Below, one piece after another: positions 1-64,000 of a stretch of DNA of 64,000 nt (positions are counted from its first letter, which is position 1; each line of letters starts with the position of its first letter). Below the pieces are notes generated by a model. The model was not told the origin of the DNA. It ran no database searches and saw only the letters and a program-made list of their open reading frames with translations. The stretch covers positions 1-64,000 of the IMG/VR virus record IMGVR_UViG_3300049573_000219, one strand, 5' to 3'. The position numbers and the translations under genes are program-made. This stretch comes from a virus (taxonomy: Duplodnaviria; Caudoviricetes).

Positions 1-1806
1 GGTCCGCTGGGCGCCCAGGAAGTTGACCAGCTCGAACACTGAGAGGAACAGGTCGGCGCCCGAGGCGTCAAGGTCGAGCGACGCGCCGGACTGCCGGAAG
101 CGGTACGCCTTGGCATCCTCCTGGCCCACCAGGAAGTCGGTGTTGATGAAGGCGAGAAGACCTGCGCCGAGCCGCTTCAGGAAGGAATCCATCGGATCGG
201 AGCCGGAGCCCCACTGCATCTCACCGCTGATCAGGCGGCGCCACTGGTCGAAGGTGTTGACGGTCGTCTGCGACGACTGGGCGATGTCGGAGTCGGCCAG
301 CATCTCGGAAGCGACCTGACCCGTGAAGGTGGCACCCGTGAGCTGGGCGTAGCCGCTCAGGTCGACGGAGGCGCCGCCGCTGGCGCCCGAGCCGAACTTG
401 CCGACCCGGATGAGACGTGCCTGAGTCGGGTCGGAGAGGTTCGTCGCACTCCGCTTGACGGCCAGCATGTAGAGCAGGATGCCGTTGCCGACGAGGTCGG
501 GGTTGGCGACGAAGTTCTCGGTGACGGCGGCCGAAACCGCGTTGTCGAGCGAGGTGTAGGTGGTCTGGCCGTACTGGAGGAAGTGGATCTCCGCGCCGTC
601 GTTGGTGGGGAGGATCCACAGCCGGTGCACGACGCTGCGCCCCGCACCGCCCCCGATCAGCGTGAGCACACCGTTGTTGTCGTAGTGGGTGACGTCGACC
701 GTCGCGGTTCCGATCGGGTCGTAGACGTCGGTGTTGCGCAGGATGTGAACCCAGGTGGCCGGGGTCTCGCCGATGGTGGTCACGATGTGTGGGTTGTGCG
801 TCTGAACGGGACCGTCGTAGAGATTCCAGCCGCGCGAGAATACCTGCCCGCCGGATTGGTTCAGGAAGAGGTTCGCACCGTTCGGCGTGACCGCATTGCC
901 CGAGATGTTGAAGGCACCGATCGAATCCATCAGGTCGTAGAGCTGGTTGACCGGCTGCCGGGCGACCGTCGGGAGGGTCTGCACCAGGAAGATCGAACCG
1001 TTGTGCTGGCCGACCATACCGAGCACGAGGAACGCCCTGCGCTCTTCCGGGCTGGGCCGGTCGGCCTGCTGGTAGACGTTGAGGTCGGCGTCCATCAGGA
1101 ACCAGGTGATGGTGCGCGTCTGCGCCACCGAATCCAGCTCGACCGTGATGACGCTGGTCGTCTCGACCGGCGTGACGACGGGGGGCTCCACGCTGTAGTC
1201 GACGATCTTCCCCTTCAGCGGGTTGATGTCGACGGCCAGCGGGTTGAGCGGGTTGGGGTCCATCGAGCCGCCGGTCGCCACGCCGGAGTCCATGCCTCCG
1301 CTCAGGCCGGGCTCACCCTGCGGACCCTCCAACGAGGCGAGCCACTGGGCCTCCGTTCCGACGAAACCGTTCGCGACGGCCACCTCGTAGGCCGACAGCC
1401 CTTCCGGTCCGGCGGGCCCGTCTCCACCCGGAACGGGGACGTAGTCGATGCCGCAGATGTCGACGGAGAGGATGTCGGTGATGTCGAGCGATCCGGCCCC
1501 TTCTGGAACCTCGAAGACGCCTTCGCTCCAGGCCCCTCCGACGAACTGCCGCAGGCGCCACAGGCGGCCGGTCTCGGGAAGGACGTCAGCGGCGTCGGTG
1601 CACACGACCGTCTCGGAGAAGGTGCCGTTGACGTCGAGATTCACCCGGCCGCCGCCGAGCAGAATCTGGTTTCCGCCCTTGTCGGTCCAGCGCTCGGGAA
1701 CCGGCTCGAAGATGACGTAGTTCTCGCCGTTCGTTCCGTCGTACGGTTCGCCCGTCACCGGGTTCACGTAGGTACCGGTGACGGTACGTTCCGTGGGCAG
1801 AGCCAT
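1..1806 (-). CDS. Tail fibre / minor tail-like virion protein (5' part; runs off left edge)
   Basis: ATG at 1806 after GGAGG; open to base 1 (absent from the ORF track because truncated). MALPTERTVTGTYVNPV..., with GPAGPEGLSAYEVAVANGFVGTEAQWLASLEGPQG, a collagen-flanked motif typical of phage tail fibre proteins. Confidence 0.7.
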   Translation of the reverse strand, partial: MALPTERTVTGTYVNPVTGEPYDGTNGENYVIFEPVPERWTDKGGNQILLGGGRVNLDVNGTFSETVVCTDAADVLPETGRLWRLRQFVGGAWSEGVFEVPEGAGSLDITDILSVDICGIDYVPVPGGDGPAGPEGLSAYEVAVANGFVGTEAQWLASLEGPQGEPGLSGGMDSGVATGGSMDPNPLNPLAVDINPLKGKIVDYSVEPPVVTPVETTSVITVELDSVAQTRTITWFLMDADLNVYQQADRPSPEERRAFLVLGMVGQHNGSIFLVQTLPTVARQPVNQLYDLMDSIGAFNISGNAVTPNGANLFLNQSGGQVFSRGWNLYDGPVQTHNPHIVTTIGETPATWVHILRNTDVYDPIGTATVDVTHYDNNGVLTLIGGGAGRSVVHRLWILPTNDGAEIHFLQYGQTTYTSLDNAVSAAVTENFVANPDLVGNGILLYMLAVKRSATNLSDPTQARLIRVGKFGSGASGGASVDLSGYAQLTGATFTGQVASEMLADSDIAQSSQTTVNTFDQWRRLISGEMQWGSGSDPMDSFLKRLGAGLLAFINTDFLVGQEDAKAYRFRQSGASLDLDASGADLFLSVFELVNFLGAQRT

Positions 1807-1994
1807 GCGAGCCTCCTCCGGGTGCTGAGAGCAGCGTAGACGGAGGTCAGGCCGGATGGGACAACGGAAAGCAGAACGCCCCGCCTTGCGGTCACCATGC
1901 GCCTTGTCGGCTGGCTCCTACGGCGGGGCGTCCCTCGGATGGAACTTGCTCCGGTGTGATCCTACCGCTCACGCGATCTGATCGCGAGCTTCTG

Positions 1995-3098
1995 TCACAG
2001 CTTGACGAGCAGCTTCGTGTTCTTCTTCAGCTTCCGGTTGTAGCTGCCCGACATCACGAAGACCTTCAGGTCCGGGTTGAACCCGGCCTTCACCGAGAGG
2101 GTGCCGTTGGTGCGCCCGTCCGGGCCGAACAGCAGCTCGCGGGCCTCGTCGCCGCCGTAGACCTTCCGGGTCTTCCGGTCGTAGACCAGGACGTCCTTGT
2201 TGGACTGGACGGAGACGCGGGCGCCCAGCTCGTAGTAGGCGGAGCGCGGGCGGTAGGGCTTCTCCGTGTGCTTCTCGACGAAGTCGCGGATCTCCATGCC
2301 GTCCTCGGCCGTCTCCACGTCGTAGATCTCGTAGGTGCCACGGCTGAGCGGCTTCAGGACGGCCTTCACCGTGGAGATGTCGATGTCCTGGCCGACGGCG
2401 AAGAGGTTCTTGGTGCCCCGGACTCCGGACTCACGGCCCCGCAGGAAGCTCGTGGCCGCCGCCTTGACGGTGCCGATGGCCTCCTCGACACCCTTGGTGG
2501 TGTCGGCGTCCCAGACGGCGATGTTGCCCGCCGGGAAGCCGTAGGACTGAGCGGTGCGCTTGGCCAGCGAGCTGGGCACGAGGATCGCGGAGGTCCAGTG
2601 CTCGGGCAGGCCGCCCATCACGGACTGGATCTTGCGCAGCCAGTGGTCGAGCTGGGAGCGGTTGACGACCCGGCCGTACTGGGTGTGCATGTTGCCGTAC
2701 TCGCGGTAGCCCGACGCGTTCTCCTCGCCGTCGGTCCACACCACCTGGAGGAAGGAGTGCTCGCCGTACTTCTCGGAGACCTCGCTCTTGAGGTCTTCCA
2801 GCGAGAGCACCGACGCCTCGATGAGCGAGGTGGCCCCGTTGACGACCCGGTAGACGCCGCGCATGGACGGCAGCGCCTTCACGTCCATGTCCCAGACCAG
2901 GCACTCCACGTTGTGGTCGAAGGCGTAGAGGGAGATGCGGGTCTCGTGGCCGAGCGCGTCGGACTCCTCCTTGAGGCCCTTCACGAACTCGTCCACGACG
3001 CGGATGACGGTGGACTCGTGGCGGCTCATCGAGCCGGACTTGTCGATCACCAGGGCGACGTGATTCACGAGGTGCTTCTTGAGGATTTCGGTGGTCAT
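1995..3098 (-). CDS. von Willebrand factor A (vWA) domain protein
   Basis: HVALVIDKSGSM MIDAS motif, GATSL, VVWTDGEEN. Confidence 0.85.
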   Translation of the reverse strand: MTTEILKKHLVNHVALVIDKSGSMSRHESTVIRVVDEFVKGLKEESDALGHETRISLYAFDHNVECLVWDMDVKALPSMRGVYRVVNGATSLIEASVLSLEDLKSEVSEKYGEHSFLQVVWTDGEENASGYREYGNMHTQYGRVVNRSQLDHWLRKIQSVMGGLPEHWTSAILVPSSLAKRTAQSYGFPAGNIAVWDADTTKGVEEAIGTVKAAATSFLRGRESGVRGTKNLFAVGQDIDISTVKAVLKPLSRGTYEIYDVETAEDGMEIRDFVEKHTEKPYRPRSAYYELGARVSVQSNKDVLVYDRKTRKVYGGDEARELLFGPDGRTNGTLSVKAGFNPDLKVFVMSGSYNRKLKKNTKLLVKL

Positions 3099-4030
3099 TT
3101 CTCTTCTCTCTTTTCGTTCTCGTCCTTGAGGATTTTTGCTACGCGTTCTCGTGTTGCCTTGTTCTTGTCGAAGGTCTCGGAGTATCCACCCATCCAGCCC
3201 ATATCCTCTGGGCGTAGAAAAGGTGACAGGGAAAACTCTTCCCTTAGTCTTCGAAGAACCCTCTGTTCAGTCTTGAAGGCGACTTCACCCGTATCGAAGA
3301 CGACTAGGTGAATCACCTCCCAGCCAACTCTTTCGAACTTGGCTATTCTATCCGAACTTTGGCCAGTCACGCCAACCTTGACGGCTCCTAGTGTCTCGTG
3401 TTCGAGGACGTAGAGCGTCGCAGGACTTCCGAACCTGAAGCCGTTCTTGGCGCAATGAAAGCATCCTTGACGTCCATCTTGGATGTCGCTAAGGCGTTTC
3501 CTGGTTTCCTTTCCGCAAGTCAGGTGAATGCAGGCCCACGGGCTACCGTTACCTGGATAGATCTCCACGGGCTCGAAGCCCGCACTTCGAAGAATTTTGG
3601 TAGCTTCTTCGTGTGACCTTCTTGAGGCGAAGCCGCGCTTTTTTACGGAGCAGGAAGGGCAACCTTGGCCGCGAGATTTTCTGTCTGCCAGCACAACCTG
3701 CATGCGTTTCCCGCATGCCAGACATTCGACCATCCACTTCTCGTGGGCCCCCGGATACGCTTCGAGCGGCATGAGGCCAACAGCCGCAAGATCCCTGCTG
3801 GCCTGTTCGTGCGTTTTCGTTAAAGTCTTCGAAACTTGACGATATCCACACGGCTTGCAGCCGCCCTGACCCTTCCTGATGTCGTTGTAACGCGGCGATG
3901 TGGGTCTGCCGCATCGATCGCAGATGCACAACCATGGGTGCTGAGTGCCGGGGAAGTCACCGACCGGTATCAGTCCAGCAGTGATCATCACCGCTTCGGC
4001 ATCCTCCGCCTTCACCCTGGGCGCACCCAC
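3095..4030 (-). CDS. Putative free-standing homing endonuclease (zinc-ribbon repeats + GIY-YIG-like C-terminus)
   Basis: Three CxxCG...GCxxC repeats, then LYVLEH..AVKVGVT...RI..F...GW; visibly lower GC than flanks. Confidence 0.65.
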   Translation of the reverse strand: MGAPRVKAEDAEAVMITAGLIPVGDFPGTQHPWLCICDRCGRPTSPRYNDIRKGQGGCKPCGYRQVSKTLTKTHEQASRDLAAVGLMPLEAYPGAHEKWMVECLACGKRMQVVLADRKSRGQGCPSCSVKKRGFASRRSHEEATKILRSAGFEPVEIYPGNGSPWACIHLTCGKETRKRLSDIQDGRQGCFHCAKNGFRFGSPATLYVLEHETLGAVKVGVTGQSSDRIAKFERVGWEVIHLVVFDTGEVAFKTEQRVLRRLREEFSLSPFLRPEDMGWMGGYSETFDKNKATRERVAKILKDENEKREEK

Positions 4031-4155
4031 GTTCTTCTCCTTGATCCTGTGTGTTTCGTGCTCGTTCTCGTGTCTTGTTCTTGCGTGGTTCCCACGATAT
4101 AGGGTGGGTCTGACAATGCACTCTGACCTGCGGTGATACGGAAGATGGGACCAGC

Positions 4156-4782
4156 GTGAAGCGACTGCGCGTCTACGCCTGGAGGGGCGGCGTCGAGAAC
4201 TTCGGGGACGAGCTGGGCCCGGTCGTCCTGCGGCGTCTCGGCCATGAGGTCGAGCGCGTGGAGCACATTCATGAAGCAGACCTGCTTGCGGCCGGTTCCC
4301 TGCTGGAGAACGCCGCAGAGAACGCCCGGGACGGCACGGTGATCTGGGGCTCCGGACTGCTGTACGGAGAGGCGGTCGACCTCTCGCGGCTGGACGTGCG
4401 AGCCGTAAGGGGTCGGCTGACCGCTCGGGCGGCCGGGCTGGATGTCGCCACCGGGGATCCGGGTTCCCTGGTGGGAATGCTCTGGAAGAGGCCGCCCGTG
4501 AGGCGTTCGGTGGGGGTCCTGCGGCACTACGCGGACGATCGTGAGTATCCGTGGGCGGACTGCGTGATGGACGCAGACAGCCCGGTGGAGTCGGTGATCG
4601 ACTTCATCGGGTCGTGCGAGCGCCTGGCCTCGTCGAGCCTGCACGGCGTGATCGTCGCGGCCTCGTGGGGAATTCCGGCTGTGAGGCTGCATCACGAGGC
4701 GGTTGCCGGAGGCGACTTCAAGTGGGCGGACTGGCTCTCCGGGGCCGGAGATCCGGAGAGCCTGCTGACCGCGCTGGAGTGA
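4156..4782 (+). CDS. Polysaccharide pyruvyltransferase family protein (ExoV-like)
   Basis: NFGDEL, IWGSG, AVRG, GDPG, SSSLHGVIVAASWGIP, FKWADW motifs. Confidence 0.85.
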   Translation: MKRLRVYAWRGGVENFGDELGPVVLRRLGHEVERVEHIHEADLLAAGSLLENAAENARDGTVIWGSGLLYGEAVDLSRLDVRAVRGRLTARAAGLDVATGDPGSLVGMLWKRPPVRRSVGVLRHYADDREYPWADCVMDADSPVESVIDFIGSCERLASSSLHGVIVAASWGIPAVRLHHEAVAGGDFKWADWLSGAGDPESLLTALE

Positions 4783-5505
4783 TCAGGCCCAGTAGACGTA
4801 GAGCACCGGGCGGAGCTGGAGCCACACGTCGGGCCCGTTGAACAGGTTCAGCCACGAGATCACGTGGAGAACGTCGGAGGGGACGATGGGCGCGATGTGC
4901 TGCCGTGCCTGCTCGGAGTCCTCGAAGCCGAGGTTGCGGGCCAGATGGTCGGCCGCCTTCAGGCGCATCTCGTTCTTGGGCTCGTCCTCGTCCATGGCGT
5001 CGATCAGGCGGTCGATCATCCGCTTGGCCGTCGAGTCCAGACGGCGCCCGTCACGGCTGTCCATGTACAGCCCCTCGAAGGGGTAGATGCCGTACGGCAG
5101 GGGCACCGTGCGGAAGTACTCGCCAGGGTAGAGCGCGTTCTCCTCGTTCTGGTCGATGGCGTCGCCGTAGCGGGTCCAGTGGCTGTACCCCACCGGCTGG
5201 ATGAGGAGAGTGCCACGCAGGCCCGCCTCGCTCTCGCGGGTGACCGGCCAGGGGAGGGTCTTCTCCTTCTCCTGGGCGGCCTCGACCATCGCGATGGTCA
5301 TCGACAGCTCGAACCACTCGTCGGAGTTCTCGTGCTCGGCGTCGCGGAGTGCCTTCAGGTACTCCAGGTACTGCGGTCCGACCCCGTCGGGGCGGTGCGT
5401 GAGGGCGCTGGCGTTGATCCTGGGGTCGGTGAGCGCACCGGTCTGCTGGTTGTACTCCAGGTCACTCAGGGCCCATCCCAGCTTCTTGTAGAGGCGGATT
5501 CCCAT
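4783..5505 (-). CDS. Hypothetical protein
   Basis: 240 aa, GGAGG RBS, high-GC3 coding pattern. Confidence 0.75.
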   Translation of the reverse strand: MGIRLYKKLGWALSDLEYNQQTGALTDPRINASALTHRPDGVGPQYLEYLKALRDAEHENSDEWFELSMTIAMVEAAQEKEKTLPWPVTRESEAGLRGTLLIQPVGYSHWTRYGDAIDQNEENALYPGEYFRTVPLPYGIYPFEGLYMDSRDGRRLDSTAKRMIDRLIDAMDEDEPKNEMRLKAADHLARNLGFEDSEQARQHIAPIVPSDVLHVISWLNLFNGPDVWLQLRPVLYVYWA

Positions 5506-5528
5506 GGTGAATTCCTCCGGATGCGACG

Positions 5529-5557
5529 GCAGGCCCCGGGCGGGAGCCGGGGCCTGC
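5529..5557. terminator. GC-rich hairpin, probable terminator
   Basis: GCAGGCCCCGG/CCGGGGCCTGC inverted repeat between genes. Confidence 0.5.
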
Positions 5558-5570
5558 GGGGTGGGCGGGG

Positions 5571-5858
5571 TCAGAACAGGGAGTCCTGTTCGACGGTGAC
5601 GGTCTGGCCGTCGATGACGATCTCGCGCTCAGCGATCTTGATGTAGCGCGCGATCTCGCGCGGCTGCCCGGACTCGGTGTGCACCTCCAGGTAGTTGCCG
5701 CGCTTCAGGTGCTCGAAGCCCTGACAGCCGTCGCTCCAGGCGATGATGAGGTGCCTCTCGCGGCCGTCGGCCATGAGGGTGGCGCGCACACGGAACACGC
5801 CGGGCGAATCCTCTTCGGGACGCGAGGCCGAAGTGATCGTCCCCTTCAGTATGTTCAC
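5571..5858 (-). CDS. Hypothetical protein
   Basis: GTG start after GGAAAGGG. Confidence 0.65.
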   Translation of the reverse strand: MNILKGTITSASRPEEDSPGVFRVRATLMADGRERHLIIAWSDGCQGFEHLKRGNYLEVHTESGQPREIARYIKIAEREIVIDGQTVTVEQDSLF

Positions 5859-5886
5859 GAATTCCCTTTCCGTTTCATTCTGCCGA

Positions 5887-6132
5887 TCACTGCCCGGACG
5901 ACTCGCGGAACACCTCACGAACCTGTTCCGCCAGTTCGCTCTCCTGGACGATCTTGTCGATATAGGGCTCGGTGTCCTCGCGATAGAGGTACACGGCCGT
6001 ACTGATCATGCCGTCCATGGTGGTGCGAAAGTCCTTCACGGCATCGATGGCCTCCCCGTACGTCTCCTCGGAGACCTCCAGGACGTGCGCCTTCCCGGTG
6101 AGGATGCGCCAGGCGAGCCTGATCTTGTGCAT
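5887..6132 (-). CDS. Hypothetical protein
   Basis: ATG after GGAAAGGGG; TAGACT -10-like box upstream. Confidence 0.65.
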   Translation of the reverse strand: MHKIRLAWRILTGKAHVLEVSEETYGEAIDAVKDFRTTMDGMISTAVYLYREDTEPYIDKIVQESELAEQVREVFRESSGQ

Positions 6133-6217
6133 GATGTCCCCTTTCCGACCCGGCCAGTCTACCACTGGAAGTCCAACATAACCAGCCTGGGCCGGAGTTG
6201 GGGACGTGGAGCACGGT

Positions 6218-6796
6218 TCAGTAGACCGGCTGCTCCTGCGGGTTGCCCACGTCGATGGCCCGCTCGGGGCCGCAGGCGTTGTACAGGGCGGCTACCGCCG
6301 GGCCTGCCTCGTCGGCCTCGCCCGGGTAGGCGGCGCCCTGGGGACGCATCTTCCGGCGCCGGGCCGCGTACAGCTCGGCCAGGAAGGAGCCGCCCCCGAC
6401 AGCCGCCAGATCGGCGTAGGCCCCCTCCAGCTCGGGCAGCGTCTGCGGAGTGATCTGCTCGACGTCGCTGCCGCCCCAGAAGAAGACGTCCGAGACGTTG
6501 GCGAACACCTTCACCTCTCCGTCGTCGACCCGCCAGAACAGGTCCCCGTAGGCGTCGGCGTGCGACAGGGAGAACAGCTCCAGAACGCGCGTGAGGAACG
6601 GAGCGGGGCCCCGCTGCCCGGCGTCCGGGGCGTTGTGCGCCCGGGAGACGTAGCGCAGCACCTGACTGATGGCGGACCGGGTGGAGTGGTCGACCACCGA
6701 GCCGACACGTACGGGCCCTTCGGTTTCGTCGAGGTGCCGGGCGGCGAGCACGGTCATCTCGCTGGGTGCCTCGATCTCGATGCGCCGCGTGCTCAC
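6218..6796 (-). CDS. Hypothetical protein
   Basis: GTG overlapping upstream stop, AAGGAGG RBS. Confidence 0.7.
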   Translation of the reverse strand: MSTRRIEIEAPSEMTVLAARHLDETEGPVRVGSVVDHSTRSAISQVLRYVSRAHNAPDAGQRGPAPFLTRVLELFSLSHADAYGDLFWRVDDGEVKVFANVSDVFFWGGSDVEQITPQTLPELEGAYADLAAVGGGSFLAELYAARRRKMRPQGAAYPGEADEAGPAVAALYNACGPERAIDVGNPQEQPVY

Positions 6797-7152
6797 GTGT
6801 CCTCCTTGTCGTTGCGGTGGATGACGGCATGGGCGACTTCCCGGGCGATGGCCCACGCCTCGCCGCCGGAGAACCGAAACGGCTCACCGCGCCGCGCCAG
6901 TTCGGCCGAGTTCGGCCCGAGCCGGATGCTGACCCGGCGAAGGGCGGGTTCGATGAGACCGGCGAGCTGTTCCAGGTCGTAGACGTCGAAGCCGATCGAG
7001 TTGTGCCCGTCGGTGTCGCGGAAGACCTTCGACATGCTGACGGTCGGCTCCGGCTTGACGCCGAACTCGCACTCCCCCCAGATGCGGGTGTGCTCGGCCG
7101 CCTTCCGGCAGGCGCGGGTGCAGCCGTCGAAGTCGGTGTCGGAGAGGGTCAC
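6793..7152 (-). CDS. Hypothetical protein
   Basis: Coupled ORF in leftward run. Confidence 0.65.
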   Translation of the reverse strand: MTLSDTDFDGCTRACRKAAEHTRIWGECEFGVKPEPTVSMSKVFRDTDGHNSIGFDVYDLEQLAGLIEPALRRVSIRLGPNSAELARRGEPFRFSGGEAWAIAREVAHAVIHRNDKEDT

Positions 7153-7403
7153 TTCTCCTCCTGGTGGCGCCGCCAGGGCGGCGTCGGGCTGTCCTTGGTG
7201 GGGACGAAGCGCTCATCGGGGTCGAGGTCGGCGTGGTAGGAGACGCCGAGCAGGGCGCCCGCGTGCGAACGGTACTCGACGTCCTTGCCGGGGCAGCCCG
7301 AGCAGATCATCCGGAAGCCGGTGTTCTCCTCCATGTCGCCGACGGCGTAGACGGTCTCCCCGTCCAGCGTGGTGCGGATCTTGCTGATGCGCTCGACGGC
7401 CAT
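7149..7403 (-). CDS. Hypothetical protein
   Basis: Coupled ORF. Confidence 0.6.
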   Translation of the reverse strand: MAVERISKIRTTLDGETVYAVGDMEENTGFRMICSGCPGKDVEYRSHAGALLGVSYHADLDPDERFVPTKDSPTPPWRRHQEEK

Positions 7404-7672
7404 CAGATCAGCACCACCCTGTCGGACGTGCCGGTGACGTAGCGGACCAGGCCGCGTTCGATCAGCTCGTCGAGGTCGGCCTGCGGCATGCTCATGGAGA
7501 TGACCTTCTGCGAGGTGCAGGCCAGGGCGGTGAGGTGAACCAGGGAGCGCAGGGCCGCGTCGCTCACCTTCCAGTACGAGGCGGCCATCACGAGCCGGTC
7601 GACGGTCGCCGTGGTGCCTTCCTCGGGGTCGCTGAAGTCGGCTGCGAGGATCGCCGTAACGGGCTGACGCAT
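7403..7672 (-). CDS. Hypothetical protein
   Basis: ATG after AAGGAG. Confidence 0.6.
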   Translation of the reverse strand: MRQPVTAILAADFSDPEEGTTATVDRLVMAASYWKVSDAALRSLVHLTALACTSQKVISMSMPQADLDELIERGLVRYVTGTSDRVVLI

Positions 7673-7784
7673 GATGTTCTTCTCCTTCCGGATGGCCGCT
7701 CTCTTCTGTCGGCCACTGGTGAAATCGTCGCAGGAAAGCACGAGCCGTAGTGTCCAGGATTGGACACTACGGCCGTGGCGAAGG

Positions 7785-7979
7785 TCACACCTTGGCGGCC
7801 AGCGCGGGGTTGTGGAAGACCCTGCCGCCGTCCTCGTAGCTGGCCCAAGGCTGGTTGTAGGAGTGCCCCAGGTTCGACCGGCAGGTGTACCTCGCGTTCG
7901 GCCGCAGCGGCTTCATCCGCAGCCGGACCCGGCAGTTGCACACCAGAGTGACGACCACCGGTTCGTCGATCCGGCTCAC
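7785..7979 (-). CDS. Small Cys-containing hypothetical protein
   Basis: GTGA overlap with upstream stop, GGAGG RBS. Confidence 0.55.
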   Translation of the reverse strand: MSRIDEPVVVTLVCNCRVRLRMKPLRPNARYTCRSNLGHSYNQPWASYEDGGRVFHNPALAAKV

Positions 7980-8431
7980 TTCACGACCTCCAGCTTCAGC
8001 ACCGGCATGACCGGAAGGGCGACCGGGGCGCCGCAGGCGATGGCCTCGGTGATCTGGTTGTACTCGGCGATGCCCGGGAAACCGAGCCAGACGCACCCGT
8101 TGTCCTGGGCCTGCCTGCGCCAGCCGGGCGCCGTGGCGCCCCAGTCGGCACTGAAGCGCATCCCCATGAAGGAGTCGCCGATGCCCTGCACCGTCAGCAG
8201 GACGCCGCTGGGTCCGATCTGGCAGTCGCCGACGTCCCCGGCGTCCCACGGAGGGGACACCTCCAGGTCGACCGAGGGCGCCTGGTGCAGACCCAGGACG
8301 CGCCCCAGGCCGAACCGCACCTCCGGGTCGTCGGAGGCCATGAGGACGATCGCGGCGCTGCGCCCGTCGTCGTATATCCGCAGGGCGTTCATCGTGTGAG
8401 CCTGCTGGCTGTTCTGCATCCTGATCCTCAC
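7976..8431 (-). CDS. Hypothetical protein
   Basis: 151 aa ORF with RBS. Confidence 0.65.
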   Translation of the reverse strand: MRIRMQNSQQAHTMNALRIYDDGRSAAIVLMASDDPEVRFGLGRVLGLHQAPSVDLEVSPPWDAGDVGDCQIGPSGVLLTVQGIGDSFMGMRFSADWGATAPGWRRQAQDNGCVWLGFPGIAEYNQITEAIACGAPVALPVMPVLKLEVVK

Positions 8432-8470
8432 GTGTCTTCTCTCTTCCCTGTGGGCCGCTCGTGCGGCCCG

Positions 8471-9007
8471 TTATCCGCCGAGCTGCCTGTCGACGTCCCG
8501 GGCGATCTCCACCAGCTCGCCGTACAGGTAGCAGGTGAAGTCGTCACAGGTCTTGCGGTTGTGGTCCTGTATCAGCTCGGGATAGTCCCTGCCCGTGACG
8601 GCGATGTACTCCAGCGCGCGGGCCAGGTGGCGCACCGCCTGCGGCCCGAGCAGTGAGGCCATGTCACCGGCCGCCCCGCCCATGCCGTTGACCATGCCGT
8701 CACGGTAGGCGGTCTCATCCGCGTAGCAGGCGTAGTACTCGTCGTCGCGGATCTCTCGGGCGACCCGGTCGGCGCGCTCGGAGAGCGCCTGCGAGGAACG
8801 CAGCGCGGCCCCGGCGTTCTCCGTGGCGTTGTTCTCGAAAACCGCCTCGTGGTGATCGGTCTCATGGATGAAGACCTCGGTGTGCAGCTCGGCCACGTCG
8901 ATGGTCCGGCGGCCGAAGTCCTTCACGATGAAGCGGGTGCCGCCCGCGCCGCAGGTGCGGCACAGGAGCAGCGGGCCCGCCACCTCGTAGCGCTCCAGGT
9001 CAGCCAT
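8471..9007 (-). CDS. Hypothetical protein (N-terminal CxxC)
   Basis: MADLERYEV..., AAGGAG RBS. Confidence 0.65.
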   Translation of the reverse strand: MADLERYEVAGPLLLCRTCGAGGTRFIVKDFGRRTIDVAELHTEVFIHETDHHEAVFENNATENAGAALRSSQALSERADRVAREIRDDEYYACYADETAYRDGMVNGMGGAAGDMASLLGPQAVRHLARALEYIAVTGRDYPELIQDHNRKTCDDFTCYLYGELVEIARDVDRQLGG

Positions 9008-9320
9008 CACTCTCCTTCGGGATCCACTCGGTGTGGGCCGAGCAGTTGTGCGTACACCCCTCACAGCCGCAGCGGCAGATGTTCGGGTCGGTCTCGTAGC
9101 CGGGGCAGCGGCCCTCGGCGATCTGCGCGGCGGCCTCGCCCCAGTAGCACAGGTCGTGCCAGTCCCTGCGCAGGACGGCCTGCCCGATGGCGGACTGGTG
9201 GCCGTCGGAATGACCCTGCTCCTCCAGCCGGGCCGCGTCCTGCTGGATGCGGTCGTAGATGTCACAGCAGACCAGCTCGGCGCGGATCCGGTAGGCGACT
9301 TCGTCCTGCCTGTGCTTCAC
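9000..9320 (-). CDS. Cys-rich hypothetical protein
   Basis: GTG start; C-terminal CRCGCEGCTHNC. Confidence 0.6.
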   Translation of the reverse strand: MKHRQDEVAYRIRAELVCCDIYDRIQQDAARLEEQGHSDGHQSAIGQAVLRRDWHDLCYWGEAAAQIAEGRCPGYETDPNICRCGCEGCTHNCSAHTEWIPKESDG

Positions 9321-9838
9321 CGCTTCGCCTTCTTTCCGCTGTACCAGGGGAGCGCCAGGCCGTCGTTCTCCTCGCGCGGAACCAGGTGGAGATGCAGGTG
9401 GAAAACGCTCTGCGTGGCCTCCTTGCCCCGCGAGGTGATGACGTTCATCGGCCGGTCCGTGAACCGCATCAGCTCGGCCGCGCGCCGGGCCGTGTCGGCG
9501 AACGTCTCCGGGTCGGCCGCGAAGTCCTTGACGTGCCGCTTCGGGACGATGAGGCAGTGCCCCTCCGTTACCGGGTTGAGCGGCACGAAGGCCACCGCGT
9601 CGTGCCAGGTGCCGGGCTCCAGAATCCACTCGACCGGTTCGCGGCCTGCGATGATCTCGCAGAACACGCAGGGCGCCGGAAGGATCTGATCCTCGCAGCC
9701 ACGACACCAGACGATCGGCGGAAGCTCATGGGCATAGACCGGATGCTTCCGCAGGGTCACACCGCGAGCGCAGTCGGGGTGGACGTAGGAGCCGAGGACG
9801 ATGTAGGCGACCGGCTCGGGCTTCTCGTGCACGGTCAC
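9317..9838 (-). CDS. HIT family nucleotide hydrolase
   Basis: CVFCEII, PLNPVTEGHCLIVPKRH, QSVFHLHLHLVPR histidine triad. Confidence 0.9.
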   Translation of the reverse strand: MTVHEKPEPVAYIVLGSYVHPDCARGVTLRKHPVYAHELPPIVWCRGCEDQILPAPCVFCEIIAGREPVEWILEPGTWHDAVAFVPLNPVTEGHCLIVPKRHVKDFAADPETFADTARRAAELMRFTDRPMNVITSRGKEATQSVFHLHLHLVPREENDGLALPWYSGKKAKR

Positions 9839-10020
9839 CACCAGCCGATCAGCGAGCCGACGGTCCACACGAGGCCCGTTACAGCGAGACCGGCGACGGC
9901 CAGGACCAGCAGAGTGACGGCACAGCAGCTCTCCGACTCGTCGCCGTGGGCCAGCTTCAGCCAGCCCAGTACGACGCCGGTCAGGACGATCGCCCAGAGC
10001 AGCATCTCGGATACGTCCAT
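9835..10020 (-). CDS. Small two-TM membrane protein
   Basis: Two hydrophobic segments in 61 aa, coupled to neighbours. Confidence 0.6.
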   Translation of the reverse strand: MDVSEMLLWAIVLTGVVLGWLKLAHGDESESCCAVTLLVLAVAGLAVTGLVWTVGSLIGWW

Positions 10021-10352
10021 CAGCCTGTCACCACCTTCAGGATCTGCCGTCCCGGACGGGACGCGTCATCGAGCACGTCGACCGTGTAACCGCAGTTGAC
10101 CAGGACGTCGCGGTACATCCGCAGCATGCCGGGCTCGCGTGCGTCACTTCCCTGGAACTCCACCATGACCGTGCCGTCCTCGGCATCCTTGGCCACGTAG
10201 CCGCTCTGCCGGAGGGCTTCCGGGAAGCGGGCGTTCGGCTCGTCACGCATCTTCCTCAGCTCGTCGAGCTGAATCTCGGCGATCTTCTTCACCGAGTTGA
10301 AGCCTCCACTGGCCAGGAAGAAGGAGACGCGGTGCGCCTTCAGCAGCGGCAT
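10020..10352 (-). CDS. Hypothetical protein
   Basis: GGAGG RBS, coupled. Confidence 0.65.
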   Translation of the reverse strand: MPLLKAHRVSFFLASGGFNSVKKIAEIQLDELRKMRDEPNARFPEALRQSGYVAKDAEDGTVMVEFQGSDAREPGMLRMYRDVLVNCGYTVDVLDDASRPGRQILKVVTG

Positions 10353-10353
10353 C

Positions 10354-10710
10354 TCACACCTCCGTCACGTCGAAGGGCAGCCCGGGGCCACCGGTCGGGC
10401 GGGCGCCGTCGATCAGTTCCTTCAGCCAGCCCCTCTCGGTCCGGCTCGGCGCCGTGACGAGCTGGCCGCGCCACTGCCGCTGAGAGCGGCTGCCGTCGGC
10501 CTTGAGGATCCAGCCCTCGGCGTAGACGGACGGTGACGAGCCACCGGCAACACGCCAGGATCCCGCGACCAGCGCGTAGTGGATCTCCACCTTGGTCAGG
10601 AGGATCTTCTTGCCCCGGACCGAGCTGTCGGGGTGCGGGATCTCCGGCCCGTCGATGATGTTCACGAAGCGTCTGACCACGGGCTCACTGCGGGCGTGTA
10701 CGAACTTCAT
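10354..10710 (-). CDS. Hypothetical protein
   Basis: Coupled ORF. Confidence 0.6.
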   Translation of the reverse strand: MKFVHARSEPVVRRFVNIIDGPEIPHPDSSVRGKKILLTKVEIHYALVAGSWRVAGGSSPSVYAEGWILKADGSRSQRQWRGQLVTAPSRTERGWLKELIDGARPTGGPGLPFDVTEV

Positions 10711-10916
10711 CGCGAACCACCCACCTGGGCGCTGGACCAGATGTGCCTCTCCAGCGCCAGGGCCAGCTTGCCCGTCACGTCGGCCGCCTCAGCGATCACC
10801 GTCTGCCGGTTCTTGCCCGAAGTCACCATGAAGGCCGACAGGTTCTCCGCGACGATCCGCGCGGCTGCCTCGACGGTCGCCACCTTGACCTGGCGTACGT
10901 CGTCCAACTTGTCCAC
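10707..10916 (-). CDS. Hypothetical protein
   Basis: First gene after TAGAAT -10-like box. Confidence 0.6.
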   Translation of the reverse strand: MDKLDDVRQVKVATVEAAARIVAENLSAFMVTSGKNRQTVIAEAADVTGKLALALERHIWSSAQVGGSR

Positions 10917-11030
10917 TGTTCTCCCCTTTCCCTGAAAACCATTCTAGCACAGGGGTGTTGACGGCCTAGGCGGAAAGCCGCGAGGCGCCCCTGCCAGCAA
11001 CGACAGGGACGCCTCGCAGTGCGGAGCCGA

Positions 11031-11480
11031 TCAGGCGAAGTACGGCTGACCCGTGTGGTACGCGATGACCAGGTTCTCGACCGGCGCGAAGAGCGGCGTC
11101 GGCAGACGGTCGATCGGGTGCCAGGTCCAGCCCGTGCACTTCTCGGGCTCCATCAGCCTCGGGTCACCGGAGACCCAGTGGGCGACCATGCCGACATCGG
11201 CGTAGTGCTTGCCCTGGTCGGTGTACTCGCGCAGGTTCGTGAGGCAGAGGAACCGGGGACGGGTGACGTTGATCTCGTCGCCGCACTCCTCCTCCAGCTC
11301 GCTCAGCGCGGTCTCCTCGTAGCTCTCACCGAACTCCTGGTGACCGCCCGGGGTGCCCCACTCGCCCACCCCGTGGGACCCGCGTCGCTGGCCGAGCAGC
11401 ACGTGCTGCCTGCCGTCGAACTGCCGGACCACGAGAAGGCTCACGCCGACCTTCGGCCGGTTGCTCTCGTCTCGCTTCAC
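11031..11480 (-). CDS. NUDIX hydrolase (NUDT15/MutT-like)
   Basis: RPKVGV, WGTPGGHQEFGESYEETALSELEEECG Nudix box, MEPEKC.GW.W. Confidence 0.9.
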   Translation of the reverse strand: MKRDESNRPKVGVSLLVVRQFDGRQHVLLGQRRGSHGVGEWGTPGGHQEFGESYEETALSELEEECGDEINVTRPRFLCLTNLREYTDQGKHYADVGMVAHWVSGDPRLMEPEKCTGWTWHPIDRLPTPLFAPVENLVIAYHTGQPYFA

Positions 11481-11737
11481 TTCTTCCCCTCGTCCCAGCC
11501 GAACAGCTCGTTCGGCGACGTCCCCAGCGCCGTGCACAGGAGCAGCAGCACGTCGGGCTTGATGTTGTTGCGGCCCTGCTCGATGAAGGTGATCGAGGTG
11601 CCGTCCTTGTAGCCGACCGCGCTGGCCAGCTCGACCTGCGTCATTCCGGCCCGCTCGCGCAGGGCGCGGACCCGCAGACCCACCGCGTAGGTCAGGTCGG
11701 TCGGCTCGGAGCGGGTGGGCGTGGTGCTCTTCTGCAC
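11477..11737 (-). CDS. XRE-family HTH transcriptional regulator
   Basis: VRALRERAGMTQVELASAVG...SITFIEQGRNN...LCTALG. Confidence 0.85.
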   Translation of the reverse strand: MQKSTTPTRSEPTDLTYAVGLRVRALRERAGMTQVELASAVGYKDGTSITFIEQGRNNIKPDVLLLLCTALGTSPNELFGWDEGKK

Positions 11738-11748
11738 GCTCTCCTCCT

Positions 11749-11964
11749 TCACAGGAGCCGGGCGCCGTAGCGCTCCTCGGGGACCTGGATGATCGCGATG
11801 GCCACCAGGGCGTTCATGGCCGCGATCTGTGCGACGCGCATCGGGTCGGTGTTCTCGCCGATGCGCGTCATCTCGACCGCGTTGACCAGGTCGGCACACT
11901 TCATGGCGTGCGCCAGGTAGCTGCGGGCCGCGTCGTCGCGGTCCGGCTCGTCGTTGCGCCGCAT
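11749..11964 (-). CDS. Hypothetical protein
   Basis: ATG after GAGGG. Confidence 0.55.
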   Translation of the reverse strand: MRRNDEPDRDDAARSYLAHAMKCADLVNAVEMTRIGENTDPMRVAQIAAMNALVAIAIIQVPEERYGARLL

Positions 11965-11969
11965 GGCCC

Positions 11970-12704
11970 TCAGACCCGGATGACGGTCGACTTGCGGACC
12001 ATCGTGGAGTTGGTCGCGGCGGCCTGCTGGGTGGAGCCGCCCGGGTTGTAGGTGACCTGGGAGGCGCGGCCCGCGATGCCCATGATCTCGCTCAGGAAGG
12101 CGTCGAGCTGGGACTCGCCGACGTAGCTGGTCACGTCGTAGCCGCTGGCGTTGACCAGGAGCATGTCGACGACCTGCCAGGTGTTCGCCTCGAAGCCGAA
12201 CGTGAAGACGAACTTCTGGCCGCTCTCGCCGTCCGCCAGGGTGATCAGGTACTGGTTCTTCTCCGAGACCACCGTGGGGACGATCGTCGTCGTCTCCTTG
12301 ACGGTGAGCTTGCGCAGACTGCCCAGCTCCTTGGCCACGGCCGTCGGCAGGTAGGTCTCGTCGACTTCCTGCGAGGCGGGGATCGCGGCCTTCCTGGCGC
12401 CCTCGGGGGTGAAGTTGCGGCGCCCGTTGTCGGGGTCCTTGTAGATCGCCACGTACATGTCCCAGCCGCTGGCCAGGGGCTGCTGCTTGCCGTCGATGAA
12501 GAGGTGGGACTTCTCCCAGCGCCACTTCCGGCCGTCGAGGCGGAACTTGATCGTCATCTTGGTGCGCTCGCCCAGGTGGGTGAGCAGGATCTTGCCGTAG
12601 CCGCTGCGCTCGACGATGGGCTCGCAGCCCGTCTTGTCCAGCAGGAAGGCGTACGGCTCGTGCACCACGTCCGGCATGTCGTCGATGCTGACGGTGTTGC
12701 CCAC
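11970..12704 (-). CDS. Hypothetical protein
   Basis: 244 aa, RBS and TAGAGT -10-like box upstream. Confidence 0.75.
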   Translation of the reverse strand: MGNTVSIDDMPDVVHEPYAFLLDKTGCEPIVERSGYGKILLTHLGERTKMTIKFRLDGRKWRWEKSHLFIDGKQQPLASGWDMYVAIYKDPDNGRRNFTPEGARKAAIPASQEVDETYLPTAVAKELGSLRKLTVKETTTIVPTVVSEKNQYLITLADGESGQKFVFTFGFEANTWQVVDMLLVNASGYDVTSYVGESQLDAFLSEIMGIAGRASQVTYNPGGSTQQAAATNSTMVRKSTVIRV

Positions 12705-12758
12705 TTCTTCTCCATCCGATGCAGCTTCCAGGCCCCGTGGCCGGGGCCTCTTCCGTTC

Positions 12759-12787
12759 TCAACTCTACTCTATCACAAGGGAGTTGA
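12759..12787. promoter_or_regulatory. Operator motif A (YCAAC-N19-GTTGR), representative site
   Basis: CTCAACTC...GAGTTGAG enclosing a TAGAGT -10-like box; same spacing at 6173, 13451, 13879, 14171, 14484, 21650, 27584. Confidence 0.65.
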
Positions 12788-12791
12788 GGAT

Positions 12792-13097
12792 TCAGTCGAT
12801 GTGCTTGCCGATGTACTCGACCTCGATCACCTTGACCTCGGCGCCCTGCTCGCCGTAGGCCCACAGGATGCGTTCGCCGCCAGGGCCGATGCGCACGTAC
12901 GAGATCCACAGGTCGTCGCGGTTGCCGAATTTCGGGTCCGGCTTCATCCGGTGCGTGTGCAGGCTCGGATGGGCCGGATTCTCCGACAGCTTGTTCAGGG
13001 CCGACTCGACCTGCCTCATCTTGCCCCGGTCGCCCGACTTGCGGATCTTCGTGATGCCCTTGCGGGCGGCCGGGGTGATGTCCAGCGCGAACTTCAT
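12792..13097 (-). CDS. RelE/ParE-superfamily toxin-like protein
   Basis: Basic 101 aa; LSENPAHPSLHTH...WISYV...RILWAY pattern; coupled to upstream acidic gene. Confidence 0.65.
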   Translation of the reverse strand: MKFALDITPAARKGITKIRKSGDRGKMRQVESALNKLSENPAHPSLHTHRMKPDPKFGNRDDLWISYVRIGPGGERILWAYGEQGAEVKVIEVEYIGKHID

Positions 13098-13396
13098 GCC
13101 GCGTCACCCCAGATCAGGGCGTGCAGCTCGGCGTCGGTCGAGACGCGCTGGGACGGGATGCCCCGGCGCCGCGACTCGCGGTTGACGTAGACCGCCTCCG
13201 CCGCGTCCTCCATGCCGGTGAAGCCGAACGCCTCCTCCGGCGAGAGGACCGCCTTGACGGCCAGGTGCTGGTCGATGGCCGAGGGGGTCAGGGTGATCAC
13301 GCCGCCCTCGGCGACGTCGACCCTGTACTGCCGGTCCTCCACGACCGGGCTCAGGTCGATGCGTCCACGCGAGTCCGGCGACACCAGGATGACCAT
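13094..13396 (-). CDS. AbrB/MazE-like antitoxin
   Basis: DSRGRIDL...YRVDVAEGGVITLTP swapped-hairpin-like N-terminus; upstream of toxin-like gene. Confidence 0.55.
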   Translation of the reverse strand: MVILVSPDSRGRIDLSPVVEDRQYRVDVAEGGVITLTPSAIDQHLAVKAVLSPEEAFGFTGMEDAAEAVYVNRESRRRGIPSQRVSTDAELHALIWGDAA

Positions 13397-13476
13397 GGTC
13401 TCTCCTTCCCGTCGGCGGGCGGTGCCCGCTCTCCTATGAGGAGCCTATCCTCAACTTGGCTGCCATTGCAAGAGGT

Positions 13477-13845
13477 TCAGCCGGTGACCACGATCGACGA
13501 GAACGGGCTGTCGGGCGTGACGAACTCCGTCGCGAAGGCACGGTCCAGCACAGCCTTCAGCCGGGGCGTCAGCGCCTCGGTGCGGTCCCACCGGATCTCG
13601 GTCGTGGCCATGCAGTCGGCGCACCACGTCGGCCGCAGCCGCTGCGTGAACGCCTCGGCCAGCCGAGGGAAGAAACCCTTCCCCTCGCAGGTCGCGCAGT
13701 TCCAGCGGAACGGCGTGAGGGTGACCATCACCTTTCCGTCGTACGTGACGGAAGTCCTGGCGAACATCAGGTCGTCCCTGAAGCCCTCGGCCAGCAGGTG
13801 GTCCCTGATCCGGTCTTCCAGTTTCCGGGCGCTCTCGGCGTCCAT
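13477..13845 (-). CDS. Hypothetical protein with two CxxC pairs
   Basis: CATC and CADC; GAGGGG RBS. Confidence 0.6.
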   Translation of the reverse strand: MDAESARKLEDRIRDHLLAEGFRDDLMFARTSVTYDGKVMVTLTPFRWNCATCEGKGFFPRLAEAFTQRLRPTWCADCMATTEIRWDRTEALTPRLKAVLDRAFATEFVTPDSPFSSIVVTG

Positions 13846-13922
13846 CGCGCATCCCCTCTCCGAAGAGGCTTCGTTGCCTCAACGGAGAGGTTAGCAGCGG
13901 ATCTTGATGACCTGGGCCACTT

Positions 13923-14177
13923 TCAGCGAATGTGCCTCTCGATCTCCAGGGCCAGCTTCTTGACCACCAGGCCCAGCCGCTCGGCGACGTCCTCCGCGTA
14001 GCTGTCCAGCGACTCCACGCGGATGCCCGTCCGGCGCTGCTGCCGGGGGGCGTTCAGGGCCCGCACGATCACCTCCTCGGTGACCGAACCCCGCAGCAGC
14101 TCCACCGCCAGCTCGGTGGCCTTCGTCCTCACCTGCTCCACAGATAGCTCCTCGTGTCTTCTCGATTCCGTCAACAC
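13923..14177 (-). CDS. Hypothetical protein (start uncertain)
   Basis: 84 aa ORF under TAGACT -10-like box. Confidence 0.5.
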   Translation of the reverse strand: MLTESRRHEELSVEQVRTKATELAVELLRGSVTEEVIVRALNAPRQQRRTGIRVESLDSYAEDVAERLGLVVKKLALEIERHIR

Positions 14178-14220
14178 GAGTCTACCAGAAGGAAGTTGAG
14201 AAGAGATGGGCTCGATGGAG

Positions 14221-14454
14221 TCAGCGCCCCGTCCTGATGAGATGACGGGCCAGGAGGGCGCGGACCACCAGGACCCCGCCGATGAGCATCACCTGCTGCT
14301 GCGAGCCGTCCGGCAGGGCCGCCAGATCCGTGACGATGTTCGGGCCGAGCACCATCGCCATGCCGGTCACCCCGAGCGCGTCACTGACGAAGACCTCCTC
14401 GGCCGGGACCGTGCGGCCCCTCTTCTGGTTCGTGTCCTGCACCTTTTCCATGCC
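14221..14454 (-). CDS. Small membrane protein
   Basis: Hydrophobic segments; GGAAAAGGGG RBS; start uncertain. Confidence 0.5.
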   Translation of the reverse strand, partial: GMEKVQDTNQKRGRTVPAEEVFVSDALGVTGMAMVLGPNIVTDLAALPDGSQQQVMLIGGVLVVRALLARHLIRTGR

Positions 14455-14519
14455 CACGTCGATCCCCTTTCCGGTTCGTTTCCCCAACTCTAGCAAACGC
14501 CAGCGAGGTTGACCCTCAA

Positions 14520-15230
14520 GGAAAGCTCAGAACCTCCTTGATCACGTCATCCGCCCGAGCCCGCCAGCGGCCCGCCAGCGGCCGACAGCGGCCACCACCC
14601 ACCGCAGAGACGCCGGAGCCACCAACCGGCCCGCAGACGGGCGCCCAGCCACCCTCCTGCCGCAGACGAGCCGACACCCCAGCCCCCACCGGTTCGGCCC
14701 GCACCCGGCAGACGGCAGTACCCCCACCCTTCCGGAAGCGAAGCGAATCCGTCCGTCCTCCCGGCGCCGCGCCAGCGGGGCCGAAGCGCGCGTGCGCGCG
14801 GGACGACGACGAAGGAGAGGTGTCTCGAAGAGAGAGTGGAGGTGCGGGCCGGTGGGTGGGGAACCCACCGGCTTGCACCGACACCGAACGGAGAGGCACC
14901 TCGACTGAGGAGGAGGACTTCTACCTTCTTGGGGTGGGTGGCTACCCATTTCCCCAGGTCAGGTTGGGTACCGATGTGCACAGACAGGAGAGGGCCCCTA
15001 CTACGGCCAGGATAGGGGGTGCTACAGCCAGGGTAGGGGTAGAAATCGGGCATCTTTCTCTATCTGGCATATCTTTCAGCGGTAGGAAGGGGGTGTCGTT
15101 CGGAGGTTCCGAAAACCGGGCCAGGAGGGGACCCTTTTGCACGCACAGGACACCCCCCTGCCCTGGTGGGAGCGGATCGACTGCACTGCCTGCAAAGATG
15201 GCACGTCTCTGATAGAGTCGTGTTCGGAAA
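14520..15230. other. Non-coding divergence region, candidate replication origin
   Basis: No convincing ORF; short direct repeats; lies directly upstream of rep/DnaB/primase genes at the strand switch. Confidence 0.45.
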
Positions 15231-15240
15231 GGAGAGCCAC

Positions 15241-15630
15241 ATGGGCACTTACATGGGCGGCGCCATGAGCGTTGCCGAGCTGGACGACTTCGCTCGGAGC
15301 GGCAGGGCTACGGAGGTGGCGGACTGGGTGATCGCGCTGAACCTCAAGCCGCACACCCATGTCCTCTACATGCGGATGTGCAGGATTGCCAGGATCGAAG
15401 ACCGGGAGGGCATCCGGCTCACGCTCACCCGAGAGGAGGCGGACAACCTCTCCCGGGGGGATGGCAACGAGGCCCTGAACGAGCTTCTGGGGGTCGGGGC
15501 GATCACGAAGGTCGCCGCCTACCGAAGCGGCAAGGTCCGGTTCCAGATCGAGATTTACCCGCCCGAGGTCCGCTCGCTCATGGGCGAGTACCGTCAGGCC
15601 GCTGGCATGCCGGTGGTCTCGTACACCTGA
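15241..15630 (+). CDS. wHTH-like protein resembling the initiator N-terminus
   Basis: AAGGAG RBS; VADWVIALNLKPHTHVLY resembles the next gene's N-terminus. Confidence 0.6.
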   Translation: MGTYMGGAMSVAELDDFARSGRATEVADWVIALNLKPHTHVLYMRMCRIARIEDREGIRLTLTREEADNLSRGDGNEALNELLGVGAITKVAAYRSGKVRFQIEIYPPEVRSLMGEYRQAAGMPVVSYT

Positions 15631-15699
15631 GAAAAGCGAAGGGGCCCCGCTGCAACGGGACCCCTCTAGATGCTCAACCCACAAGGAAGGTACCCCAAA

Positions 15700-16674
15700 A
15701 TGAGCGATCGGCCCACCTTCAGTCTGACGGACGACTGGGTCACGCTGGCCGACCTCGACCACCTGACCTTCCGGATCTACTCCATCCTCCGAACGAACGC
15801 GGAGTTCGGACGAAACGGCGTGGTGAGCCACACCGTGCACGTGACTGCATCCTGGGTGGTTGACTGCACCCGGCACTGGGAGAAGCCGCTGGCCATGTCC
15901 ACGGTTCGCAAGCACATGCAGAAGCTGGTGGATGCGGGCGTTCTAAGGCGGGTGAATGACCCGAAGGAAGGGCTCGGGACGATCTACGAATTCGTGGCCG
16001 ATCCGGGCGAGGATTACCCGCACCCGGTGAACGGGTTCGAACACGCCAAGCGGATTTCTCGCAGCCGTGGAACAACTTCCGTCTACCGGCGAATCCGCAC
16101 GGATGACTCCACTGCACCCTCCGCATCAAGGCGCTCTTCGCGACCGGTGGTGCAGGCGGTGGAGGCATTCGACGCCGAGCCGGTGACCGAGGAGCAGGAG
16201 TTCGACCTGTCGGGGCTGGACGGGATCGGCCAGGAGGGACCGGCCCTGACCGAGTCCCAGCGGGAGTTCGCCGAGGAGCTTGAGCAGGCGACCGGCGTCA
16301 GCACCACACCGCACCTCCGGCTGATGGCCGGAGCGTGTCGCAGGATCGCCGAGACGTACGGCCCGGCGCTGGAGTCCGGCTGGATCCCCCGCGATCTCGC
16401 CCGGCGTCTCGCGGCTGAGTTGAACCCGAAGGTTCGCATGCCGGAGAAGCTGCTCGTGAGCAAGGCCGAGGACATCGGCAAGCCTCCGAAGGCGGCGGCC
16501 GAGGCCATGCCCCAGGAGGTCCGGCGGGCGGACGGGCTGAACGGCTACGTCCCCCCGAAGCAGTTCCGGAAGCGTGACGGGCTCCCCCTGAGCCCGGAGG
16601 AGCAGCGGAAGATCGACGAGAAGCTGCGGAGTTACCAGGCGCAGCGTGAACGCGCCAACTGGCTGAAGAGCTGA
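15700..16674 (+). CDS. Putative replication initiator (N-terminal wHTH)
   Basis: DWVTLADL...STVRKHMQKLVDAGVL wHTH; immediately upstream of DnaB. Confidence 0.6.
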   Translation: MSDRPTFSLTDDWVTLADLDHLTFRIYSILRTNAEFGRNGVVSHTVHVTASWVVDCTRHWEKPLAMSTVRKHMQKLVDAGVLRRVNDPKEGLGTIYEFVADPGEDYPHPVNGFEHAKRISRSRGTTSVYRRIRTDDSTAPSASRRSSRPVVQAVEAFDAEPVTEEQEFDLSGLDGIGQEGPALTESQREFAEELEQATGVSTTPHLRLMAGACRRIAETYGPALESGWIPRDLARRLAAELNPKVRMPEKLLVSKAEDIGKPPKAAAEAMPQEVRRADGLNGYVPPKQFRKRDGLPLSPEEQRKIDEKLRSYQAQRERANWLKS

Positions 16675-16696
16675 ACGACGGGAAGGAAGAAGACTC

Positions 16697-18058
16697 ATGG
16701 GTGAAGTGCGTGCCATCGCGGGTGGAACGATGGTCGACCCGCATGCCGAGATGGCTGTTCTCGGAGAGCTGCTGCTTTCCGAGGGGCACCCCCTCGACTG
16801 CCGCGACGAGGTCACCGAGATCCTGCGGGAGGCCGGACCGGCGGTATTCAATGACCCGCTCAACCGGAAGGTCTACGAGGCGTTCCTGACCGGCTTCATC
16901 GAAGGCGGTCACACCGACCCCGTCTCTGTCGTAGGGGTGCTGCGTACCGACGGGGACTTGACGCCCGAGCTGTTCGATCACGTGCACTCGCTTCCGTCCC
17001 GGGCGGGAAACCTCGCTGCTTCCCACGGCGGGGCGCGAGCCCTGCTGGATCTCTACCGCAGGCGCCAGCTCCACCAGGTTCTCGTCGAATCCAGTGGCCG
17101 CGTGCAGTCCGGCGGCGGATCGTACGGTGAGATCGCCGGTGAGGTCTCCAGCATGGTGTCGGAGGTCATCGACGTCTCCACGAAGGTGGCCACCACCTTC
17201 AGCGCCGCCGAAGTCTCCGAGGCCGCACTGGGGCACATCCTGCACGGCAAGAAGACCGAGCTGGGCATCCCGATGGGCCTGCACGACATCGATGAGCTGA
17301 CCGGCGGCATGCGCATGGGCCAGTTCATCGTGATCGCGGGGCGGCCGGGCCACGGTAAGACCACCCTGGGTGCACAGGTCGCGCGCAACGTTTCCCACCA
17401 GGGCATCGCGACGGAGATCTTCTCCCTGGAGATGCCGAAGGAGGAGCTGGGGCAGCGCAACGCGTCGGCCGAGACCGGCATCCCCTTCGAGGACATCCGG
17501 GATGGCCGGGTGGATGCCGAGGCGATCGACCGGCTGATCGAGTACGACGCCAGCCAGGCCGAGTACCCCATGACGGTCGACGACGACCCGGGTCAGACGC
17601 TCGGGGAGATCGCGCTGAAGGTGCGCAAGTCGGCCCGGGAGAAGGGCGCGAAGGTCTTCGTCATCGACTATCTCCAGCTCGTGAAGCCGGACAAGCCGAC
17701 CGGCAACCCGACGGTGGACGTGGCGATCGTTTCGGAGGGGCTGCGCAGGCTGGCCCGTACGCTCCGCGTGATCATCATCGCGCTGGCGCAGCTCAACCGT
17801 GAGTCGGCGAGCCGGGACGACGGCAAGCCGAAGCTGACCGATCTGCGCCAGTCCGGCCAGATCGAGCAGGACGCCAACCTGGTGATCCTGGTCCACCTGC
17901 CGTTCAAGATCGACCCCGACACGGCACGCGGCAAGGAGGCGGACATCATCCTGGCCAAGAACCGTGGCGGCAAGACGGCCGAGCGCGTCATGCTCTTCGA
18001 CGGCGCCCACAGCCGGTTCCTCAACCCGTCCGACGTGCTTCCGAGGATGGCCGCATGA
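16697..18058 (+). CDS. dnaB: Replicative DNA helicase
   Basis: AEMAVLG N-domain, Walker A GRPGHGKT, FSLEM, IDYLQL, LAQLNR, DLRQSGQIEQDA, AKNRGG. Confidence 0.95.
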   Translation: MGEVRAIAGGTMVDPHAEMAVLGELLLSEGHPLDCRDEVTEILREAGPAVFNDPLNRKVYEAFLTGFIEGGHTDPVSVVGVLRTDGDLTPELFDHVHSLPSRAGNLAASHGGARALLDLYRRRQLHQVLVESSGRVQSGGGSYGEIAGEVSSMVSEVIDVSTKVATTFSAAEVSEAALGHILHGKKTELGIPMGLHDIDELTGGMRMGQFIVIAGRPGHGKTTLGAQVARNVSHQGIATEIFSLEMPKEELGQRNASAETGIPFEDIRDGRVDAEAIDRLIEYDASQAEYPMTVDDDPGQTLGEIALKVRKSAREKGAKVFVIDYLQLVKPDKPTGNPTVDVAIVSEGLRRLARTLRVIIIALAQLNRESASRDDGKPKLTDLRQSGQIEQDANLVILVHLPFKIDPDTARGKEADIILAKNRGGKTAERVMLFDGAHSRFLNPSDVLPRMAA

Positions 18059-18495
18059 TCACCGGAGAGTTCCTGGTCTGTGACGATCTCGGCCCTCTCG
18101 GGCGTCTGGTTCCCCCGGGTGAGCTGTTCGTGATGGAACCCAGGGACGTGAACCTGGTCATCGCGGAACGGAAGTGGATCAGCGGGAAGTATCTGGAGGC
18201 GGACGAGAAGGCCGAGCAGTACCGGAAGCGCCTGAAGACGGCACACCTGCGTGGGCGGCGCGACGCGATCCGCGAATGGTTCGACATCTGGACCATCGAA
18301 GCGGCGAAGTACTCCGTCTGTGACGGCTGGCTGCTGGCTGTCGTCGGCCTTCTGGAGATGGGCAAGCAGCAGGCGATGAACGTTCCGAAGAACTTCAGCT
18401 ACAACGGCTACGGACCGATCAGGGAGTTGACCAAGAAGGTGGTCAACGCCACCGACGAGGAGATCATCAACGGCGCCCGGTTCCGGGTGTCGTAA
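18055..18495 (+). CDS. Hypothetical protein
   Basis: ATGA overlap with dnaB. Confidence 0.7.
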   Translation: MITGEFLVCDDLGPLGRLVPPGELFVMEPRDVNLVIAERKWISGKYLEADEKAEQYRKRLKTAHLRGRRDAIREWFDIWTIEAAKYSVCDGWLLAVVGLLEMGKQQAMNVPKNFSYNGYGPIRELTKKVVNATDEEIINGARFRVS

Positions 18496-18509
18496 CGGAG
18501 AGGGGAAAC

Positions 18510-18803
18510 GTGAGCTACGAGAAGATCGCTCGGATGCCCGAGTATCAGAAGGCGGTCGAATCACTCGACGCCTTCCGGCGGGCACTGGAGGATGCGGGAT
18601 CTTCGATGCTGGATGATTTCGCCAGCATCGCCCTGTTCGCCGCCGGTTCGGCTGCATACCGGGACATGTGTCCCGAGTGCAAGGACCCGCACGCCATCTA
18701 CGCCCCGCACGAGGTGCAGCCGGACGGTCAGAAGGGCGTGCGGTGCGGTTACCTGTGCCGCCGGGGGCACCGCTGGAGCTGCGCCTGGGCGCGCAGGGCC
18801 TGA
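18510..18803 (+). CDS. Zinc-finger-like hypothetical protein
   Basis: CPEC ... YLCRRGHRW. Confidence 0.65.
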   Translation: MSYEKIARMPEYQKAVESLDAFRRALEDAGSSMLDDFASIALFAAGSAAYRDMCPECKDPHAIYAPHEVQPDGQKGVRCGYLCRRGHRWSCAWARRA

Positions 18804-19009
18804 AGAAGCGCGAAGGCCAGGCGCCCGTCATCCGGCGGGTGGCCTGGCCTCACTTCCAGCCCCTCCTGGGGCGGCATGAACGAGTATGGCACGGCGCCCC
18901 GGTGCACCCAAGTGCTTTCGAGCGGGCTGGCAGTAGAAGTGGCCTGGGCCATGTAGTAGGCTTACAGACAGCCAAGTTGATGTTGGTCAACCTTCGGGAA
19001 GGTGAAGAG

Positions 19010-19549
19010 ATGCTGGTGTCCACAGGGCCCATCGCGCTCGCGCGGCCTGGATGGGGCCTGAAGGAAGGAACGATCGTCTCGCTGGTCTCCAACGACTCCG
19101 GAGGCAGGCCGGACGTGCTCTGCGCGCAGATGATCGCGGGGGCCGCAATCTCCGGAGTGAAGACCCTCGTGCTGCTGAACGGCCTGCGCACCGACGACGA
19201 CGCGTGGAAGGCCATCGGGGACATCCTCGGCGGCGGCAACCCCAAGGCGGCGGCGCAGGAGATGCGCCACATGAAGCTCGTGATGTACGCCTCGGGCACG
19301 GGCCGGGAGCACGTCGGGAAGGCGGAGCTGGTGTACGCTCCTGGACTCAACCCCACCGAGCTGAGCCGCCTCTCCGACGAGACGACGGCGCCGATCCTGA
19401 CCCTTTCCGACCTCGAAAGCGAGGTCGTGAAGCGGCTGTCCAGCGAGGTCATCCGCGTGGGAGGCGACGCGATCGTTCTCGACGCGGAGGGCTTCGAGGT
19501 TCCTGTCGTGTTCGACCCGAGCGGTCCGGTCTACCGGGTGGCAGAATGA
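19010..19549 (+). CDS. Degenerate RecA/DnaB-fold-like protein
   Basis: GLKEGTIVSLVSNDSGGRPDVLCAQMIAGAAISGVKTLVL parallels the DnaB P-loop region without GKT. Confidence 0.45.
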   Translation: MLVSTGPIALARPGWGLKEGTIVSLVSNDSGGRPDVLCAQMIAGAAISGVKTLVLLNGLRTDDDAWKAIGDILGGGNPKAAAQEMRHMKLVMYASGTGREHVGKAELVYAPGLNPTELSRLSDETTAPILTLSDLESEVVKRLSSEVIRVGGDAIVLDAEGFEVPVVFDPSGPVYRVAE

Positions 19550-20079
19550 GGCCCCCGGCGCTCATCGTGAACGACGGAACCAGTCGCGCGTTCTTGTCTG
19601 ACGGAATGCCGGGGACGGGAGGGCTCTTCGTGCCGGAAATGCACCGTTTCCCCCTCAAGCAGACGATCGCGCAGGTTCTCGTCGAGTATGCCGAGCAGAA
19701 CCACCCGGTCCTGATGGTCGACGACGGAACCCGGCGCACGGGGGGGATCCTGTACCACGTGGCTCACATGCTCGGACTCAGGACCCCAGACGCCCTCTCC
19801 GAGGAGCGGTCTTCCGTTCCCCTCCGGGTCACTGACGACCTGGAGGGCGCATGGAGCAGTGCACAGGGTGTTCACGTGGGCGACTTCCAGCATGTCGGAG
19901 GGTTCGAGGTGATGTATCACCCGGCATACGGCGAGCCGGACGATCACGCGTGCGACATGGGCGACGCCCACGGGGTTCTCCTGGTGATGGAGTATCCGAA
20001 CCGGGATTCCCGGACGCTCCTCATGCGTGAACACGACCTCACGCGCGATGCAAGTGGACGACTCGCGCGCAAGAGCTGA
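19546..20079 (+). CDS. Hypothetical protein, possible second degenerate RecA/DnaB-fold
   Basis: DGMPG...KQTIAQVLVEYAEQNHPVLMVD; ATGA coupling. Confidence 0.4.
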   Translation: MRPPALIVNDGTSRAFLSDGMPGTGGLFVPEMHRFPLKQTIAQVLVEYAEQNHPVLMVDDGTRRTGGILYHVAHMLGLRTPDALSEERSSVPLRVTDDLEGAWSSAQGVHVGDFQHVGGFEVMYHPAYGEPDDHACDMGDAHGVLLVMEYPNRDSRTLLMREHDLTRDASGRLARKS

Positions 20080-20092
20080 AGGAGAAGAAGCG

Positions 20093-21625
20093 GTGGGCAA
20101 GGCTCTTGAAGTGATGATCGCGGCGCTGGACGCCGCCGGATCCAAGCGGTCTCGGGCCGGTGGTGGCCAGGTGTTCCAGTGCCCGGCGCACGACGACAGG
20201 AGCCCCAGCCTCAGTGTGAGCGCAGGCACCAAGGGTATGGACGTGGTCTTCAAGTGCCACGCGGGGTGCGAGCGGGACGACATCCTCGCTGCTCTCGGTC
20301 TGACCTGGAAGGACATCCTCGGGAAAGGCGACAGCGAGGAGTACCGCAAGCGTCGCGCCGACCTCTGGATGCCCTGCCAGGGAGGCAAGGACACGCCCGA
20401 CAGCGAGCGGTGCCCCGGCCAGAAGAAGGCCGAGTACCAGTACACGGACGAGAACGGGAACCTGCTCTACGCGGTGGCCCGGTGCTCTCACAAGGGGAAG
20501 GGCTGCCGTGCCCCGTTCGCCCAGTGGCGCCCCGATTCGACCCGCCCGTACGGCAAGGCGTGGGGCCTTCCGGGTTCGGTCCGGCGGGTGCTCTACAACC
20601 TGCCGAGGGTGATCGAGGCGGCGAAGGCCGGGCGCAGGATCTGGATCGTGGAGGGCGAGAAGGACGTCGACCGGATGAAGGCGGACTTCCCCGACGAGGT
20701 CGCCACGACCGTGGTCTCCGGCGCGGGCAAGAGCAAGTGGAAGCTGGAGTACACCCGGTACTTCAAGGGCGCCTCCGAGGTCATCATCTTCGCGGACTGC
20801 GACAAGACGGGGCTGGAGTTCGCCGAGGAGGTCTACGGCCACGTCAGCAAGGTCGTGGACAAGGTGAAGGTCGTGTGCTCGCCGCTCATGAACGACGGCG
20901 CCGACTTCTCCGACCACTGCGATCACGGTTTCGGGCTCGACGAGTTCGAGATCGTTCCCTTCGAGCCGATCAAGAAGCGCCCCAGGATGGCGATCGTCGT
21001 CGAGGAGGAGCACCGGGAGAAGCCGGTCGTCTTCAGCGGATTCAGCCAGGAGTCGGTCGAGCGCAGCCTGGTCGGCTCGATCCTGCGGTACGGCAACTCG
21101 TACGGGATCAACGAAGTGGACCTCCAGACCGACAAGCGGCTGAACGTGATCGTCAAGGCATCCGCACGACTGGCGGCCAGTGGCCTCGTGATCACGCCCG
21201 AGATGGTCGCGGCGGAGATCGAGGACATGGGGGTCAGCACCTACGACAAGGCACTGCCCTACGCCCTGGAGCTGGAGGCCGTCGCCTTCGACGACACGGC
21301 GAAGCCCCTGATCGCGGCACGCATCCTGCGGGAGCGGACGATGCGCAGGAGCCTCGCCTACGTCAGCCGCGCGACGGAGTCGGCGCTTCAGGACGAACGG
21401 CGTTCGCTGGAACAGATCCTCAGCGACGTCAGCAGGACGGCCGAGAGGCTGAACGAGGAGTACGCCAGTCTGGAGCGGGAGTACTGCCAGCCGGTCGGCG
21501 ACGTCTTCACCGGGGACGTTCTCGAAGAGATCGTCATGGAGGAGATCGAGGAGCCGACGAACGTCAAGCCGATCAGGCAGGTGGTCATCCCCCTCAAGGG
21601 GAAGCAGGCGGCCCAGGGCGGCTGA
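20093..21625 (+). CDS. DNA primase (Zn-binding + TOPRIM) with DnaB-N-like C-terminal domain
   Basis: CPAHDDRSPSL..CHAGC, IVEGEKD, FADCDKTG, GADFSD; tail VERSLVGSIL...RERTMRRSL. Confidence 0.85.
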   Translation: MGKALEVMIAALDAAGSKRSRAGGGQVFQCPAHDDRSPSLSVSAGTKGMDVVFKCHAGCERDDILAALGLTWKDILGKGDSEEYRKRRADLWMPCQGGKDTPDSERCPGQKKAEYQYTDENGNLLYAVARCSHKGKGCRAPFAQWRPDSTRPYGKAWGLPGSVRRVLYNLPRVIEAAKAGRRIWIVEGEKDVDRMKADFPDEVATTVVSGAGKSKWKLEYTRYFKGASEVIIFADCDKTGLEFAEEVYGHVSKVVDKVKVVCSPLMNDGADFSDHCDHGFGLDEFEIVPFEPIKKRPRMAIVVEEEHREKPVVFSGFSQESVERSLVGSILRYGNSYGINEVDLQTDKRLNVIVKASARLAASGLVITPEMVAAEIEDMGVSTYDKALPYALELEAVAFDDTAKPLIAARILRERTMRRSLAYVSRATESALQDERRSLEQILSDVSRTAERLNEEYASLEREYCQPVGDVFTGDVLEEIVMEEIEEPTNVKPIRQVVIPLKGKQAAQGG

Positions 21626-21704
21626 CATGGCCCAGGCCATCTGGTAACCTCAAAACAAGGGAAGGGGGCCCCGGTTGAGACCGGGGCCCATGAGAGGAGA
21701 CGAC

Positions 21705-21938
21705 ATGGCCCGCGCGGCGAACAGCCCGTACCGGGAGGACTGGTACGAGAGCAAGCTGGAGGGAGCGGCCACCCCGAAGGACGCCTTCGAGGTTCTGCGG
21801 GGACGGCTCGCGGCCAGCGTCAAGAGGCTGCCCGAGGAGTTGCAGTACGGCGCGTACGCCACGGCCGTGGACGCCCTCAAGGGCGTCATCGAGGCGGTCG
21901 AGGACGCGATCGACGACACGAGGCCGGTGGGCGCGTGA
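21705..21938 (+). CDS. Hypothetical protein
   Basis: GAGGAG RBS. Confidence 0.65.
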   Translation: MARAANSPYREDWYESKLEGAATPKDAFEVLRGRLAASVKRLPEELQYGAYATAVDALKGVIEAVEDAIDDTRPVGA

Positions 21939-22327
21939 GGGTCGACGGAACGCGGCTGGACCTGCGCACGATGGCCAGCCGGGAGGGACGCGGGCCGCTG
22001 ATCGGCGGCCGACGGCACCTCGGGGTCGGCGGCAGCATGGTGATCGTCAGCGAACTCGACTCCCCGGATCGCGCGGGGATCAACATCGCCGTGCCCGACC
22101 CCTGGATCACGATCCACTGCATCACGCACGGGCGCGACGAGCACGGGTCGCCCATCGACCGGGACGGCTGGCTCGACGTCGCGGACCTCACGCCGTGGCG
22201 CGAGTACTGGCTGGAGCTGGACGCACTCGGAGGCATCCGGGTGGAGCGCGCCGACTCGGACGGCACCAGTTACCGCTGGTACTGGCCGATGCCGTACGAC
22301 TCGTGGAGGCGGATCAAGTGCGGGTGA
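21935..22327 (+). CDS. Hypothetical protein
   Basis: GTGA coupling. Confidence 0.6.
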   Translation: MRVDGTRLDLRTMASREGRGPLIGGRRHLGVGGSMVIVSELDSPDRAGINIAVPDPWITIHCITHGRDEHGSPIDRDGWLDVADLTPWREYWLELDALGGIRVERADSDGTSYRWYWPMPYDSWRRIKCG

Positions 22328-22770
22328 ACAGCGGGCGCCTCGACCTGAAGAGCCTCGTCGTCGGAGAGCCCTGCACCATCACGACCGGGGGCACGTCGAT
22401 CCGGATGGTGCACACCGGCCGGAGCATCGAGATGGGCATGTACCTGAACGGGGTCGGCATGGGCCCGATCAGGGACGACCGGCTGATGCGGATCGAGGAC
22501 GAGCACGGGAAGGGGTTCTTGACCTACTGGCTTCTCCTGGACCGGCTGGCGCCGCGACGTCTGTACACCGTCCTGGTCACGGATCCGGGCGCCCTGCGAG
22601 GCGAGGCCGAGGACGCGCGCTTCACGGGGGTGCCCGGCTGGCGGATCTCCGACGACACCCCCGGCCTTGAACCCGAGCCCGGTGACCTGAAGTCCAGCGG
22701 TCCCGTGTGTGGCCTGATCGGGAAACTCCTCGGGGAGAGGGGGAGGGTGACGCGAAGGAAGAGCCGATGA
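22324..22770 (+). CDS. Hypothetical protein
   Basis: GTGA coupling. Confidence 0.6.
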   Translation: MNSGRLDLKSLVVGEPCTITTGGTSIRMVHTGRSIEMGMYLNGVGMGPIRDDRLMRIEDEHGKGFLTYWLLLDRLAPRRLYTVLVTDPGALRGEAEDARFTGVPGWRISDDTPGLEPEPGDLKSSGPVCGLIGKLLGERGRVTRRKSR

Positions 22771-22862
22771 TGGGGAGGGGGTGAGTGAAATGTGCGACTG
22801 GTGCGGACAGGGGTGTGGAGACTCCACCCAGCCTGGCCCGCAGACCCCGGAGAATCCGGAGA

Positions 22863-23171
22863 ATGAGGACTGAGTACGTGACGTATGTCGAGAAGGCCCG
22901 GGAGGCTCTGGTCGAACAGCTTCCCGGGCTGGCGAGAGAAGACCGCAGCAGCCTGCTGGACCTGTACACGGTCCTCGTGCTGATTCGCGGCGAGAGCACG
23001 ACCCTGGAGCATGTCCACGACGCCTGGAGTGTCTGGATGTCGCGCACCAGGCCGGACCACCGTTCGATCATCCCCTTCGACGAGCTGACCACCGAGGTCC
23101 AGGAGATGGACCGCAAGTACGCCGAGGCCATCCAGGAGGCGGCGCGCAGGGTGAGCGGTGAGGGCCGGTGA
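22863..23171 (+). CDS. Hypothetical protein with RyR-repeat-like motif
   Basis: VHDAW...HRSIIPFDELTTEVQEMDR. Confidence 0.55.
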   Translation: MRTEYVTYVEKAREALVEQLPGLAREDRSSLLDLYTVLVLIRGESTTLEHVHDAWSVWMSRTRPDHRSIIPFDELTTEVQEMDRKYAEAIQEAARRVSGEGR

Positions 23172-23812
23172 GGGGCGCCAGGAGGGCGGCTTCCGTTCTG
23201 GCCGCAAGCGCACTGGTGGCGGCACTCTGTACGGGTGCATCTGCGGGGAAGGGTGAAGTCGGCGAAGAGCCTGTCGCGCGGTCCGCTCAGCGCCAGCAGG
23301 TGAGGATCGAGCTTCCGCCGCTCAAGCGGATCGACCCCACTCCGGAGCCGTCTCCGACCGCGAAGCCCTCGGTCACCCCCACGGCGAAGTCGACCTTCCG
23401 GCCGAAGCCCGCAGCGAAGCCCCGGGTGCGGCCGACTCGCACGGCGAAGAAGGAGCGGCGCCCCGTCGAGCAGGTGACGAGGATCGGCGGGTACGCGTAC
23501 TGCGGATCGACCGTCCCTGCGGCGCAGAGGTGCATCGATCAGGGGAAGCTGACGCTGTACTACCCGGCTGGCGTGAAAACGCTGGCAGGTCACAACTACA
23601 TGGGGTGGTACTGGATGGACGACCTGCCGGTGGGCCGGAAGGTCGTCATCTCCTCGGGCGGCCTGGCGGGGACCTACCGGGTGTACGGGCACGGCTGGGC
23701 GAAGCGCGGCAGCCAGGGAGGCACCTTCCCGGCGTCGGGGCTGGGGGCCTCCGTAGCGCTCCAGACCTGCACCAGCACGGGGACGGGCTTCTCGTTCCTC
23801 CGGCGCCTGTGA
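23168..23812 (+). CDS. Secreted/anchored sortase-like protein
   Basis: Signal-like N-terminus, Pro/Lys-rich linker, LAGHNY and LQTC motifs. Confidence 0.55.
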   Translation: MRGARRAASVLAASALVAALCTGASAGKGEVGEEPVARSAQRQQVRIELPPLKRIDPTPEPSPTAKPSVTPTAKSTFRPKPAAKPRVRPTRTAKKERRPVEQVTRIGGYAYCGSTVPAAQRCIDQGKLTLYYPAGVKTLAGHNYMGWYWMDDLPVGRKVVISSGGLAGTYRVYGHGWAKRGSQGGTFPASGLGASVALQTCTSTGTGFSFLRRL

Positions 23813-23909
23813 GCGGGTGAGGTTACTCACCGAAAACCGCTACAGAAAAGCGAAGTTCTGCGGTAGAGTAGTACTTGTAGCCGGGAGGGGAAGCCTTCCC
23901 GGCAGGCAA

Positions 23910-23985
23910 AGGGATATAGCTCAGCTTGGCCAGAGCAACCGTCTCCAAAGCGGTGTTTGCGCAGGTTCGAATCCTGCTATCCCTG
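23910..23985 (+). tRNA. tRNA-Trp(CCA)
   Basis: AGGGATA/TATCCCT acceptor, CTCCAAA loop, GGTTCGAATCC. Confidence 0.9.
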
Positions 23986-24031
23986 CTGGACCCCGGGGTT
24001 ACAACCCCCCCGTCACCCTGGGGTCCTTTAC

Positions 24032-24108
24032 CGGAATGTAGCTCAGCTTGGTTTAGAGCGCTCCGTTCGGGACGGAGAGGCCCGCAGGTTCGAATCCTGT
24101 CATTCCGA
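24032..24108 (+). tRNA. tRNA-Pro(CGG)
   Basis: CGGAATG/CATTCCG, CTCCG-TTCGGGA-CGGAG. Confidence 0.92.
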
Positions 24109-24309
24109 CTGGACTCCGGGCGGCGTATCGGAAGTACCTCTTTCCCTTACGACGTCGTCCACTCCGTCCGGAGTCCTCAGTTCTCGCTGCCAGTTGTCCT
24201 TCTTTTCGGAAGGTCGACATCCCGCAGGGATGGCATCCTGCGAAGGGGAAACCTGTCCACCGATCGGTGCGAGAGGGTCGGTCAAAGTACCGGGCAGAGT
24301 TCCCCGCCC

Positions 24310-24382
24310 GCCTCCGTAACTCAGTCGGTAGAGTGCTTCCCTCGTAAGGAAGATGCCGCAGGTTCGATTCCTGTCGGGGGCT
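24310..24382 (+). tRNA. tRNA-Thr(CGT)
   Basis: GCCTCCG/CGGGGGC, CTTCC-CTCGTAA-GGAAG. Confidence 0.92.
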
Positions 24383-24536
24383 CGAAGGTGCGGTGCGGAC
24401 TCATAATCCGTAGCCGTATGCCGGTGGAAGGTGCGGGAGGACAGACCCGACTGGAAGCAAGGCAGACCCCTGGTGGAACGCTGTCCCGGGAAGCCAGGGG
24501 TTCCTGTGAAATCGGGACGAGAAAGAGGGTGCGATC

Positions 24537-24653
24537 GTGACCTGCAAGTGCAAGGCTCGGACGTACGAGGGGCACCTGAAGAAGGTGCAGCAGGACGGAT
24601 ACCCTACCCATGTCTACACAGGTCACTACTGGAGCCCCAAGGACGACAAGTAA
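24537..24653 (+). CDS. 38-aa microprotein inside the tRNA array
   Basis: GAAAGAGGG RBS, GTG...TAA, MTCKCKARTYEGHLKKVQQDGYPTHVYTGHYWSPKDDK. Confidence 0.45.
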   Translation: MTCKCKARTYEGHLKKVQQDGYPTHVYTGHYWSPKDDK

Positions 24654-24666
24654 AACTGAAGAACGC

Positions 24667-24739
24667 GCGCCCTTAGCTCAGTTGGCAGAGCAGGGGATTC
24701 TTAATCCTCGTGTCACTGGTTCAAGTCCAGTAGGGCGTA
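24667..24739 (+). tRNA. tRNA-Lys(CTT)
   Basis: GCGCCCT/AGGGCGT, GGGGA-TTCTTAA-TCCTC. Confidence 0.9.
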
Positions 24740-24749
24740 CGCAGAACAA

Positions 24750-24824
24750 CGGGATGTGGCCCAGTTCGGATGGGGCAACCGACTACGGATCGGAAGGACG
24801 GGGGTTCAAATCCCTCCATCCCGG
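24750..24824 (+). tRNA. tRNA-Arg(ACG)
   Basis: CGGGATG/CATCCCG, CCGA-CTACGGA-TCGG. Confidence 0.85.
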
Positions 24825-24850
24825 CTCGACAACTCAATAGCAAAAATCAT

Positions 24851-25330
24851 GCGCCTGTGGAGGAGTCTGGAGTCCTCGCCGGTCAAGTCAGAGAGAAGAA
24901 ATGAATCCAACAGAAAAGGGCGTTAGAACAGAAGGTATCATCCTTTCGGCCCTATTGAAGAAGGGCTACAGGGTACTCCTTCCGTTCGGTGGAGGTTCCC
25001 GTTATGATCTCGTTTACGAGGAAGATGGGAAGTTCATCAGGGTGCAGTGCAAAACTGCAACCTATGCAAACGGATGCGTAGTTTTTAATTCGAGATCCGT
25101 GAGCAGAGATGGGCAGAATCTTCACTACGCCGGAGATTGCGATGTCTTCGGTGTTTACTGCCCCGATCTGGACTCGACCTACCTTGTTCCCGTGGAGCTT
25201 GTAGCCAAGGGTAAGGGTAGTCTTCGAGTGGAAGAGCCCAGGGTAACGAGAACCTTGCAGGCTCTCTGGGCGAAGGACTTTGAACTGACGTAAGCGGAGA
25301 TTTTCGCGGGTTCAAATCCCGTCAGGACCG
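24851..25330 (+). tRNA. Interrupted/chimeric tRNA (Asp-like 3' half) split at the anticodon by an endonuclease ORF
   Basis: 5' half 24851-24891 (acceptor strand, D arm GAGG/CCTC); 3' half 25285-25330 (GCGGG-TTCAAAT-CCCGT T arm, CAGGACC-G). Confidence 0.7.
24901..25293 (+). CDS. PD-(D/E)XK endonuclease, group I intron-associated type (I-Ssp6803I-like)
   Basis: KG..TE....AL...GY.V..PFG...RYDLV.....FIRVQCKTA...Y...CDVFGVYCP..YLVP; low GC. Confidence 0.85.
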   Translation: MNPTEKGVRTEGIILSALLKKGYRVLLPFGGGSRYDLVYEEDGKFIRVQCKTATYANGCVVFNSRSVSRDGQNLHYAGDCDVFGVYCPDLDSTYLVPVELVAKGKGSLRVEEPRVTRTLQALWAKDFELT

Positions 25331-25477
25331 CTGGCTTCGGAGGCAGATCTCGCAGGGTTCGCGGCTCACGCCGCTACCTGGGAGGCAGAGAGTGAGGCAA
25401 AGCGAGTCCACGAGCCAACCTTCTCCGGGAGGCGACTGGAGGGCGGCCCCTGCCCAGCTATATCTCAAGGGGTGCAC

Positions 25478-25554
25478 GGCCCTGTAGCTCAGTTCGCGTA
25501 AGAGCGCTCGCCTGAAAAGCGAGAGGTTCGCCGGTTCGAATCCGGCCGGGGCCA
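25478..25554 (+). tRNA. tRNA-Phe(GAA)
   Basis: GGCCCTG/CGGGGCC, CTCGC-CTGAAAA-GCGAG. Confidence 0.92.
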
Positions 25555-25668
25555 CTGGCCGGACGGTAAGCTATCGACGCAGCCCCACTGTGGCGGGTGG
25601 GACATACGCGCGAAGATAGCCCATGCGTGGAAGCATTGCCGTCCGGTTGCCGACAATTTCATAGTCGA

Positions 25669-25740
25669 TCGCCCGTAGTTTAACTGGCAAAACTCCGGCC
25701 TCTGGAGTCGGCGTTCTTGGTTCAAATCCAGGCGGGCGAG
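25669..25740 (+). tRNA. tRNA-Gln(CTG)
   Basis: TCGCCCG/CGGGCGA, CCGGC-CTCTGGA-GTCGG. Confidence 0.9.
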
Positions 25741-25814
25741 CTGCGCCGGACCGGCACGTTGAGTGGTCCGTAACCAGTCGGTCGCATGCGACCGGTCCGG
25801 CGCGAACAAGTCAA

Positions 25815-25887
25815 TCCCTCGTAGCTCAGTTGGCAGAGCATTCGATTGTTAATCGACAGGTCACTGGTTCGAGTCCAGTCGGGGGAG
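25815..25887 (+). tRNA. tRNA-Asn(GTT)
   Basis: TCCCTCG/CGGGGGA, TCGA-TTGTTAA-TCGA. Confidence 0.9.
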
Positions 25888-25978
25888 CGTGTGCCGACGA
25901 CACCATGTCCTTCCGTGGTCTGAAAAACCCGGTCGGACTCACAGTCGGTGGTAAAGGGTCGTGGTGCGCAACACGGCC

Positions 25979-26074
25979 GCGCGTGCAAGCGAACCCGAGT
26001 CAGAGCCCGGCGAACAGGGCACTCGGGCGGAGCTGGGGAGACGTCCCGTGCGAGTTCGAGCCTCGCCACGCGCA
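25979..26074 (+). ncRNA. tRNA-like RNA lacking a canonical anticodon arm
   Basis: Perfect acceptor GCGCGTG/CACGCGC-A and T arm GCGAG-TTCGAGC-CTCGC; non-canonical middle. Confidence 0.6.
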
Positions 26075-26176
26075 CTCAGGAAGAAGCCCGTCGCAACGGA
26101 AGGGAATGGGCGATGAACAGCCTGACCGGATTCACCTAGGACCGCGAAATACGCGGCCCTAGGAGGATGATTTCCG

Positions 26177-26572
26177 ATGGGCAAGACCGCACACCACACG
26201 CCGGAGAAGTTCGACCGGCGAGAGTTCCCCGACGGCTACCGGATGTACTGGCGTGGCCGTCCGCTCGTTCCGGTGCGCGAACACACGGTGTACGACCTGG
26301 ACTTCAGCGCCTCTGAACTCCGGAAGGCGCAGCGGGAGGGCAGGCGTCCTCAGCCTCGGAAGATCCGGCGCACTGCCCGCTGGTGGACCTACACGGGGGC
26401 GTGGACTCCCAGCTCCAGCCGTACCTACTGGGCCGACAAGAACGAACGGTCGAACAGGCGGTACGTGAAGAGTGTGCTGAACGCAGGGCGCCGGACCAAG
26501 GGTGAACTCGAAAGGCGCCTGTACGAAAAGGCAGAGAAGACCCCTCGCCGGATGCTGTACGACATCTGGTGA
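26177..26572 (+). CDS. Arg-rich hypothetical protein
   Basis: AGGAGG RBS, 131 aa. Confidence 0.7.
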   Translation: MGKTAHHTPEKFDRREFPDGYRMYWRGRPLVPVREHTVYDLDFSASELRKAQREGRRPQPRKIRRTARWWTYTGAWTPSSSRTYWADKNERSNRRYVKSVLNAGRRTKGELERRLYEKAEKTPRRMLYDIW

Positions 26573-26584
26573 GGCAGCAGGGAT

Positions 26585-26657
26585 GCTCTCGTAGCTCAGG
26601 GGATAGAGCACTGGATTCCTAATCCGGGTGTCGCAGGTTCGAATCCTGCCGGGAGCA
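26585..26657 (+). tRNA. tRNA-Arg(CCT)
   Basis: GCTCTCG/CGGGAGC, CTGGA-TTCCTAA-TCCGG. Confidence 0.92.
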
Positions 26658-26801
26658 CGGCGGAGCCACCGCGTCACGCCGGGCGCGAATGGGTGCGAAG
26701 AGGCCAACTCCAGTGATCTGCGTGGCGGCTCTCCTGGTGAAAGATCTCGCACGGTCGAGGCTATACGGCCCCCGCGTTCTTGTATCGGAAGGGGAAGAGG
26801 A

Positions 26802-27302
26802 ATGGCGGAATACAGCGCCGGAAACATCAAGCACGCCGGGGAATGGCTCAAGCTCAGGGTCAACGATGACGGCGACTGGCTGACCAAGGTGGACGGCCAG
26901 GAGATCAAGCAGCCGACCCGGCAGAAGCTCCTCGCCGAGGCCAGCCGCATCCTGCGGCTGAAGAAGAAGGCCGTGAACATCCCGTTCACGAGGATGGAGT
27001 CGAAGAACAACGGCTACGTCACCCTCAAGCACGGCGTGGTGACCGGCATCCACTCGGGCACGGGCAACCTTCTCGTCGCCTGGGACGACGGCACCAACGG
27101 TCAGCTCACCGTCGGCTTCAGCTCGGACGTCATGCAGCGTCTGACGCCCGCCGAGGAGGAGAAGCTGACCCGCCTGGTGCGCGACGCCTATCACGCGAGC
27201 GAGGAGCTGCGGGAGTTCACCCAGCGGCGCAACGTCTACAAGGGCACGAAGGGCCTGGTCGACCAGGTTCAGGCGCTCCTGGAGAAGGACGGCAAAAGCT
27301 GA
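26802..27302 (+). CDS. Hypothetical protein
   Basis: GGAAGGGG RBS, MAEYSAG... Confidence 0.7.
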   Translation: MAEYSAGNIKHAGEWLKLRVNDDGDWLTKVDGQEIKQPTRQKLLAEASRILRLKKKAVNIPFTRMESKNNGYVTLKHGVVTGIHSGTGNLLVAWDDGTNGQLTVGFSSDVMQRLTPAEEEKLTRLVRDAYHASEELREFTQRRNVYKGTKGLVDQVQALLEKDGKS

Positions 27303-27577
27303 TGGAGGACAACCTGACGACGGTCGACAACGCGATCGACTTCCGCGACGTCGTGATGACCCTGGACCGCGAGGACCACAAGCGGCGCATCTACGCGCGC
27401 CGGGCGGGGACCGAGCAGATCTACGAGATCATCCCCCGGCATGTGGACCTGTTCCAGAAGATCACCTTCGACGACCTGTTCCTGTCGAACCACCCTCCGG
27501 TCTACATGGAGGACATGGCCCAGGCGCTGAACGGCGTGGAGCGGGGAACCCTGATCCTCGACGTCTTCACCCGCTGA
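27302..27577 (+). CDS. Hypothetical protein
   Basis: TGATG coupling. Confidence 0.65.
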   Translation: MEDNLTTVDNAIDFRDVVMTLDREDHKRRIYARRAGTEQIYEIIPRHVDLFQKITFDDLFLSNHPPVYMEDMAQALNGVERGTLILDVFTR

Positions 27578-27712
27578 TTCTGGCCAACACGCCTTCAGTA
27601 CGGTAAGGTTGGAACACGGCGGCCTCGCACGACCACGAGCCGTGCCGGGCCGCCACCATGAAGCCCCGGACCTGACGCCGGGGCTTCTCCATCGGATGAG
27701 GAGAGAAGCAGG

Positions 27713-27934
27713 ATGGGTACGTACGACGGCGGGCAGGCGCCCGTGGACAGCTCGACCTGGAAGCGCCCCGTCAGCAGCAAGGGCGACGCCAGCCAGGCGC
27801 CCAAGGGGACCTACACCCGCGAGGCCACGGCCCGGTCCGGGTCGACGGGGACCGGCATCAGGACGGGGAAGTCCACCCCCGAGCCGGAGCCCGGCGCGAT
27901 CGTGCGCAACTTCGGGTACGGCGGTGGCCGGTGA
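27713..27934 (+). CDS. Hypothetical protein
   Basis: GAGGAG RBS. Confidence 0.6.
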   Translation: MGTYDGGQAPVDSSTWKRPVSSKGDASQAPKGTYTREATARSGSTGTGIRTGKSTPEPEPGAIVRNFGYGGGR

Positions 27935-28347
27935 CGCGGGTTCCCGAGGAGCTGAAGTTCGAGCTTGCCGGAATTCTGGAGCGGCTGGACTCGTCCAAGT
28001 GGCAGCACCTGGAGGAGTTGCTGGCGGAAGGCAAGGCGGGCACCATGTACGGCCTTCTGAACCTGGCACCGCTCGGGAAGGAAGGTGCCCGGGAGCTGAT
28101 GGATGCCGCATCCGACCTGATGCACCACGACCGCAACATCAGGCAGCACCGGCTCGAACTGCACGATCTCATCCAGAACGCGCTGAGCGGGATCCATCTC
28201 GCCGAGCGGAAGATCAAGGCTCTCGACGAGCTGGGTGACGTGGAGTACGAGGGTGGCTCGGCCGACCTGGAAGCCTTCCTCGCCGACGCCGCGCGGTGCC
28301 TGCGAGCGGCCCAGGCACTCAAGCCGACCGACCGGGAGGGGAAGTGA
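27931..28347 (+). CDS. Hypothetical protein
   Basis: GTGA coupling. Confidence 0.65.
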   Translation: MTRVPEELKFELAGILERLDSSKWQHLEELLAEGKAGTMYGLLNLAPLGKEGARELMDAASDLMHHDRNIRQHRLELHDLIQNALSGIHLAERKIKALDELGDVEYEGGSADLEAFLADAARCLRAAQALKPTDREGK

Positions 28348-28568
28348 CCGCATTCGTGCACGGATCCTCGCGCGGCGGTGGAACCGCCTGCCGCAACCGG
28401 AAAGAGCACTTCGGGAGTTGGGTGGTGACCGTGAGGCGGGCGAACTACTCCGCCTTCAACGGCTACCACCGCACCCCCAGCGACTACTCCGAGGTACGGT
28501 GCACGGCCTGCCCGACGCACTGGCGTACGAAGGCCGCCTACGTGGACAGGCTTCCCGACGAGAAGTGA
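28344..28568 (+). CDS. Small zinc-binding-like hypothetical protein
   Basis: SAFNGY..TPSDYSEVRCTAC..WRT. Confidence 0.6.
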   Translation: MTAFVHGSSRGGGTACRNRKEHFGSWVVTVRRANYSAFNGYHRTPSDYSEVRCTACPTHWRTKAAYVDRLPDEK

Positions 28569-28637
28569 CAGCTCCACGGGAGTGAGAAACAGGGTAGATT
28601 TCCCTCCGGCAAGACAGCAGAGAGACCGGAGTGAAAC

Positions 28638-28844
28638 ATGCCCCAGGGCAACGTGAAGTGGTTCAACGCCGAGAAGGGTTTCGGCTTCATCGAGCAGGAC
28701 GGCGGCGGCCCCGACGTCTTCGTGCACTACTCGCAGATCAACGCTCAGGGGTACCGGTCCCTGGAGGAGGGGCAGCGAGTCAGCTTCGAGACCCAGCGCG
28801 GCAAGAAGGGGATCGAGGCGACCGGCGTCACCGTCGTCTCGTGA
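28638..28844 (+). CDS. cspA: Cold-shock domain protein
   Basis: [24 protein letters not shown]. Confidence 0.95.
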
Positions 28845-29359
28845 CCCTGGCGGTCCGCCCCGACTGGGACACCTGGGCCATGGGTATCGCCCAGGCCGTC
28901 TCCACGCGGGGCGACTGCACCAGACGCCAGGTCGGAGCCGTCCTGTTGGACGGTGCTCACCGGGTCATCGGCTGCGGCTACAACGGCGGCCCGCGCGGCG
29001 GCGAAAGCTGCCTGGCGGGTGAGTGCCCGCGCGGCAGGCACTACCGGTACGGCGAGCCGCACGCGTACAGCGTTCCGGAACGGGAGTCCGACCGTGTCGA
29101 GTGGACCCCTGGCCGGTGCGCATGCGGTCGGCCGTGGCCCTGCCCGGAGGCGGTTGCACCGGGCAGCTCGTACGACACCGGGCCCGGCACGTGCGTCGCG
29201 GTGCACGCCGAGATGAACGCCCTGCTGGACGTCTCCGACCGGAGCCGCCTGGTCGGCGCGACGATGTACATCACCGAACAGCCGTGTGGCGGCTGCCTGA
29301 AGATCCTGAAGAACACCGAGATCCAGACCTTCGTCTGGCCCGGTGGGCGGATCGGCTGA
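28841..29359 (+). CDS. dCMP deaminase
   Basis: RPDWD..., C.RRQVGAV, GYNG, HAEMNA, PCGGC. Confidence 0.9.
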
Positions 29360-29474
29360 GTGACGGGCCTCTCCTGACGGAGGGGCCCGTTCTCGTGTTC
29401 AGAGTGGCCTGGGCCATGCTAGAATCAAAGGACCAACTGGCCTTACTGGCAAGGTATTTCGGAGAGGTGAAGAG

Positions 29475-29912
29475 ATGGGTACAGTAGCTGCACACCACCT
29501 GCTCGGCAAGCCCGGCGACGGCAATCTGATCCTGCTGGCCGGTCCGAACTATGAGCGGATGACCCGGCTCGTCTCGGACTCGGGTATCGCCTCGATGCGG
29601 TTCTCCGAGGTCAACGGCCTCGACGCCCTCAAGGCGCGCGTCGACCTGAACCGCACGTCGGTCATCGTGATCGCACCCCTGCACGAGGTCGAGGGGCTGC
29701 TGGACCGCAGCGCCTTCGACGGGCACCTGACGGACCTGGCGTACTCCGCCGACCGTGTCGTCTACGCCGGTTCCAACGGCGCCGTGCTGGTCCACCCGGC
29801 CAGCCCGGGTACCACCATGGAGGTGCGGGGTGGCCGTCTGGCCGTGCGCCAGCGCCTCGACGTGGTCGAGGCGGACCACACCGTCACCGGCCTGACGGTG
29901 GACCGGCTGTGA
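29475..29912 (+). CDS. Hypothetical protein
   Basis: GAGGTG RBS, TAGAAT -10-like box. Confidence 0.65.
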   Translation: MGTVAAHHLLGKPGDGNLILLAGPNYERMTRLVSDSGIASMRFSEVNGLDALKARVDLNRTSVIVIAPLHEVEGLLDRSAFDGHLTDLAYSADRVVYAGSNGAVLVHPASPGTTMEVRGGRLAVRQRLDVVEADHTVTGLTVDRL

Positions 29913-30355
29913 ACGGGCCCGCATCCGTCGTCATGTACCTGGAGAAGGGCGACTCCAAGGAGCTGTTCACGGAGTGCATGACCTACGACGGCGCCCACGA
30001 GAAGGCAAGGGAACTCGCCTCCAAGGGCTACGAGGTCATCGCGGTGCTCGACGCGGATCATGCTGCGGAGCGGCAGGCCGTCCTCAAGCCGGAAGGCGGA
30101 CTGACGGAGGGTGCGCACCTGCACTCCTTCCTGGGTGACACCGTGCGGCGCTTCCGCCAGGACTACCCGGGCGTTCCGCGAGAGAGCGCCCTGGAGGTGA
30201 TCAGCCTGCTGTGCACGCTGGTCCTCGAAGGGGAGAGCGACCTCCAGTCGGCGCTGCTGGACGAGATCCATGCGCCGGGCCCGATCGGTCGGGCCGACTG
30301 GCGCCAGCACATGCGGACGGCCATCGCCAACCGCAGGCCGGACGGTGCCTCGTGA
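29909..30355 (+). CDS. Hypothetical protein
   Basis: Coupled. Confidence 0.6.
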   Translation: MNGPASVVMYLEKGDSKELFTECMTYDGAHEKARELASKGYEVIAVLDADHAAERQAVLKPEGGLTEGAHLHSFLGDTVRRFRQDYPGVPRESALEVISLLCTLVLEGESDLQSALLDEIHAPGPIGRADWRQHMRTAIANRRPDGAS

Positions 30356-30879
30356 CCGACATCAACGACATCGACCAGTATCTCGGCAAGTACATCGAGC
30401 TGATCGATCCGGACGGCGAGAGCGCCGCTGGTTTCCTCGTCAGGATCCACGACGAGATCGACTACATCCCGGAGCCGGTCAGGACGGTGATGCTCGAATG
30501 GGGCCAGGGCTGGCGCATCGGAGAGTCGACCGAGGTGAACATCATCCCGGCGCCGGAAGGGTCGCAGCCTCCGCAGGTCATCAGCGGGATCGACGTGCTG
30601 CACGAGTTCGCCCACGACGGTGGGTGCCCTGACGCGAACTGCCGGGTGCGCGCCAGGCGCCAGCTCCGCGCGCTGCGGGAGTGGCGCATGAAGCAGGAGA
30701 ACGCCTACTGGCAGCACCGCTTCGTGCGCCGGGTGCGGGAGAACCGCGAGGACCCGGCCGCCGTGGCGCACGTGATCCGGCAGGCCGAGGAGGAGGGCGC
30801 CCCGCAGGACATCCTGGACCACCTCCAGATCCTGGCCGAACGTGCCTACAGGGCCGTGGCGACGGGGCGAAGGCAGTGA
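30352..30879 (+). CDS. Hypothetical protein
   Basis: Coupled. Confidence 0.6.
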   Translation: MTDINDIDQYLGKYIELIDPDGESAAGFLVRIHDEIDYIPEPVRTVMLEWGQGWRIGESTEVNIIPAPEGSQPPQVISGIDVLHEFAHDGGCPDANCRVRARRQLRALREWRMKQENAYWQHRFVRRVRENREDPAAVAHVIRQAEEEGAPQDILDHLQILAERAYRAVATGRRQ

Positions 30880-31076
30880 ATCAGGCCCCGTGTCCTGCCT
30901 GCGGGGCCGCCCGCAGGCGCAGGCAGGACCTGTGCACCTCCTGCTGGGACCAGCTCCGGGTGTGGGTCAAGAACGCCCTGAAGAAGGACGACGACCTGGC
31001 CGCCGAGCGCCTGCGGGAGCTGTACGACCAGGTCCACGACCACCGCCCGCTCAACGAGATCGAGGTGACCCCATGA
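30876..31076 (+). CDS. Small zinc-finger-like protein
   Basis: CPACG...LCTSCW. Confidence 0.6.
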   Translation: MNQAPCPACGAARRRRQDLCTSCWDQLRVWVKNALKKDDDLAAERLRELYDQVHDHRPLNEIEVTP

Positions 31077-31363
31077 GTGAGCGCGTCAGCATGGTCCGGC
31101 TGCTGCACGGGCTGATGTATCCGACGGTGGCCAGATGCCACATCGACGGCTGCTTCCTTGGCCGGACCCTTCCCGGGGTCCGGCTGGAGACCGGCGCCGT
31201 GATGGAGTTCGCCGTGGCCGACGACGCGATGCACGCCCTGCGCAGCAGGCTTCCCGAGCAGGAACAGCGGGCCAACCTCATGGAGGTCATGCGCGCGGAC
31301 GGCCGCAACGTCGTCCGGTTCGACGCCCGTGGGGTCATGGTCGTCAGCCGGAGGGAGCCGTGA
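31073..31363 (+). CDS. Hypothetical protein
   Basis: Coupled. Confidence 0.55.
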   Translation: MSERVSMVRLLHGLMYPTVARCHIDGCFLGRTLPGVRLETGAVMEFAVADDAMHALRSRLPEQEQRANLMEVMRADGRNVVRFDARGVMVVSRREP

Positions 31364-31483
31364 TGGATGCGGCGCAGGGGCTGGGCATCGCGATTGCCGG
31401 TTCGGCCGCCCTGTCGGCCGCCCTGGTGGGGATCGGCGAGCTGTACCGGAAGGCTGTGAAGAAGATCGGCAAGGGGAGGAGAG

Positions 31484-31954
31484 ATGAAGAAGGGTGACCC
31501 GACGCGCGCCGATGTGGCGCTGAGTGCCCTGGCCGACGTGCGCAAGGTGCTCGACGAGTGGGCCGGATCGGACTGGAGCCACACGAACCCGGCTCAGGAG
31601 ATCGACCACATCCTGCACCTCGCGTACGCGAAGCTCCGGATGCAGTCCATGCGCCGCGAGCGCCGTCCTGCGGCCTGGCTCGCCCAGCCGGTCAGTGCGG
31701 TGTGGCCGCAGGAGATCGCCTGGTACCGGGAGAGGGAGCCGGATACGGCTCTGTGCTTCGAGGTGCGCATCACCGACGGAACGAAGGATGCGGTCGGCCG
31801 TCGGGTCGAGGTGCGCATGTCGGCCAACGATGCCGACTTCCTGGCGATGTCGATGAGGAACATGGCCGAGTGGGGCAAGGGAAAGCCCGGCCCGGCCGAC
31901 ATCCTGAACGAGCTGCTGCCCGGCGGTTCGGTGAACGAGGAGGATCCGACGTGA
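31484..31954 (+). CDS. Hypothetical protein
   Basis: GGGGAGG RBS. Confidence 0.6.
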   Translation: MKKGDPTRADVALSALADVRKVLDEWAGSDWSHTNPAQEIDHILHLAYAKLRMQSMRRERRPAAWLAQPVSAVWPQEIAWYREREPDTALCFEVRITDGTKDAVGRRVEVRMSANDADFLAMSMRNMAEWGKGKPGPADILNELLPGGSVNEEDPT

Positions 31955-32364
31955 GCTACCCGACGCTGTTCTCGGTGCCCGGGATGAAGGACTTCGCCGA
32001 GAAGGTGGACGAAGAGCGCGCCCGCCAGCTCAAGAAGTGGGGCGACCAGATCCATCCCGACATCGACCCTCGCGACATCGCGTTCGTGACACACCGCCAC
32101 TACGAGCACAAGACGCAGATCATGAAGGGGGTCAACGACGAACGCGAGACCCCCAGTCGAACGGTCAGCCGGTGCAGCCGATGCCCGGCCGAGGGCGACC
32201 ACAAGCACACGGCCTGGGACTTCATCCTGCTGGAGGAGGTCTACGAGGCGCTGACCGAGGCCGCCTCCGGGGACCTGGACAAGCTGGAGACCGAGCTGAT
32301 CCAGACGGCGGCCGTCGTGGCGGCCTGGATCTACGACATCCGGCGCCGGAAGGGGCTCGTCTGA
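31951..32364 (+). CDS. MazG-like nucleotide pyrophosphohydrolase
   Basis: EERARQ..KWGDQ.H, WDFILLEEVYEA, ELIQTAAV..AWI. Confidence 0.7.
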   Translation: MSYPTLFSVPGMKDFAEKVDEERARQLKKWGDQIHPDIDPRDIAFVTHRHYEHKTQIMKGVNDERETPSRTVSRCSRCPAEGDHKHTAWDFILLEEVYEALTEAASGDLDKLETELIQTAAVVAAWIYDIRRRKGLV

Positions 32365-32939
32365 TGGAGGCTGTATTCGGCGAGAGCCCCTTCCTGGGCG
32401 CACTGAGGGATGCCGGTGTCCAGCAGTACCACGACGCTGACGGCCCGGACGGAGAGATCGTCCTGCATGCGGGCGATGTCGAGAAGTGCCCCGAGCGGCA
32501 GTGCCGGTGGCCCAGGCTCCGGGAGATGGTGACGGTGACCTCCGGTGGCCGTCAGATCACAGGAACCCTGGCGGCCCGGGAGGGCTCGGACGGCAGGGGG
32601 CTGGTCGTGCATACCGCAGACGGCATGGTGCACCACGCACCGCTGGTGACGGCGCAGCGGCCCGAGTGGGGCGTCTACTGCCCGCACGGGGTGAAGCTGA
32701 TCGAGGCGGAACCGGCCGAGCACACCTGCCACCTTCCGCCGCCTCCGTGCGACATGCCAGGTGAGCCCGGCCACCTCTGCGCCGACCACCGATGGTGCAA
32801 GGCGTGCTACCCGGACGGCCGGAAGGTGTCGCCGTGGCCCTGCACGGAAGAAGGCTGCACGGAGGCCGACTTCGACCGGGAGCAGCAGGAGCAGATCGAC
32901 GCGTACTACGAGGAGATGAGTCGGTCGTACTACGGCTGA
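32364..32939 (+). CDS. Cys/His-rich hypothetical protein
   Basis: TGATG coupling, many C/H. Confidence 0.55.
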   Translation: MEAVFGESPFLGALRDAGVQQYHDADGPDGEIVLHAGDVEKCPERQCRWPRLREMVTVTSGGRQITGTLAAREGSDGRGLVVHTADGMVHHAPLVTAQRPEWGVYCPHGVKLIEAEPAEHTCHLPPPPCDMPGEPGHLCADHRWCKACYPDGRKVSPWPCTEEGCTEADFDREQQEQIDAYYEEMSRSYYG

Positions 32940-32949
32940 AGCGGAAAGG

Positions 32950-33666
32950 GTGAAGACGGTGGAGAGGCCCAAGAAGTCGAACGTCAGGCACGGCATGGCC
33001 TCCTGTGGCCGGTACGGCTGCGAGAGGGACGAGTGCAAGGAGGCGTACTACCGCTCTCAGAAGCTGAGCCGGATCGGCCAGGAACGCGGCGAGAGTGCAC
33101 GGATTCCCGCCGACGAGGCGCGGGCTCACGGGAAGATGCTGACCGAAGCGGGCATGTTCGTGACCGACATCGCCCGGCTGGCCGGGGTGTCCCGTTCGAT
33201 CGTCGGCCAGGTGATCTCCGGCCGGGTGAGCCGGGTCCACCGGGACACGGCAGCGGCGATCCTCGGGGTGCCAGCGCCCCGGAAGGGATTCGTCGGCTGC
33301 GACGGAATCGTGTCTGCCCTGGCGGCGCAACGCAGGATCCGGGCCCTGAGCAGGCGCGGATTCTCCCTGAAGGCCATGGCGCGGGAGACGGGAGCCAGCG
33401 TCTTCACCGTGGACAGCATCCGCAACGGCAACAGGACGCGCATCCGGGCCTCGATGGACCAGGCGATCCACGCCGCATACAACCGGCTCTGGAACGCCGA
33501 TCCGCTGGACTTCGGAGTGACGCCGGGTGGCGTCACCCAGGCCAGGAACTGGGCTGCCGAACAGGAGTGGGCCCCTCCGGCGGCATGGGACGACGACACG
33601 ATCGGGGACCCCAGGGCGAAGCCCAAGGGGATGCTGCCCAGGGGCGGCGAGGAGATCGGCGCGTAG
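32950..33666 (+). CDS. Phage DNA-binding protein with tandem HTH domains
   Basis: HG..YGCERDEC, DIARLAGVSRSIV, RRIRALSRRGFSLKAMARETG, WAPPAAWDDD. Confidence 0.7.
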   Translation: MKTVERPKKSNVRHGMASCGRYGCERDECKEAYYRSQKLSRIGQERGESARIPADEARAHGKMLTEAGMFVTDIARLAGVSRSIVGQVISGRVSRVHRDTAAAILGVPAPRKGFVGCDGIVSALAAQRRIRALSRRGFSLKAMARETGASVFTVDSIRNGNRTRIRASMDQAIHAAYNRLWNADPLDFGVTPGGVTQARNWAAEQEWAPPAAWDDDTIGDPRAKPKGMLPRGGEEIGA

Positions 33667-33684
33667 CGCCAGGAAGGGAGAAGC

Positions 33685-34515
33685 GTGATGGCCACGCCGG
33701 AGAGCATGACCACGACCGAGCTGAACGAGCGATTGCACCAGCACTTCATCAGCGAGAAGGACCAGCTCGACCCGGCGGGGGCCGGTGCCGTGTACTTGAC
33801 CGAGGTCACCGCACCCGGGCACTCGGGACGCCGGGCCGACGCCGTGCATGTCGGGCTGTGGTCCTCGCGCGGTGCCGGAACGATCGAGGTATGCGAGCTG
33901 AAGATCAGCCGGGGTGACTGGCTCAAGGAACTCCGGGAGCCGAAGAAGGCGGAGGCGTGGTGGCCCTACTGTCACCGCTTCTGGCTGGTCGTGCCGCACG
34001 AGGGCATCGTGAAGGACGGGGAGCTTCCCGACGGATGGGGGCTGATGATGCCCAGCTCTCGGGGACGCCGGTTCATGGTGCTTGTCAAGGCGAAGGACCG
34101 GGCGCCGGAGGACTTCAAGCTCACCATCCCCCTGCTCGTCACCCTGCTGAAGAACACCGAGACGACCCGGACGAACGCGCTCCAGAAACTGGAGCGGGAG
34201 CTTCGGCAGAAGTTCTACGAGCAGGAGCAGCAGACCCGGCGCCAGCGTGGCGTCTTCAGCGACAAGGACCGCAGGCGTCTGGAGCTTCTGGACCGGCTGG
34301 AAAAGGCGCTGGGGATGGAGCTGGCCGATTACCCCTGGAGGGACCAGTTGGAGCCCGAGGGGGCCGCTGAGGTTCTTCTCGGCCTCGCCAAGGGGAGGGC
34401 CGCGCTGGACAAGGCGCGCGACCAGGCGGGATCCGTCGTCAGGGAACTGGACCAGGCGGCGAAGGTGGCACAGGCGGAAGCCGACAGGCTTCGCAAGGAG
34501 ATGGGAATCCGATGA
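33685..34515 (+). CDS. MmcB-like PD-(D/E)XK nuclease with coiled-coil tail
   Basis: TEV...RRADAV...ELKISRGDWLKEL..PKK..W..CHRFWLVVP. Confidence 0.7.
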   Translation: MMATPESMTTTELNERLHQHFISEKDQLDPAGAGAVYLTEVTAPGHSGRRADAVHVGLWSSRGAGTIEVCELKISRGDWLKELREPKKAEAWWPYCHRFWLVVPHEGIVKDGELPDGWGLMMPSSRGRRFMVLVKAKDRAPEDFKLTIPLLVTLLKNTETTRTNALQKLERELRQKFYEQEQQTRRQRGVFSDKDRRRLELLDRLEKALGMELADYPWRDQLEPEGAAEVLLGLAKGRAALDKARDQAGSVVRELDQAAKVAQAEADRLRKEMGIR

Positions 34516-34811
34516 GGCGCATGTTCAGGTACGAGGTTCCGGTGGACGACCGGGAGCACCGGCACGTGGTGCACGGCGAGGTCAGGAAGGTGGCCACTCA
34601 GGCATGGACGCCCGGCCGGATGCCGGTTGTCGAGTTCTGGGCCGAGGGCGTCGACCCCGCCCCGGACGGAACGCTGCTCCAGCGGACCTTCCAGGTGTTC
34701 GGAACCGGTCACCCTCTGCCGGAGAACGCGCAGTGGCGGGGCACGACCGACCGGGACCAGGCCGGGCTCGTCTGGCACCTGTACGAGCTGACGGGAGAGG
34801 GCGATGGGTGA
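34512..34811 (+). CDS. Conserved phage hypothetical protein
   Basis: FWAE...FQVFGTGHP...LVWHLYE. Confidence 0.65.
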   Translation: MRRMFRYEVPVDDREHRHVVHGEVRKVATQAWTPGRMPVVEFWAEGVDPAPDGTLLQRTFQVFGTGHPLPENAQWRGTTDRDQAGLVWHLYELTGEGDG

Positions 34812-35592
34812 TCCGTGCCGCACCACCCGGCACTGCGCCGATCACGGCTGGTGTCATCGATGCGATCCCGCACTCGCCGCGCTGATGAGCGAGATCAACC
34901 ACGTGATCCAGACGACGGTGGCGGACAGCGGGGCGTGGGGTCACCTCTACGCGGAGATCGCCGGGATTCTGCACACCGGGGACCCGGCGCGGACGGCCGC
35001 CGAGCTGGCCGAGACGCGCAAGACGGTCCAGGCCCTGAACCGCCGCGCGCAGGCCGCCGAATCCCTGGCCGAGAGGTACGGCAAGGCGGTCAGGGACTGG
35101 AGGGTCGACGAGGACGGCACCTACGTGCCCTACGAGAGCCTGAAGAAGATCGGCAAGCTGGCCGGAGTCGACATCCTTCCCCATGTCCGGTACATGCAGC
35201 GCTTCGAGAACGCCCAGCAGGCTGAGGAGTTCCTGGAGCGCGTCTACGGCCTGCTGGAGTACTGGAACACCCTCTCGGCACCCTTCGGGCCACCGCAGTC
35301 GTGGTGGTGGGAGGAGCGCAGGGCTGAGCTGTCGGACGTTCTCGCCGGGCGGGGGTCGCCCGGTGTCCAGGACAGCCTGCGCGCCCAGGTGCGAGCGGCA
35401 CTCGATGCGGCAGGTCTCAGCCAGGCGGAGGCGGCGCGCAGGCTCGGCGTCAGCACCAAGCACATGAGCCAGATGCTCACCGGGCGGGCCGTGCTCACCC
35501 TGATGTGGGCGGAGAAGATTCTGGCCCTCTGCGGCCAGCGGCTGGAGATCAGGGCGGTCTCCGGCATTCCGAAGGAGGAGGAAAAGGCGTGA
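34804..35592 (+). CDS. Protein with C-terminal XRE HTH
   Basis: GLSQAEAARRLGVSTKHMSQMLTG. Confidence 0.7.
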   Translation: MGDPCRTTRHCADHGWCHRCDPALAALMSEINHVIQTTVADSGAWGHLYAEIAGILHTGDPARTAAELAETRKTVQALNRRAQAAESLAERYGKAVRDWRVDEDGTYVPYESLKKIGKLAGVDILPHVRYMQRFENAQQAEEFLERVYGLLEYWNTLSAPFGPPQSWWWEERRAELSDVLAGRGSPGVQDSLRAQVRAALDAAGLSQAEAARRLGVSTKHMSQMLTGRAVLTLMWAEKILALCGQRLEIRAVSGIPKEEEKA

Positions 35593-35852
35593 ACGAAGCG
35601 GACTACCGGATCGAGAAGGGCAACATCTACGAGTCGGCCGACCCGCGCGACGGGGGACGGCAGATTCGGATCGCCTCGTACTACACGGGCTACGCGCAGG
35701 CCAACATCGTCAGTCACCCGAGCGGGAAGCGGCACCGGTCGATCAACGTGAAGTACCTGCACGAGAACCGTGACACGCAGAACGGCCAGCCGCGCAAGAA
35801 CGGCTACTTCTTCGTCGGCAAGCACGAGGAGAACGCCGACGCCACCGCCTGA
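35589..35852 (+). CDS. Hypothetical protein
   Basis: GTGA coupling, last gene before hairpin. Confidence 0.6.
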   Translation: MNEADYRIEKGNIYESADPRDGGRQIRIASYYTGYAQANIVSHPSGKRHRSINVKYLHENRDTQNGQPRKNGYFFVGKHEENADATA

Positions 35853-35865
35853 CACAGGCGCCGAA

Positions 35866-35913
35866 AGGAGCTGCACCTGATCCGCCACGCGAGCGGAAGG
35901 TGCAGCTCCTTCG
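35866..35913. terminator. Hairpin between convergent blocks
   Basis: AAGGAGCTGCACCT...AGGTGCAGCTCCTT inverted repeat. Confidence 0.6.
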
Positions 35914-36010
35914 TTGTTGAGCCGTCGGTGTATTCGATTTCGATCGTGTCCTCGCCCGGCTCGGGCTCGGCCCAGGACGGGGGCCGGAACTTCGTCACCC
36001 GCTCACCTTG

Positions 36011-36451
36011 TCAGGTGCGTGACCACTCAACCTGCTGCGTGGCGGCCCGGTTCCGTTCCGCCTGATCGGCCTCGCGCACGCTGACGTGATTGCGCAGGAG
36101 GCTGTCGGTGACAGCAGCGTCCAGGCCCAGCTCTCCGGCGTGAGCGCGCACCTGCTCGGCGCAGAGGTTGTACCCCTGCACTTCGCGTTGGGCAGCCTCG
36201 TCGGAAATGCGGTTGATGCCGTCGTGCAGCTCGCGGGTGACCTTCTCTCCCTGCACGATCTTCCGGATGAGGCCGTTCTGGATCTTGCAGATCCGTTCCA
36301 GCAGATCCTCCGGGACGCCAGCGGGGAAGTGATCGTCCAGCGCCAGACGGACCTGCCTCTCCGCCTCCAGGCGCATCCGCTGGTCCATCTCGCGCAGGCG
36401 CCTGCGCTCTTCCCGGGAACGCAGGAACTCCTGGTTCATGCCGTCACTCAC
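36011..36451 (-). CDS. Hypothetical protein
   Basis: 146 aa helical ORF. Confidence 0.6.
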   Translation of the reverse strand: MSDGMNQEFLRSREERRRLREMDQRMRLEAERQVRLALDDHFPAGVPEDLLERICKIQNGLIRKIVQGEKVTRELHDGINRISDEAAQREVQGYNLCAEQVRAHAGELGLDAAVTDSLLRNHVSVREADQAERNRAATQQVEWSRT

Positions 36452-37199
36452 TGCCGCTCGCCTCCAGCTCCTCCTGCTTCACGGCGGCGCGCTCGATCTG
36501 GAACTTCATCTCGGGGACGGCCTTCCTCTTCTTCTCCAGTACGGAGGCGAGGGAGGGGTGGCGCGGCTCATCGCGCAGCCAGCGTTCGTACAGGTCTATC
36601 CGGCGCTCCAGGACGTCCAGCCGGGCCTTGGCCTGCTGGACGAGCGTCCCCGTCAGCGAGCCGTTCTCCAGCATCATCTGCCTTTCCCGCAGCTTCGCCG
36701 CCTCCGGCAGGACGTAGGGCGGCGTGTTCGGGGTCGCCGACAGACCCGTCTCCACGCGCCGTTCCTTCAGTACCCACGGCGGCGTACCGCCGGGCTTGCG
36801 CACGGTCGACTTGCGCGGCTGGCTGTCGGTGCGCCGGGGGGCCGGGAGGGAGCGGGGAGCGAAGGAGGCGCGCGGGGCGGACGGGCGCCGGTCGTCGAAC
36901 TTCTTCGGGGTGCGGGGCTGGAATCCTCCGACGCGGACCGACATGGGACGCTCGTTGCCCATGCCGAAGACGGAGACCACCTTCATGTTCCCGAGGTGCT
37001 GCACGATCTCGCGTGCCTCGGCCAGCCCCAGCGGGTTGCCGTCGCGGTCGGCGAGGCTTGCGACGTCGAGTGACGTGACCGGGCGGTTGGCTGCGGTACT
37101 CCAGGACAGCAGTGCCAGAACGGCCATCTCTTCGTAGTCGAGCTGAGCGAGAACCCTGGCCGACGGGGCAATCCCCGTCCAGTGCTGCTTCTCGTTCAC
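36444..37199 (-). CDS. Hypothetical protein (possible N-terminal wHTH, coiled-coil tail)
   Basis: GTG after AAGGGAG. Confidence 0.6.
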   Translation of the reverse strand: MNEKQHWTGIAPSARVLAQLDYEEMAVLALLSWSTAANRPVTSLDVASLADRDGNPLGLAEAREIVQHLGNMKVVSVFGMGNERPMSVRVGGFQPRTPKKFDDRRPSAPRASFAPRSLPAPRRTDSQPRKSTVRKPGGTPPWVLKERRVETGLSATPNTPPYVLPEAAKLRERQMMLENGSLTGTLVQQAKARLDVLERRIDLYERWLRDEPRHPSLASVLEKKRKAVPEMKFQIERAAVKQEELEASGSE

Positions 37200-37427
37200 G
37201 TTCTCTCCCTTCCTTGTCCCCGTAGCCCGGGGATCATGATAGGCATGATATCGGCTCTGACCTGCACGTGTCACTCTCGGTTCATTCCTTGCCGAGCAGG
37301 GGAAAACAAGAGAACTCACTGTGATTCAAGTCGCCAAGATGAGCTTGCGCCAAACATGTTGCTCTGGATAGACTGGCCTAGGCAGCAAGGGAAAAAGCAG
37401 CCAGAGAAGCCGAGGAAAGGGAAGAGC

Positions 37428-37586
37428 GTGACGCTCGAATTCCAGAACGGAAGCGGTGGCTCCGGGGGTTCCGGTTCCAGCGGGGACAGCGGGAGCAACG
37501 GCATCCCGGCGGGCAACCGTGGGCAGGGCGACAGCAACAAGGGCAAGTCCATCAAGGAGTGGCGTGCCGGGCGGGGGGCGGTCTGA
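37428..37586 (+). CDS. Gly/Ser-rich small protein
   Basis: GTG after GGAAAGGG, 2 nt upstream of terD-like gene. Confidence 0.5.
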   Translation: MTLEFQNGSGGSGGSGSSGDSGSNGIPAGNRGQGDSNKGKSIKEWRAGRGAV

Positions 37587-37588
37587 CC

Positions 37589-38272
37589 ATGGCGGACATG
37601 ACCAAGCCGACCCTGTCGGACGAACAGCTCGCACCGGCCGGTCTGCCGATGATGCAGGAGGGCGACGTCGCCCAGGTCAGCGGCACCATCAGCATCGGCG
37701 TCTCCTGGGACGCCTCGACCCGTGGCAAGAGCGGCTTCCTCGGGAAGCTCTCCCGCAAGGTCGGCGCCGACCTGGACCTCGCTGCGGTCCTCTTCCAGGA
37801 CCAGGAGCCGGTGGTTCTCTGCGTCGGCTTCACGCCGGAGCTGATGAACCCGCTGCACGACCAGCCGGGTGACCACTCCATCGAGCACACCGGGGACAAC
37901 GAGACCGGTGAGGGCTCGGGCGACGACGAGGCGATCACCATCCACCTGGACAAGATCCCGGCGGAGTTCCACCGGATCGTCGTCGAGGTGGCGGCCTTCA
38001 AGGACAAGAACAAGAAGCTCGGCGACGCCGGGTTCCAGGGCGCCAACAACGTGCTGTTCACCGTCTACGACGGCGCGGGCGCGGGCGCGGAGAAGCAGTT
38101 CTGCATCCGCCCCTCCCTGCTCGGCACCGAGAACTGCGTCATCGTCACCACGCTCGACCGCGTCGGCAACACCACGACGTGGGAGATGCGCAAGCGCAAG
38201 ATCCGCGTCAACGTCAAGCACGGCGACCTGACGGACCTGATCCGCAAGGCCGCCGCCGTCAACAACGCCTGA
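37589..38272 (+). CDS. terD: TerD-family stress protein
   Basis: GVSWD, ADLDLAA, HTGDNETGEGSGDDEAITIHLDKIP. Confidence 0.85.
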   Translation: MADMTKPTLSDEQLAPAGLPMMQEGDVAQVSGTISIGVSWDASTRGKSGFLGKLSRKVGADLDLAAVLFQDQEPVVLCVGFTPELMNPLHDQPGDHSIEHTGDNETGEGSGDDEAITIHLDKIPAEFHRIVVEVAAFKDKNKKLGDAGFQGANNVLFTVYDGAGAGAEKQFCIRPSLLGTENCVIVTTLDRVGNTTTWEMRKRKIRVNVKHGDLTDLIRKAAAVNNA

Positions 38273-38379
38273 CCTACACCGCGCAGGACCCGGCGGCCCG
38301 TCTCCTCGGAGGCGGGCCGTCCGGCGTTTTCGGGGATACGCTTCCGTGGTGACGGAAAACCCGTGAATGGGGTGGAGCA

Positions 38380-39225
38380 GTGGCCAACGGATACGACGCA
38401 CACAGCCTGAAGGCGAGCGGACTCACCGAGGCGGCGAGTTCGGACATGCCGATGTCGCAGATGATGCCGGTCGCCGTGCGGGACAAGAGGTTCACCCGGC
38501 GCGGGATCGGCTACCGGACCCAGCAGGAAGCCGGACCGGCATCCGGCCAGCGCAAGAGGGATGCGTCGATGGAGGAGCAGGGCATGATGATGCCGCCTCC
38601 GATCATGTACCCGGACGGATACGCCAGCGGCACAGCGACGCGCAGGCGTGGCATGGAGGAGCGCAGCCGCGCCTGGGAGACGGCCCAGGAGGCGACCAGT
38701 CCGCAGATCCGGCCGCGCGCCACCCTGGAGCGGTCCGGCCTCCTCGAAGCGCTCCCCCCGTGGCTCCAGAAGAAGGGTGAGGGTGACGAGGAAGAGCAGA
38801 AGGAGGCGGCGGCCGAGTTCGTGCGCGAGAACATGGGCTGCTTCCCCGGTGAGGACGATGCTCGCGTGGCCCTCGCCGTGCTCAGCCAGTTCGTGGACGG
38901 TGACACTCTCGACGACCTCCAGCAGGCGATCACCGACCAGTTCGGCGACCCGATGGAGCAGCCGGAGCCCGAGATGGACTGGGACGACGACGAGTACGGC
39001 TACATGGGGGAGAGCGCCGACCTGAAGGAGGCACCCCTGGACGCCCAGCGGAGGAACAAGCTGCCCGACTCCGCCTTCGCGCTGCCCGGCAGGAGGTACC
39101 CCATCGACACCCCCGAGCGGGCCCGTTCCGCGCTCGCCCGGGTGGAGCAGTTCGGGTCGGACGAGGAGAAGCGCAAGGTGCGCGCCGCCGTGATGAAGAA
39201 GTACCCGAACATGAAGGTGGAGTAG
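38380..39225 (+). CDS. Hypothetical protein with LPDSAFA..RYPID..AR.ALAR C-terminal module
   Basis: Acidic, low-complexity N-terminus; C-terminal module of a kind seen in phage proteins. Confidence 0.55.
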   Translation: MANGYDAHSLKASGLTEAASSDMPMSQMMPVAVRDKRFTRRGIGYRTQQEAGPASGQRKRDASMEEQGMMMPPPIMYPDGYASGTATRRRGMEERSRAWETAQEATSPQIRPRATLERSGLLEALPPWLQKKGEGDEEEQKEAAAEFVRENMGCFPGEDDARVALAVLSQFVDGDTLDDLQQAITDQFGDPMEQPEPEMDWDDDEYGYMGESADLKEAPLDAQRRNKLPDSAFALPGRRYPIDTPERARSALARVEQFGSDEEKRKVRAAVMKKYPNMKVE

Positions 39226-39282
39226 GGGCCCTGGACGGGTGGCGACGTTGCGCTGGAGAGCCAGGGCGAGGTGCCTGCCCGG

Positions 39283-39810
39283 TCAGGGATTCTGATCGAC
39301 CGTGTGGTAGAGCATGCCGGTCGGCAGGGCCATCACGGAGCAGTTCACCCAGCGGCACACATCCTGGGCTGCGGGGCCGTACTGCACATACATCGCCTTG
39401 ACCGTCGCCCGGTCCTCCAGCGTGTACGCCTCGCCCTCCTGGCGGGACCTCTCGACGTCGGCTCGCCACTCCTCGTGGGAGCAGGTCCACTCCTCGCGCT
39501 CCCCCAGGAAGATGCCGAATCCCTCGACCATGGAGTTCTTCTCGTCCTGGGTTTCGCAGCGGGGGCGCCGGGCGGTGCCCAGTTCGGCGACGAGATCGCC
39601 CATTCGGGGGTTGTCCATGCGGTCGTACGCGGCCCGACCCTGCTCCGTATGGGCGCCCCGCAGGGTGGCCTGCCAGAGCTGGTACGCGATGGTCAGGATG
39701 ACCGCACGGCGCCGTACGGCCGGGCCTTCGAGGCTCAGCAGGTCGTCTCTCGTGCGGTCGACCCCGCGAACATTCTCATGCGGCTGCGGCCAGCTCGATT
39801 CGGTGAGCAT
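39283..39810 (-). CDS. Hypothetical protein
   Basis: GAGGAAGGG RBS, TAGGAT -10-like box. Confidence 0.6.
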   Translation of the reverse strand: MLTESSWPQPHENVRGVDRTRDDLLSLEGPAVRRRAVILTIAYQLWQATLRGAHTEQGRAAYDRMDNPRMGDLVAELGTARRPRCETQDEKNSMVEGFGIFLGEREEWTCSHEEWRADVERSRQEGEAYTLEDRATVKAMYVQYGPAAQDVCRWVNCSVMALPTGMLYHTVDQNP

Positions 39811-40420
39811 TCCCGGATCCCTTCCTCTCGCTTTCCAGAGAGGAATCCTACCGGGAAAAGCCCATCAGAGCTTCCACATCAGGGCCGTGCGGTGCCGCTC
39901 GCTGACGAAGTCGGACCGAGGGGTCATGTCGTGAGCGGGCCACCAGTTGCGGACCGGCTCACGCGTAGGACGCCCGGTCAGAGAGCCCTGGACGCCGCGA
40001 AGGCTGCTGTCGCAGCCGCTCGAACTCGCCTGGGAAGCCATCTCGGATCCTCTCCTTGCAGTCGCCTCTGCGGCCATTGTGCATGGAGAGGTCAGGGGGT
40101 GGACATGCGTTCCCCGAGTTCCCCGATCCACTGGATGATCAGGTAGAAGTCGTAGAGCATCAAGGCGCCCTCGATGCAGACGTAGGCGGCCAGGGCGACG
40201 GTGCAGGCGGCGAGCGCGCACAGGGCGGCGCGCAGAGGGGACGGCATGGGCACGAGAGGGTCCTGAACGGGAGTGCCGGTGTGGGGGACTGCCGTCATCA
40301 TCTCAGGCGTGTCGAACTCCTGTCGCACCACGTCGAGCTGTTGCACGCTGAACCTTCCGCTATCGCTCTGAGCAGGGGATAAGAGTAGAATAGCGGTAGG
40401 AAAAAGGAGAAGCGAAGGGG

Positions 40421-40720
40421 ATGGAAAACGTGGACGCAGGGACGACTTTCCGATTGAACCCTGACGCGGTCGGCCAGGCGCTGACGCTGGCCAACCTCGA
40501 CTGGACGGACCTCAAGCGCGGGTCGCACCCGGATGACGGTGCGGACTGCCTCTACCTGGAGGCGGACGTGCGCGAGTACAGCGCTTTCCTCGTGACGCTG
40601 GCCGTCCAGTACCGGCACGTGGACGGTCTGCTGCCGCTGGCGGACCGGGTGCAGCTCCAGCACGCGGAGAGCGGGGACACCCGGTTCTGGTTCCCCGGCC
40701 TTCAGGTGCGCGGAGTCTGA
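40421..40720 (+). CDS. Hypothetical protein
   Basis: TAGAAT -10-like box, RBS, downstream hairpin. Confidence 0.65.
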   Translation: MENVDAGTTFRLNPDAVGQALTLANLDWTDLKRGSHPDDGADCLYLEADVREYSAFLVTLAVQYRHVDGLLPLADRVQLQHAESGDTRFWFPGLQVRGV

Positions 40721-40732
40721 GGGGAAACGACG

Positions 40733-40764
40733 GAAGGGGGCACCCCGGGCGGGGTGCCCCCTTC
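40733..40764. terminator. Bidirectional terminator-like hairpin
   Basis: GAAGGGGGCACCCC-GGGC-GGGGTGCCCCCTTC perfect 14-bp stem between convergent genes. Confidence 0.7.
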
Positions 40765-40767
40765 ATG

Positions 40768-41283
40768 TCAGGGTTCGACTTCGGTCCTGGTCACCTTGCC
40801 GCCGAGCAGGCTCTCCGGCTTGCCGGTGTCGAGATCGACGCGGCGCATCACCCAGCCGTACTCGTCCTCGAACCAGTCCCACGGGGCGCCCGGCCCGGGT
40901 TCCTCGGACAGTGCCACGGCGCAGGCGGCGAAGGCGCTCTCGACCGACGTGTGGACCGTGGCGGGCCTTCCGTCGTACTCGGCGACGAACACCTCGGCGC
41001 CCTCGCTGTCGGCCGCCAGGAGTCGCTTCAGCAGCTTGTCGGCGGTGTTCCTGCGGGCGGGCGGAACCAGCTTCAGGAGCGCCCGGTGCAGACTCACGGG
41101 TGACATCTCTTCTTCTCTCTTTCCGGTGGTCTTCTTCTGCATCCAGCGGGCCAGGTCGAAGAACGTGAGGATGACCCGGCCGACGATCAGCGCAACGAGG
41201 AGTGCGACTGACAGGACGAAGAAGATCACCCCGATCCTCAGCCAGAATTCATGCCATCCCAGCTCGGAAGGATCGAGGTTCAC
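40768..41283 (-). CDS. Membrane-anchored hypothetical protein (possible internal start)
   Basis: N-terminal TM segment. Confidence 0.55.
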   Translation of the reverse strand: MNLDPSELGWHEFWLRIGVIFFVLSVALLVALIVGRVILTFFDLARWMQKKTTGKREEEMSPVSLHRALLKLVPPARRNTADKLLKRLLAADSEGAEVFVAEYDGRPATVHTSVESAFAACAVALSEEPGPGAPWDWFEDEYGWVMRRVDLDTGKPESLLGGKVTRTEVEP

Positions 41284-41482
41284 TTCTCCGCCTCTACGGC
41301 CAGTACCGTCACGTCCCAGCCGGTCCCCTGCGCCACTCGCTCGCCTATCTCGTTGATGAACTCGACATCCTTCGAGTCGAGTTCACCTATCAGCTCGATC
41401 GTTCGCTCGTTCAGGTTGTCCCTGATCACGACACGCGTTTCCACTTCTCTCCTTCCCTGCCGGGGCCCCCGGCCCCGGCGTT

Positions 41483-41953
41483 TCAGCCCTTCTTCCTCTT
41501 GCGGCTGCCCGGCGCGCTGACCACCTCTTCCCACCCCTCGGGCACGTTGGGGTGGACACCGATCAGGAGAACCCAGCCGCCGACCTCGACGCCGTCCTCC
41601 TTCGTCACGGATTCCACGGTGCCGACGGACCCCTCGTCGGGTCCGATCACCTCGCCGTCCTTGGCGAAGCCGATCACCTCCACCGAGCCGTCGGCACCGG
41701 CCTTCTGGCGGATCCGCAGCACCACGTCGTGGGCGTACTCCCAGATGGCGAAGAACTCACTGGGAGACCAGTCGCCACGGCCTCCGGAGTTCACCCGGAA
41801 CGCCGCGTTCTTCACCGACTCCATCTTGTTCCTCGGAAACGCGGCGTCGGCCACGAGCATCGTGGGTGACGCGGCGAGCGCTGCTTCCTTGGACGTGTAG
41901 GCCGACGGACCCTTCGGCGGCTTCCTCAGATACACACCGTGAACGCGTGCCAT
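41483..41953 (-). CDS. Hypothetical protein
   Basis: 156 aa, RBS. Confidence 0.6.
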   Translation of the reverse strand: MARVHGVYLRKPPKGPSAYTSKEAALAASPTMLVADAAFPRNKMESVKNAAFRVNSGGRGDWSPSEFFAIWEYAHDVVLRIRQKAGADGSVEVIGFAKDGEVIGPDEGSVGTVESVTKEDGVEVGGWVLLIGVHPNVPEGWEEVVSAPGSRKRKKG

Positions 41954-42022
41954 TTGCTCAACTCCCTCGCAGGTGGAAACGATGCAGGATGTTACCCGCG
42001 TCGACCTGTACCTGCACCCAGC

Positions 42023-42310
42023 CTATGCCGCGATCAGATCGCCCGAGAATTCGGGAACGAAGAGCGGCTGGCGAAGGGAGAGGATTTCCCTGAAAGTGCC
42101 GAAAGGATTTGCGGGAACCGTCATGTCCCCGGTCGGGTACATGAACCCCTCGGCCGCGTCCCACGCCTCGTCGTACGAGGCGAAGAGGACGCCCCCGCAG
42201 TCGAGGATGATCTGCCGTCGGGCCGGTGCCACGAACAGCGGCTCCAGCCCCCGGAAGAACTTGGGGAACCGCTCGATCGTCCAGAGGTTGTGCCTGACCA
42301 GGGTGTACAT
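42023..42310 (-). CDS. Hypothetical protein
   Basis: MYTLVRH..., GGAG RBS. Confidence 0.55.
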   Translation of the reverse strand: MYTLVRHNLWTIERFPKFFRGLEPLFVAPARRQIILDCGGVLFASYDEAWDAAEGFMYPTGDMTVPANPFGTFREILSLRQPLFVPEFSGDLIAA

Positions 42311-42323
42311 GACGGACTCCGTT

Positions 42324-42524
42324 TCAGATGGTGATCTTCTCGATGCTACGGACCGGACCGTCGTCGTCCGGCACGAAGTCGTACTCGATGTGACTCCAGA
42401 GCTTCCTCCGGAGGTCGTCCAGCGCCTCTTCCTTGGTGTCACCCTCACCCGAGAGCCCCGTGCGGGGCTCCTTGACCGTGCAGCCATACCGTCCGTAGTC
42501 GAAGACCTCGACCGTGAACTCCAC
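42324..42524 (-). CDS. HicB-like small protein
   Basis: FTVEV..GRYGCTV....LSGEGDTKEEALDDL. Confidence 0.5.
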   Translation of the reverse strand: MEFTVEVFDYGRYGCTVKEPRTGLSGEGDTKEEALDDLRRKLWSHIEYDFVPDDDGPVRSIEKITI

Positions 42525-42616
42525 GGTATTCTCCTCTCCTTGGGAGTTACGGTACCACGACGAAGGGCCCCCGGAAGGGGGCCCTCGCGTACTTCATCCG
42601 CTGGATCGGGCAGGCA

Positions 42617-43027
42617 CTACTCGACCTGCTCCAGGAACTCGATGTCGGACTTCAGGCTCCTGGCCTGACGGCGGAACTTCGCCAGGTCCCGCTCGGCCTT
42701 CTCCAGGTCCCGCTTGCGGTCGGCGACGCGCTCCTCGCCCTCCTCGATCGCGTTCATCACGCGCGCCAGCTCGGCGCGGCGGACGTCCGCCTCGGAGCGG
42801 GTGCCCGCGTTCTCCTCGATCCACCGCACGAACTCGTCGAGTTCGGTGGCGACGAAGAACTTCAGCTTGCCGGACTTCTTCACCACCTTCGGGATGCGGT
42901 CGGCGTAGTTGGAGAACTTCGACGACAGGGACTGGGCGGTGATGCCGGTCCGCTTCTCGAAGTCGGATCGGGTCTCCAGCTCGTTCTCGCGGCCCTGGAA
43001 CTCGGTGCGCAGCCAGGTGTCGGCCAT
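42617..43027 (-). CDS. HTH + coiled-coil protein
   Basis: SDFEKRTGITAQSLS...KFFVATELDEFV then long coiled coil. Confidence 0.6.
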   Translation of the reverse strand: MADTWLRTEFQGRENELETRSDFEKRTGITAQSLSSKFSNYADRIPKVVKKSGKLKFFVATELDEFVRWIEENAGTRSEADVRRAELARVMNAIEEGEERVADRKRDLEKAERDLAKFRRQARSLKSDIEFLEQVE

Positions 43028-43029
43028 GA

Positions 43030-44145
43030 TCAGGAAACCCTCTCGGCGTGGAACTGACGGACTCGGTCGGCTCCCCAGACCACGGGAAGCTCGGCGGTTT
43101 CGGCGGCGGCCTGGAGCTTTTCCAGCTCGATGACCTTGGCGCCCGGCTCGCCGCGCTGGAACGCCTTGTACTCCAGCCAGACCTCCATCGCCCGGCGGAC
43201 GTGGCTGACCTGGTCGCGCCGGTCCTTGTCGGTCGGCTTCTTGGCGCCCTTCTTGTTCAGGTACTGGCGACGCAGCAGGTGACGCGGGTCGTCGCCACGC
43301 CTGCCGATCTGCGGGAAGCCCTCCCGGTAGCCCGGCTTCAGCCCCTCCAGGAACTCGGCGACGTCGAACGAGTTCGCCCCGGCGGCGAGCGCCATCATGA
43401 CGGAGGCGGCGAGCGCGCTCTGCGGGATCCGGCTGGCAGCGGCCTGAAGGACGTGCTTCATCCAGCTTCCGGAGTCCTCCTGGATCTCCTGGAAGAAGGG
43501 CCAGCCGTGGACCAGCTCGTACACCTCCTGGTTGGACGCGTCGGCGATGGTCCACTCGGTGCGCTCGACGCCCCGGATGACCGGCAGGATGAGCTTGGCG
43601 GCGGCTGCGGACTGGTCCGGGTACGGGATGTCGCCGAGGAGCTGACCGGCGTTGCGGCCACGGCCCGTGTCGAGGACCGCGAAGGTGTCCCACTGGCCGT
43701 TGGTGACGACCGGAACCTCGATCGGCACACCCGACAGCGCGCACGCGGCGAACCGGTGCTGGCCGTCCAGCAGGAAGCCGTCACCCGTGAAGACGACCGG
43801 CGTGGAGATCCGGGGGTTCCAGTCGCCGTCGGCGACGATGGAGACGAGGCCCCGGGTCTTCTTCGTGCCGTTGAGCGTGGTGATGAGGAACCGGCGGTTG
43901 GCCGTGACCTCGGGGTGGCGCAGCTCGCGCGGCATCCTCTCGATACGGATCACCCGGTAGCGCAGCACGTCGCGTGCCATCTCCGGCGTGATCTTCATCG
44001 ACGGGTGCGGGAAGGAGCGGTCCGGGTGCTCCTTCAGGTACTCCTCGGGCGTCTCCGGGATCGGGAAACGCGCCTTGCGGGGGTCCGAGACGAAGTCGAA
44101 TCCCAGCATCCTCTCGATGGTCGAAAGGGTCTCTTCTCGTGCCAC
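43030..44145 (-). CDS. ParB/Srx-fold protein with DGQHR motif
   Basis: ITPEMA...NR...PVVFTGDGFLLDGQHRFAA...LDTGRGR. Confidence 0.75.
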   Translation of the reverse strand: MAREETLSTIERMLGFDFVSDPRKARFPIPETPEEYLKEHPDRSFPHPSMKITPEMARDVLRYRVIRIERMPRELRHPEVTANRRFLITTLNGTKKTRGLVSIVADGDWNPRISTPVVFTGDGFLLDGQHRFAACALSGVPIEVPVVTNGQWDTFAVLDTGRGRNAGQLLGDIPYPDQSAAAAKLILPVIRGVERTEWTIADASNQEVYELVHGWPFFQEIQEDSGSWMKHVLQAAASRIPQSALAASVMMALAAGANSFDVAEFLEGLKPGYREGFPQIGRRGDDPRHLLRRQYLNKKGAKKPTDKDRRDQVSHVRRAMEVWLEYKAFQRGEPGAKVIELEKLQAAAETAELPVVWGADRVRQFHAERVS

Positions 44146-44285
44146 TTTCCTATCCCCTTTCCGGGTGAATGGCTCTATGAAACACGACAGACGTGGCGGC
44201 CGTCAAGACGAGTGTCGAGACGGCCGCCACAGTGATGACGACGATCACCCCGTACGAGGCGAACGGGTAGGCGCCCGGGAAGGTG

Positions 44286-44693
44286 TCAGTCTCCGCCGAG
44301 CGCCCGGAAGATTCCGCCGATCACGCGGCTGACACCGTCAACGATCGCCTCGCCGACGTCCTCGGCCACCTCGCCGACGCTGCGTGAGCCGGAGCCCCGG
44401 CCACCCCTGGCCGTAACAGGGGTGGAAGAGGATCCGGAGAAGAGCGCGCCGTGCTTGGTCCGGCAGTGGCCGATCACCTTCTGCCTGGCCGTGAACTCCC
44501 CCATGTGCAGCGGGTCTCCACAGAGGTTGCAGCACCACATCAGGGAGTTCTGGTCGTACTTGATCAGGTTCGCCGGGTTGTTGTTCTCCGGCTTGTGGTC
44601 CTTCTCGTGCGCCGCGATGGCGAAGTCGAAGAGCTTGTCCCCCAGGTCGAAGGGCTTCCCGCAGACCGGGCAGTGGTAGGTGTCGGCGCTCAT
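44286..44693 (-). CDS. Double C2H2-like zinc finger protein
   Basis: YHCPVCG...HEKDH; CNLCG...HCRTKH. Confidence 0.6.
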   Translation of the reverse strand: MSADTYHCPVCGKPFDLGDKLFDFAIAAHEKDHKPENNNPANLIKYDQNSLMWCCNLCGDPLHMGEFTARQKVIGHCRTKHGALFSGSSSTPVTARGGRGSGSRSVGEVAEDVGEAIVDGVSRVIGGIFRALGGD

Positions 44694-45181
44694 CGCCCGG
44701 CCTCCTGCTCCAGCCCGGACTGGATGTGCCCCATGGCGGCGCAGAGCGCGGCGCAGGCCGTGAACTCCAGCGCCCCCTCCTCGCCGAGGCTGGTCAGCAT
44801 CGCCAGCGGGATCGTCCAGGCCCCCTCGTCCTCCTTCATGGCCCGACCGGCGGCCGGAAGCACCTTCAGCAGGGACATCGTGTCCACGGAGACCGACGAC
44901 AGGTGGGGGACGATGTCCTCGCTGTAGCGCTGCGAGAACAGCATGCACAGGGTGCCCGTGGTGGCGTACCAGCCGTGCTCGCCCGCCATCCGGCGCAGCT
45001 CGGACATGATGGCGTCGACCGGGTCCTCGCCGTTCCCTTCGGCCTCGATCAGCCGGTTCAGGAGGGCCGGTTCCGCCTCCTGGATGGCGTGGATCTGCTG
45101 GTCGTTGATGGCGGGAAGCTTCTCCTGGGGGAGCCTCTTCCCTTCGGCCAGCAGCTCCAGTACGTCGATGACGGAAAGCAT
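44690..45181 (-). CDS. Hypothetical protein
   Basis: GAGGAG RBS. Confidence 0.6.
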   Translation of the reverse strand: MLSVIDVLELLAEGKRLPQEKLPAINDQQIHAIQEAEPALLNRLIEAEGNGEDPVDAIMSELRRMAGEHGWYATTGTLCMLFSQRYSEDIVPHLSSVSVDTMSLLKVLPAAGRAMKEDEGAWTIPLAMLTSLGEEGALEFTACAALCAAMGHIQSGLEQEAGR

Positions 45182-45206
45182 CAGATACCGCTCCTCTTCA
45201 TGTTCG

Positions 45207-45446
45207 TCACGTCAGTTCCTCTCCGATCCTGTTGATCTCCCGGGCCAGCCGGATCGTCTCCGTCCCACCGGCCCGGTTCAGGAAGTCGATGTCGAACCGG
45301 CCCATCCGGGCCCACCGCTCGATCATCTCCTTCGTCAGACGTGCCTGCTCCAGGGTGGAGCAGAACGCCGTCGGATACTCACCGAGGAGTCCGGCCGCCC
45401 GGTTCAGGTCGGCCAGACTCTGCTCGGTCGCGCGCTCGTAGCTCAC
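45207..45446 (-). CDS. Hypothetical protein
   Basis: Coupled. Confidence 0.55.
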   Translation of the reverse strand: MSYERATEQSLADLNRAAGLLGEYPTAFCSTLEQARLTKEMIERWARMGRFDIDFLNRAGGTETIRLAREINRIGEELT

Positions 45447-45925
45447 CCTCCGGCCTGAAACTGCTCGTCCCAGCCCGGGACGACGTTGACCTCAAGGCCC
45501 TCGTCCTCCCAGACGGCGATCACCGCAGGGTTGTCGTCGTGCGCCTTGACGACCCGGTAGGACTGGCGCAGCTCGTGCAGGATCTCCCGCTTGATCACGG
45601 CATCCTTGCGGAAATCGCCGTCCCGCCTGGTCCGCAGCACGTCGAACGGGATGTCCCAGGCGTTCAGCCACCTGCGGGTGAGCATCCGGTACCGGGCCAG
45701 CCGTGCGGTCAGGACGATCACCGTCCGGCCCTTCGCTCTGGCCTCGTTCGCCAGGTCGACCACCTCCGGGTTCGGGGGGCAGAACTGCGAGGCCATGTGG
45801 AAGGAGTGGAAGTCCCGGTTCGGGTGCGTGACGTAGTGCCTGATCCCCCGGACGTCGCAGAGGGTCCCGTCCACGTCGAACAGCTCGGCTTCGGGAAGTT
45901 CGATCCCATTCATGTCGATTCGCAC
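45443..45925 (-). CDS. HAD-family phosphatase (polynucleotide 3'-phosphatase-like)
   Basis: LFDVDGTL, LTAR, D.VIK, HDDNPAVI..W...G. Confidence 0.85.
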   Translation of the reverse strand: MRIDMNGIELPEAELFDVDGTLCDVRGIRHYVTHPNRDFHSFHMASQFCPPNPEVVDLANEARAKGRTVIVLTARLARYRMLTRRWLNAWDIPFDVLRTRRDGDFRKDAVIKREILHELRQSYRVVKAHDDNPAVIAVWEDEGLEVNVVPGWDEQFQAGG

Positions 45926-46411
45926 CTACTGGAAGCACTCGGGGCAAGGGGTCGAACCCCTGCCGTGGTTGGTCAGGTTGGCCACCCCGCACTGGGCGAC
46001 GTAGACGTTCAGGTCCCACGAGCCCCCGTGGTACTGGACCCTCTGGGCCCGGTGGAACACGCGGCCCTGGGCGGGGTCCTGGAGGTTGACCACGCCGCAC
46101 ACCTGACGGTGCCCGACCGGCTCGTACAGCTCCGCGCGGGCGTCGAAGCAGACCTTGCACACGTAGACCAGCAGCGCCCTTCCCGCCCACCGCTCTCCCG
46201 CGTCGGCCAGCGCCCGCAGCTCGCGGGAGATGTCCGTGCGCACCCGCTCGTGATCCACGGGGTAGGTCTGGGCGACGCGCCCGTAGTTCGACAGCACCAC
46301 CTCGGCCACCTTCAGCCGGTCCTCGAACGGCATGCCCGGGAGCAGCTTCTCCCCCAGCCGTTCCGCTTCGCGGACGCGCGTGGGATCCGTGATGTTGCGC
46401 ATGTCGGCCAC
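45926..46411 (-). CDS. Hypothetical protein
   Basis: Adjacent, CxxC motifs. Confidence 0.6.
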   Translation of the reverse strand: MADMRNITDPTRVREAERLGEKLLPGMPFEDRLKVAEVVLSNYGRVAQTYPVDHERVRTDISRELRALADAGERWAGRALLVYVCKVCFDARAELYEPVGHRQVCGVVNLQDPAQGRVFHRAQRVQYHGGSWDLNVYVAQCGVANLTNHGRGSTPCPECFQ

Positions 46412-46414
46412 GGC

Positions 46415-46891
46415 TCAGAACCCCTTGGATTCCCAGCGCACGCCGTACAGGCCGAGGCGGGGGTCGTCGGTCTGGGACACGAGACGGACGGTGTAGTGCC
46501 AGCCGCACGCCGTGCACGTCTCATCCCAGCCGCCGGTCCTCTGGGCCAGATCCGAGCTGACGTCGGCGTAGTTGAGGTGCCGGACGTTCAGAGTGCAGCA
46601 GGGAGAGGTGGTGATGACCTTCTCCGTGCTGCCCTTCTGGTAGACGGCGGGCCGGATCACGGCGACTCCCTTGCGGGAGGACCGGTAGTTCTCGTACGGC
46701 TCGCCGATCAGGTAGGTACGGGGCGAATCGGTACGAACCCACACGCCCTCGCCGTTCTTCTCGTACTCGTTGATCGAGATCCAGGCGCCCATCCCCAGGT
46801 GGGTGCCGTGGTCTTCGTCGAACCCCTCGATCGTGCGGAGCTGACCCTGGTAGACGACCTTGTCGCCACGCTTCGGCTCCATGAATTCCAT
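46415..46891 (-). CDS. Hypothetical protein
   Basis: GAGGAAGAGG RBS. Confidence 0.65.
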   Translation of the reverse strand: MEFMEPKRGDKVVYQGQLRTIEGFDEDHGTHLGMGAWISINEYEKNGEGVWVRTDSPRTYLIGEPYENYRSSRKGVAVIRPAVYQKGSTEKVITTSPCCTLNVRHLNYADVSSDLAQRTGGWDETCTACGWHYTVRLVSQTDDPRLGLYGVRWESKGF

Positions 46892-47232
46892 GCCTCTTCC
46901 TCATCCCTTCCGAAGTGATTCGCCTGGCTTCCAGGCGCCTTCCAGGCCGCTTCAGTCCTGGTCGATCGCCGGGAAGCCGGTCCTGCGCGTCCTCACCCGC
47001 TGGCGCCAGGAGGCCGCCGCCAGCTTGAGCCTGACCGGCTTGCCGTCGAGGTCCCAGTAACGCATCGCGAAGGCGTCGGGCGCCGGGACATCGTTCTGCG
47101 TGGCCCACTCGTACACGCCGTCCGCCGTGGGCTGCTGCTTCGGCACACCCTTCCCCTTTCTTCCGCTGACGGCCATCGTCAGGCAGCACTCCATGCTGCG
47201 ACCCCGCTGGCTGCGGGGTTTCGGCCTCGGTG

Positions 47233-47514
47233 TCAGTCGACCGGCTGGCGGCCTCTCCAGGTCCCGAACGGCTCCGCCAGCGGGCCGTCCTTGACGTAGT
47301 CCGGGTCCATCCAGTTCGCCGCCTGGATCGCGCCGCAGGCGCCGCACTCGCCACCGTCGGCGGAGTGCTCGTGGTAGCCGTTGAACTCGTCCCGGATCCG
47401 CGCCGCCCAGGTGCGGCGCATGGCCAGCTCATCCTCGGCGATCCGCTGGATCTCCTCCAGGATGCGCCGCCCGGCCAGCTCCTCGGCCGTGACGTGACGC
47501 TGCGGTCCCTTCAT
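47233..47514 (-). CDS. Hypothetical protein
   Basis: Coupled. Confidence 0.55.
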   Translation of the reverse strand: MKGPQRHVTAEELAGRRILEEIQRIAEDELAMRRTWAARIRDEFNGYHEHSADGGECGACGAIQAANWMDPDYVKDGPLAEPFGTWRGRQPVD

Positions 47515-47792
47515 CCCTCTTCTCCTTCCGTCGGCAGGTCCGGCGGACGGGGCGACAGCCTCGTGGCCATCAGCCAGCCCCGCACCCGGCGCTCCTGGTG
47601 CAGCTTCTCCGCGAGGATGCTGACGATCTCCTCCCGGAAGTACCGGCTCCAGTACTCCTGGAAGTCCGGTTCCGTGTCGTACGCGGTCAGCATGACCTCG
47701 CTGCTGGCGGTCGCCAGCGGAACCCCGAACAGCTCGACGACGATGACCGGCCGCCCGTTCCATTCGGTCTTCCCGATGCGTACCGCGTCCAT
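47511..47792 (-). CDS. Hypothetical protein
   Basis: Resembles upstream neighbour. Confidence 0.6.
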   Translation of the reverse strand: MDAVRIGKTEWNGRPVIVVELFGVPLATASSEVMLTAYDTEPDFQEYWSRYFREEIVSILAEKLHQERRVRGWLMATRLSPRPPDLPTEGEEG

Positions 47793-48094
47793 CAGTCCCT
47801 CCCGAAGGGGCCGAGGCGGTACACCTCACGGCCGATCGGGGACTCGGTGCGCCACTTCACGAAGTCGTGGTCGTAGCCCTCCGTCAGCACCTTGGCCAGC
47901 ATCCGGGCCAGCCGCGTTTCGAAGGTCTCCTGCCAGTCCTCGGTGTCCTGGTGGCCCGCCTCGAACTCGTGGGCATCGGCGTACAGAACCGGGATCCCCA
48001 GGATCTCCAGCACGTAGACCTCGTTGCCCTTCTGGTCCACGGCCAGGCCGACCCGGAACAGTCCCTGAACCTCGTTCACGTCGATCTTCGCCAT
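47792..48094 (-). CDS. Hypothetical protein
   Basis: MAKIDVNE..., RBS. Confidence 0.6.
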   Translation of the reverse strand: MAKIDVNEVQGLFRVGLAVDQKGNEVYVLEILGIPVLYADAHEFEAGHQDTEDWQETFETRLARMLAKVLTEGYDHDFVKWRTESPIGREVYRLGPFGRD

Positions 48095-48114
48095 GCCTCT
48101 CCCTCTCTCTTCCG

Positions 48115-48444
48115 TCAGTGCCGGTAGCGCGGCGCCGTCTTCTCCAGGTGGACCGCCCACGACCCGGGGCTCTCGCCCTCGCCGTCGTTCAGGTAGGCGT
48201 GTCGGCGGGCCGCGAATTCGGACCGGGCCTCGTGCGTTTCGCCCAGCCACTTCTTCACGTCGAGCGGGGCGCCCCAGGTCGTCACGCCCATCAGGCAGTC
48301 GCAGATCATCCCGCTGCCCTGCCGGGACAGGCAGTTCGTCCCGTGCTCGGCAGGCGGGATCTCCTTGAAGCCCATCTCCTGGAGGATCTGGATCTTCGTC
48401 TCCGGGGAGAGAGTGCTGTAGTCGATCTGGATTCCGTGCTGCAT
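48115..48444 (-). CDS. Hypothetical protein
   Basis: RBS GAAGAGG. Confidence 0.6.
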   Translation of the reverse strand: MQHGIQIDYSTLSPETKIQILQEMGFKEIPPAEHGTNCLSRQGSGMICDCLMGVTTWGAPLDVKKWLGETHEARSEFAARRHAYLNDGEGESPGSWAVHLEKTAPRYRH

Positions 48445-48463
48445 GGCCTCTTCTCGCTTTCCG

Positions 48464-48895
48464 TCAGTCCGTGGCGCGGTGCTCGAAGTGCGGGTGCCAG
48501 ATGCCGCCGTAGACGGCGACCTGAAGCACCTCGTCGATCGTGAACGGGTCGAACCCGTCGAGGTTGTCGCTGTACACCCAGGAGGCGCACGCGCGATCGG
48601 TCGCCGGACTCACCGGGTGGAACGGCTTGCTCTGGTCGGCCTTCTCCTCGGTGATCAGCTCGGCCGCCGTGTAGAGCACGGAGTACGTGATCACCTTGCG
48701 CAGGAGGCGTTCCGTGTCGAGCGGGTTGGTCACCGTGATGCGGTAGGCCCAGGTCTCGGGCGCCTCCCCGGCCGTCCAGTCCCCGTGGCGCTGGAACAGC
48801 GACCCCTGCCCGGGGATCTGGGACTGCCAGTGCTCGTACAGCTCCTGGACTCCGGATCCGAAGAACAGGGTCTCCACCTCGGACTTGAGGCTCAC
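48464..48895 (-). CDS. Hypothetical protein
   Basis: Coupled. Confidence 0.6.
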   Translation of the reverse strand: MSLKSEVETLFFGSGVQELYEHWQSQIPGQGSLFQRHGDWTAGEAPETWAYRITVTNPLDTERLLRKVITYSVLYTAAELITEEKADQSKPFHPVSPATDRACASWVYSDNLDGFDPFTIDEVLQVAVYGGIWHPHFEHRATD

Positions 48896-49401
48896 TTGAC
48901 CACCTCCAGCCAGCCCTGCGCCTGCGCGTACTCCAGGCTGCACACCTGGTCGCCGTGCCGGACCTCGACACCGTCGTGCGCCTTGATCCGGAAGGAGCAG
49001 TGGAGCGGAACCGTCAGGTGCACGCCGGGCTCCAGCGGTTCGCGCTTCACGCCGTCGACCGTCACCGTCGCACCGTCCCCGGTGGCGCAGTGGGTGATGC
49101 TGCCGCCCGAGACGATGCCGCCACGGCTGGCCGACACGACCGAGCCGCCGCCGGATACCGAACTCCCCTCCCGCAGGCCGAGCATGTCCTTCAGCATGCT
49201 GAGGAATCCCGGCCGTCCCACCTCGACGCCGAGGGCAACGATCCCGACCGGACCCGCCCAGGCTGCCTGCCCACGGTCGGCGAGCACGTCCACGGAGCGG
49301 TACTCCGTGTCCGGGTCGACGTGAATGAACACCCGGTTCTCCGGGGCCTGGACGATGACCCGTCCCGCGCCCGCCAGGTGGTGCCTGTGCATCAGTCGCA
49401 T
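48892..49401 (-). CDS. Hypothetical protein
   Basis: RBS. Confidence 0.6.
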   Translation of the reverse strand: MRLMHRHHLAGAGRVIVQAPENRVFIHVDPDTEYRSVDVLADRGQAAWAGPVGIVALGVEVGRPGFLSMLKDMLGLREGSSVSGGGSVVSASRGGIVSGGSITHCATGDGATVTVDGVKREPLEPGVHLTVPLHCSFRIKAHDGVEVRHGDQVCSLEYAQAQGWLEVVK

Positions 49402-49423
49402 GTCCTTCTCCTCTTCCGTCTCT

Positions 49424-49804
49424 CTACCTGTCGTTCCCGAGCGCGTGACGGCATCCTGTCGTGAAGTGCTCCCTGGCGGCCCGGACCTCCTGCTCGGATC
49501 CGCCGCCCATGCTCAGCTCGATCACCGCGTCACGGAACGCGCGCATCCGGGACAGCAGCTCTTCGTTGCAGTGCTCGGCGGCGGCCTCGAAGGCTTTCTC
49601 CAGCTCCTGCGCGCGGTCCACGTCGGAGCTGTGACTGGCTCCGATCCGGCCCGGCCGCTGAGCGTCGGCCGCCTTCATGATGACCTCGATGAAGAGGTCG
49701 GCCGCCTTCTTGCTCTGGCGGGGTTCGTCCTGCCCGAACAAGAGTGGTTCCTGCGGCTTCTCGGGCTCCTGATCCTGCTGTTTGCGCTTGCCGAAGATCT
49801 TCAT
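49424..49804 (-). CDS. Hypothetical protein
   Basis: Coupled. Confidence 0.6.
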   Translation of the reverse strand: MKIFGKRKQQDQEPEKPQEPLLFGQDEPRQSKKAADLFIEVIMKAADAQRPGRIGASHSSDVDRAQELEKAFEAAAEHCNEELLSRMRAFRDAVIELSMGGGSEQEVRAAREHFTTGCRHALGNDR

Positions 49805-50301
49805 GCGTTTCCTTCGTCTCCCAGGAAAGTCAGCAGGATGGGCGGCCTGACGAAGCAGGCGTGGATCTGGTGAAGGTGGAGGATCCCGGCCGGGGTGAGG
49901 TCTCCCCACTGCGCCTGCCAGAACTCGCCGGTCTTCGTGCTGCGTATCGTGCGAGCGGTCGTCCCCATCTGCGTGGCCTGGACGATCTGCATCGACAGGT
50001 CGCTCGACGGAAACTGGGCCCGGAGTGTCGCCGCCTTGGCGCGCTCACCGCGCTCCTCGAACAGGCTCGCCGCTTCCTCCAGGAGGGCGACGTCGTCGGC
50101 GCGGATCGCGTCGGCCGTCCAGAGCGGCGGAACGGACGTCAGGAGCTTCCCCTGCGGCCTGAGCAGCGTGATGGCGGCGCCGACTGCGCAGCGGTCCGGC
50201 CTGTCGGTCCGTGGCAGGACGGCCAGCACGTACATGCCGGGTCCCTCGACCTCCTCCCAGAGGTCCCCCGCCTCGGGGAATACGACCAAGTCGTTTGCCA
50301 T
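49801..50301 (-). CDS. Hypothetical protein
   Basis: AAGGAG RBS, TAGACT -10-like box. Confidence 0.65.
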   Translation of the reverse strand: MANDLVVFPEAGDLWEEVEGPGMYVLAVLPRTDRPDRCAVGAAITLLRPQGKLLTSVPPLWTADAIRADDVALLEEAASLFEERGERAKAATLRAQFPSSDLSMQIVQATQMGTTARTIRSTKTGEFWQAQWGDLTPAGILHLHQIHACFVRPPILLTFLGDEGNA

Positions 50302-50401
50302 TTCATCTCCTTCCGTGCGCGGAGTCTATCATCGATCGGCCTAGGTCATGCCGGAAACACGTCGAGGGGCGACCCCTGATCAGGGCCGCCCCTCGGGTCG
50401 G

Positions 50402-50686
50402 TCAGTCGAGTACCCGCTTGCCGTTGACGACCTCGTACTCGTACCAGTAGAAGATCTCACCGTCGCTGCACGGAACCATCTCGTGCCGCACATGACCGCG
50501 CAGCACCGTCCAGCTCTCCCCGTCGATATCGAGGCAGTAGCCACGGGGCAGGAGGGGCATCGCGGGCTTCTCCCGGTACCTCGCGCCGGTCTCCGGGCGT
50601 ACCGCAACGCTGGAGAACGCCGCCGGAGGGCCGTTGTACAGGCCGTCAACAGGGCCGATCGGGAGAACGGTGATCCTGTCCAGCAT
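50402..50686 (-). CDS. Hypothetical protein
   Basis: TGATG coupling. Confidence 0.55.
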   Translation of the reverse strand: MLDRITVLPIGPVDGLYNGPPAAFSSVAVRPETGARYREKPAMPLLPRGYCLDIDGESWTVLRGHVRHEMVPCSDGEIFYWYEYEVVNGKRVLD

Positions 50687-51117
50687 CAGGAACCCGACCC
50701 GAACTTGAAGAGCCAGATCCCCTCGTGGTTGTTGACCACGATCATCCCCTCCTCCTTCTTGTCGGAGAGGAAGGTGCGGGTCAGCTCCTCCTTCATCTGC
50801 TCCAGGAGCATCGAAGAGAAGCGCTTCTCGTCGGTGGCGTCCCAGTACTCCTCGAACTCCACCGACACCAGCTCGTCCTCGTCGTCGTAGCGGCGCACCT
50901 GGGCCTCCAGGGCGCGCTCGACGGCTGCGGAGTCGAGCGTGCCGGTCAGCTCCTCCAGGTCGACGCCGCGCCGGGAGGCGTCCTTCCACAGGGCCTCGGC
51001 TGCGGCCGTGATGTCGAAGGAGCTGGTCGACTGAAGTGCGGGCTTGCGGGAGTAGTCGGTGTTGGCGGCCACCTCGGCGAACCGGTCGGCGAATCCGCTC
51101 AGACCTCGCTGCTGCAT
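50686..51117 (-). CDS. Acidic hypothetical protein
   Basis: AGGAG RBS. Confidence 0.6.
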   Translation of the reverse strand: MQQRGLSGFADRFAEVAANTDYSRKPALQSTSSFDITAAAEALWKDASRRGVDLEELTGTLDSAAVERALEAQVRRYDDEDELVSVEFEEYWDATDEKRFSSMLLEQMKEELTRTFLSDKKEEGMIVVNNHEGIWLFKFGSGS

Positions 51118-51135
51118 GCTTCTTCTCCTGTTCCG

Positions 51136-51441
51136 TCAGTCCACTGCGATCCAGCCGGGCCCGATGCTCCCGGTCTGGAGTTCCGTCACATGCTTCCACA
51201 CCGGCTCGGTCCGGTGCCTGGGATCCAGGCCCGTCTTCCGGCCGGACGTGAGGATGGTGAAGTGCCGGGCATCCATCGCCAACAGGGGCTTGCCCAGCAC
51301 GCTGACGCGGGACGCCAGGTCTTCCTTCAGCTCGGCGTCGGCCCGGACCCACAGGCCGCCGTCCTCGTCCACGCCGACATACCTGCCGTGCAGCCACTGC
51401 GGGGGAGCCGGGTCGGCGTCGAACAGATCCTGTGGTTTCAT
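51136..51441 (-). CDS. Hypothetical protein
   Basis: GGAG RBS. Confidence 0.6.
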   Translation of the reverse strand: MKPQDLFDADPAPPQWLHGRYVGVDEDGGLWVRADAELKEDLASRVSVLGKPLLAMDARHFTILTSGRKTGLDPRHRTEPVWKHVTELQTGSIGPGWIAVD

Positions 51442-51608
51442 CTCTCTCCAGACATGAGAAGAGGGGCGCCCGAGCGGGCGCCCCTTACGGGCTCAGCGGC
51501 CCTGCTCCTCGGCCTCGCGCGCTTCCTTGAGCGCCTTGCCGGGCTCGCGCACCGGCAGACCGTTCTGCGTCTCCGCCATGTTCCCCTCCTCTCCTGACCT
51601 AGGCCAGT

Positions 51609-51944
51609 CTAGCGTGTTGCGTGCGTGATCAGAAGTCGTCGTGACGGCCGGAGCGTGTGCCAGATCTCCCTTTCCGGAGGGATCTGGTCTCCGAGGTTCC
51701 GCGCGCACCGGTAGAACAGGACGGAGAACTTGCCCAGGTTCGGAGACAGGTCCGGCTTGAGCGGCGCGTCGATCCGCAGGGAGGGTGCGGCAGCCAGAAG
51801 CGTGCTCGCGAACATCCCCTCCTCGGTCAGCGTGTCCGCCTCGTAGAAGATCCCGCTCGTCGAGGCGACGCGCTCGTGGCCACCCGTGGGGTTCACGATC
51901 TGGACCGTCAGCACGTAGAAGAACGAGGCGGCCCTGCCGTTCAC
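51609..51944 (-). CDS. Hypothetical protein
   Basis: Coupled. Confidence 0.55.
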   Translation of the reverse strand: MNGRAASFFYVLTVQIVNPTGGHERVASTSGIFYEADTLTEEGMFASTLLAAAPSLRIDAPLKPDLSPNLGKFSVLFYRCARNLGDQIPPEREIWHTLRPSRRLLITHATR

Positions 51945-52207
51945 AGCATCTCCTCGATCAGCAGCAGAGCCTCCGCCTTGCCGATCTGACCGGCCAGAAC
52001 CAGGAGGGCCTGCGCCCCCTGCTCCTCGGTGAGCCCGAGGATCATCCCCTCCGGGTGGTCCCCGTCGACCGGGACCAGCACGTCGGTGCCGTCCACCATC
52101 GCCAGGGACTCCAGCAGGACGGGCCGGTGGCCGTACCAGTCGTCGTCCTCCAGGTCGGCGTCCGCGTTCCGCACGACGGCCTCGTGGTTGATCTCGCTGT
52201 GGTGCAT
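51941..52207 (-). CDS. Acidic hypothetical protein
   Basis: RBS. Confidence 0.55.
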   Translation of the reverse strand: MHHSEINHEAVVRNADADLEDDDWYGHRPVLLESLAMVDGTDVLVPVDGDHPEGMILGLTEEQGAQALLVLAGQIGKAEALLLIEEML

Positions 52208-52273
52208 CTCTTCTCCGTTTCCGTGAGATTCCACGGCGAAGGCCCGGCTGCGGCCGGGCCCCACCGAAGCCCC

Positions 52274-52807
52274 TCAGACGGTGCAGTCGGTGTCCTTGGC
52301 GGCCAGGTACTGTGCCACCCTGACCAGATCCTCCGGCGCGCAGACATGACCCTCGGCCGCCTCGCCGAGCGCGCTCAGCTTGGGGTCCTCATCCCCGTAC
52401 GTGAGGTTCGTGTCGCAGCGCTCGCAGACCATGCTCACCTGGCTGGCGTAGAGCTGGAAGGCGGTCATTCCGGCCGGTCCGTTCAGCCGCATCGCCCACC
52501 AGCGACAGATCCGCAGCAACCAGTCCGGCGTCTGCGAATCCTCCTCCAGCGGGTTCACGAACGTGGCGTCGTAGTGCCGCTTCGTCGGGTTCCCGCTGGA
52601 GGCATGCACCTTCGGGCCGCGCACGAGCGCCAGGCCGACCGACCACTCCTGACCTTCCGGAAACGCCTGGATCAGCACGTGAACCGGGCGCACCGTCGGC
52701 GAGCCGGGAAGGTTCGGGTTGTGCGTGTCGGGTGCCCCCTCGACGTCGAGGGTCAGCTTCAGGATCGACAGCTCGTCCTCGTTGACCGTGACCTTCACGT
52801 CGTTCAC
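52274..52807 (-). CDS. Hypothetical protein
   Basis: Coupled. Confidence 0.6.
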   Translation of the reverse strand: MNDVKVTVNEDELSILKLTLDVEGAPDTHNPNLPGSPTVRPVHVLIQAFPEGQEWSVGLALVRGPKVHASSGNPTKRHYDATFVNPLEEDSQTPDWLLRICRWWAMRLNGPAGMTAFQLYASQVSMVCERCDTNLTYGDEDPKLSALGEAAEGHVCAPEDLVRVAQYLAAKDTDCTV

Positions 52808-53025
52808 TTCTTCGCCCCTTCCTCGGCCGCCTTCAGTACGGCCAACAGGTCTCTGCGGTCGACGGCGTACAGCCGGTACGGCCAGCCGGGGGAGCGGTAC
52901 TTCTCCGAACTCCCGATCTCGCTGGCCACATTCACGTCGTTCGGATGCTGCTCCAGCCAGAGGCGGATCCGGCCGACGGCCGCGCCGACATCCTCGCCGG
53001 GACGCATCTCAGGGTTGTCACTCAT
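52804..53025 (-). CDS. Hypothetical protein
   Basis: Coupled. Confidence 0.55.
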   Translation of the reverse strand: MSDNPEMRPGEDVGAAVGRIRLWLEQHPNDVNVASEIGSSEKYRSPGWPYRLYAVDRRDLLAVLKAAEEGAKK

Positions 53026-53327
53026 GCCGCCGCCAGGAACTTCAGTTCCGGCCGGACGCACGCCTGGCGGACCAGCATGGCCAGCGGCTGCGTACCGGCG
53101 GTGACCAGACCCACCAGGCTGGAGGCGTACCGGTGCTCGAAGCCGCGCGCCAGCAGCTTGCTGAACACGTCGGCCCGCACCACCCGGTCGGCGCCCGGCA
53201 GGCGGCGCAGGAGTGCGTACAGGTGAAGGAACTCCTCCCGGTCCATCGCCGAGTTCTCCGGGGTGCTGCCGGTGATCAGCTCGATCCGGAGAAGTTCCAT
53301 CTGGGGCGTGCCGCTGTCGATCCTCAC
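53022..53327 (-). CDS. Hypothetical protein
   Basis: Coupled. Confidence 0.55.
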   Translation of the reverse strand: MRIDSGTPQMELLRIELITGSTPENSAMDREEFLHLYALLRRLPGADRVVRADVFSKLLARGFEHRYASSLVGLVTAGTQPLAMLVRQACVRPELKFLAAA

Positions 53328-53950
53328 TCCTGACCCTCCTTGCCGTTGTCGATGACCAGAACCTCCGGGTCCCAGCCACCGTCGGCCCGGTCGATGTAGC
53401 AGGCGACCGAGGTGACGGACTGCCCGCGCGTCACCGCACGGGCGGGAGCCAGGACGGAGCCGACGTAGAACCCCTTCTTGGCGTTGTTGCGGATCCGAAC
53501 CTTCTCGCTCTGAGCCTGCGACTCGTTGAAGGTGTCACCGGTACGGCGCCCCTCATCGTCCAGGAGTGACCAGAAGGACCCGTACTGGCCGTAGACCTCA
53601 CGCGCCGGGACCAGCTTGCCCTCCAGGTCGAAGAGGGCCGGGAACTCCCACATGCCGCCGTTCTCGGCGATGTCGGCCTGGAGCCTGTACTTCTGGGCGT
53701 TGATCCCACTCGCCCACTGCGAGAGGGCACCGTCGGTGTCGCACCGGTCGAACGAGTCGGCCGCCTCCCGGTCCCTTCCGCGCGCCAGCTCGCGCAGTTC
53801 CTCGGCCTTCCTCCGGGCCGCCTCCACGTCGTACTGGAATCCGACCTGAGCGGCGAACGGGAGGTTCAGCCCCAGCTCCTCGGCCAGCTCCTTCGCCAGG
53901 GCCGTCTCCTCGTCGCGGGTCATCGCCACGTTCTTCTCCTCTTCCGTCAT
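53324..53950 (-). CDS. Conserved-looking phage hypothetical protein
   Basis: SFDRCDTDGALSQWA motif. Confidence 0.65.
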   Translation of the reverse strand: MTEEEKNVAMTRDEETALAKELAEELGLNLPFAAQVGFQYDVEAARRKAEELRELARGRDREAADSFDRCDTDGALSQWASGINAQKYRLQADIAENGGMWEFPALFDLEGKLVPAREVYGQYGSFWSLLDDEGRRTGDTFNESQAQSEKVRIRNNAKKGFYVGSVLAPARAVTRGQSVTSVACYIDRADGGWDPEVLVIDNGKEGQE

Positions 53951-54141
53951 TCGATGATGAAGGTCCCGACGCTGACGGACTCGACGCCGAACTGCTCGGC
54001 GGTCTCCGCCAGGATCTTCGGGTCCCTGAAGTTCTCCCGCTCGACCTCGGCCCGGTCGGCGGGCGTCTCGCTCTCGGGGTACAGGTCCGGGTCGACCGGG
54101 AACTTCAGGACGACCGTGACCCGCATGAACTCCTGCGGCAT
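53947..54141 (-). CDS. Hypothetical protein
   Basis: Coupled. Confidence 0.55.
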   Translation of the reverse strand: MPQEFMRVTVVLKFPVDPDLYPESETPADRAEVERENFRDPKILAETAEQFGVESVSVGTFIIE

Positions 54142-54142
54142 G

Positions 54143-54598
54143 TCATCCTTCCGGCTCGTCGAGTCCGTAGACGTAGACCACGGAGAAGTTGTCAGCCAGC
54201 CAGAACTGCACCCGCCGGGCGACCAGGGCCTTCGGCAGGCCGCCGAGCCCGCACCCCAGGGCGGGGACGGCCACCGAGATCAGGCCCGTCGTGTCCAGGT
54301 ACTCCTTCAGGGCGGCCAGCCCCAGGTCCACGTCCTCGATCCGAGAGTTGTCCCGCCAGTGCCGCTTGGTGGCGATGCTCAGGATCCGGCGCCCGTCCGG
54401 CAGGACCGCGTCGTGCACCCGGCCGGGCCGCATCTTGCCCTCCCGGCAGAAGGTCACGTACTCCTCCACCTGGGCAGGCCACCGGTCCCGGAACTGCCGG
54501 GCCAGACCGGCGCCCGGGACGCCGATGCAGTTGACCGGGTTGACCAGACCCTGCGCCTGCGATTCCAGGAGGTTCCCGCTGGTCCAGATCAGCGGCAT
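54143..54598 (-). CDS. Macrodomain protein (DarG/Poa1p-like ADP-ribose hydrolase)
   Basis: GNLL, VNPVNC.GV.GAGLARQF, ATKRHW, SVAVPALGCGLGGL. Confidence 0.9.
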   Translation of the reverse strand: MPLIWTSGNLLESQAQGLVNPVNCIGVPGAGLARQFRDRWPAQVEEYVTFCREGKMRPGRVHDAVLPDGRRILSIATKRHWRDNSRIEDVDLGLAALKEYLDTTGLISVAVPALGCGLGGLPKALVARRVQFWLADNFSVVYVYGLDEPEG

Positions 54599-54607
54599 GT
54601 CAGCCCT

Positions 54608-54919
54608 TCACCACGCCCGGTAGGGGAAGATCAGGATGTAGATCCCGCCCTCCATGCGGCCGGAGACGACCAGGTTGTTGAGCATGGTGTAGGCATCCGG
54701 CTGCTCTCCGTCGCCGTCTCTCCACGCCCCGATCTGCATGATGTCGGCGATGCTGGGTGCGCAGGTACGGAAGTCGAAGACGATCTTGCGTCCGGCTTCC
54801 GGGTTGCCGGTCCCCTTCAGCAGGTCGTACTCCTTGCCGAACGCCTCCGAGATGAAGTCCTGCATGTCCTTCTCCAGGACCAGGCGTGCCGGGCATTCCT
54901 CGAACTTTGGTGCTCGCAT
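54608..54919 (-). CDS. Hypothetical protein
   Basis: First gene after promoter/operator. Confidence 0.65.
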   Translation of the reverse strand: MRAPKFEECPARLVLEKDMQDFISEAFGKEYDLLKGTGNPEAGRKIVFDFRTCAPSIADIMQIGAWRDGDGEQPDAYTMLNNLVVSGRMEGGIYILIFPYRAW

Positions 54920-54939
54920 TGTCTCTTCCCCTTCCGAAA

Positions 54940-54951
54940 TGGCCTAGGTCA
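54940..54951. promoter_or_regulatory. Operator motif B (TGRCCYRGGYCA), representative site
   Basis: TGGCCTAGGTCA; recurs intergenically at 13908, 18940, 21628, 29405, 50337, 51595, 60406 (weaker 10962, 37374). Confidence 0.65.
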
Positions 54952-55007
54952 CACGATACGCAGAAGGGGCCCCGGCCGCAACCGGAGCCCCTGCCGCATG
55001 AGCCGCC

Positions 55008-55331
55008 CTACTCCGGGGCGTCGACCGGCGTTGCCGGGTGCAGCGCGATGCCGGGGACCGAGAGCTTGAGCGCTTCGGTCACCCGGTCGGCGGTGGCCTC
55101 GTCCCGGGTCATGAAGAAGACCGCCTTGCCACCCTTGGCGAGTGAGACGTGAACGATGAAGCCGCCCTCCGGCCCCATCCACTTCTCCTCGTTCTTCAGG
55201 ACGCCGCCCTGGACCTTGGCGTAGCCGCGCTCGGTCAGCGACTGCATGATCTGGTAGTGGTAGTTCTCCTGCGTCGAGAAGACCTTGCTGTCGTTCTCGC
55301 CGAAGGTGTTGACGTAGACGTGTCCGGCCAC
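55008..55331 (-). CDS. Hypothetical protein
   Basis: GGGAG RBS. Confidence 0.6.
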   Translation of the reverse strand: MAGHVYVNTFGENDSKVFSTQENYHYQIMQSLTERGYAKVQGGVLKNEEKWMGPEGGFIVHVSLAKGGKAVFFMTRDEATADRVTEALKLSVPGIALHPATPVDAPE

Positions 55332-55423
55332 TGTTTTCTCCCATTCCGCACTCTCTGACGACCATCGTCAGGCAGGGCTCCCATTCGCCCCACGACCCCC
55401 TCTCAGGGGTTTCGGTCCCGGGG

Positions 55424-55657
55424 TCAGATCTTCAGGCCGCGCCGGGCGGCGGCGAGCACCACCCGGATGGCGTGCTCCTCGCCGGACCGGACCGCACTCT
55501 CCAGTCGCAGGTGAGTGAGTTCGTCGGACAGCTCGGGGCTCGCCGACAGGGATCCCATCATGAGGTTGGCGAACCACATCCGGGACTCCTCTCCCAGGTC
55601 CGGAAGGACCACGCCCAGCCCCCTGGCGATCCCCTCTGCGGTAGGGATTCCGCTCAC
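55424..55657 (-). CDS. Hypothetical protein
   Basis: Coupled. Confidence 0.5.
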   Translation of the reverse strand: MSGIPTAEGIARGLGVVLPDLGEESRMWFANLMMGSLSASPELSDELTHLRLESAVRSGEEHAIRVVLAAARRGLKI

Positions 55658-56145
55658 TGCGCGCCCTCCCGCTCCCGGTGCCAGGCGGCACGTTCCGCGT
55701 TCAGCCTCTCCTCGGCCTCGGCCAGTACGGCGGCCAGCCGGTAGATGTCGGCCAGCCCCTCACTCCCGAGGGAGCTGAGGCTGATCAGGTTGCGCACGCC
55801 CATGTAGGCGGACGTGACGGAGAAGCAGCCGGGACTGCGCGTGCACGGCTTGTGCGTTCCACGGTCGAGCTGACCGAGATCCCGCCGAAGCTCCTCGGCG
55901 TGCCGGAGCTTGCGCCGCGCCCGCCCCTCCGGCAGCACGTACGTCCGGAGGGCTTCGGCCTGCGGGTGCTTCGGGTCGACGACCCACCCCTCCCGCTCGA
56001 TGTAGGCGCGCATGCCCTCGATGTAGGCGGTCGCGATCTTCCGCATCGCAGGGTAGGCGCGGTTCCACAGGTCGGCCAGGTGCTCGGCGTCGGCGTAGCT
56101 GAAGTGTCCTGTGTCGTGAACGAGTTCGACGTTGAGCACGTTCAC
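55654..56145 (-). CDS. Hypothetical protein
   Basis: Coupled. Confidence 0.6.
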   Translation of the reverse strand: MNVLNVELVHDTGHFSYADAEHLADLWNRAYPAMRKIATAYIEGMRAYIEREGWVVDPKHPQAEALRTYVLPEGRARRKLRHAEELRRDLGQLDRGTHKPCTRSPGCFSVTSAYMGVRNLISLSSLGSEGLADIYRLAAVLAEAEERLNAERAAWHREREGAQ

Positions 56146-56447
56146 CCCTCCAGCTCGCTGAAGCTCTCGTTCTCCCGGATGCGCTCGATGGACTCCGCCG
56201 GGCTCATCCCGGAGGTGACCATCTCGTAGAAGCTCATCTTGCTCTCGGGGTTCTTGACCCCGAGCAGCACGAGGATCTTCCACAGGGCGGTCGTGATGTG
56301 GTGGTACGGGGTACCCTTCGCGCTGTTCTCGATGACCAGGTCGTACTCGTCGATCACGTTCCAGCGGTAGAGCAGGTCGACCAGCTCACCGGCCGCAGCC
56401 AGCAGGTGGATCTCCCGCATGTCCAGCTTCTCGTTCGTGTTCGCCAT
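56142..56447 (-). CDS. Hypothetical protein
   Basis: RBS. Confidence 0.6.
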   Translation of the reverse strand: MANTNEKLDMREIHLLAAAGELVDLLYRWNVIDEYDLVIENSAKGTPYHHITTALWKILVLLGVKNPESKMSFYEMVTSGMSPAESIERIRENESFSELEG

Positions 56448-56543
56448 GGCTACTTCCCCTTCCGTCCGGCCGCCTTGCGGCGGTCCCTCTCACTCTTCTT
56501 CATTGCCGCGATGGCCACCAGGGCGGCAAGCGCCCGGATCACC

Positions 56544-56870
56544 TCAGTCACGCGCCGCACCCCTTTTGCCCTGCTCGATGATCTGCTGCATCAGCTCCAG
56601 CCCCGTCCTCTCGCCCGCCGTTCCCGGCGTCATGGCGCGGCCCCACCTGGCGGCCTCGTAGAACGCCTCCAGCGCCCGCCATTCGACGGTCACCGTGATC
56701 AGACACGAGCCGCCGCACTCCGGCCAGGTGCAGTGCTTCCCGTGAGGACCCGGCGCCCGCTTCGGGTACAGGGGCGGCTCGTCCCGCTCGGGCGGAGGGG
56801 GGCAGGTGCAGGGTTCGCTTCCGACGCCCGTGCAGCAGGTGCCGCCGCACCCCCGGCAGGTGTAGCTCAT
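56544..56870 (-). CDS. Cys-rich hypothetical protein
   Basis: YTCRGCGGTCCTG...CTC. Confidence 0.55.
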   Translation of the reverse strand: MSYTCRGCGGTCCTGVGSEPCTCPPPPERDEPPLYPKRAPGPHGKHCTWPECGGSCLITVTVEWRALEAFYEAARWGRAMTPGTAGERTGLELMQQIIEQGKRGAARD

Positions 56871-57289
56871 CGACGGCTCTCCCTGATGTCCATCCCGGCC
56901 CGACAGTGCGGGTATCCGGGGCACGGCTTCATGATCGGTCGTACCGGGTTCCACCCAGGAGATTCCGGCTGGCCGTGGTGTGGACAGACCATCTTCGACG
57001 GGAAGTAGCCGTCGAATTTCTCGTGGTCAGGGTCCAGCATGTTCAGCAGCCCCTCGACCAGCATGATGACGTCCCTGGGGTAGCCGCCACTCCTCTCGGA
57101 GGCCAGAGTGAAGGCGCGGCGCATGTCCTCGGCCGCCTCACGCATCCCAGCCTCGGCGACCCGCTGCTGGTACGACAGGATCACGTCCTCCGGGAACACG
57201 GCACGCAGGAAGTCGGCCACCTGATCGGGCTTCGCCCTCCAGCCCGGCGTCCTGATCGTGATCTCGTCCCAGCTCTCGACGTCACTCAC
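56867..57289 (-). CDS. Hypothetical protein
   Basis: Coupled. Confidence 0.6.
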   Translation of the reverse strand: MSDVESWDEITIRTPGWRAKPDQVADFLRAVFPEDVILSYQQRVAEAGMREAAEDMRRAFTLASERSGGYPRDVIMLVEGLLNMLDPDHEKFDGYFPSKMVCPHHGQPESPGWNPVRPIMKPCPGYPHCRAGMDIRESRR

Positions 57290-57512
57290 CCTCGTTCCCC
57301 TCCTTCGGCTTCAGCTCCCACCGACGGTGGGACCAGCACCAGACCATGGCCGGGAGTGGCGGAACGCCCTCCGGGAGCCACGTCTGTTCGACCTCCGGCG
57401 TCTCGTGCCGGTCCAGACCCGTGTAGTCCAGCTCCTCCAGGACGCAGTCCTCGCCGGGCTCCGGTGTCTCCCGTTCGACCTGCGCGACCAGGTCGGCGCC
57501 GCTCGTCTTCAC
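57282..57512 (-). CDS. Hypothetical protein
   Basis: Coupled. Confidence 0.5.
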   Translation of the reverse strand: MKTSGADLVAQVERETPEPGEDCVLEELDYTGLDRHETPEVEQTWLPEGVPPLPAMVWCWSHRRWELKPKEGNEGE

Positions 57513-57841
57513 AGCGCCGCCTTCGCGACCCGGATCATGCGGTCGAACTCCTCGGGGGTGATGAGTCCGGCCGTCGTCCACAGTGCCGGGTGACCGGCCA
57601 TCGCCTCGGTGATGACCTGCCGGGTGACCGGCACGGACTCGCCGGTCAGATAATCCCGGAGGTCGATCCCGCCGATGTAGGTGTCGTACAGGTCGGTCCG
57701 GCGCACGAACTCGTCGATCGTGTCCTTGTCGATCCTGCGGATCCCGGTCGCACCGGTCAGGTAGACCACGGCCCGCTGCTCCGGGGTCATGTCGGTGAGC
57801 GGGATCGTCCCGCCCTTGTTCGTTTCGAAGTACGCCTGCAT
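57509..57841 (-). CDS. Hypothetical protein
   Basis: RBS. Confidence 0.6.
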   Translation of the reverse strand: MQAYFETNKGGTIPLTDMTPEQRAVVYLTGATGIRRIDKDTIDEFVRRTDLYDTYIGGIDLRDYLTGESVPVTRQVITEAMAGHPALWTTAGLITPEEFDRMIRVAKAAL

Positions 57842-57947
57842 CTCTCTCTTCTCCCTTCCTCTGCCCGACGGCAGTACGGCAGGTGCACGGACCGGAGTCC
57901 GTGCACCACCGAGCTGAAGCCGGATCAGCTACCGCAGACCGCTGCGG

Positions 57948-58538
57948 TCACTTGCCCTGCGCCTTCCAGTAGGCGTTCTCGGCGGCGTGGATCTGGTCAC
58001 CGAACGCCTTGCCGACGGCCCACGCCTCGTCGCGGCGGCCGTTGAAGAAGTGGTCGGCCACCTGGGAGGCGATGTGCACCGTGGCGACCGTGAGCGAGGA
58101 CCAGTTGAAGCCCCAGAAGGCGCCGCCCTGGTGCGGCAGCAGCTTCTCGTTCGTGGTGTAGCCGAGCGAGCAGAACGTGGTGGCGAACTGCTCGCACTGG
58201 TCGCGGTCGTCCACCTGGTAGAAGGGGCGGGTCGTGATCTTCTTGCCCCAGAGCGAGCCGTTGTCGATGTGCAGGGTCTGGCGCTTGCTGGTGCGGTCCT
58301 CCAGCGGGACCGGGAAGTCGGTCCCCTCCGGGTAGAACGTGACCAGTCCGCTCAGCTCGGGCTCGATGGACATGGCCATGATCCAGCCACCCTTACGGGC
58401 GCGGGGCTTCTTGCTCTCCGGCATCTCCGCGTACGGCCACGCCGAGGTCTTCCGGACGCCCTTCAGCGGGGTGATGATGCGTGCACCCATCGTGATCTTC
58501 TCCTTGTTCCAGGTCTCGTGCGTTGCGGTAGTCGTCAC
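57948..58538 (-). CDS. Hypothetical protein (start may be 58491)
   Basis: Strong GC3 bias. Confidence 0.65.
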   Translation of the reverse strand: MTTTATHETWNKEKITMGARIITPLKGVRKTSAWPYAEMPESKKPRARKGGWIMAMSIEPELSGLVTFYPEGTDFPVPLEDRTSKRQTLHIDNGSLWGKKITTRPFYQVDDRDQCEQFATTFCSLGYTTNEKLLPHQGGAFWGFNWSSLTVATVHIASQVADHFFNGRRDEAWAVGKAFGDQIHAAENAYWKAQGK

Positions 58539-58589
58539 CCCACCGGGCCGCCATCCGGCCCGGCAGGTTCCCGCCCTGACTCCCGGCGC

Positions 58590-58829
58590 TCAGCCAGGAC
58601 TTGAGCCAGGACGCCTCGAACTCTTCGGCGAGCCGTAGAGCCCGCCCCTGATCCATCTCTCGGCGATGGGACCCTCGTCCCCGTACCGGAAGGCGTCCTC
58701 CCGGAACTTCGACGACAGGGCCTTCTGCTCCTCCAGGCCCAGGTCGCTCCAGCTCGGTCTGCGCCCAGCTCGGGCGACGGAATCCCGCCATAGCGCTTCG
58801 AACTCCTCGGATTTACCGGCACTGTTCAC
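58590..58829 (-). CDS. Hypothetical protein
   Basis: GAGG RBS. Confidence 0.5.
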   Translation of the reverse strand: MNSAGKSEEFEALWRDSVARAGRRPSWSDLGLEEQKALSSKFREDAFRYGDEGPIAERWIRGGLYGSPKSSRRPGSSPG

Positions 58830-58852
58830 CGGGTCATCCTCTCGCGGAGTTC

Positions 58853-59164
58853 TCAGCCGGGGCGCCGCTCCAGCAGAACCGAGACGAACATGTCGGCCGT
58901 CACGTTGGGGACCAGCTCGCCGTCGTCGGCCAGCACCTCCCAGCCACCCCGGGTGCCGACCTCGGTGATCCGGCCCCGGTAGAAGGTGCCGTGCTCCTCC
59001 CGGACGGCGACCCTCACGATCCGGTCCGAGTAGTCGTTGGCGGCCGACCAGACCGCCGAGACGACCTCCTGGTTGACGGGGGAGCGGAACTCCTCGAACT
59101 GCTCCAGGGTGGCAGCGGCCTGCTTCAACTCGGTGGCCAGTCGGCCGATGTGGGTCTGGGCCAT
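58853..59164 (-). CDS. Hypothetical protein
   Basis: Coupled. Confidence 0.55.
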   Translation of the reverse strand: MAQTHIGRLATELKQAAATLEQFEEFRSPVNQEVVSAVWSAANDYSDRIVRVAVREEHGTFYRGRITEVGTRGGWEVLADDGELVPNVTADMFVSVLLERRPG

Positions 59165-59523
59165 CAGTCCTTCTCCTCTTCCGCCTTGTGCCGGACCAGC
59201 AGGCAGTTCCACTGGTCCGGCCCGTCCTCGTCGTTCCGGCTCACGTCGTACCGGATCTTCAGGTTGCGCTCGTAGTCCGTGAGCACCTTCTGGGTGTACT
59301 TCAGCAGCCCGTCGGCGTTCGTGCCGAAACCGAACCGGCTCATCGTGTGGTAGCCGGGCTCGAACTCGACGACCACCCAGTCCGTCGGCCGCAGTCCCTC
59401 ACCGAGGGCCCGGCGGACCGTGAATCCGGCGGTGACGCCGGTCGGTCCCCGGCCGACACGCTCGGACCGGTTGAACCGCTCTCCCAGGAACCGGCTCACG
59501 GCCGATGCGGACGGGGCGCTCAC
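59164..59523 (-). CDS. Hypothetical protein
   Basis: Coupled. Confidence 0.55.
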   Translation of the reverse strand: MSAPSASAVSRFLGERFNRSERVGRGPTGVTAGFTVRRALGEGLRPTDWVVVEFEPGYHTMSRFGFGTNADGLLKYTQKVLTDYERNLKIRYDVSRNDEDGPDQWNCLLVRHKAEEEKD

Positions 59524-59897
59524 AGCTCGTACCCCCGCATCGCCGGGAAGGCGTCCAGGACGACCTCGTAGATCCACTTCTCGCAGGCCCCGCGCCGTGC
59601 GGTCCCCATCTCGTTGCCCCACATGCCCAGCACCTCCTCCCCGTAGTGCAGCAGCTCCTCCCGGTAGACCTTCAGGATCTCCGCCTGGGTCATCGACTCC
59701 GGCAGCTCCTTGGGCCGGTCGCCCGCCAGCTCGTCGTCCTCGGTGATCTCGTACCGGAGGAACTTGCTCCCGATTCCGTTCATCAGGTCGTGCGGCTCGG
59801 GCTCCAGGGTGATGGACGTCTTCACCCAGGCCGCCGGTCGGACCCTGCCGTCCCCGCTCCTGCTGGTCCCGACGTGGACCGTGATGTCTCGCGCCAC
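59520..59897 (-). CDS. Hypothetical protein
   Basis: GAGGAG RBS. Confidence 0.6.
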   Translation of the reverse strand: MARDITVHVGTSRSGDGRVRPAAWVKTSITLEPEPHDLMNGIGSKFLRYEITEDDELAGDRPKELPESMTQAEILKVYREELLHYGEEVLGMWGNEMGTARRGACEKWIYEVVLDAFPAMRGYEL

Positions 59898-59909
59898 CGT
59901 CTTCTCCTC

Positions 59910-60389
59910 TCAGACCGCTTCGCGCATCCGGAACTTGTTGTCCCGGGTGTACGGTTCGCCGGGCTCCAGAATCCACAGGGCCTGGATGAACACCCGGCCG
60001 CCGTTGTAGAGGTCCAGCCGGAGCCCGTACCGGATTCCCCGCTTCTCGCCGTCGCTGTACCGGCTGATCTCCCGGATGTGCTTCCCGGCTTCCGAGCGGC
60101 CGATCCAGTTCGCCACGGATGCCTCGACATCCCGGCAGACCAGCCGGTCCTCCTCGATCTCCACGGCCTCCGGGTAGGGGGCCGGGGGCCCGTCGCCGGT
60201 CGCTCCGCCCTCCTCCTGGAGCGCCACCTGGAAGGCCATGCGGGCGCCATGGGCGGACGTGACGACGAAGCCGTACTCCAGGCCGGAGCCGGGCCCTGCG
60301 GGCTCCCCCTTGTCGTTGAGGACGGGCCCCACCGTCACCCCGGGGATCTCCAACCCCCGGAGAAGATCCGGGAATTCACTGGCCTTCAC
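59910..60389 (-). CDS. Hypothetical protein
   Basis: TACGAT -10-like box and operator upstream. Confidence 0.65.
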   Translation of the reverse strand: MKASEFPDLLRGLEIPGVTVGPVLNDKGEPAGPGSGLEYGFVVTSAHGARMAFQVALQEEGGATGDGPPAPYPEAVEIEEDRLVCRDVEASVANWIGRSEAGKHIREISRYSDGEKRGIRYGLRLDLYNGGRVFIQALWILEPGEPYTRDNKFRMREAV

Positions 60390-60459
60390 GCCTTCATCCT
60401 TTCCTTGACCTAGGCCATCGTACAGCGAAGGGGCCCGCCGTCAAGCGAGCCCCTTCGGT

Positions 60460-60849
60460 TCAGACCAGGCGCGGCCGGTTCAGTGCGCGCTCCCCCGTGT
60501 CGGAGAGAATCAGGCTCTCCTCGCCGTCCACCCACGGGATGCGCTCCAGGCCGCCGGTCTCCCGGATCAGCCACTCCTCGTCCGGCCGTTCCAGCAGAGC
60601 CGGAACCGGGTCGGCTGCCTTGCGCAGCCAGACCCGGAAGTAGCCGGTCTCGTCCCACACCGGCCACGCCTTCACCGGGCGCTCCGTGTGGCGCACCTTC
60701 CCGTCCCTCACCCAGAAGGCGAGAGATGTCCCGCTCTGCACCCGCTGCTTGAGGATGTTCCCGGCGACCTCCCGGGACGGGAACACCTCCATGTCCAGAT
60801 CGGCGACCGGGCGCCGGGCGGACGGGACGTACAGTGCGTAGACGGCCAA
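60460..60849 (-). CDS. Hypothetical protein
   Basis: TTG after AGGAGG. Confidence 0.6.
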   Translation of the reverse strand: MAVYALYVPSARRPVADLDMEVFPSREVAGNILKQRVQSGTSLAFWVRDGKVRHTERPVKAWPVWDETGYFRVWLRKAADPVPALLERPDEEWLIRETGGLERIPWVDGEESLILSDTGERALNRPRLV

Positions 60850-60900
60850 CTGTCAGACCTCCTGAGTTCTGTTGTCGAAGTTGATGCTGCTGTTCACGGG

Positions 60901-61215
60901 TCAGCACTCTCCCGGGTGGTTCAGGTGACGGCCGCAGCGGGCGCCGTCCCGGGTGAGGTCGCCGCACGTCCTGCTCGGGTCCGGCCTGGGTGAGGAGTGC
61001 CACGCGGTGAGCACCAGGCCGTTGTTCAGGATGATCGACCGGCTTTCCCACTTGCGGGAGTCGCCGATCCCCTTCCAGATCTCCAACGCCTTGTCCCGCG
61101 CGTCGTCCGTTGCCATCCCGTCCATGATCAGGGCGGCCGTCAGGGCGGCGATGACCTCGCCGCCCGTGTACACCGTGACCTGCTCGGCGTGCCCGATTCG
61201 GTAGTCCCAGCTCAC
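60901..61215 (-). CDS. Hypothetical protein
   Basis: Coupled. Confidence 0.55.
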   Translation of the reverse strand: MSWDYRIGHAEQVTVYTGGEVIAALTAALIMDGMATDDARDKALEIWKGIGDSRKWESRSIILNNGLVLTAWHSSPRPDPSRTCGDLTRDGARCGRHLNHPGEC

Positions 61216-61691
61216 TTCTCGTCCTCCCACCAGACGCGGAGGTCGCTGCCGTCCTTCAGCTCCGTGACGACCCGGTCCGGGTAACTCCCGCCCTCCGACA
61301 GGCAGTGCGCCACACCCTCAGCCAGCGCAGCCGCCCGCTCCAGGCCGATCCCCTCGCTGCCGACCAGGATCCCCATCAGGAAGGAGACCAGCGCCGCCTC
61401 GGCGGTCGAACGGAAGGCGGGACCGAGGTCCCCGGCCTTCACGTAGTAGACCCGGCCCGGAACGTTCCGGCCACGCTCCCGCCAGACCATCAGCTCGCCG
61501 ACCTTGGCCAGTTTCACGCCCTGCGTCTCGTTGTCGGGGATCATGTCGGCCCCGCGCATCACCTCGTCGGCCTTCTCCCGCGCCGGACCGTCGAACCCGG
61601 CGGCGAGCAGCGCACCGACGACGATCGACCTGACTTCTTCCCGGCTCCCGGCCAGCACCTGGCCGTAGTTCACCGTGACTCCGTACCTCAT
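61212..61691 (-). CDS. Hypothetical protein with internal repeat
   Basis: GGAGGAG RBS. Confidence 0.6.
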   Translation of the reverse strand: MRYGVTVNYGQVLAGSREEVRSIVVGALLAAGFDGPAREKADEVMRGADMIPDNETQGVKLAKVGELMVWRERGRNVPGRVYYVKAGDLGPAFRSTAEAALVSFLMGILVGSEGIGLERAAALAEGVAHCLSEGGSYPDRVVTELKDGSDLRVWWEDEK

Positions 61692-61765
61692 GGTTCTTCT
61701 CCTCCGTTCCGATGGTCCACCGAGGGGCACGGACCGCAGCCCGTGCTCCCCGGAAGCCGACCGGC

Positions 61766-62095
61766 TCAGATCTTGCAGGTGAAGACGACCCCGGAGTTCA
61801 GGACCGTCGGGCGCAGGGCCTCGACCTCCATCTCCGGGCCGTCCTTCCCGTCCACGATGTTCAGGGTGCAGCGGATCATCTCCGTGCCCCCGGCGGGCAG
61901 GATGTACAGGTCGGTCACGACCGACTCCCGCAGCGTGACCCCGTCCTCCCGGATCAGCCGGGCCCACTCCTTCACCGTCTCCAGCGAGGCGATGCCGTGG
62001 TATCCGCCCTTCTGGGCGAAGTGGAAGACCGGCTCCAGCGGGTTCGGGTTCTGGAAGTGCAGCCCGTTCCCGCAGGTGTTCATCGGGATCATCAC
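61766..62095 (-). CDS. Hypothetical protein
   Basis: RBS. Confidence 0.55.
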   Translation of the reverse strand: MMIPMNTCGNGLHFQNPNPLEPVFHFAQKGGYHGIASLETVKEWARLIREDGVTLRESVVTDLYILPAGGTEMIRCTLNIVDGKDGPEMEVEALRPTVLNSGVVFTCKI

Positions 62096-62103
62096 ACCGG
62101 CCA

Positions 62104-62388
62104 CTACTTGCTCCTTCCCGGGTGGGACTCGCGCGTCTCCGGCTTGCCCCAGTTGTCCAGCAGCCACGTGAACAGGTCCCGCAGCTCCGTCATCTGCTCC
62201 CGGCTCAGCGGGAGGTCCAGCGAGCCGCCCTCCAGCTCGCGCGGGGGCGGCTGCATGCGCGGGTCGGTGAAGTTGAGGGTGTCCAGCCCCTCCGACCGCC
62301 ACAGGTCGAAGTAGTAGGCCCGGTACTTGTCCCACCCGATGTACGTCCAGACCGGGTCGAGCGCCCCGGGCTCCGGCCTCCCGCTCAC
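62104..62388 (-). CDS. Hypothetical protein
   Basis: Coupled. Confidence 0.55.
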   Translation of the reverse strand: MSGRPEPGALDPVWTYIGWDKYRAYYFDLWRSEGLDTLNFTDPRMQPPPRELEGGSLDLPLSREQMTELRDLFTWLLDNWGKPETRESHPGRSK

Positions 62389-62714
62389 TCGTCCACCCCA
62401 CCGATCCGGTGCACGACCCGGTTGCGGACCAGGATCTCCGCGCCGCCGCCGGTCCCGGGCAGCCTGCGCACCGAGCACTTCTGCGGGTAGGGGAGGGCGG
62501 GCGTCTTGATCAGCAGCTCGTCCCACGCCTCCTCGATCGTCAGGTCCCCCTGCTCGATGTCGTACAGGGTGGAGCCGACGTAGTCCGGGTGCGCGAGGGC
62601 CGTCGCCTCCTCCTTCACGATGACGAAGACGACCGGCACCTCCTCCGGGCTGGCCCAGATGACCGAGTGGGACCGGATCTCGCCGTCCCGCTCCAGGATG
62701 CGGATTCCCGCCAT
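62385..62714 (-). CDS. Hypothetical protein
   Basis: AAGGAG RBS. Confidence 0.55.
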   Translation of the reverse strand: MAGIRILERDGEIRSHSVIWASPEEVPVVFVIVKEEATALAHPDYVGSTLYDIEQGDLTIEEAWDELLIKTPALPYPQKCSVRRLPGTGGGAEILVRNRVVHRIGGVDE

Positions 62715-62716
62715 GC

Positions 62717-63037
62717 TCAGCTCCTTCCCGGCCGGATGGCCAGCTTGTCGTGCTCGGCGAACGCGGCCTCGGCCTCGCTCAGGAACATGTCCCGTCGGCT
62801 CTCGATGCGCAGCCACCGGCCGTCCAGCGACGTGGCCCGCATCAGGTGGAAGCTGTAGGCGCCGGGGTCGCCGTTGCGCTCGGGGGTCGTGTCGTACGTG
62901 ATCACGCAGCAGTAGTAGCCCGGCGCCTTCGCCTGGACCAGGTCCGGCTGCCACCCCAGGAAGCTGCCCTTGATCACCGGCAGCTTCTCGACCCGGGTCG
63001 GCGTCTCCTTGACCCGCAGCTTCGTCTCGTTGTCCAT
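62717..63037 (-). CDS. Hypothetical protein
   Basis: Adjacent in run. Confidence 0.55.
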   Translation of the reverse strand: MDNETKLRVKETPTRVEKLPVIKGSFLGWQPDLVQAKAPGYYCCVITYDTTPERNGDPGAYSFHLMRATSLDGRWLRIESRRDMFLSEAEAAFAEHDKLAIRPGRS

Positions 63038-63040
63038 GCC

Positions 63041-63385
63041 CTACTTCCCGTCCCATCCGAAGGTGATCGCCGACCAGTCCGGACCGGCGAAGTGGAAGCT
63101 GCCGGTCTTCAGCTCGTCGTTCTCCCAGGCCGCCTGGATCCACTCCTTGACGGCCAGCTTCAGGTTCTCCCGGCACTTCTGCGGCTGCTCGTCGCAGTCG
63201 TGCTCGGGGTCCAGCACGCAGTGGCCCTCTTCGAACCCCTCCATGCCGCTCGGCGTGCGGCCGGTGCGGTCCATCTCGGACTCGACCGCCTCCCAGATGC
63301 CCTCCCATGAGGTCGCGTTGACCTCGAAGGAGTCCTCCAGGTTGTTGCCCTGTCCGTAGATCTCCGTCTTGACCAGGTGCCCCAT
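63041..63385 (-). CDS. Acidic hypothetical protein
   Basis: Adjacent in run. Confidence 0.55.
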   Translation of the reverse strand: MGHLVKTEIYGQGNNLEDSFEVNATSWEGIWEAVESEMDRTGRTPSGMEGFEEGHCVLDPEHDCDEQPQKCRENLKLAVKEWIQAAWENDELKTGSFHFAGPDWSAITFGWDGK

Positions 63386-63388
63386 GTC

Positions 63389-63607
63389 TCAGCGCCCCTT
63401 CCGCAGGGTCGTCATGTGGATCTGGACCAGGTTGCCGAAGCTCCGGTGGTTCGGAACCCAGAGCCACGCCACCGAGTCGACCCGGTACCGGGCGCCGTTG
63501 GCGGAGAACACCTCGTCACCCTCCCGGGGGACCCGGCTCGGTTCGATGTACGTCTTGACCGGCTCGCCGTCGAAGAAGACGTCGGCCAGCATCTCGCTCG
63601 GCTTCAC
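63389..63607 (-). CDS. Hypothetical protein
   Basis: Coupled; resembles neighbour. Confidence 0.55.
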   Translation of the reverse strand: MKPSEMLADVFFDGEPVKTYIEPSRVPREGDEVFSANGARYRVDSVAWLWVPNHRSFGNLVQIHMTTLRKGR

Positions 63608-63813
63608 TCCGCCTCCTCCAGGTACAGGAACACCGTGTCGCTCAGCGTGATCCCGTCCGTGTCCTGGCCGATGTGGTCCACCTTCCAGGTTCCGAACCGG
63701 GGCCCCGGCGTGTTGATCGTCGAACCGATCTGCGGGACCCGACTGGCGGAGATCCGCAGTTCCGCACGAGGCAGCTTCCCCTGTGCCGGAAAGCACAGCA
63801 CGAGCGTGAGCAT
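63604..63813 (-). CDS. Hypothetical protein
   Basis: RBS GAAGAGG. Confidence 0.55.
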   Translation of the reverse strand: MLTLVLCFPAQGKLPRAELRISASRVPQIGSTINTPGPRFGTWKVDHIGQDTDGITLSDTVFLYLEEAE

Positions 63814-64000
63814 CCTCTTCTCCCTTCCTTTTCCACCGGGCTGATCCGGACTCCACGGGGCCCCCGGCGGAGGCCCCGCAGGGCTCGTTCAGAACGGTGC
63901 CGACATGGACTGCACGGAGAACGCGCTGTCCCGTTCCGTCTCGACGTTCACGCCGAAGCCGCGCAGCGCACGGACCGAGTCGAGCGCCAGATCCTTCGCC

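Follow-up and report, generated by a model that had tools for sequence, protein, structure and literature searches.

The locus described here lies in a window of 64,000 nucleotides, which covers positions 1 to 64,000 of the IMG/VR virus record IMGVR_UViG_3300049573_000219 (Duplodnaviria; Caudoviricetes), a 187-kb virus genome with terminal repeats. Synteny was observed with Frankenweenie (85% identity), Quantum, Kradal, and Satis, all of them Streptomyces phages. A tRNA array on the plus strand spans positions 23910 to 26658. Between the gene for tRNA-Arg(acg), which ends at position 24825, and the gene for tRNA-Phe, which begins at position 25478, the array contains a split tRNA-Asp gene and an endonuclease ORF. 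A tRNA 5' half, an endonuclease ORF and a tRNA 3' half were found where an initial annotation of the sequence had placed them, and the following features were distinguished (L numbers denote loci used for comparison).

24851–24881, plus strand: tRNA-Asp(GTC) 5' piece, GCGCCTG TG GAGG AGTCTGGAGT CCTC G CCG, comprising the 5' strand of the acceptor stem, the D arm, nt 26 and the first three nucleotides of the anticodon stem (nt 1–29)
24882–24900, plus strand: left junction and leader, GTCAA GTC AG AGAGAAGAA, where the intact allele has CCCT GTC in the alignment
24887–24891, plus strand: 5' strand of a residual junction helix, GTCAG, formed by the anticodon and the first two insert bases, which pairs with CTGAC
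24901–25293, plus strand: homing endonuclease gene, 130 amino acids, PD-(D/E)XK, I-Ssp6803I family (PF11645, E 9e-33; 2OST, E 1e-6)
25285–25289, plus strand: 3' strand of the residual junction helix, CTGAC, in the last ORF codons, giving five consecutive Watson-Crick pairs
25290–25330, plus strand: right junction and tRNA-Asp 3' piece, consisting of GT, AA (the stop codon overlaps nt 37–38), G-CGG with one G missing, an 8-nt variable region, the T arm, the 3' strand of the acceptor stem and the discriminator G
25327–25329, plus strand: recombinant patch ACC at tRNA nt 70–72, of the Frankenweenie/L016 type (TGC in the L019 allele)

The slot between the genes for tRNA-Arg(acg) and tRNA-Phe contained an intact tRNA-Asp(gtc) gene in every syntenic relative, including Frankenweenie, Quantum, and L014 to L019, and judged from this shared gene order, chance is excluded as an explanation for the match of the two tRNA-Asp pieces to the intact gene of the relatives. 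The endonuclease insert was absent from Frankenweenie, Quantum, Kradal, Satis, and L014 to L019, and is thus sporadic among close relatives. No second tRNA-Asp gene was found anywhere in the 187-kb genome.

It was also noted that the Arg-Asp spacer of L017 (IMGVR_UViG_3300042137_000018, positions 2400 to 2860) contained an HNH-type endonuclease-like ORF (with the motif CANCHLKRT) that ended about 20 nt upstream of the intact tRNA-Asp gene, which suggests that this slot may be a hotspot for different homing endonucleases. In the segment from 24310 to 24740, where the relatives have genes for tRNA-Thr(cgt) and then tRNA-Met(cat), the window contained a single tRNA that aligned to both of these neighbors, as if adjacent tRNAs had recombined, and the Met gene was missing. 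Outside the window, a gene for an Rnl2-type RNA ligase (PF09414, E 5e-19) was identified at positions 175142 to 175729 of the genome (G000), where it adjoins four minus-strand ARAGORN calls at 176 to 178 kb, including one for "tRNA-Pyl(cta)" (G000:C1:175142-178013).

The protein encoded by the ORF matched the PF11645 profile over residues 1 to 129 of 130 with a score of 113.6 bits, compared to a cut-off of 26.1 bits, and aligned to I-Ssp6803I (PDB 2OST) with an E-value of 1e-6, including the YDLV...VQxK motifs (YDLV...VQVK in 2OST). All of the residues that were invariant in the family, D36, R47, V48, Q49, and K51, were retained in a comparison with 20 homologs, and D36, Q49, and K51 constitute the catalytic D...(E/Q)xK core. 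The GC content of the ORF was 50.6% and its GC3 value 55%, as compared to 66.6% GC for the genome and GC3 values of 82% to 86% for the neighboring ORFs. The ORF is intact and foreign in composition, in agreement with its first description as a low-GC gene for a PD-(D/E)XK nuclease of 130 amino acids.

The closest homolog, protein P0002, was 73% identical in sequence, and in the protein tree the window protein was sister to the protein of L009 (71% identity) within a clade whose members abut tRNA-Asp genes. A TANNNT hexamer just upstream of the start codon is typical of leaderless actinobacterial transcripts, and such a hexamer was located 6 to 8 nt upstream of the ATG or GTG in all seven tRNA-Asp-associated sisters (L009, L010, L023, and L040 to L043), but was absent before the start of the window ORF. 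Neither a promoter-like site for the ORF nor a flanking terminator was found. Since the leaderless-type –10 box of the sisters is missing, the endonuclease is probably translated from a read-through transcript of the tRNA array.

The 5' piece was identical at 31 of 31 positions to the intact tRNA-Asp(GTC) of L019 and differed by one base from that of L017. The 3' piece (25294–25330; GCGG AGATTTTC GCGGG TTCAAAT CCCGT CAGGACC G) starts directly after the ORF and was identical to the L019 allele at nt 40–69; overall, 33 of 36 bases were the same, with differences at nt 70–72 (ACC versus TGC). The relatives contained two highly divergent tRNA-Asp alleles, one of which, the Frankenweenie type, begins with GGTCTCG and ends with CGGGACC, while the other, with its unusual D stem (GAGG/CCTC) and a variable region of 8 nt, was found in L019 and L017, with more distant versions in L015 and Quantum. 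By alignment, both pieces are tRNA-Asp and belong to one L019-type allele. The 3' half had already been described as Asp-like, and the comparison assigned it to tRNA-Asp(GTC) of the L019 allele, with neither half being tRNA-Met. An origin of the 5' half from tRNA-Met was ruled out by alignment to the Met and Asp genes of the relatives and to the intact L019 allele. The suggestion in the initial annotation that the halves come from different tRNAs had to be abandoned, as both represent one tRNA-Asp allele and only nt 70–72 and the downstream spacer come from another.

The ACC at nt 70–72 breaks the pairs 2–71 and 3–70, so that the acceptor stem is paired at five of seven positions. This count had been given before and was borne out, although its cause is not the joining of two tRNAs but probably a crossover near nt 67–70, which brought in the last three acceptor bases of the second allele. 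The spacer just past the 3' piece reads GGCAGA in both the window and Frankenweenie, compared to GGCGGA in L019, and the segment from 25304 to 25840 was 93% identical to L016, which has the Frankenweenie-type allele, and 88% identical to L019. The presence of L019-type exons in an L016/Frankenweenie-type backbone is a pattern that, in this single case, is compatible with co-conversion of the flanks.

The intact allele reads CCGCC CTGTCAA GGCGG, whereas the window reads CCG GTCAA GTC AG... on the left and ...CTGAC GT AA G-CGG on the right. Compared to the intact allele, the exons have CCCT replaced by GTCAA, an extra GT, the loss of one G, and the two acceptor mismatches, and the window copy thus departs from a clean insert behind nt 36 with undamaged exons. 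The junctions would be accounted for by an insertion at that point, the site used in other family members, followed by small changes, and a short GTCAAG/GTAAG duplication around the insert would fit the sequence equally well. Under either reading, 3 bp of the anticodon stem remain. The 19-nt leader (24882–24900) holds the anticodon triplet and a purine-rich, RBS-like tract. ARAGORN with introns allowed gave no call for the tRNA-Asp in the window, because its anticodon arm is damaged, and at relaxed stringency produced only a spurious tRNA-Ser.

The absence of an intron core, and of room for a ribozyme, as originally claimed, was confirmed by covariance model searches and by the length of the insert. 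A cmscan search of positions 23800 to 26800 at E ≤ 10 revealed no intron family and no Intron_gpI match, whereas Intron_gpI was recovered with 79.1 bits beside a homologous ORF in Runella (L145), which served as a positive control. No group I or other ribozyme was found in the Enterococcus phage EFP01 (E ≤ 10) or, at E ≤ 0.1, in 19 further loci that were ORF-only or related. The insert is about 410 nt long, of which 393 nt are ORF, with no more than 19 nt preceding the ATG and no sequence following the stop codon, and since the ORF is as long as those of its free-standing sisters (130 to 131 amino acids), there is no spare sequence that could hide a group I core. [quoted passage not shown] A group I intron in the anticodon loop of the tRNA-Asp gene was rejected on these grounds, there being no core, no U(–1) or omega-G, and no room for a non-coding core of about 200 nt.

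To place the locus in the context of its family, homologs and their nearby tRNAs were located in 108 viral and metagenomic loci. The ORF ended no more than 15 nt from, or overlapped with, the 5' end of an intact tRNA in 49 of the 108 loci, and in other surveyed loci a complete tRNA ended 0 to 40 nt upstream of the start codon. The tRNAs of the nearest relatives (57% to 71% identity) were not split; instead, an intact tRNA-Asp adjoined the gene, in some cases together with leftover tRNA halves. In the tree, all other members of the clade of the window protein flanked an intact tRNA-Asp, and in L009 and L040 the endonuclease gene and the tRNA-Asp form a free-standing cassette. The order in L023 and L042 was a full tRNA-Asp, the gene, and a tRNA-Asp 3' remnant, which in L042 started exactly at A37, while the order in L105, L026, L083, and L008 was a tRNA 5' half, the gene, and a full tRNA-Asn; in L105, this half stopped precisely at the anticodon. 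In L068, the gene was located between a pseudo-tRNA and a tRNA. The remnant edges at nt 36/37 in L042 and L105 implicate the anticodon as the place of cleavage or as a recurrent breakpoint. The surveyed family shows every intermediate, from clean splits, through a half and a whole tRNA in either order, to genes joined directly to an intact tRNA at its 5' end, and the arrangements suggest that intact tRNAs have been regained beside the endonuclease gene in many relatives.

We also noted that the overlap between the ORF and the next tRNA was very often exactly 10 nt (L008, L009, L026, L040, L041, L043, L048, L049, and about 20 more), with bases 8–10 of the tRNA (TAG) serving as the stop codon of the ORF. 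Cleavage by RNase P at the 5' end of the tRNA would strip the mRNA of its stop codon at these loci, so translation and tRNA maturation may compete. Two homologs that were otherwise intact, in L035 (position 1855) and L122 (position 1240), contained one in-frame TAG each at positions where the relatives have Q or K, and these phages may read TAG as glutamine. All 16 candidate matches in bacterial chromosomes were on MAG contigs, several of which were short or carried phage-like tRNA arrays.

A separate clade in the protein tree, 35% to 41% identical to the window protein, splits tRNAs repeatedly and cleanly after nt 36. In Enterococcus phage EFP01, a clean ORF-only insertion of 463 nt follows nt 36 of the tRNA-Asn gene; this insert was present in 1 of 31 related Schiekvirus records, while the tRNA-Asn was intact in 29 of the 31. 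The same build was observed in the IMG/VR and MAG loci L035, L037, L122 to L125, L130 to L137, L142, and L143, in tRNAs read as Thr/Asn, Lys, Glu, and others, and the exons were perfect in most of these clean-split relatives. No group I match was found in the split-clade loci. In an alignment of 16 instances in one ungapped register, the last three bases of the insert were the reverse complement of the anticodon and the next 5 to 7 bases paired with the first bases of the insert. This rod was paired at 145 of 160 positions (128 Watson-Crick and 17 G.U pairs, with only five A.C), and several columns contained three or four different types of Watson-Crick pairs. The rod is coaxial with the anticodon stem, the two junctions of the clean relatives lie 3 bp apart across the helix, and a second helix extends to the stop codon.

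The covarying rod of the distant clade is real, and it could act in the processing or stabilization of the mRNA, in the control of translation or in splicing that depends on proteins. A full closing rod (TCTGCTTTGTC.../...GACAAAGCAGA) without an acceptor, D or T arm was seen between tRNA-Leu and tRNA-Ala in L127 (positions 1150 to 1650), which indicates that the rod does not need the tRNA frame. Near two of the split-tRNA loci, cmscan reported a RAGATH-33 match of 110.9 bits, just below the cut-off of 120.4 bits (L136, 2165–2295), and a drum RNA match of 52.2 bits, above the cut-off of 43 bits (L142, 556–654).

The window protein falls outside the split clade and branches with the clade that abuts tRNA-Asp. 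Homologs that are repeatedly flanked by tRNA halves with a covarying junction helix, as looked for in the initial annotation, were observed only in this different, distantly related clade of the family. Five base pairs in the window, GTCAG/CTGAC, are in the same register as the rod, and the second helix is absent. A longer pairing of 24879–24891 with 25285–25297, as originally proposed, exists as written with 10 of 13 positions paired, but was part of neither the minimum free energy structure nor the centroid of the 481-nt RNA. The junction helix as the dominant fold was thus rejected, and the 5' piece pairs differently in the predicted structures. The 481-nt RNA folded better than shuffled sequences (z –4.4). 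Duplex energies between the flanks were discarded as a discriminator, as GC-rich controls folded equally well. The helix also differs from the bulge-helix-bulge of archaeal and eukaryal tRNA introns in that it is continuous, lacks the 3-nt bulges and is located at nt 36/37 rather than 37/38; to our knowledge, there is no bacterial EndA.

Taken together, the most plausible explanation, which we consider likely, is that the insertion of a ribozyme-less homing endonuclease disrupted the only tRNA-Asp gene of the phage, so that the tRNA is now a pseudogene and the endonuclease gene resides inside its presumed target. Of the options originally put forward, an intron-less homing element that destroys a tRNA of the array is favored by the lack of a ribozyme, the foreign and intact ORF, the decayed exons, the recombinant 3' acceptor and the intact gene in the relatives. 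The enzyme is predicted, from its family and from the junction positions in the relatives, to cut the DNA of the anticodon stem-loop of tRNA-Asp(GTC) genes that are still intact in related phages infecting the same cell. Repair of the break would use the endonuclease-bearing genome as its template, with homology arms provided by the tRNA pieces and their flanks, and would copy the endonuclease gene and the adjacent exon sequence into the recipient. The mosaic 3' acceptor may be the record of one such recombination, in which an L019-type tRNA with the insert entered a Frankenweenie/L016-type backbone with a crossover at about nt 67–70. The tRNA-Asp would not be restored at the RNA level, and the phage would presumably rely on the tRNA-Asp of the host. 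The regaining of intact tRNAs beside the gene in many relatives and the decay of the exons here favor an unspliced over a spliced tRNA.

A counterpoint to the insertion account is that the clade of the window protein sits beside, and not inside, tRNA-Asp, so the split form could be a one-off recombination accident rather than the result of regular homing into the anticodon. A free-standing cassette of the endonuclease gene and tRNA-Asp, similar to those of L009 and L040, would have recombined illegitimately with the resident tRNA-Asp, followed by a deletion, the normal site being beside the tRNA. The sister relationship with L009, the clade members that abut or directly follow an intact tRNA-Asp, the messy junctions, the loss of the –10 box of the sisters, and the other half-tRNA permutations in L023 and L042 would all be expected from such an event. 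However, a single L019-type allele accounts for both pieces, which show no other alteration over 31 and 30 bases and are more readily explained by one interrupted gene than by two separate events, and the remnant edges at nt 36/37 in the relatives mark the anticodon as a recurrent breakpoint. We hold the accident to be unlikely.

The surviving 5 bp of anticodon plus AG with CTGAC hint at a constraint at the RNA level for which the insertion account has no need. A tRNA-like frame that is cut out by RNase P and 3' processing enzymes could protect the endonuclease mRNA, or the helix could control translation, both without splicing. Such a role would explain why the rod and the second helix to the stop codon are kept in the distant clade, and the rod register of the 5 bp and the z-score of –4.4 in the window are in line with it. 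It is nevertheless quite unlikely here, as the acceptor stem in the window pairs at only five of seven positions, the predicted fold uses the 5' piece differently, the window protein belongs to another clade, and L127 has a rod without a tRNA body. The two remaining proposals of the initial annotation, a tRNA-scaffolded mRNA and a protein-spliced or trans-spliced tRNA intron, found no support in this copy, given the state of its acceptor, the 3-bp anticodon stem, a fold without the junction helix and closest relatives that are not embedded in tRNAs.

There is also a slight chance that phages carry a so far undescribed class of tRNA introns, which lack a ribozyme and are removed by proteins, and that the window copy descends from this class in decayed form. 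I-Ssp6803I is said to cleave with a 3-nt 3'-overhang, and with junctions 3 bp apart across a continuous helix, the two exons could be released by a nuclease that acts as a dimer, either an RNase of the host or the PD-(D/E)XK enzyme itself, and resealed by an RNA ligase. We consider splicing very improbable for the rod-bearing class and even less probable for the window copy, which, if such a class were real, would represent the outcome once that constraint is lost. Least credible is that the insert is cut out of the RNA of the window copy, either by a host RNase or by the action of the encoded enzyme on the rod, and that an RNA ligase then reseals a working tRNA-Asp: the junction spacing and mostly perfect exons of the clean relatives and the Rnl2-type RNA ligase of the phage speak for it, but even exact excision would leave two mismatches in the acceptor and an anticodon stem of 3 bp, the phage genome lacks RtcB, and the intact tRNAs regained beside the gene in relatives argue that the split form is costly.

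I-Ssp6803I was reportedly described by Bonocora and Shub in 2001 in connection with a group I intron in the tRNA-fMet gene of Synechocystis PCC 6803. The window gene resembles it (2OST) in its PF11645 family, its location in a tRNA anticodon loop and its presumed target, the DNA of the anticodon stem-loop, but differs in the lack of a ribozyme and of U(–1) or omega-G, in the damage to the tRNA and in residing in a phage array rather than a bacterial chromosome. With the free-standing endonucleases of phages, of which T4 has 12 genes (PMC3943268), it shares the lack of a self-splicing element, a phage setting (here the tRNA array), sporadic occurrence and flank mosaicism resembling co-conversion. 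Those genes, however, are located between genes and cut a neighbor, whereas the window gene lies inside its presumed target and inactivates it, and the nuclease folds differ, that of the window protein being PD-(D/E)XK.

Similar in build are the rod-bearing, ribozyme-less inserts in EFP01 tRNA-Asn and in L037 and L122 to L136, which belong to the same Pfam family and are likewise ORF-only insertions at the anticodon with a tail complementary to it (GAC versus GTC in the window). In contrast to the window copy, with its rearranged junctions, 5-bp rod and broken exons, these inserts follow nt 36 cleanly, with intact exons and a two-helix rod, and encode proteins of another clade (35% to 41% identity). 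In the arrangement known as "fractured genes" (PMC2677866), a homing endonuclease gene is likewise located between two pieces of a host gene, and split inteins rejoin the protein products; the product in the window is an RNA, and no mechanism of rejoining is evident. Literature searches on I-Ssp6803I and PF11645, phage tRNA introns, and interrupted tRNA genes, with subscription journals largely outside their coverage, returned group I and archaeal cases only and no ORF-only tRNA inserts.

According to textbook reasoning, a homing endonuclease gene can persist within a conserved gene only when it is concealed by an intron or intein (PMC3943268). [quoted passage not shown] To the family, the window adds a tRNA-Asp case of high GC content, whose protein is from another clade and for which intact alleles are available in syntenic relatives, with a recombinant acceptor and visible decay. 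Phage tRNA arrays thus offer a view of selfish genes as they disrupt, duplicate, and replace tRNA genes. The window copy is of value because of the intact alleles in its syntenic relatives and, as what is probably the decaying and unspliced extreme of the family, is informative for the question of whether clean members are introns or tRNA killers.

Follow-up and report, generated by a model that had tools for sequence, protein, structure and literature searches.

RNAs that mimic tRNA are known as a kind. The mascRNA/MEN-beta family (RF01684) and the 3′ tRNA-like structures of plant viruses are mimics recognized by RNase P, RNase Z, and the CCA-adding enzyme, and they serve RNA 3′-end formation or protein recruitment. 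The tRNA cluster of phage T4 encodes the small stable RNAs called species 1 and 2 (rnaC and rnaD), which are co-transcribed and processed with the tRNAs. In tmRNA, an acceptor stem and a T arm without an anticodon are joined to a pseudoknotted non-tRNA domain. YrlA (RF02553) is a non-decoding RNA whose T arm, D arm, and elbow are tRNA-like, and it occurs in actinobacteriophages that encode Ro60 as well as among tRNA genes. [quoted passage not shown] The window covers the opening 64 kb of an IMG/VR virus record that is 187,033 bp long and carries direct terminal repeats. Among cultured phages, the nearest relatives are five large phages of Streptomyces (Frankenweenie, Satis, Kradal, Quantum, and EhyElimayoE), which belong to the cluster named BM (PMC10652959), and the source phage is a cluster-BM-like Streptomyces jumbo phage from soil. 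The element is contained in an array of nine tRNAs called by ARAGORN or Rfam (23910-26658), all encoded on its own strand. It lies between tRNA-Asn (25815-25888), only 90 nt upstream, and an open reading frame for 131 amino acids (ORF131, 26177-26572). A scan of the array retrieved no promoter and no convincing terminator on the plus strand, and thus the array is likely to be a single transcript.

Other parts of the array are altered. A low-GC gene for a PD-(D/E)XK endonuclease (PF11645, E 9e-33) at 24901-25293, inside the array, occupies the place of the tRNA-Asp(GTC) of the relatives, and neither the tRNA-Asp nor the tRNA-Met of the relatives was called in the source phage. In one relative (L006:1127-1210), tRNA-Asn is present only from the anticodon loop (CTGTTAA) onward and its 5′ half is replaced by unrelated sequence, suggesting that here, too, an insertion took place at the anticodon loop of a tRNA.

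The sequence-only reading had described the element as a 7-bp acceptor stem with a discriminator A and a canonical T arm, between which an AGC/GCT stem encloses a nested hairpin and is followed by a GGGA-GACG-TCCC hairpin. The letters were verified, both the minimum-free-energy and the centroid structures from RNAfold were identical to this fold (-47.6 kcal/mol), and the acceptor stem and T arm were also found in the homologues. The parts of the tRNA-like body are as follows.

25979-25985, plus strand: 5′ strand of the acceptor stem (GCGCGTG), which pairs with 26067-26073.
25988-26034, plus strand: analogue of the D arm, a short stem (AGC 25988-25990, GCT 26032-26034) enclosing a long hairpin.
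25994-26027, plus strand: long D-loop hairpin, with CCCGAGT (25994-26000) paired to ACTCGGG (26021-26027) and an inner stem of GCCC (26005-26008) and GGGC (26017-26020).
26029-26030, plus strand: GG, just 5′ of the 3′ strand of the D-like stem.
26036-26047, plus strand: analogue of the anticodon arm, a 4-bp GGGA/TCCC stem with a GACG tetraloop (26040-26043).
26050-26066, plus strand: T arm, a 5-bp stem (GCGAG/CTCGC) with a 7-nt loop (TTCGAGC).
26067-26073, plus strand: 3′ strand of the acceptor stem (CACGCGC), followed by the discriminator A at 26074; the next bases are CTC.

The connectors (2 nt following the acceptor stem, a single nucleotide between helices two and three, and 2 nt before the T stem) match those of the tRNA cloverleaf, and thus the short stem corresponds to the D stem and the GACG-capped stem to the anticodon stem. 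The element further shares with canonical tRNA (RF00005) the 7-bp acceptor stem with its discriminator, the 5-bp T stem, a UUCGANN T loop with a pair of the G53-C61 type, and, in the main subtype, a D-type stem and GG in the D region; it also has the strand and the operon of real tRNAs. Canonical tRNA has a 5-bp anticodon stem and a 7-nt loop with U33, whereas the element has a stem of 4-5 bp closed by the GACG tetraloop. The canonical D arm has a stem of 3-4 bp and a loop of 8-11 nt with G18-G19, whereas the D loop of the element is interrupted by the hairpin of approximately 35 nt; its GG is placed where G18-G19 could reach the T loop.

Standard detection did not report the element. ARAGORN called nine tRNAs and no tmRNA in the window, and the element was not among these calls. 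No tRNA, tmRNA, Y RNA, or other plausible match was retrieved from Rfam at 25979-26074, either at the gathering score or at E<=10, and the threshold of the tRNA model (RF00005, gathering score of 29 bits) was not reached. The fold energy was modest in comparison with shuffled sequences (z = -2.33, 3 of 200 shuffles folding equally well). As the energy alone is unimpressive and both ARAGORN and Rfam are silent, the case rests on the comparison of homologues.

The element is present in all five GenBank BM relatives, where it falls in an unannotated gap of approximately 290 nt after tRNA-Asn, and further copies were found in IMG/VR, metagenome, and Logan contigs. The further copies were collected via the neighboring protein, by a leader pattern in viral contigs, and by a stricter leader pattern in metagenomes; two chance matches of the pattern GTCGGTGGTAAARG...TGCGCA in viral contigs (L012 and L015) were discarded. 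When the cloverleaf was specified by hand for 11 distinct homologues in a MAFFT-based alignment, 93% of the pair cells were paired, compared with 30-48% in slid controls (partners shifted by 1-3 columns), and 14 of the 32 pairs were changed on both sides. A covariance model built from this set retrieved 17 copies, 16 of them distinct, with 91% of the pair cells paired (33-49% in slid controls) and 23 of the 32 pairs changed on both sides; this larger alignment was fitted to the covariance model, and the MAFFT-based count from 11 sequences is the more independent of the two. In each genome the model found a single copy, with scores of 54-116 bits, and no real tRNA scored above 27 bits. In the 187-kb source genome, the single copy scored 99.5 bits and real tRNAs at most 24.5 bits.

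Each helix contributed to these counts. In the acceptor stem, 94.6% of the cells were paired and four of the seven pairs were changed on both sides, and G-U wobbles fix the RNA strand as plus. G1-C72, C4-G69, and A73 (the discriminator, in all homologues) were invariant, and C2-G71 and G5-C68 were nearly so. The CCA end is encoded neither in any copy of the element nor in the real tRNAs of the array. The D-like stem, which is AGC/GCT in the window and AGGG/CCCT in most relatives, covaries, its third pair being G-C, A-U, or C-G. The long hairpin within it (CAGA bulge on the 5′ side, apical loop G[NRAR]C in the main subtype) is variable in sequence between lineages, yet the hairpin is kept: 92.6% of the cells in this third helix were paired, seven of seven pairs were changed on both sides, and the apical loop is closed by an invariant G-C pair in the 14 sequences aligned there (14/14). 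The T arm was paired in 100% of the cells (three of five pairs changed on both sides), and the G-C pair that closes its loop, at the position of G53-C61, was invariant.

In the analogue of the anticodon arm, 92% of the cells were paired and all four pairs were changed on both sides. Across copies, this arm has a stem of 4-6 bp and always a 4-nt loop, which reads GACG in 16 of the 17 copies and GACA in one. The GACG cap sits on stems as diverse as GGGA/UCCC, GAGA/UCUC, UGGA/UCCA, and CGAG/CUCG, and no other single-stranded feature of the body is as conserved. As the pair closing the tetraloop covaries (A-U in eight sequences and G-C in eight), the loop is truly 4 nt long, and the earlier statement that there is no 7-nt anticodon loop was borne out.

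The GG of the D region was kept in 11 of the 11 sequences with a UUCNANN T loop, while AG was found in the five sequences with a UGCGAUA T loop. These five constitute a second subtype, like L007, with a D-like stem of approximately 2 bp and this non-canonical T loop. Given this subtype, the tRNA-like core is not uniformly kept. The change from GG to AG alongside that from UUCGAUC to UGCGAUA is consistent with a D-loop/T-loop elbow contact that has been kept, and as a single correlated event it is no proof.

On these comparisons, the element is a genuine single-copy phage gene for a selected, non-decoding, tRNA-shaped RNA. Neutral decay of a tRNA gene is excluded, because compensatory changes occur in every helix across lineages. 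The sequence-only reading had held that the RNA does not decode and that complete pairing argues against random decay. The first claim agrees with a conserved tRNA shape that is under purifying selection and has no anticodon, and the second with covariation in every helix.

The least credible of the explanations considered is that the element is nevertheless a tRNA gene, either a pseudogene in decay or a decoding tRNA that has an intron or an odd structure. The loss or interruption of other tRNAs in the array of the source phage (tRNA-Met and tRNA-Asp not called) would be in keeping with it, as would the resemblance of the acceptor and T arm to those of the neighboring tRNA-Arg, the best non-self match of the covariance model (24.5 bits). 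However, the compensatory changes extend across lineages down to approximately 73% identity, and the covarying pair at the tetraloop leaves no 7-nt loop for decoding. Removal of the D-loop hairpin as an intron still yields no anticodon loop, and the 'anticodon' that could be read at the tip of the long hairpin differs among close relatives (CGA, UAA, AAA, and UGA) and lacks U33.

The 90 nt upstream of the body (25889-25978) were better conserved than the body itself, and the element is the 3′ part of a conserved structured unit of approximately 185 nt (25889-26074). The parts of this 5′ leader are as follows.

25889-25903, plus strand: hairpin Ha, a 4-bp stem (GTGT/ACAC) with the loop GCCGACG at 25893-25899.
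25944-25949, plus strand: GTCGGT, the pseudoknot partner, which pairs with GCCGAC of the Ha loop (25893-25898).
25950-25957, plus strand: the conserved linker GGTAAAGG, 3′ of GTCGGT.
25957-25978, plus strand: hairpin P0, a 7-bp stem with an 8-nt loop, whose last base is position -1 of the body.

Among 13 homologues, 100% of the cells in the Ha stem were paired and three of its four pairs were changed on both sides, while the loop GCCGACG was near-invariant, with one base differing in L042 only. All six pairs of the pseudoknot form in 13 of the 13 sequences. The only variant is again L042, in which both partners are changed (C-G to G-C). The linker that follows is conserved (GGUAAAGG), and the 12-mer GTCGGTGGTAAA occurs once in the 187-kb genome. 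We considered whether the leader is a recurring module near Ro60-linked RNAs and rejected this idea, as the motif GCCGACG is frequent in the GC-rich genome (202 occurrences) and the whole leader profile matches its own locus only (nhmmer, 89 bits).

The P0 stem was likewise paired in 100% of the cells, with five of seven pairs changed on both sides. Its loop contains a palindromic hexamer, TGCGCA at 25965-25970, which is UGCGCA in 12 of the 13 sequences and CGUACG, likewise self-complementary, in L042; kissing-loop dimerization through this palindrome is a guess. In most sequences the P0 loop could also pair with the 3′ strand of the acceptor stem; this pairing was rejected, as it showed no covariation and is broken in L010 and displaced in L042. 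The end of P0 at position -1 may hinder cleavage by RNase P. Other tRNAs of the array, however, also have helices that end at -1 or -2, and thus P0 alone does not exclude cleavage.

The unit resembles tmRNA: both lack an anticodon, have an acceptor stem and a T arm, and join these to a pseudoknotted domain that is not tRNA-like. It differs in that tmRNA has a G3-U70 pair and a tag reading frame with a resume codon, whereas pair 3:70 of the element is G-C, A-U, or U-A and there is no tag frame. The pseudoknots of tmRNA are internal, whereas the non-tRNA domain of the element lies 5′ of the whole cloverleaf. Viral tRNA-like 3′ domains also have pseudoknots upstream of the tRNA-like part, but their acceptor arm is formed through a pseudoknot, while that of the element is a plain 7-bp stem. 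The mascRNA and viral structures, moreover, are eukaryotic nuclear transcripts or the ends of RNA-virus genomes, with unrelated sequence and no model match to the element. The rnaC and rnaD RNAs of T4 can be likened to the element by description only; host and phage lineage are unrelated.

We favor, as somewhat more probable than otherwise, the reading that the tRNA-like 3′ domain of the 185-nt unit is a tRNA mimic that matures as tRNAs do and acts as a protein-binding decoy or adaptor. The element would fold into an L-shaped tRNA body and would be excised from the operon transcript by the tRNA-end enzymes of the host (RNase P, 3′ trimming, and CCA addition). Such excision is suggested because the element keeps what those enzymes read and sits among tRNAs without an encoded CCA; the phage genome itself encodes no CCA-adding enzyme and no RtcB. 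Either RNase P would remove the 5′ domain, or the whole 185-nt RNA would be the active species. The matured RNA would be a stable mimic that binds a protein via its acceptor/elbow surface, the invariant GACG cap, and the extra hairpin, and it would serve as a decoy or adaptor and not as a substrate of translation. Candidate partners are a host enzyme or toxin acting on the acceptor ends or elbow of tRNA, or the Ro60 particle of the phage.

The reading as a mimic follows from what has been kept and what has been discarded. The features for tRNA-end enzymes and for binders of the elbow or acceptor are kept, whereas those for the ribosome, RelA, T-boxes, most synthetases, and anticodon nucleases are gone. 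Part of the earlier interpretation stands with it, namely the conserved non-decoding tRNA shape, whereas the decoy roles toward RelA and T-boxes that were proposed at the same time do not fare well. RelA senses deacylated tRNA that is bound to a codon in the A site, and the specifier of a T-box serves to read the anticodon. Decoy roles toward RelA, T-boxes, and anticodon nucleases are all unlikely, because each of these needs an anticodon. A stoichiometric decoy would also be a weak mechanism unless the RNA is abundant.

The intact acceptor end raises the question of aminoacylation. A non-ribosomal amino-acid carrier or a synthetase sink, charged by a synthetase that ignores the anticodon, would make use of the intact acceptor stem, A73, and T arm and of the invariance of G1-C72, C4-G69, and A73, and minihelices and viral tRNA-like structures can indeed be charged. 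The identity elements do not fit, however: there is no G3-U70 for AlaRS, no G-1 for HisRS, and no long variable arm of the SerRS or LeuRS/TyrRS shape, and pair 3:70 varies freely (G-C, A-U, and U-A). No tRNA-dependent transferase was noticed nearby, in an inspection that was not a systematic search. We regard a charged carrier as very improbable, though slightly less so than a pseudogene.

The source genome also encodes an RNA-handling island at approximately 173.4-178.0 kb on the minus strand (L029:9919-14513). This island includes a Ro60/TROVE homologue (an open reading frame of 554 amino acids, approximately 173.4-175.1 kb, minus strand), which is preceded by an RNA ligase (PF09414). A YrlA-like RNA adjoins Ro60 (L029:12483-12553; 33.8 bits, E 1.7e-4), below the gathering score of RF02553 (69 bits). 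A sister RNA at approximately 12679-12749 of L029 carries the 5′ sequence of the YrlA-like RNA; ARAGORN alone calls it, as a 'tRNA-Cys'. Alongside the island lies a second small tRNA cluster.

We also noted, on the minus strand of the same region (L029:14199-14284), a tRNA with the anticodon CUA that was labeled tRNA-Pyl by ARAGORN and is possibly an amber suppressor. Its anticodon loop has 17 nt where the Rfam model has five. The codon UAG is the constant end of the short open reading frame upstream of ORF131 that is described below.

The element could therefore be thought of as a Y-RNA-like partner of the phage Ro60, namely a second, non-permuted design of tRNA mimic that would work alongside the YrlA-like RNA and offer Ro60 its D-loop hairpin or its 5′ domain as a handle. 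The genome pairs Ro60 with an RNA ligase and a sub-threshold YrlA match nearby, and all five BM phages that bear the element encode Ro-like proteins. In L042/L043, YrlA-like RNAs, tRNAs, the element, ORF131, and TROVE are found in one 2-kb cluster on one strand, and YrlA matches of 37-49 bits were obtained in L041 and L042. In addition, the long hairpin of the window's group contains a CGAA motif (GGCGAAC), which occurs at other positions in L035 and L042, and such a motif has been reported for Ro60-binding Y RNAs (PMC4201824, PMC12135203). [quoted passage not shown] Only in the window's group does the apical loop of the D hairpin hold GGCGAACAG, which nearly matches this motif but has two N.

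Several observations nevertheless make a Ro60 partner distinctly unlikely. CGAA is a 4-mer that is also found in T loops, and the hairpins of L010, L033, Satis, and the L007 type lack it. At E<=10 over 25890-26200, the element was matched by neither the YrlA nor the Y RNA models of Rfam. YrlA is circularly permuted (T arm, capped acceptor analogue, and D arm) and ends in a basal Ro60-binding stem, and the topology of the element is the opposite: its order is that of a normal tRNA, the RNA ends at an open acceptor stem, and the anticodon stem is capped. Ro60 lies approximately 40 kb from the element in the source genome, Frankenweenie, and Satis, with Ro60 on the minus strand and the element on the plus strand (at 26 kb) of the source genome, and proximity within 4 kb was seen only in the relative L042/L043. 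The Ro60-encoding Streptomyces phage Alone3 has no copy of the element in its Ro60-adjacent tRNA cluster, and L041 has Ro60 and ORF131 with a real tRNA in the place of the element.

The sequence downstream of the element is conserved in its own right. ORF131 follows the element in 17 of the 17 loci that bear it. It has no Pfam or PHROG family, its AlphaFold model was mediocre (pLDDT 71), and Foldseek against the PDB retrieved nothing at E<=0.001. What separates the two is no mere spacer, as 3′ of the element lies an upstream open reading frame (uORF) for a leader peptide, MNSLTGFT* (26113-26139). In approximately 20 distinct loci, the uORF has 7-10 codons and ends in (T/S/A)-G-F-(T/F)-UAG, has its own purine-rich Shine-Dalgarno (SD) sequence, and shows synonymous changes in its codons for Gly and Thr. 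A near-invariant hairpin (26135-26163) contains the UAG of the uORF, and the 3′ strand of this hairpin overlaps the SD sequence of ORF131 (GGAGGA, 26162-26167), whose ATG is at 26177. The arrangement of uORF and hairpin probably provides translational coupling or leader-peptide control of ORF131.

This neighborhood gives rise to the main rival of the mimic reading, in which the element acts in cis on the processing or stability of the downstream mRNA (the uORF, the SD-sequestering hairpin at 26135-26163, and ORF131). The tRNA shape would recruit RNase P and a 3′ tRNA-end nuclease or would block 5′ exonucleases, and thereby set or protect the 5′ end of the mRNA. The constant position of ORF131 3′ of the element (17/17 loci) speaks for such a role, as does the exchange of the element for other tRNA-shaped RNAs in front of ORF131, with a real tRNA-Arg(ACG) in the same place in L041 and a different tRNA-like RNA in L009/L011. 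The conserved uORF with its own SD sequence implies that an mRNA does start just 3′ of the element. For such a role, however, an ordinary tRNA would suffice, and tRNA-Asn lies just 90 nt away on the 5′ side. A cis role would not account for the invariant GACG cap, the conserved D-loop hairpin, or the highly conserved 5′ pseudoknot domain, and in L039/L040 ORF131 and the uORF occur without any tRNA or mimic nearby. On balance, we consider a purely cis-acting role unlikely, with better prospects than a Ro60 partner. We also considered descent of the element from the tRNA-Arg(ACG) of L041, with GACG as a relic of ACG; no similarity was found in flanks or stems, and the idea was set aside as speculation.

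The reading of the element as a processed, protein-binding tRNA mimic is thus retained. A broader proposal is that the whole unit of approximately 185 nt represents a new class of phage non-coding RNA, either a pre-tRNA look-alike that would capture or redirect a host tRNA-end or elbow enzyme or a defense toxin, or a third, non-permuted design of Ro60 partner. We offer this proposal tentatively, as a possibility that falls well short of probable and stands a little above the cis-acting role. As to novelty, the searched literature contained no description of an anticodon-less phage tRNA mimic of this design, and the element has neither an Rfam family nor an annotation in its GenBank relatives; the design is new.

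In relatives, a second anticodon-less tRNA-like family was found at the following positions.

L009, 1274-1390: tRNA-like RNA of the second family.
L033, 12345-12480, minus strand: tRNA-like RNA of the second family.
L035, 262-400: tRNA-like RNA of the second family.
L047, 770-912: tRNA-like RNA of the second family.

This family has the shape of a class-II tRNA, and CCUAGG lies within its very long variable arm. In L033, L035, and L047, a GAAA tetraloop caps the anticodon arm. The L009 copy, which was the only one checked, was not called by ARAGORN. The family lies just upstream of the leader of the element in L033, L035, and L047, and it replaces the element in L009/L011.

The tRNA arrays of phages are usually read only as supplements for codon usage or against nucleases. 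The array described here holds a strongly selected RNA that keeps the body of a tRNA and has no decoding loop. Direct testing is feasible, since the cultured phages Satis, Kradal, and Frankenweenie and laboratory hosts exist. If the element is a decoy or adaptor, it would extend the short list of natural tRNA mimics (tmRNA, YrlA, mascRNA, and the viral structures) by a new design and would point to a host process or defense that recognizes the shape of tRNA and not its anticodon. If the broader proposal of a new RNA class is true, then together with the second anticodon-less family, it would mean that these jumbo phages field a set of 'blunted' tRNAs against their host.
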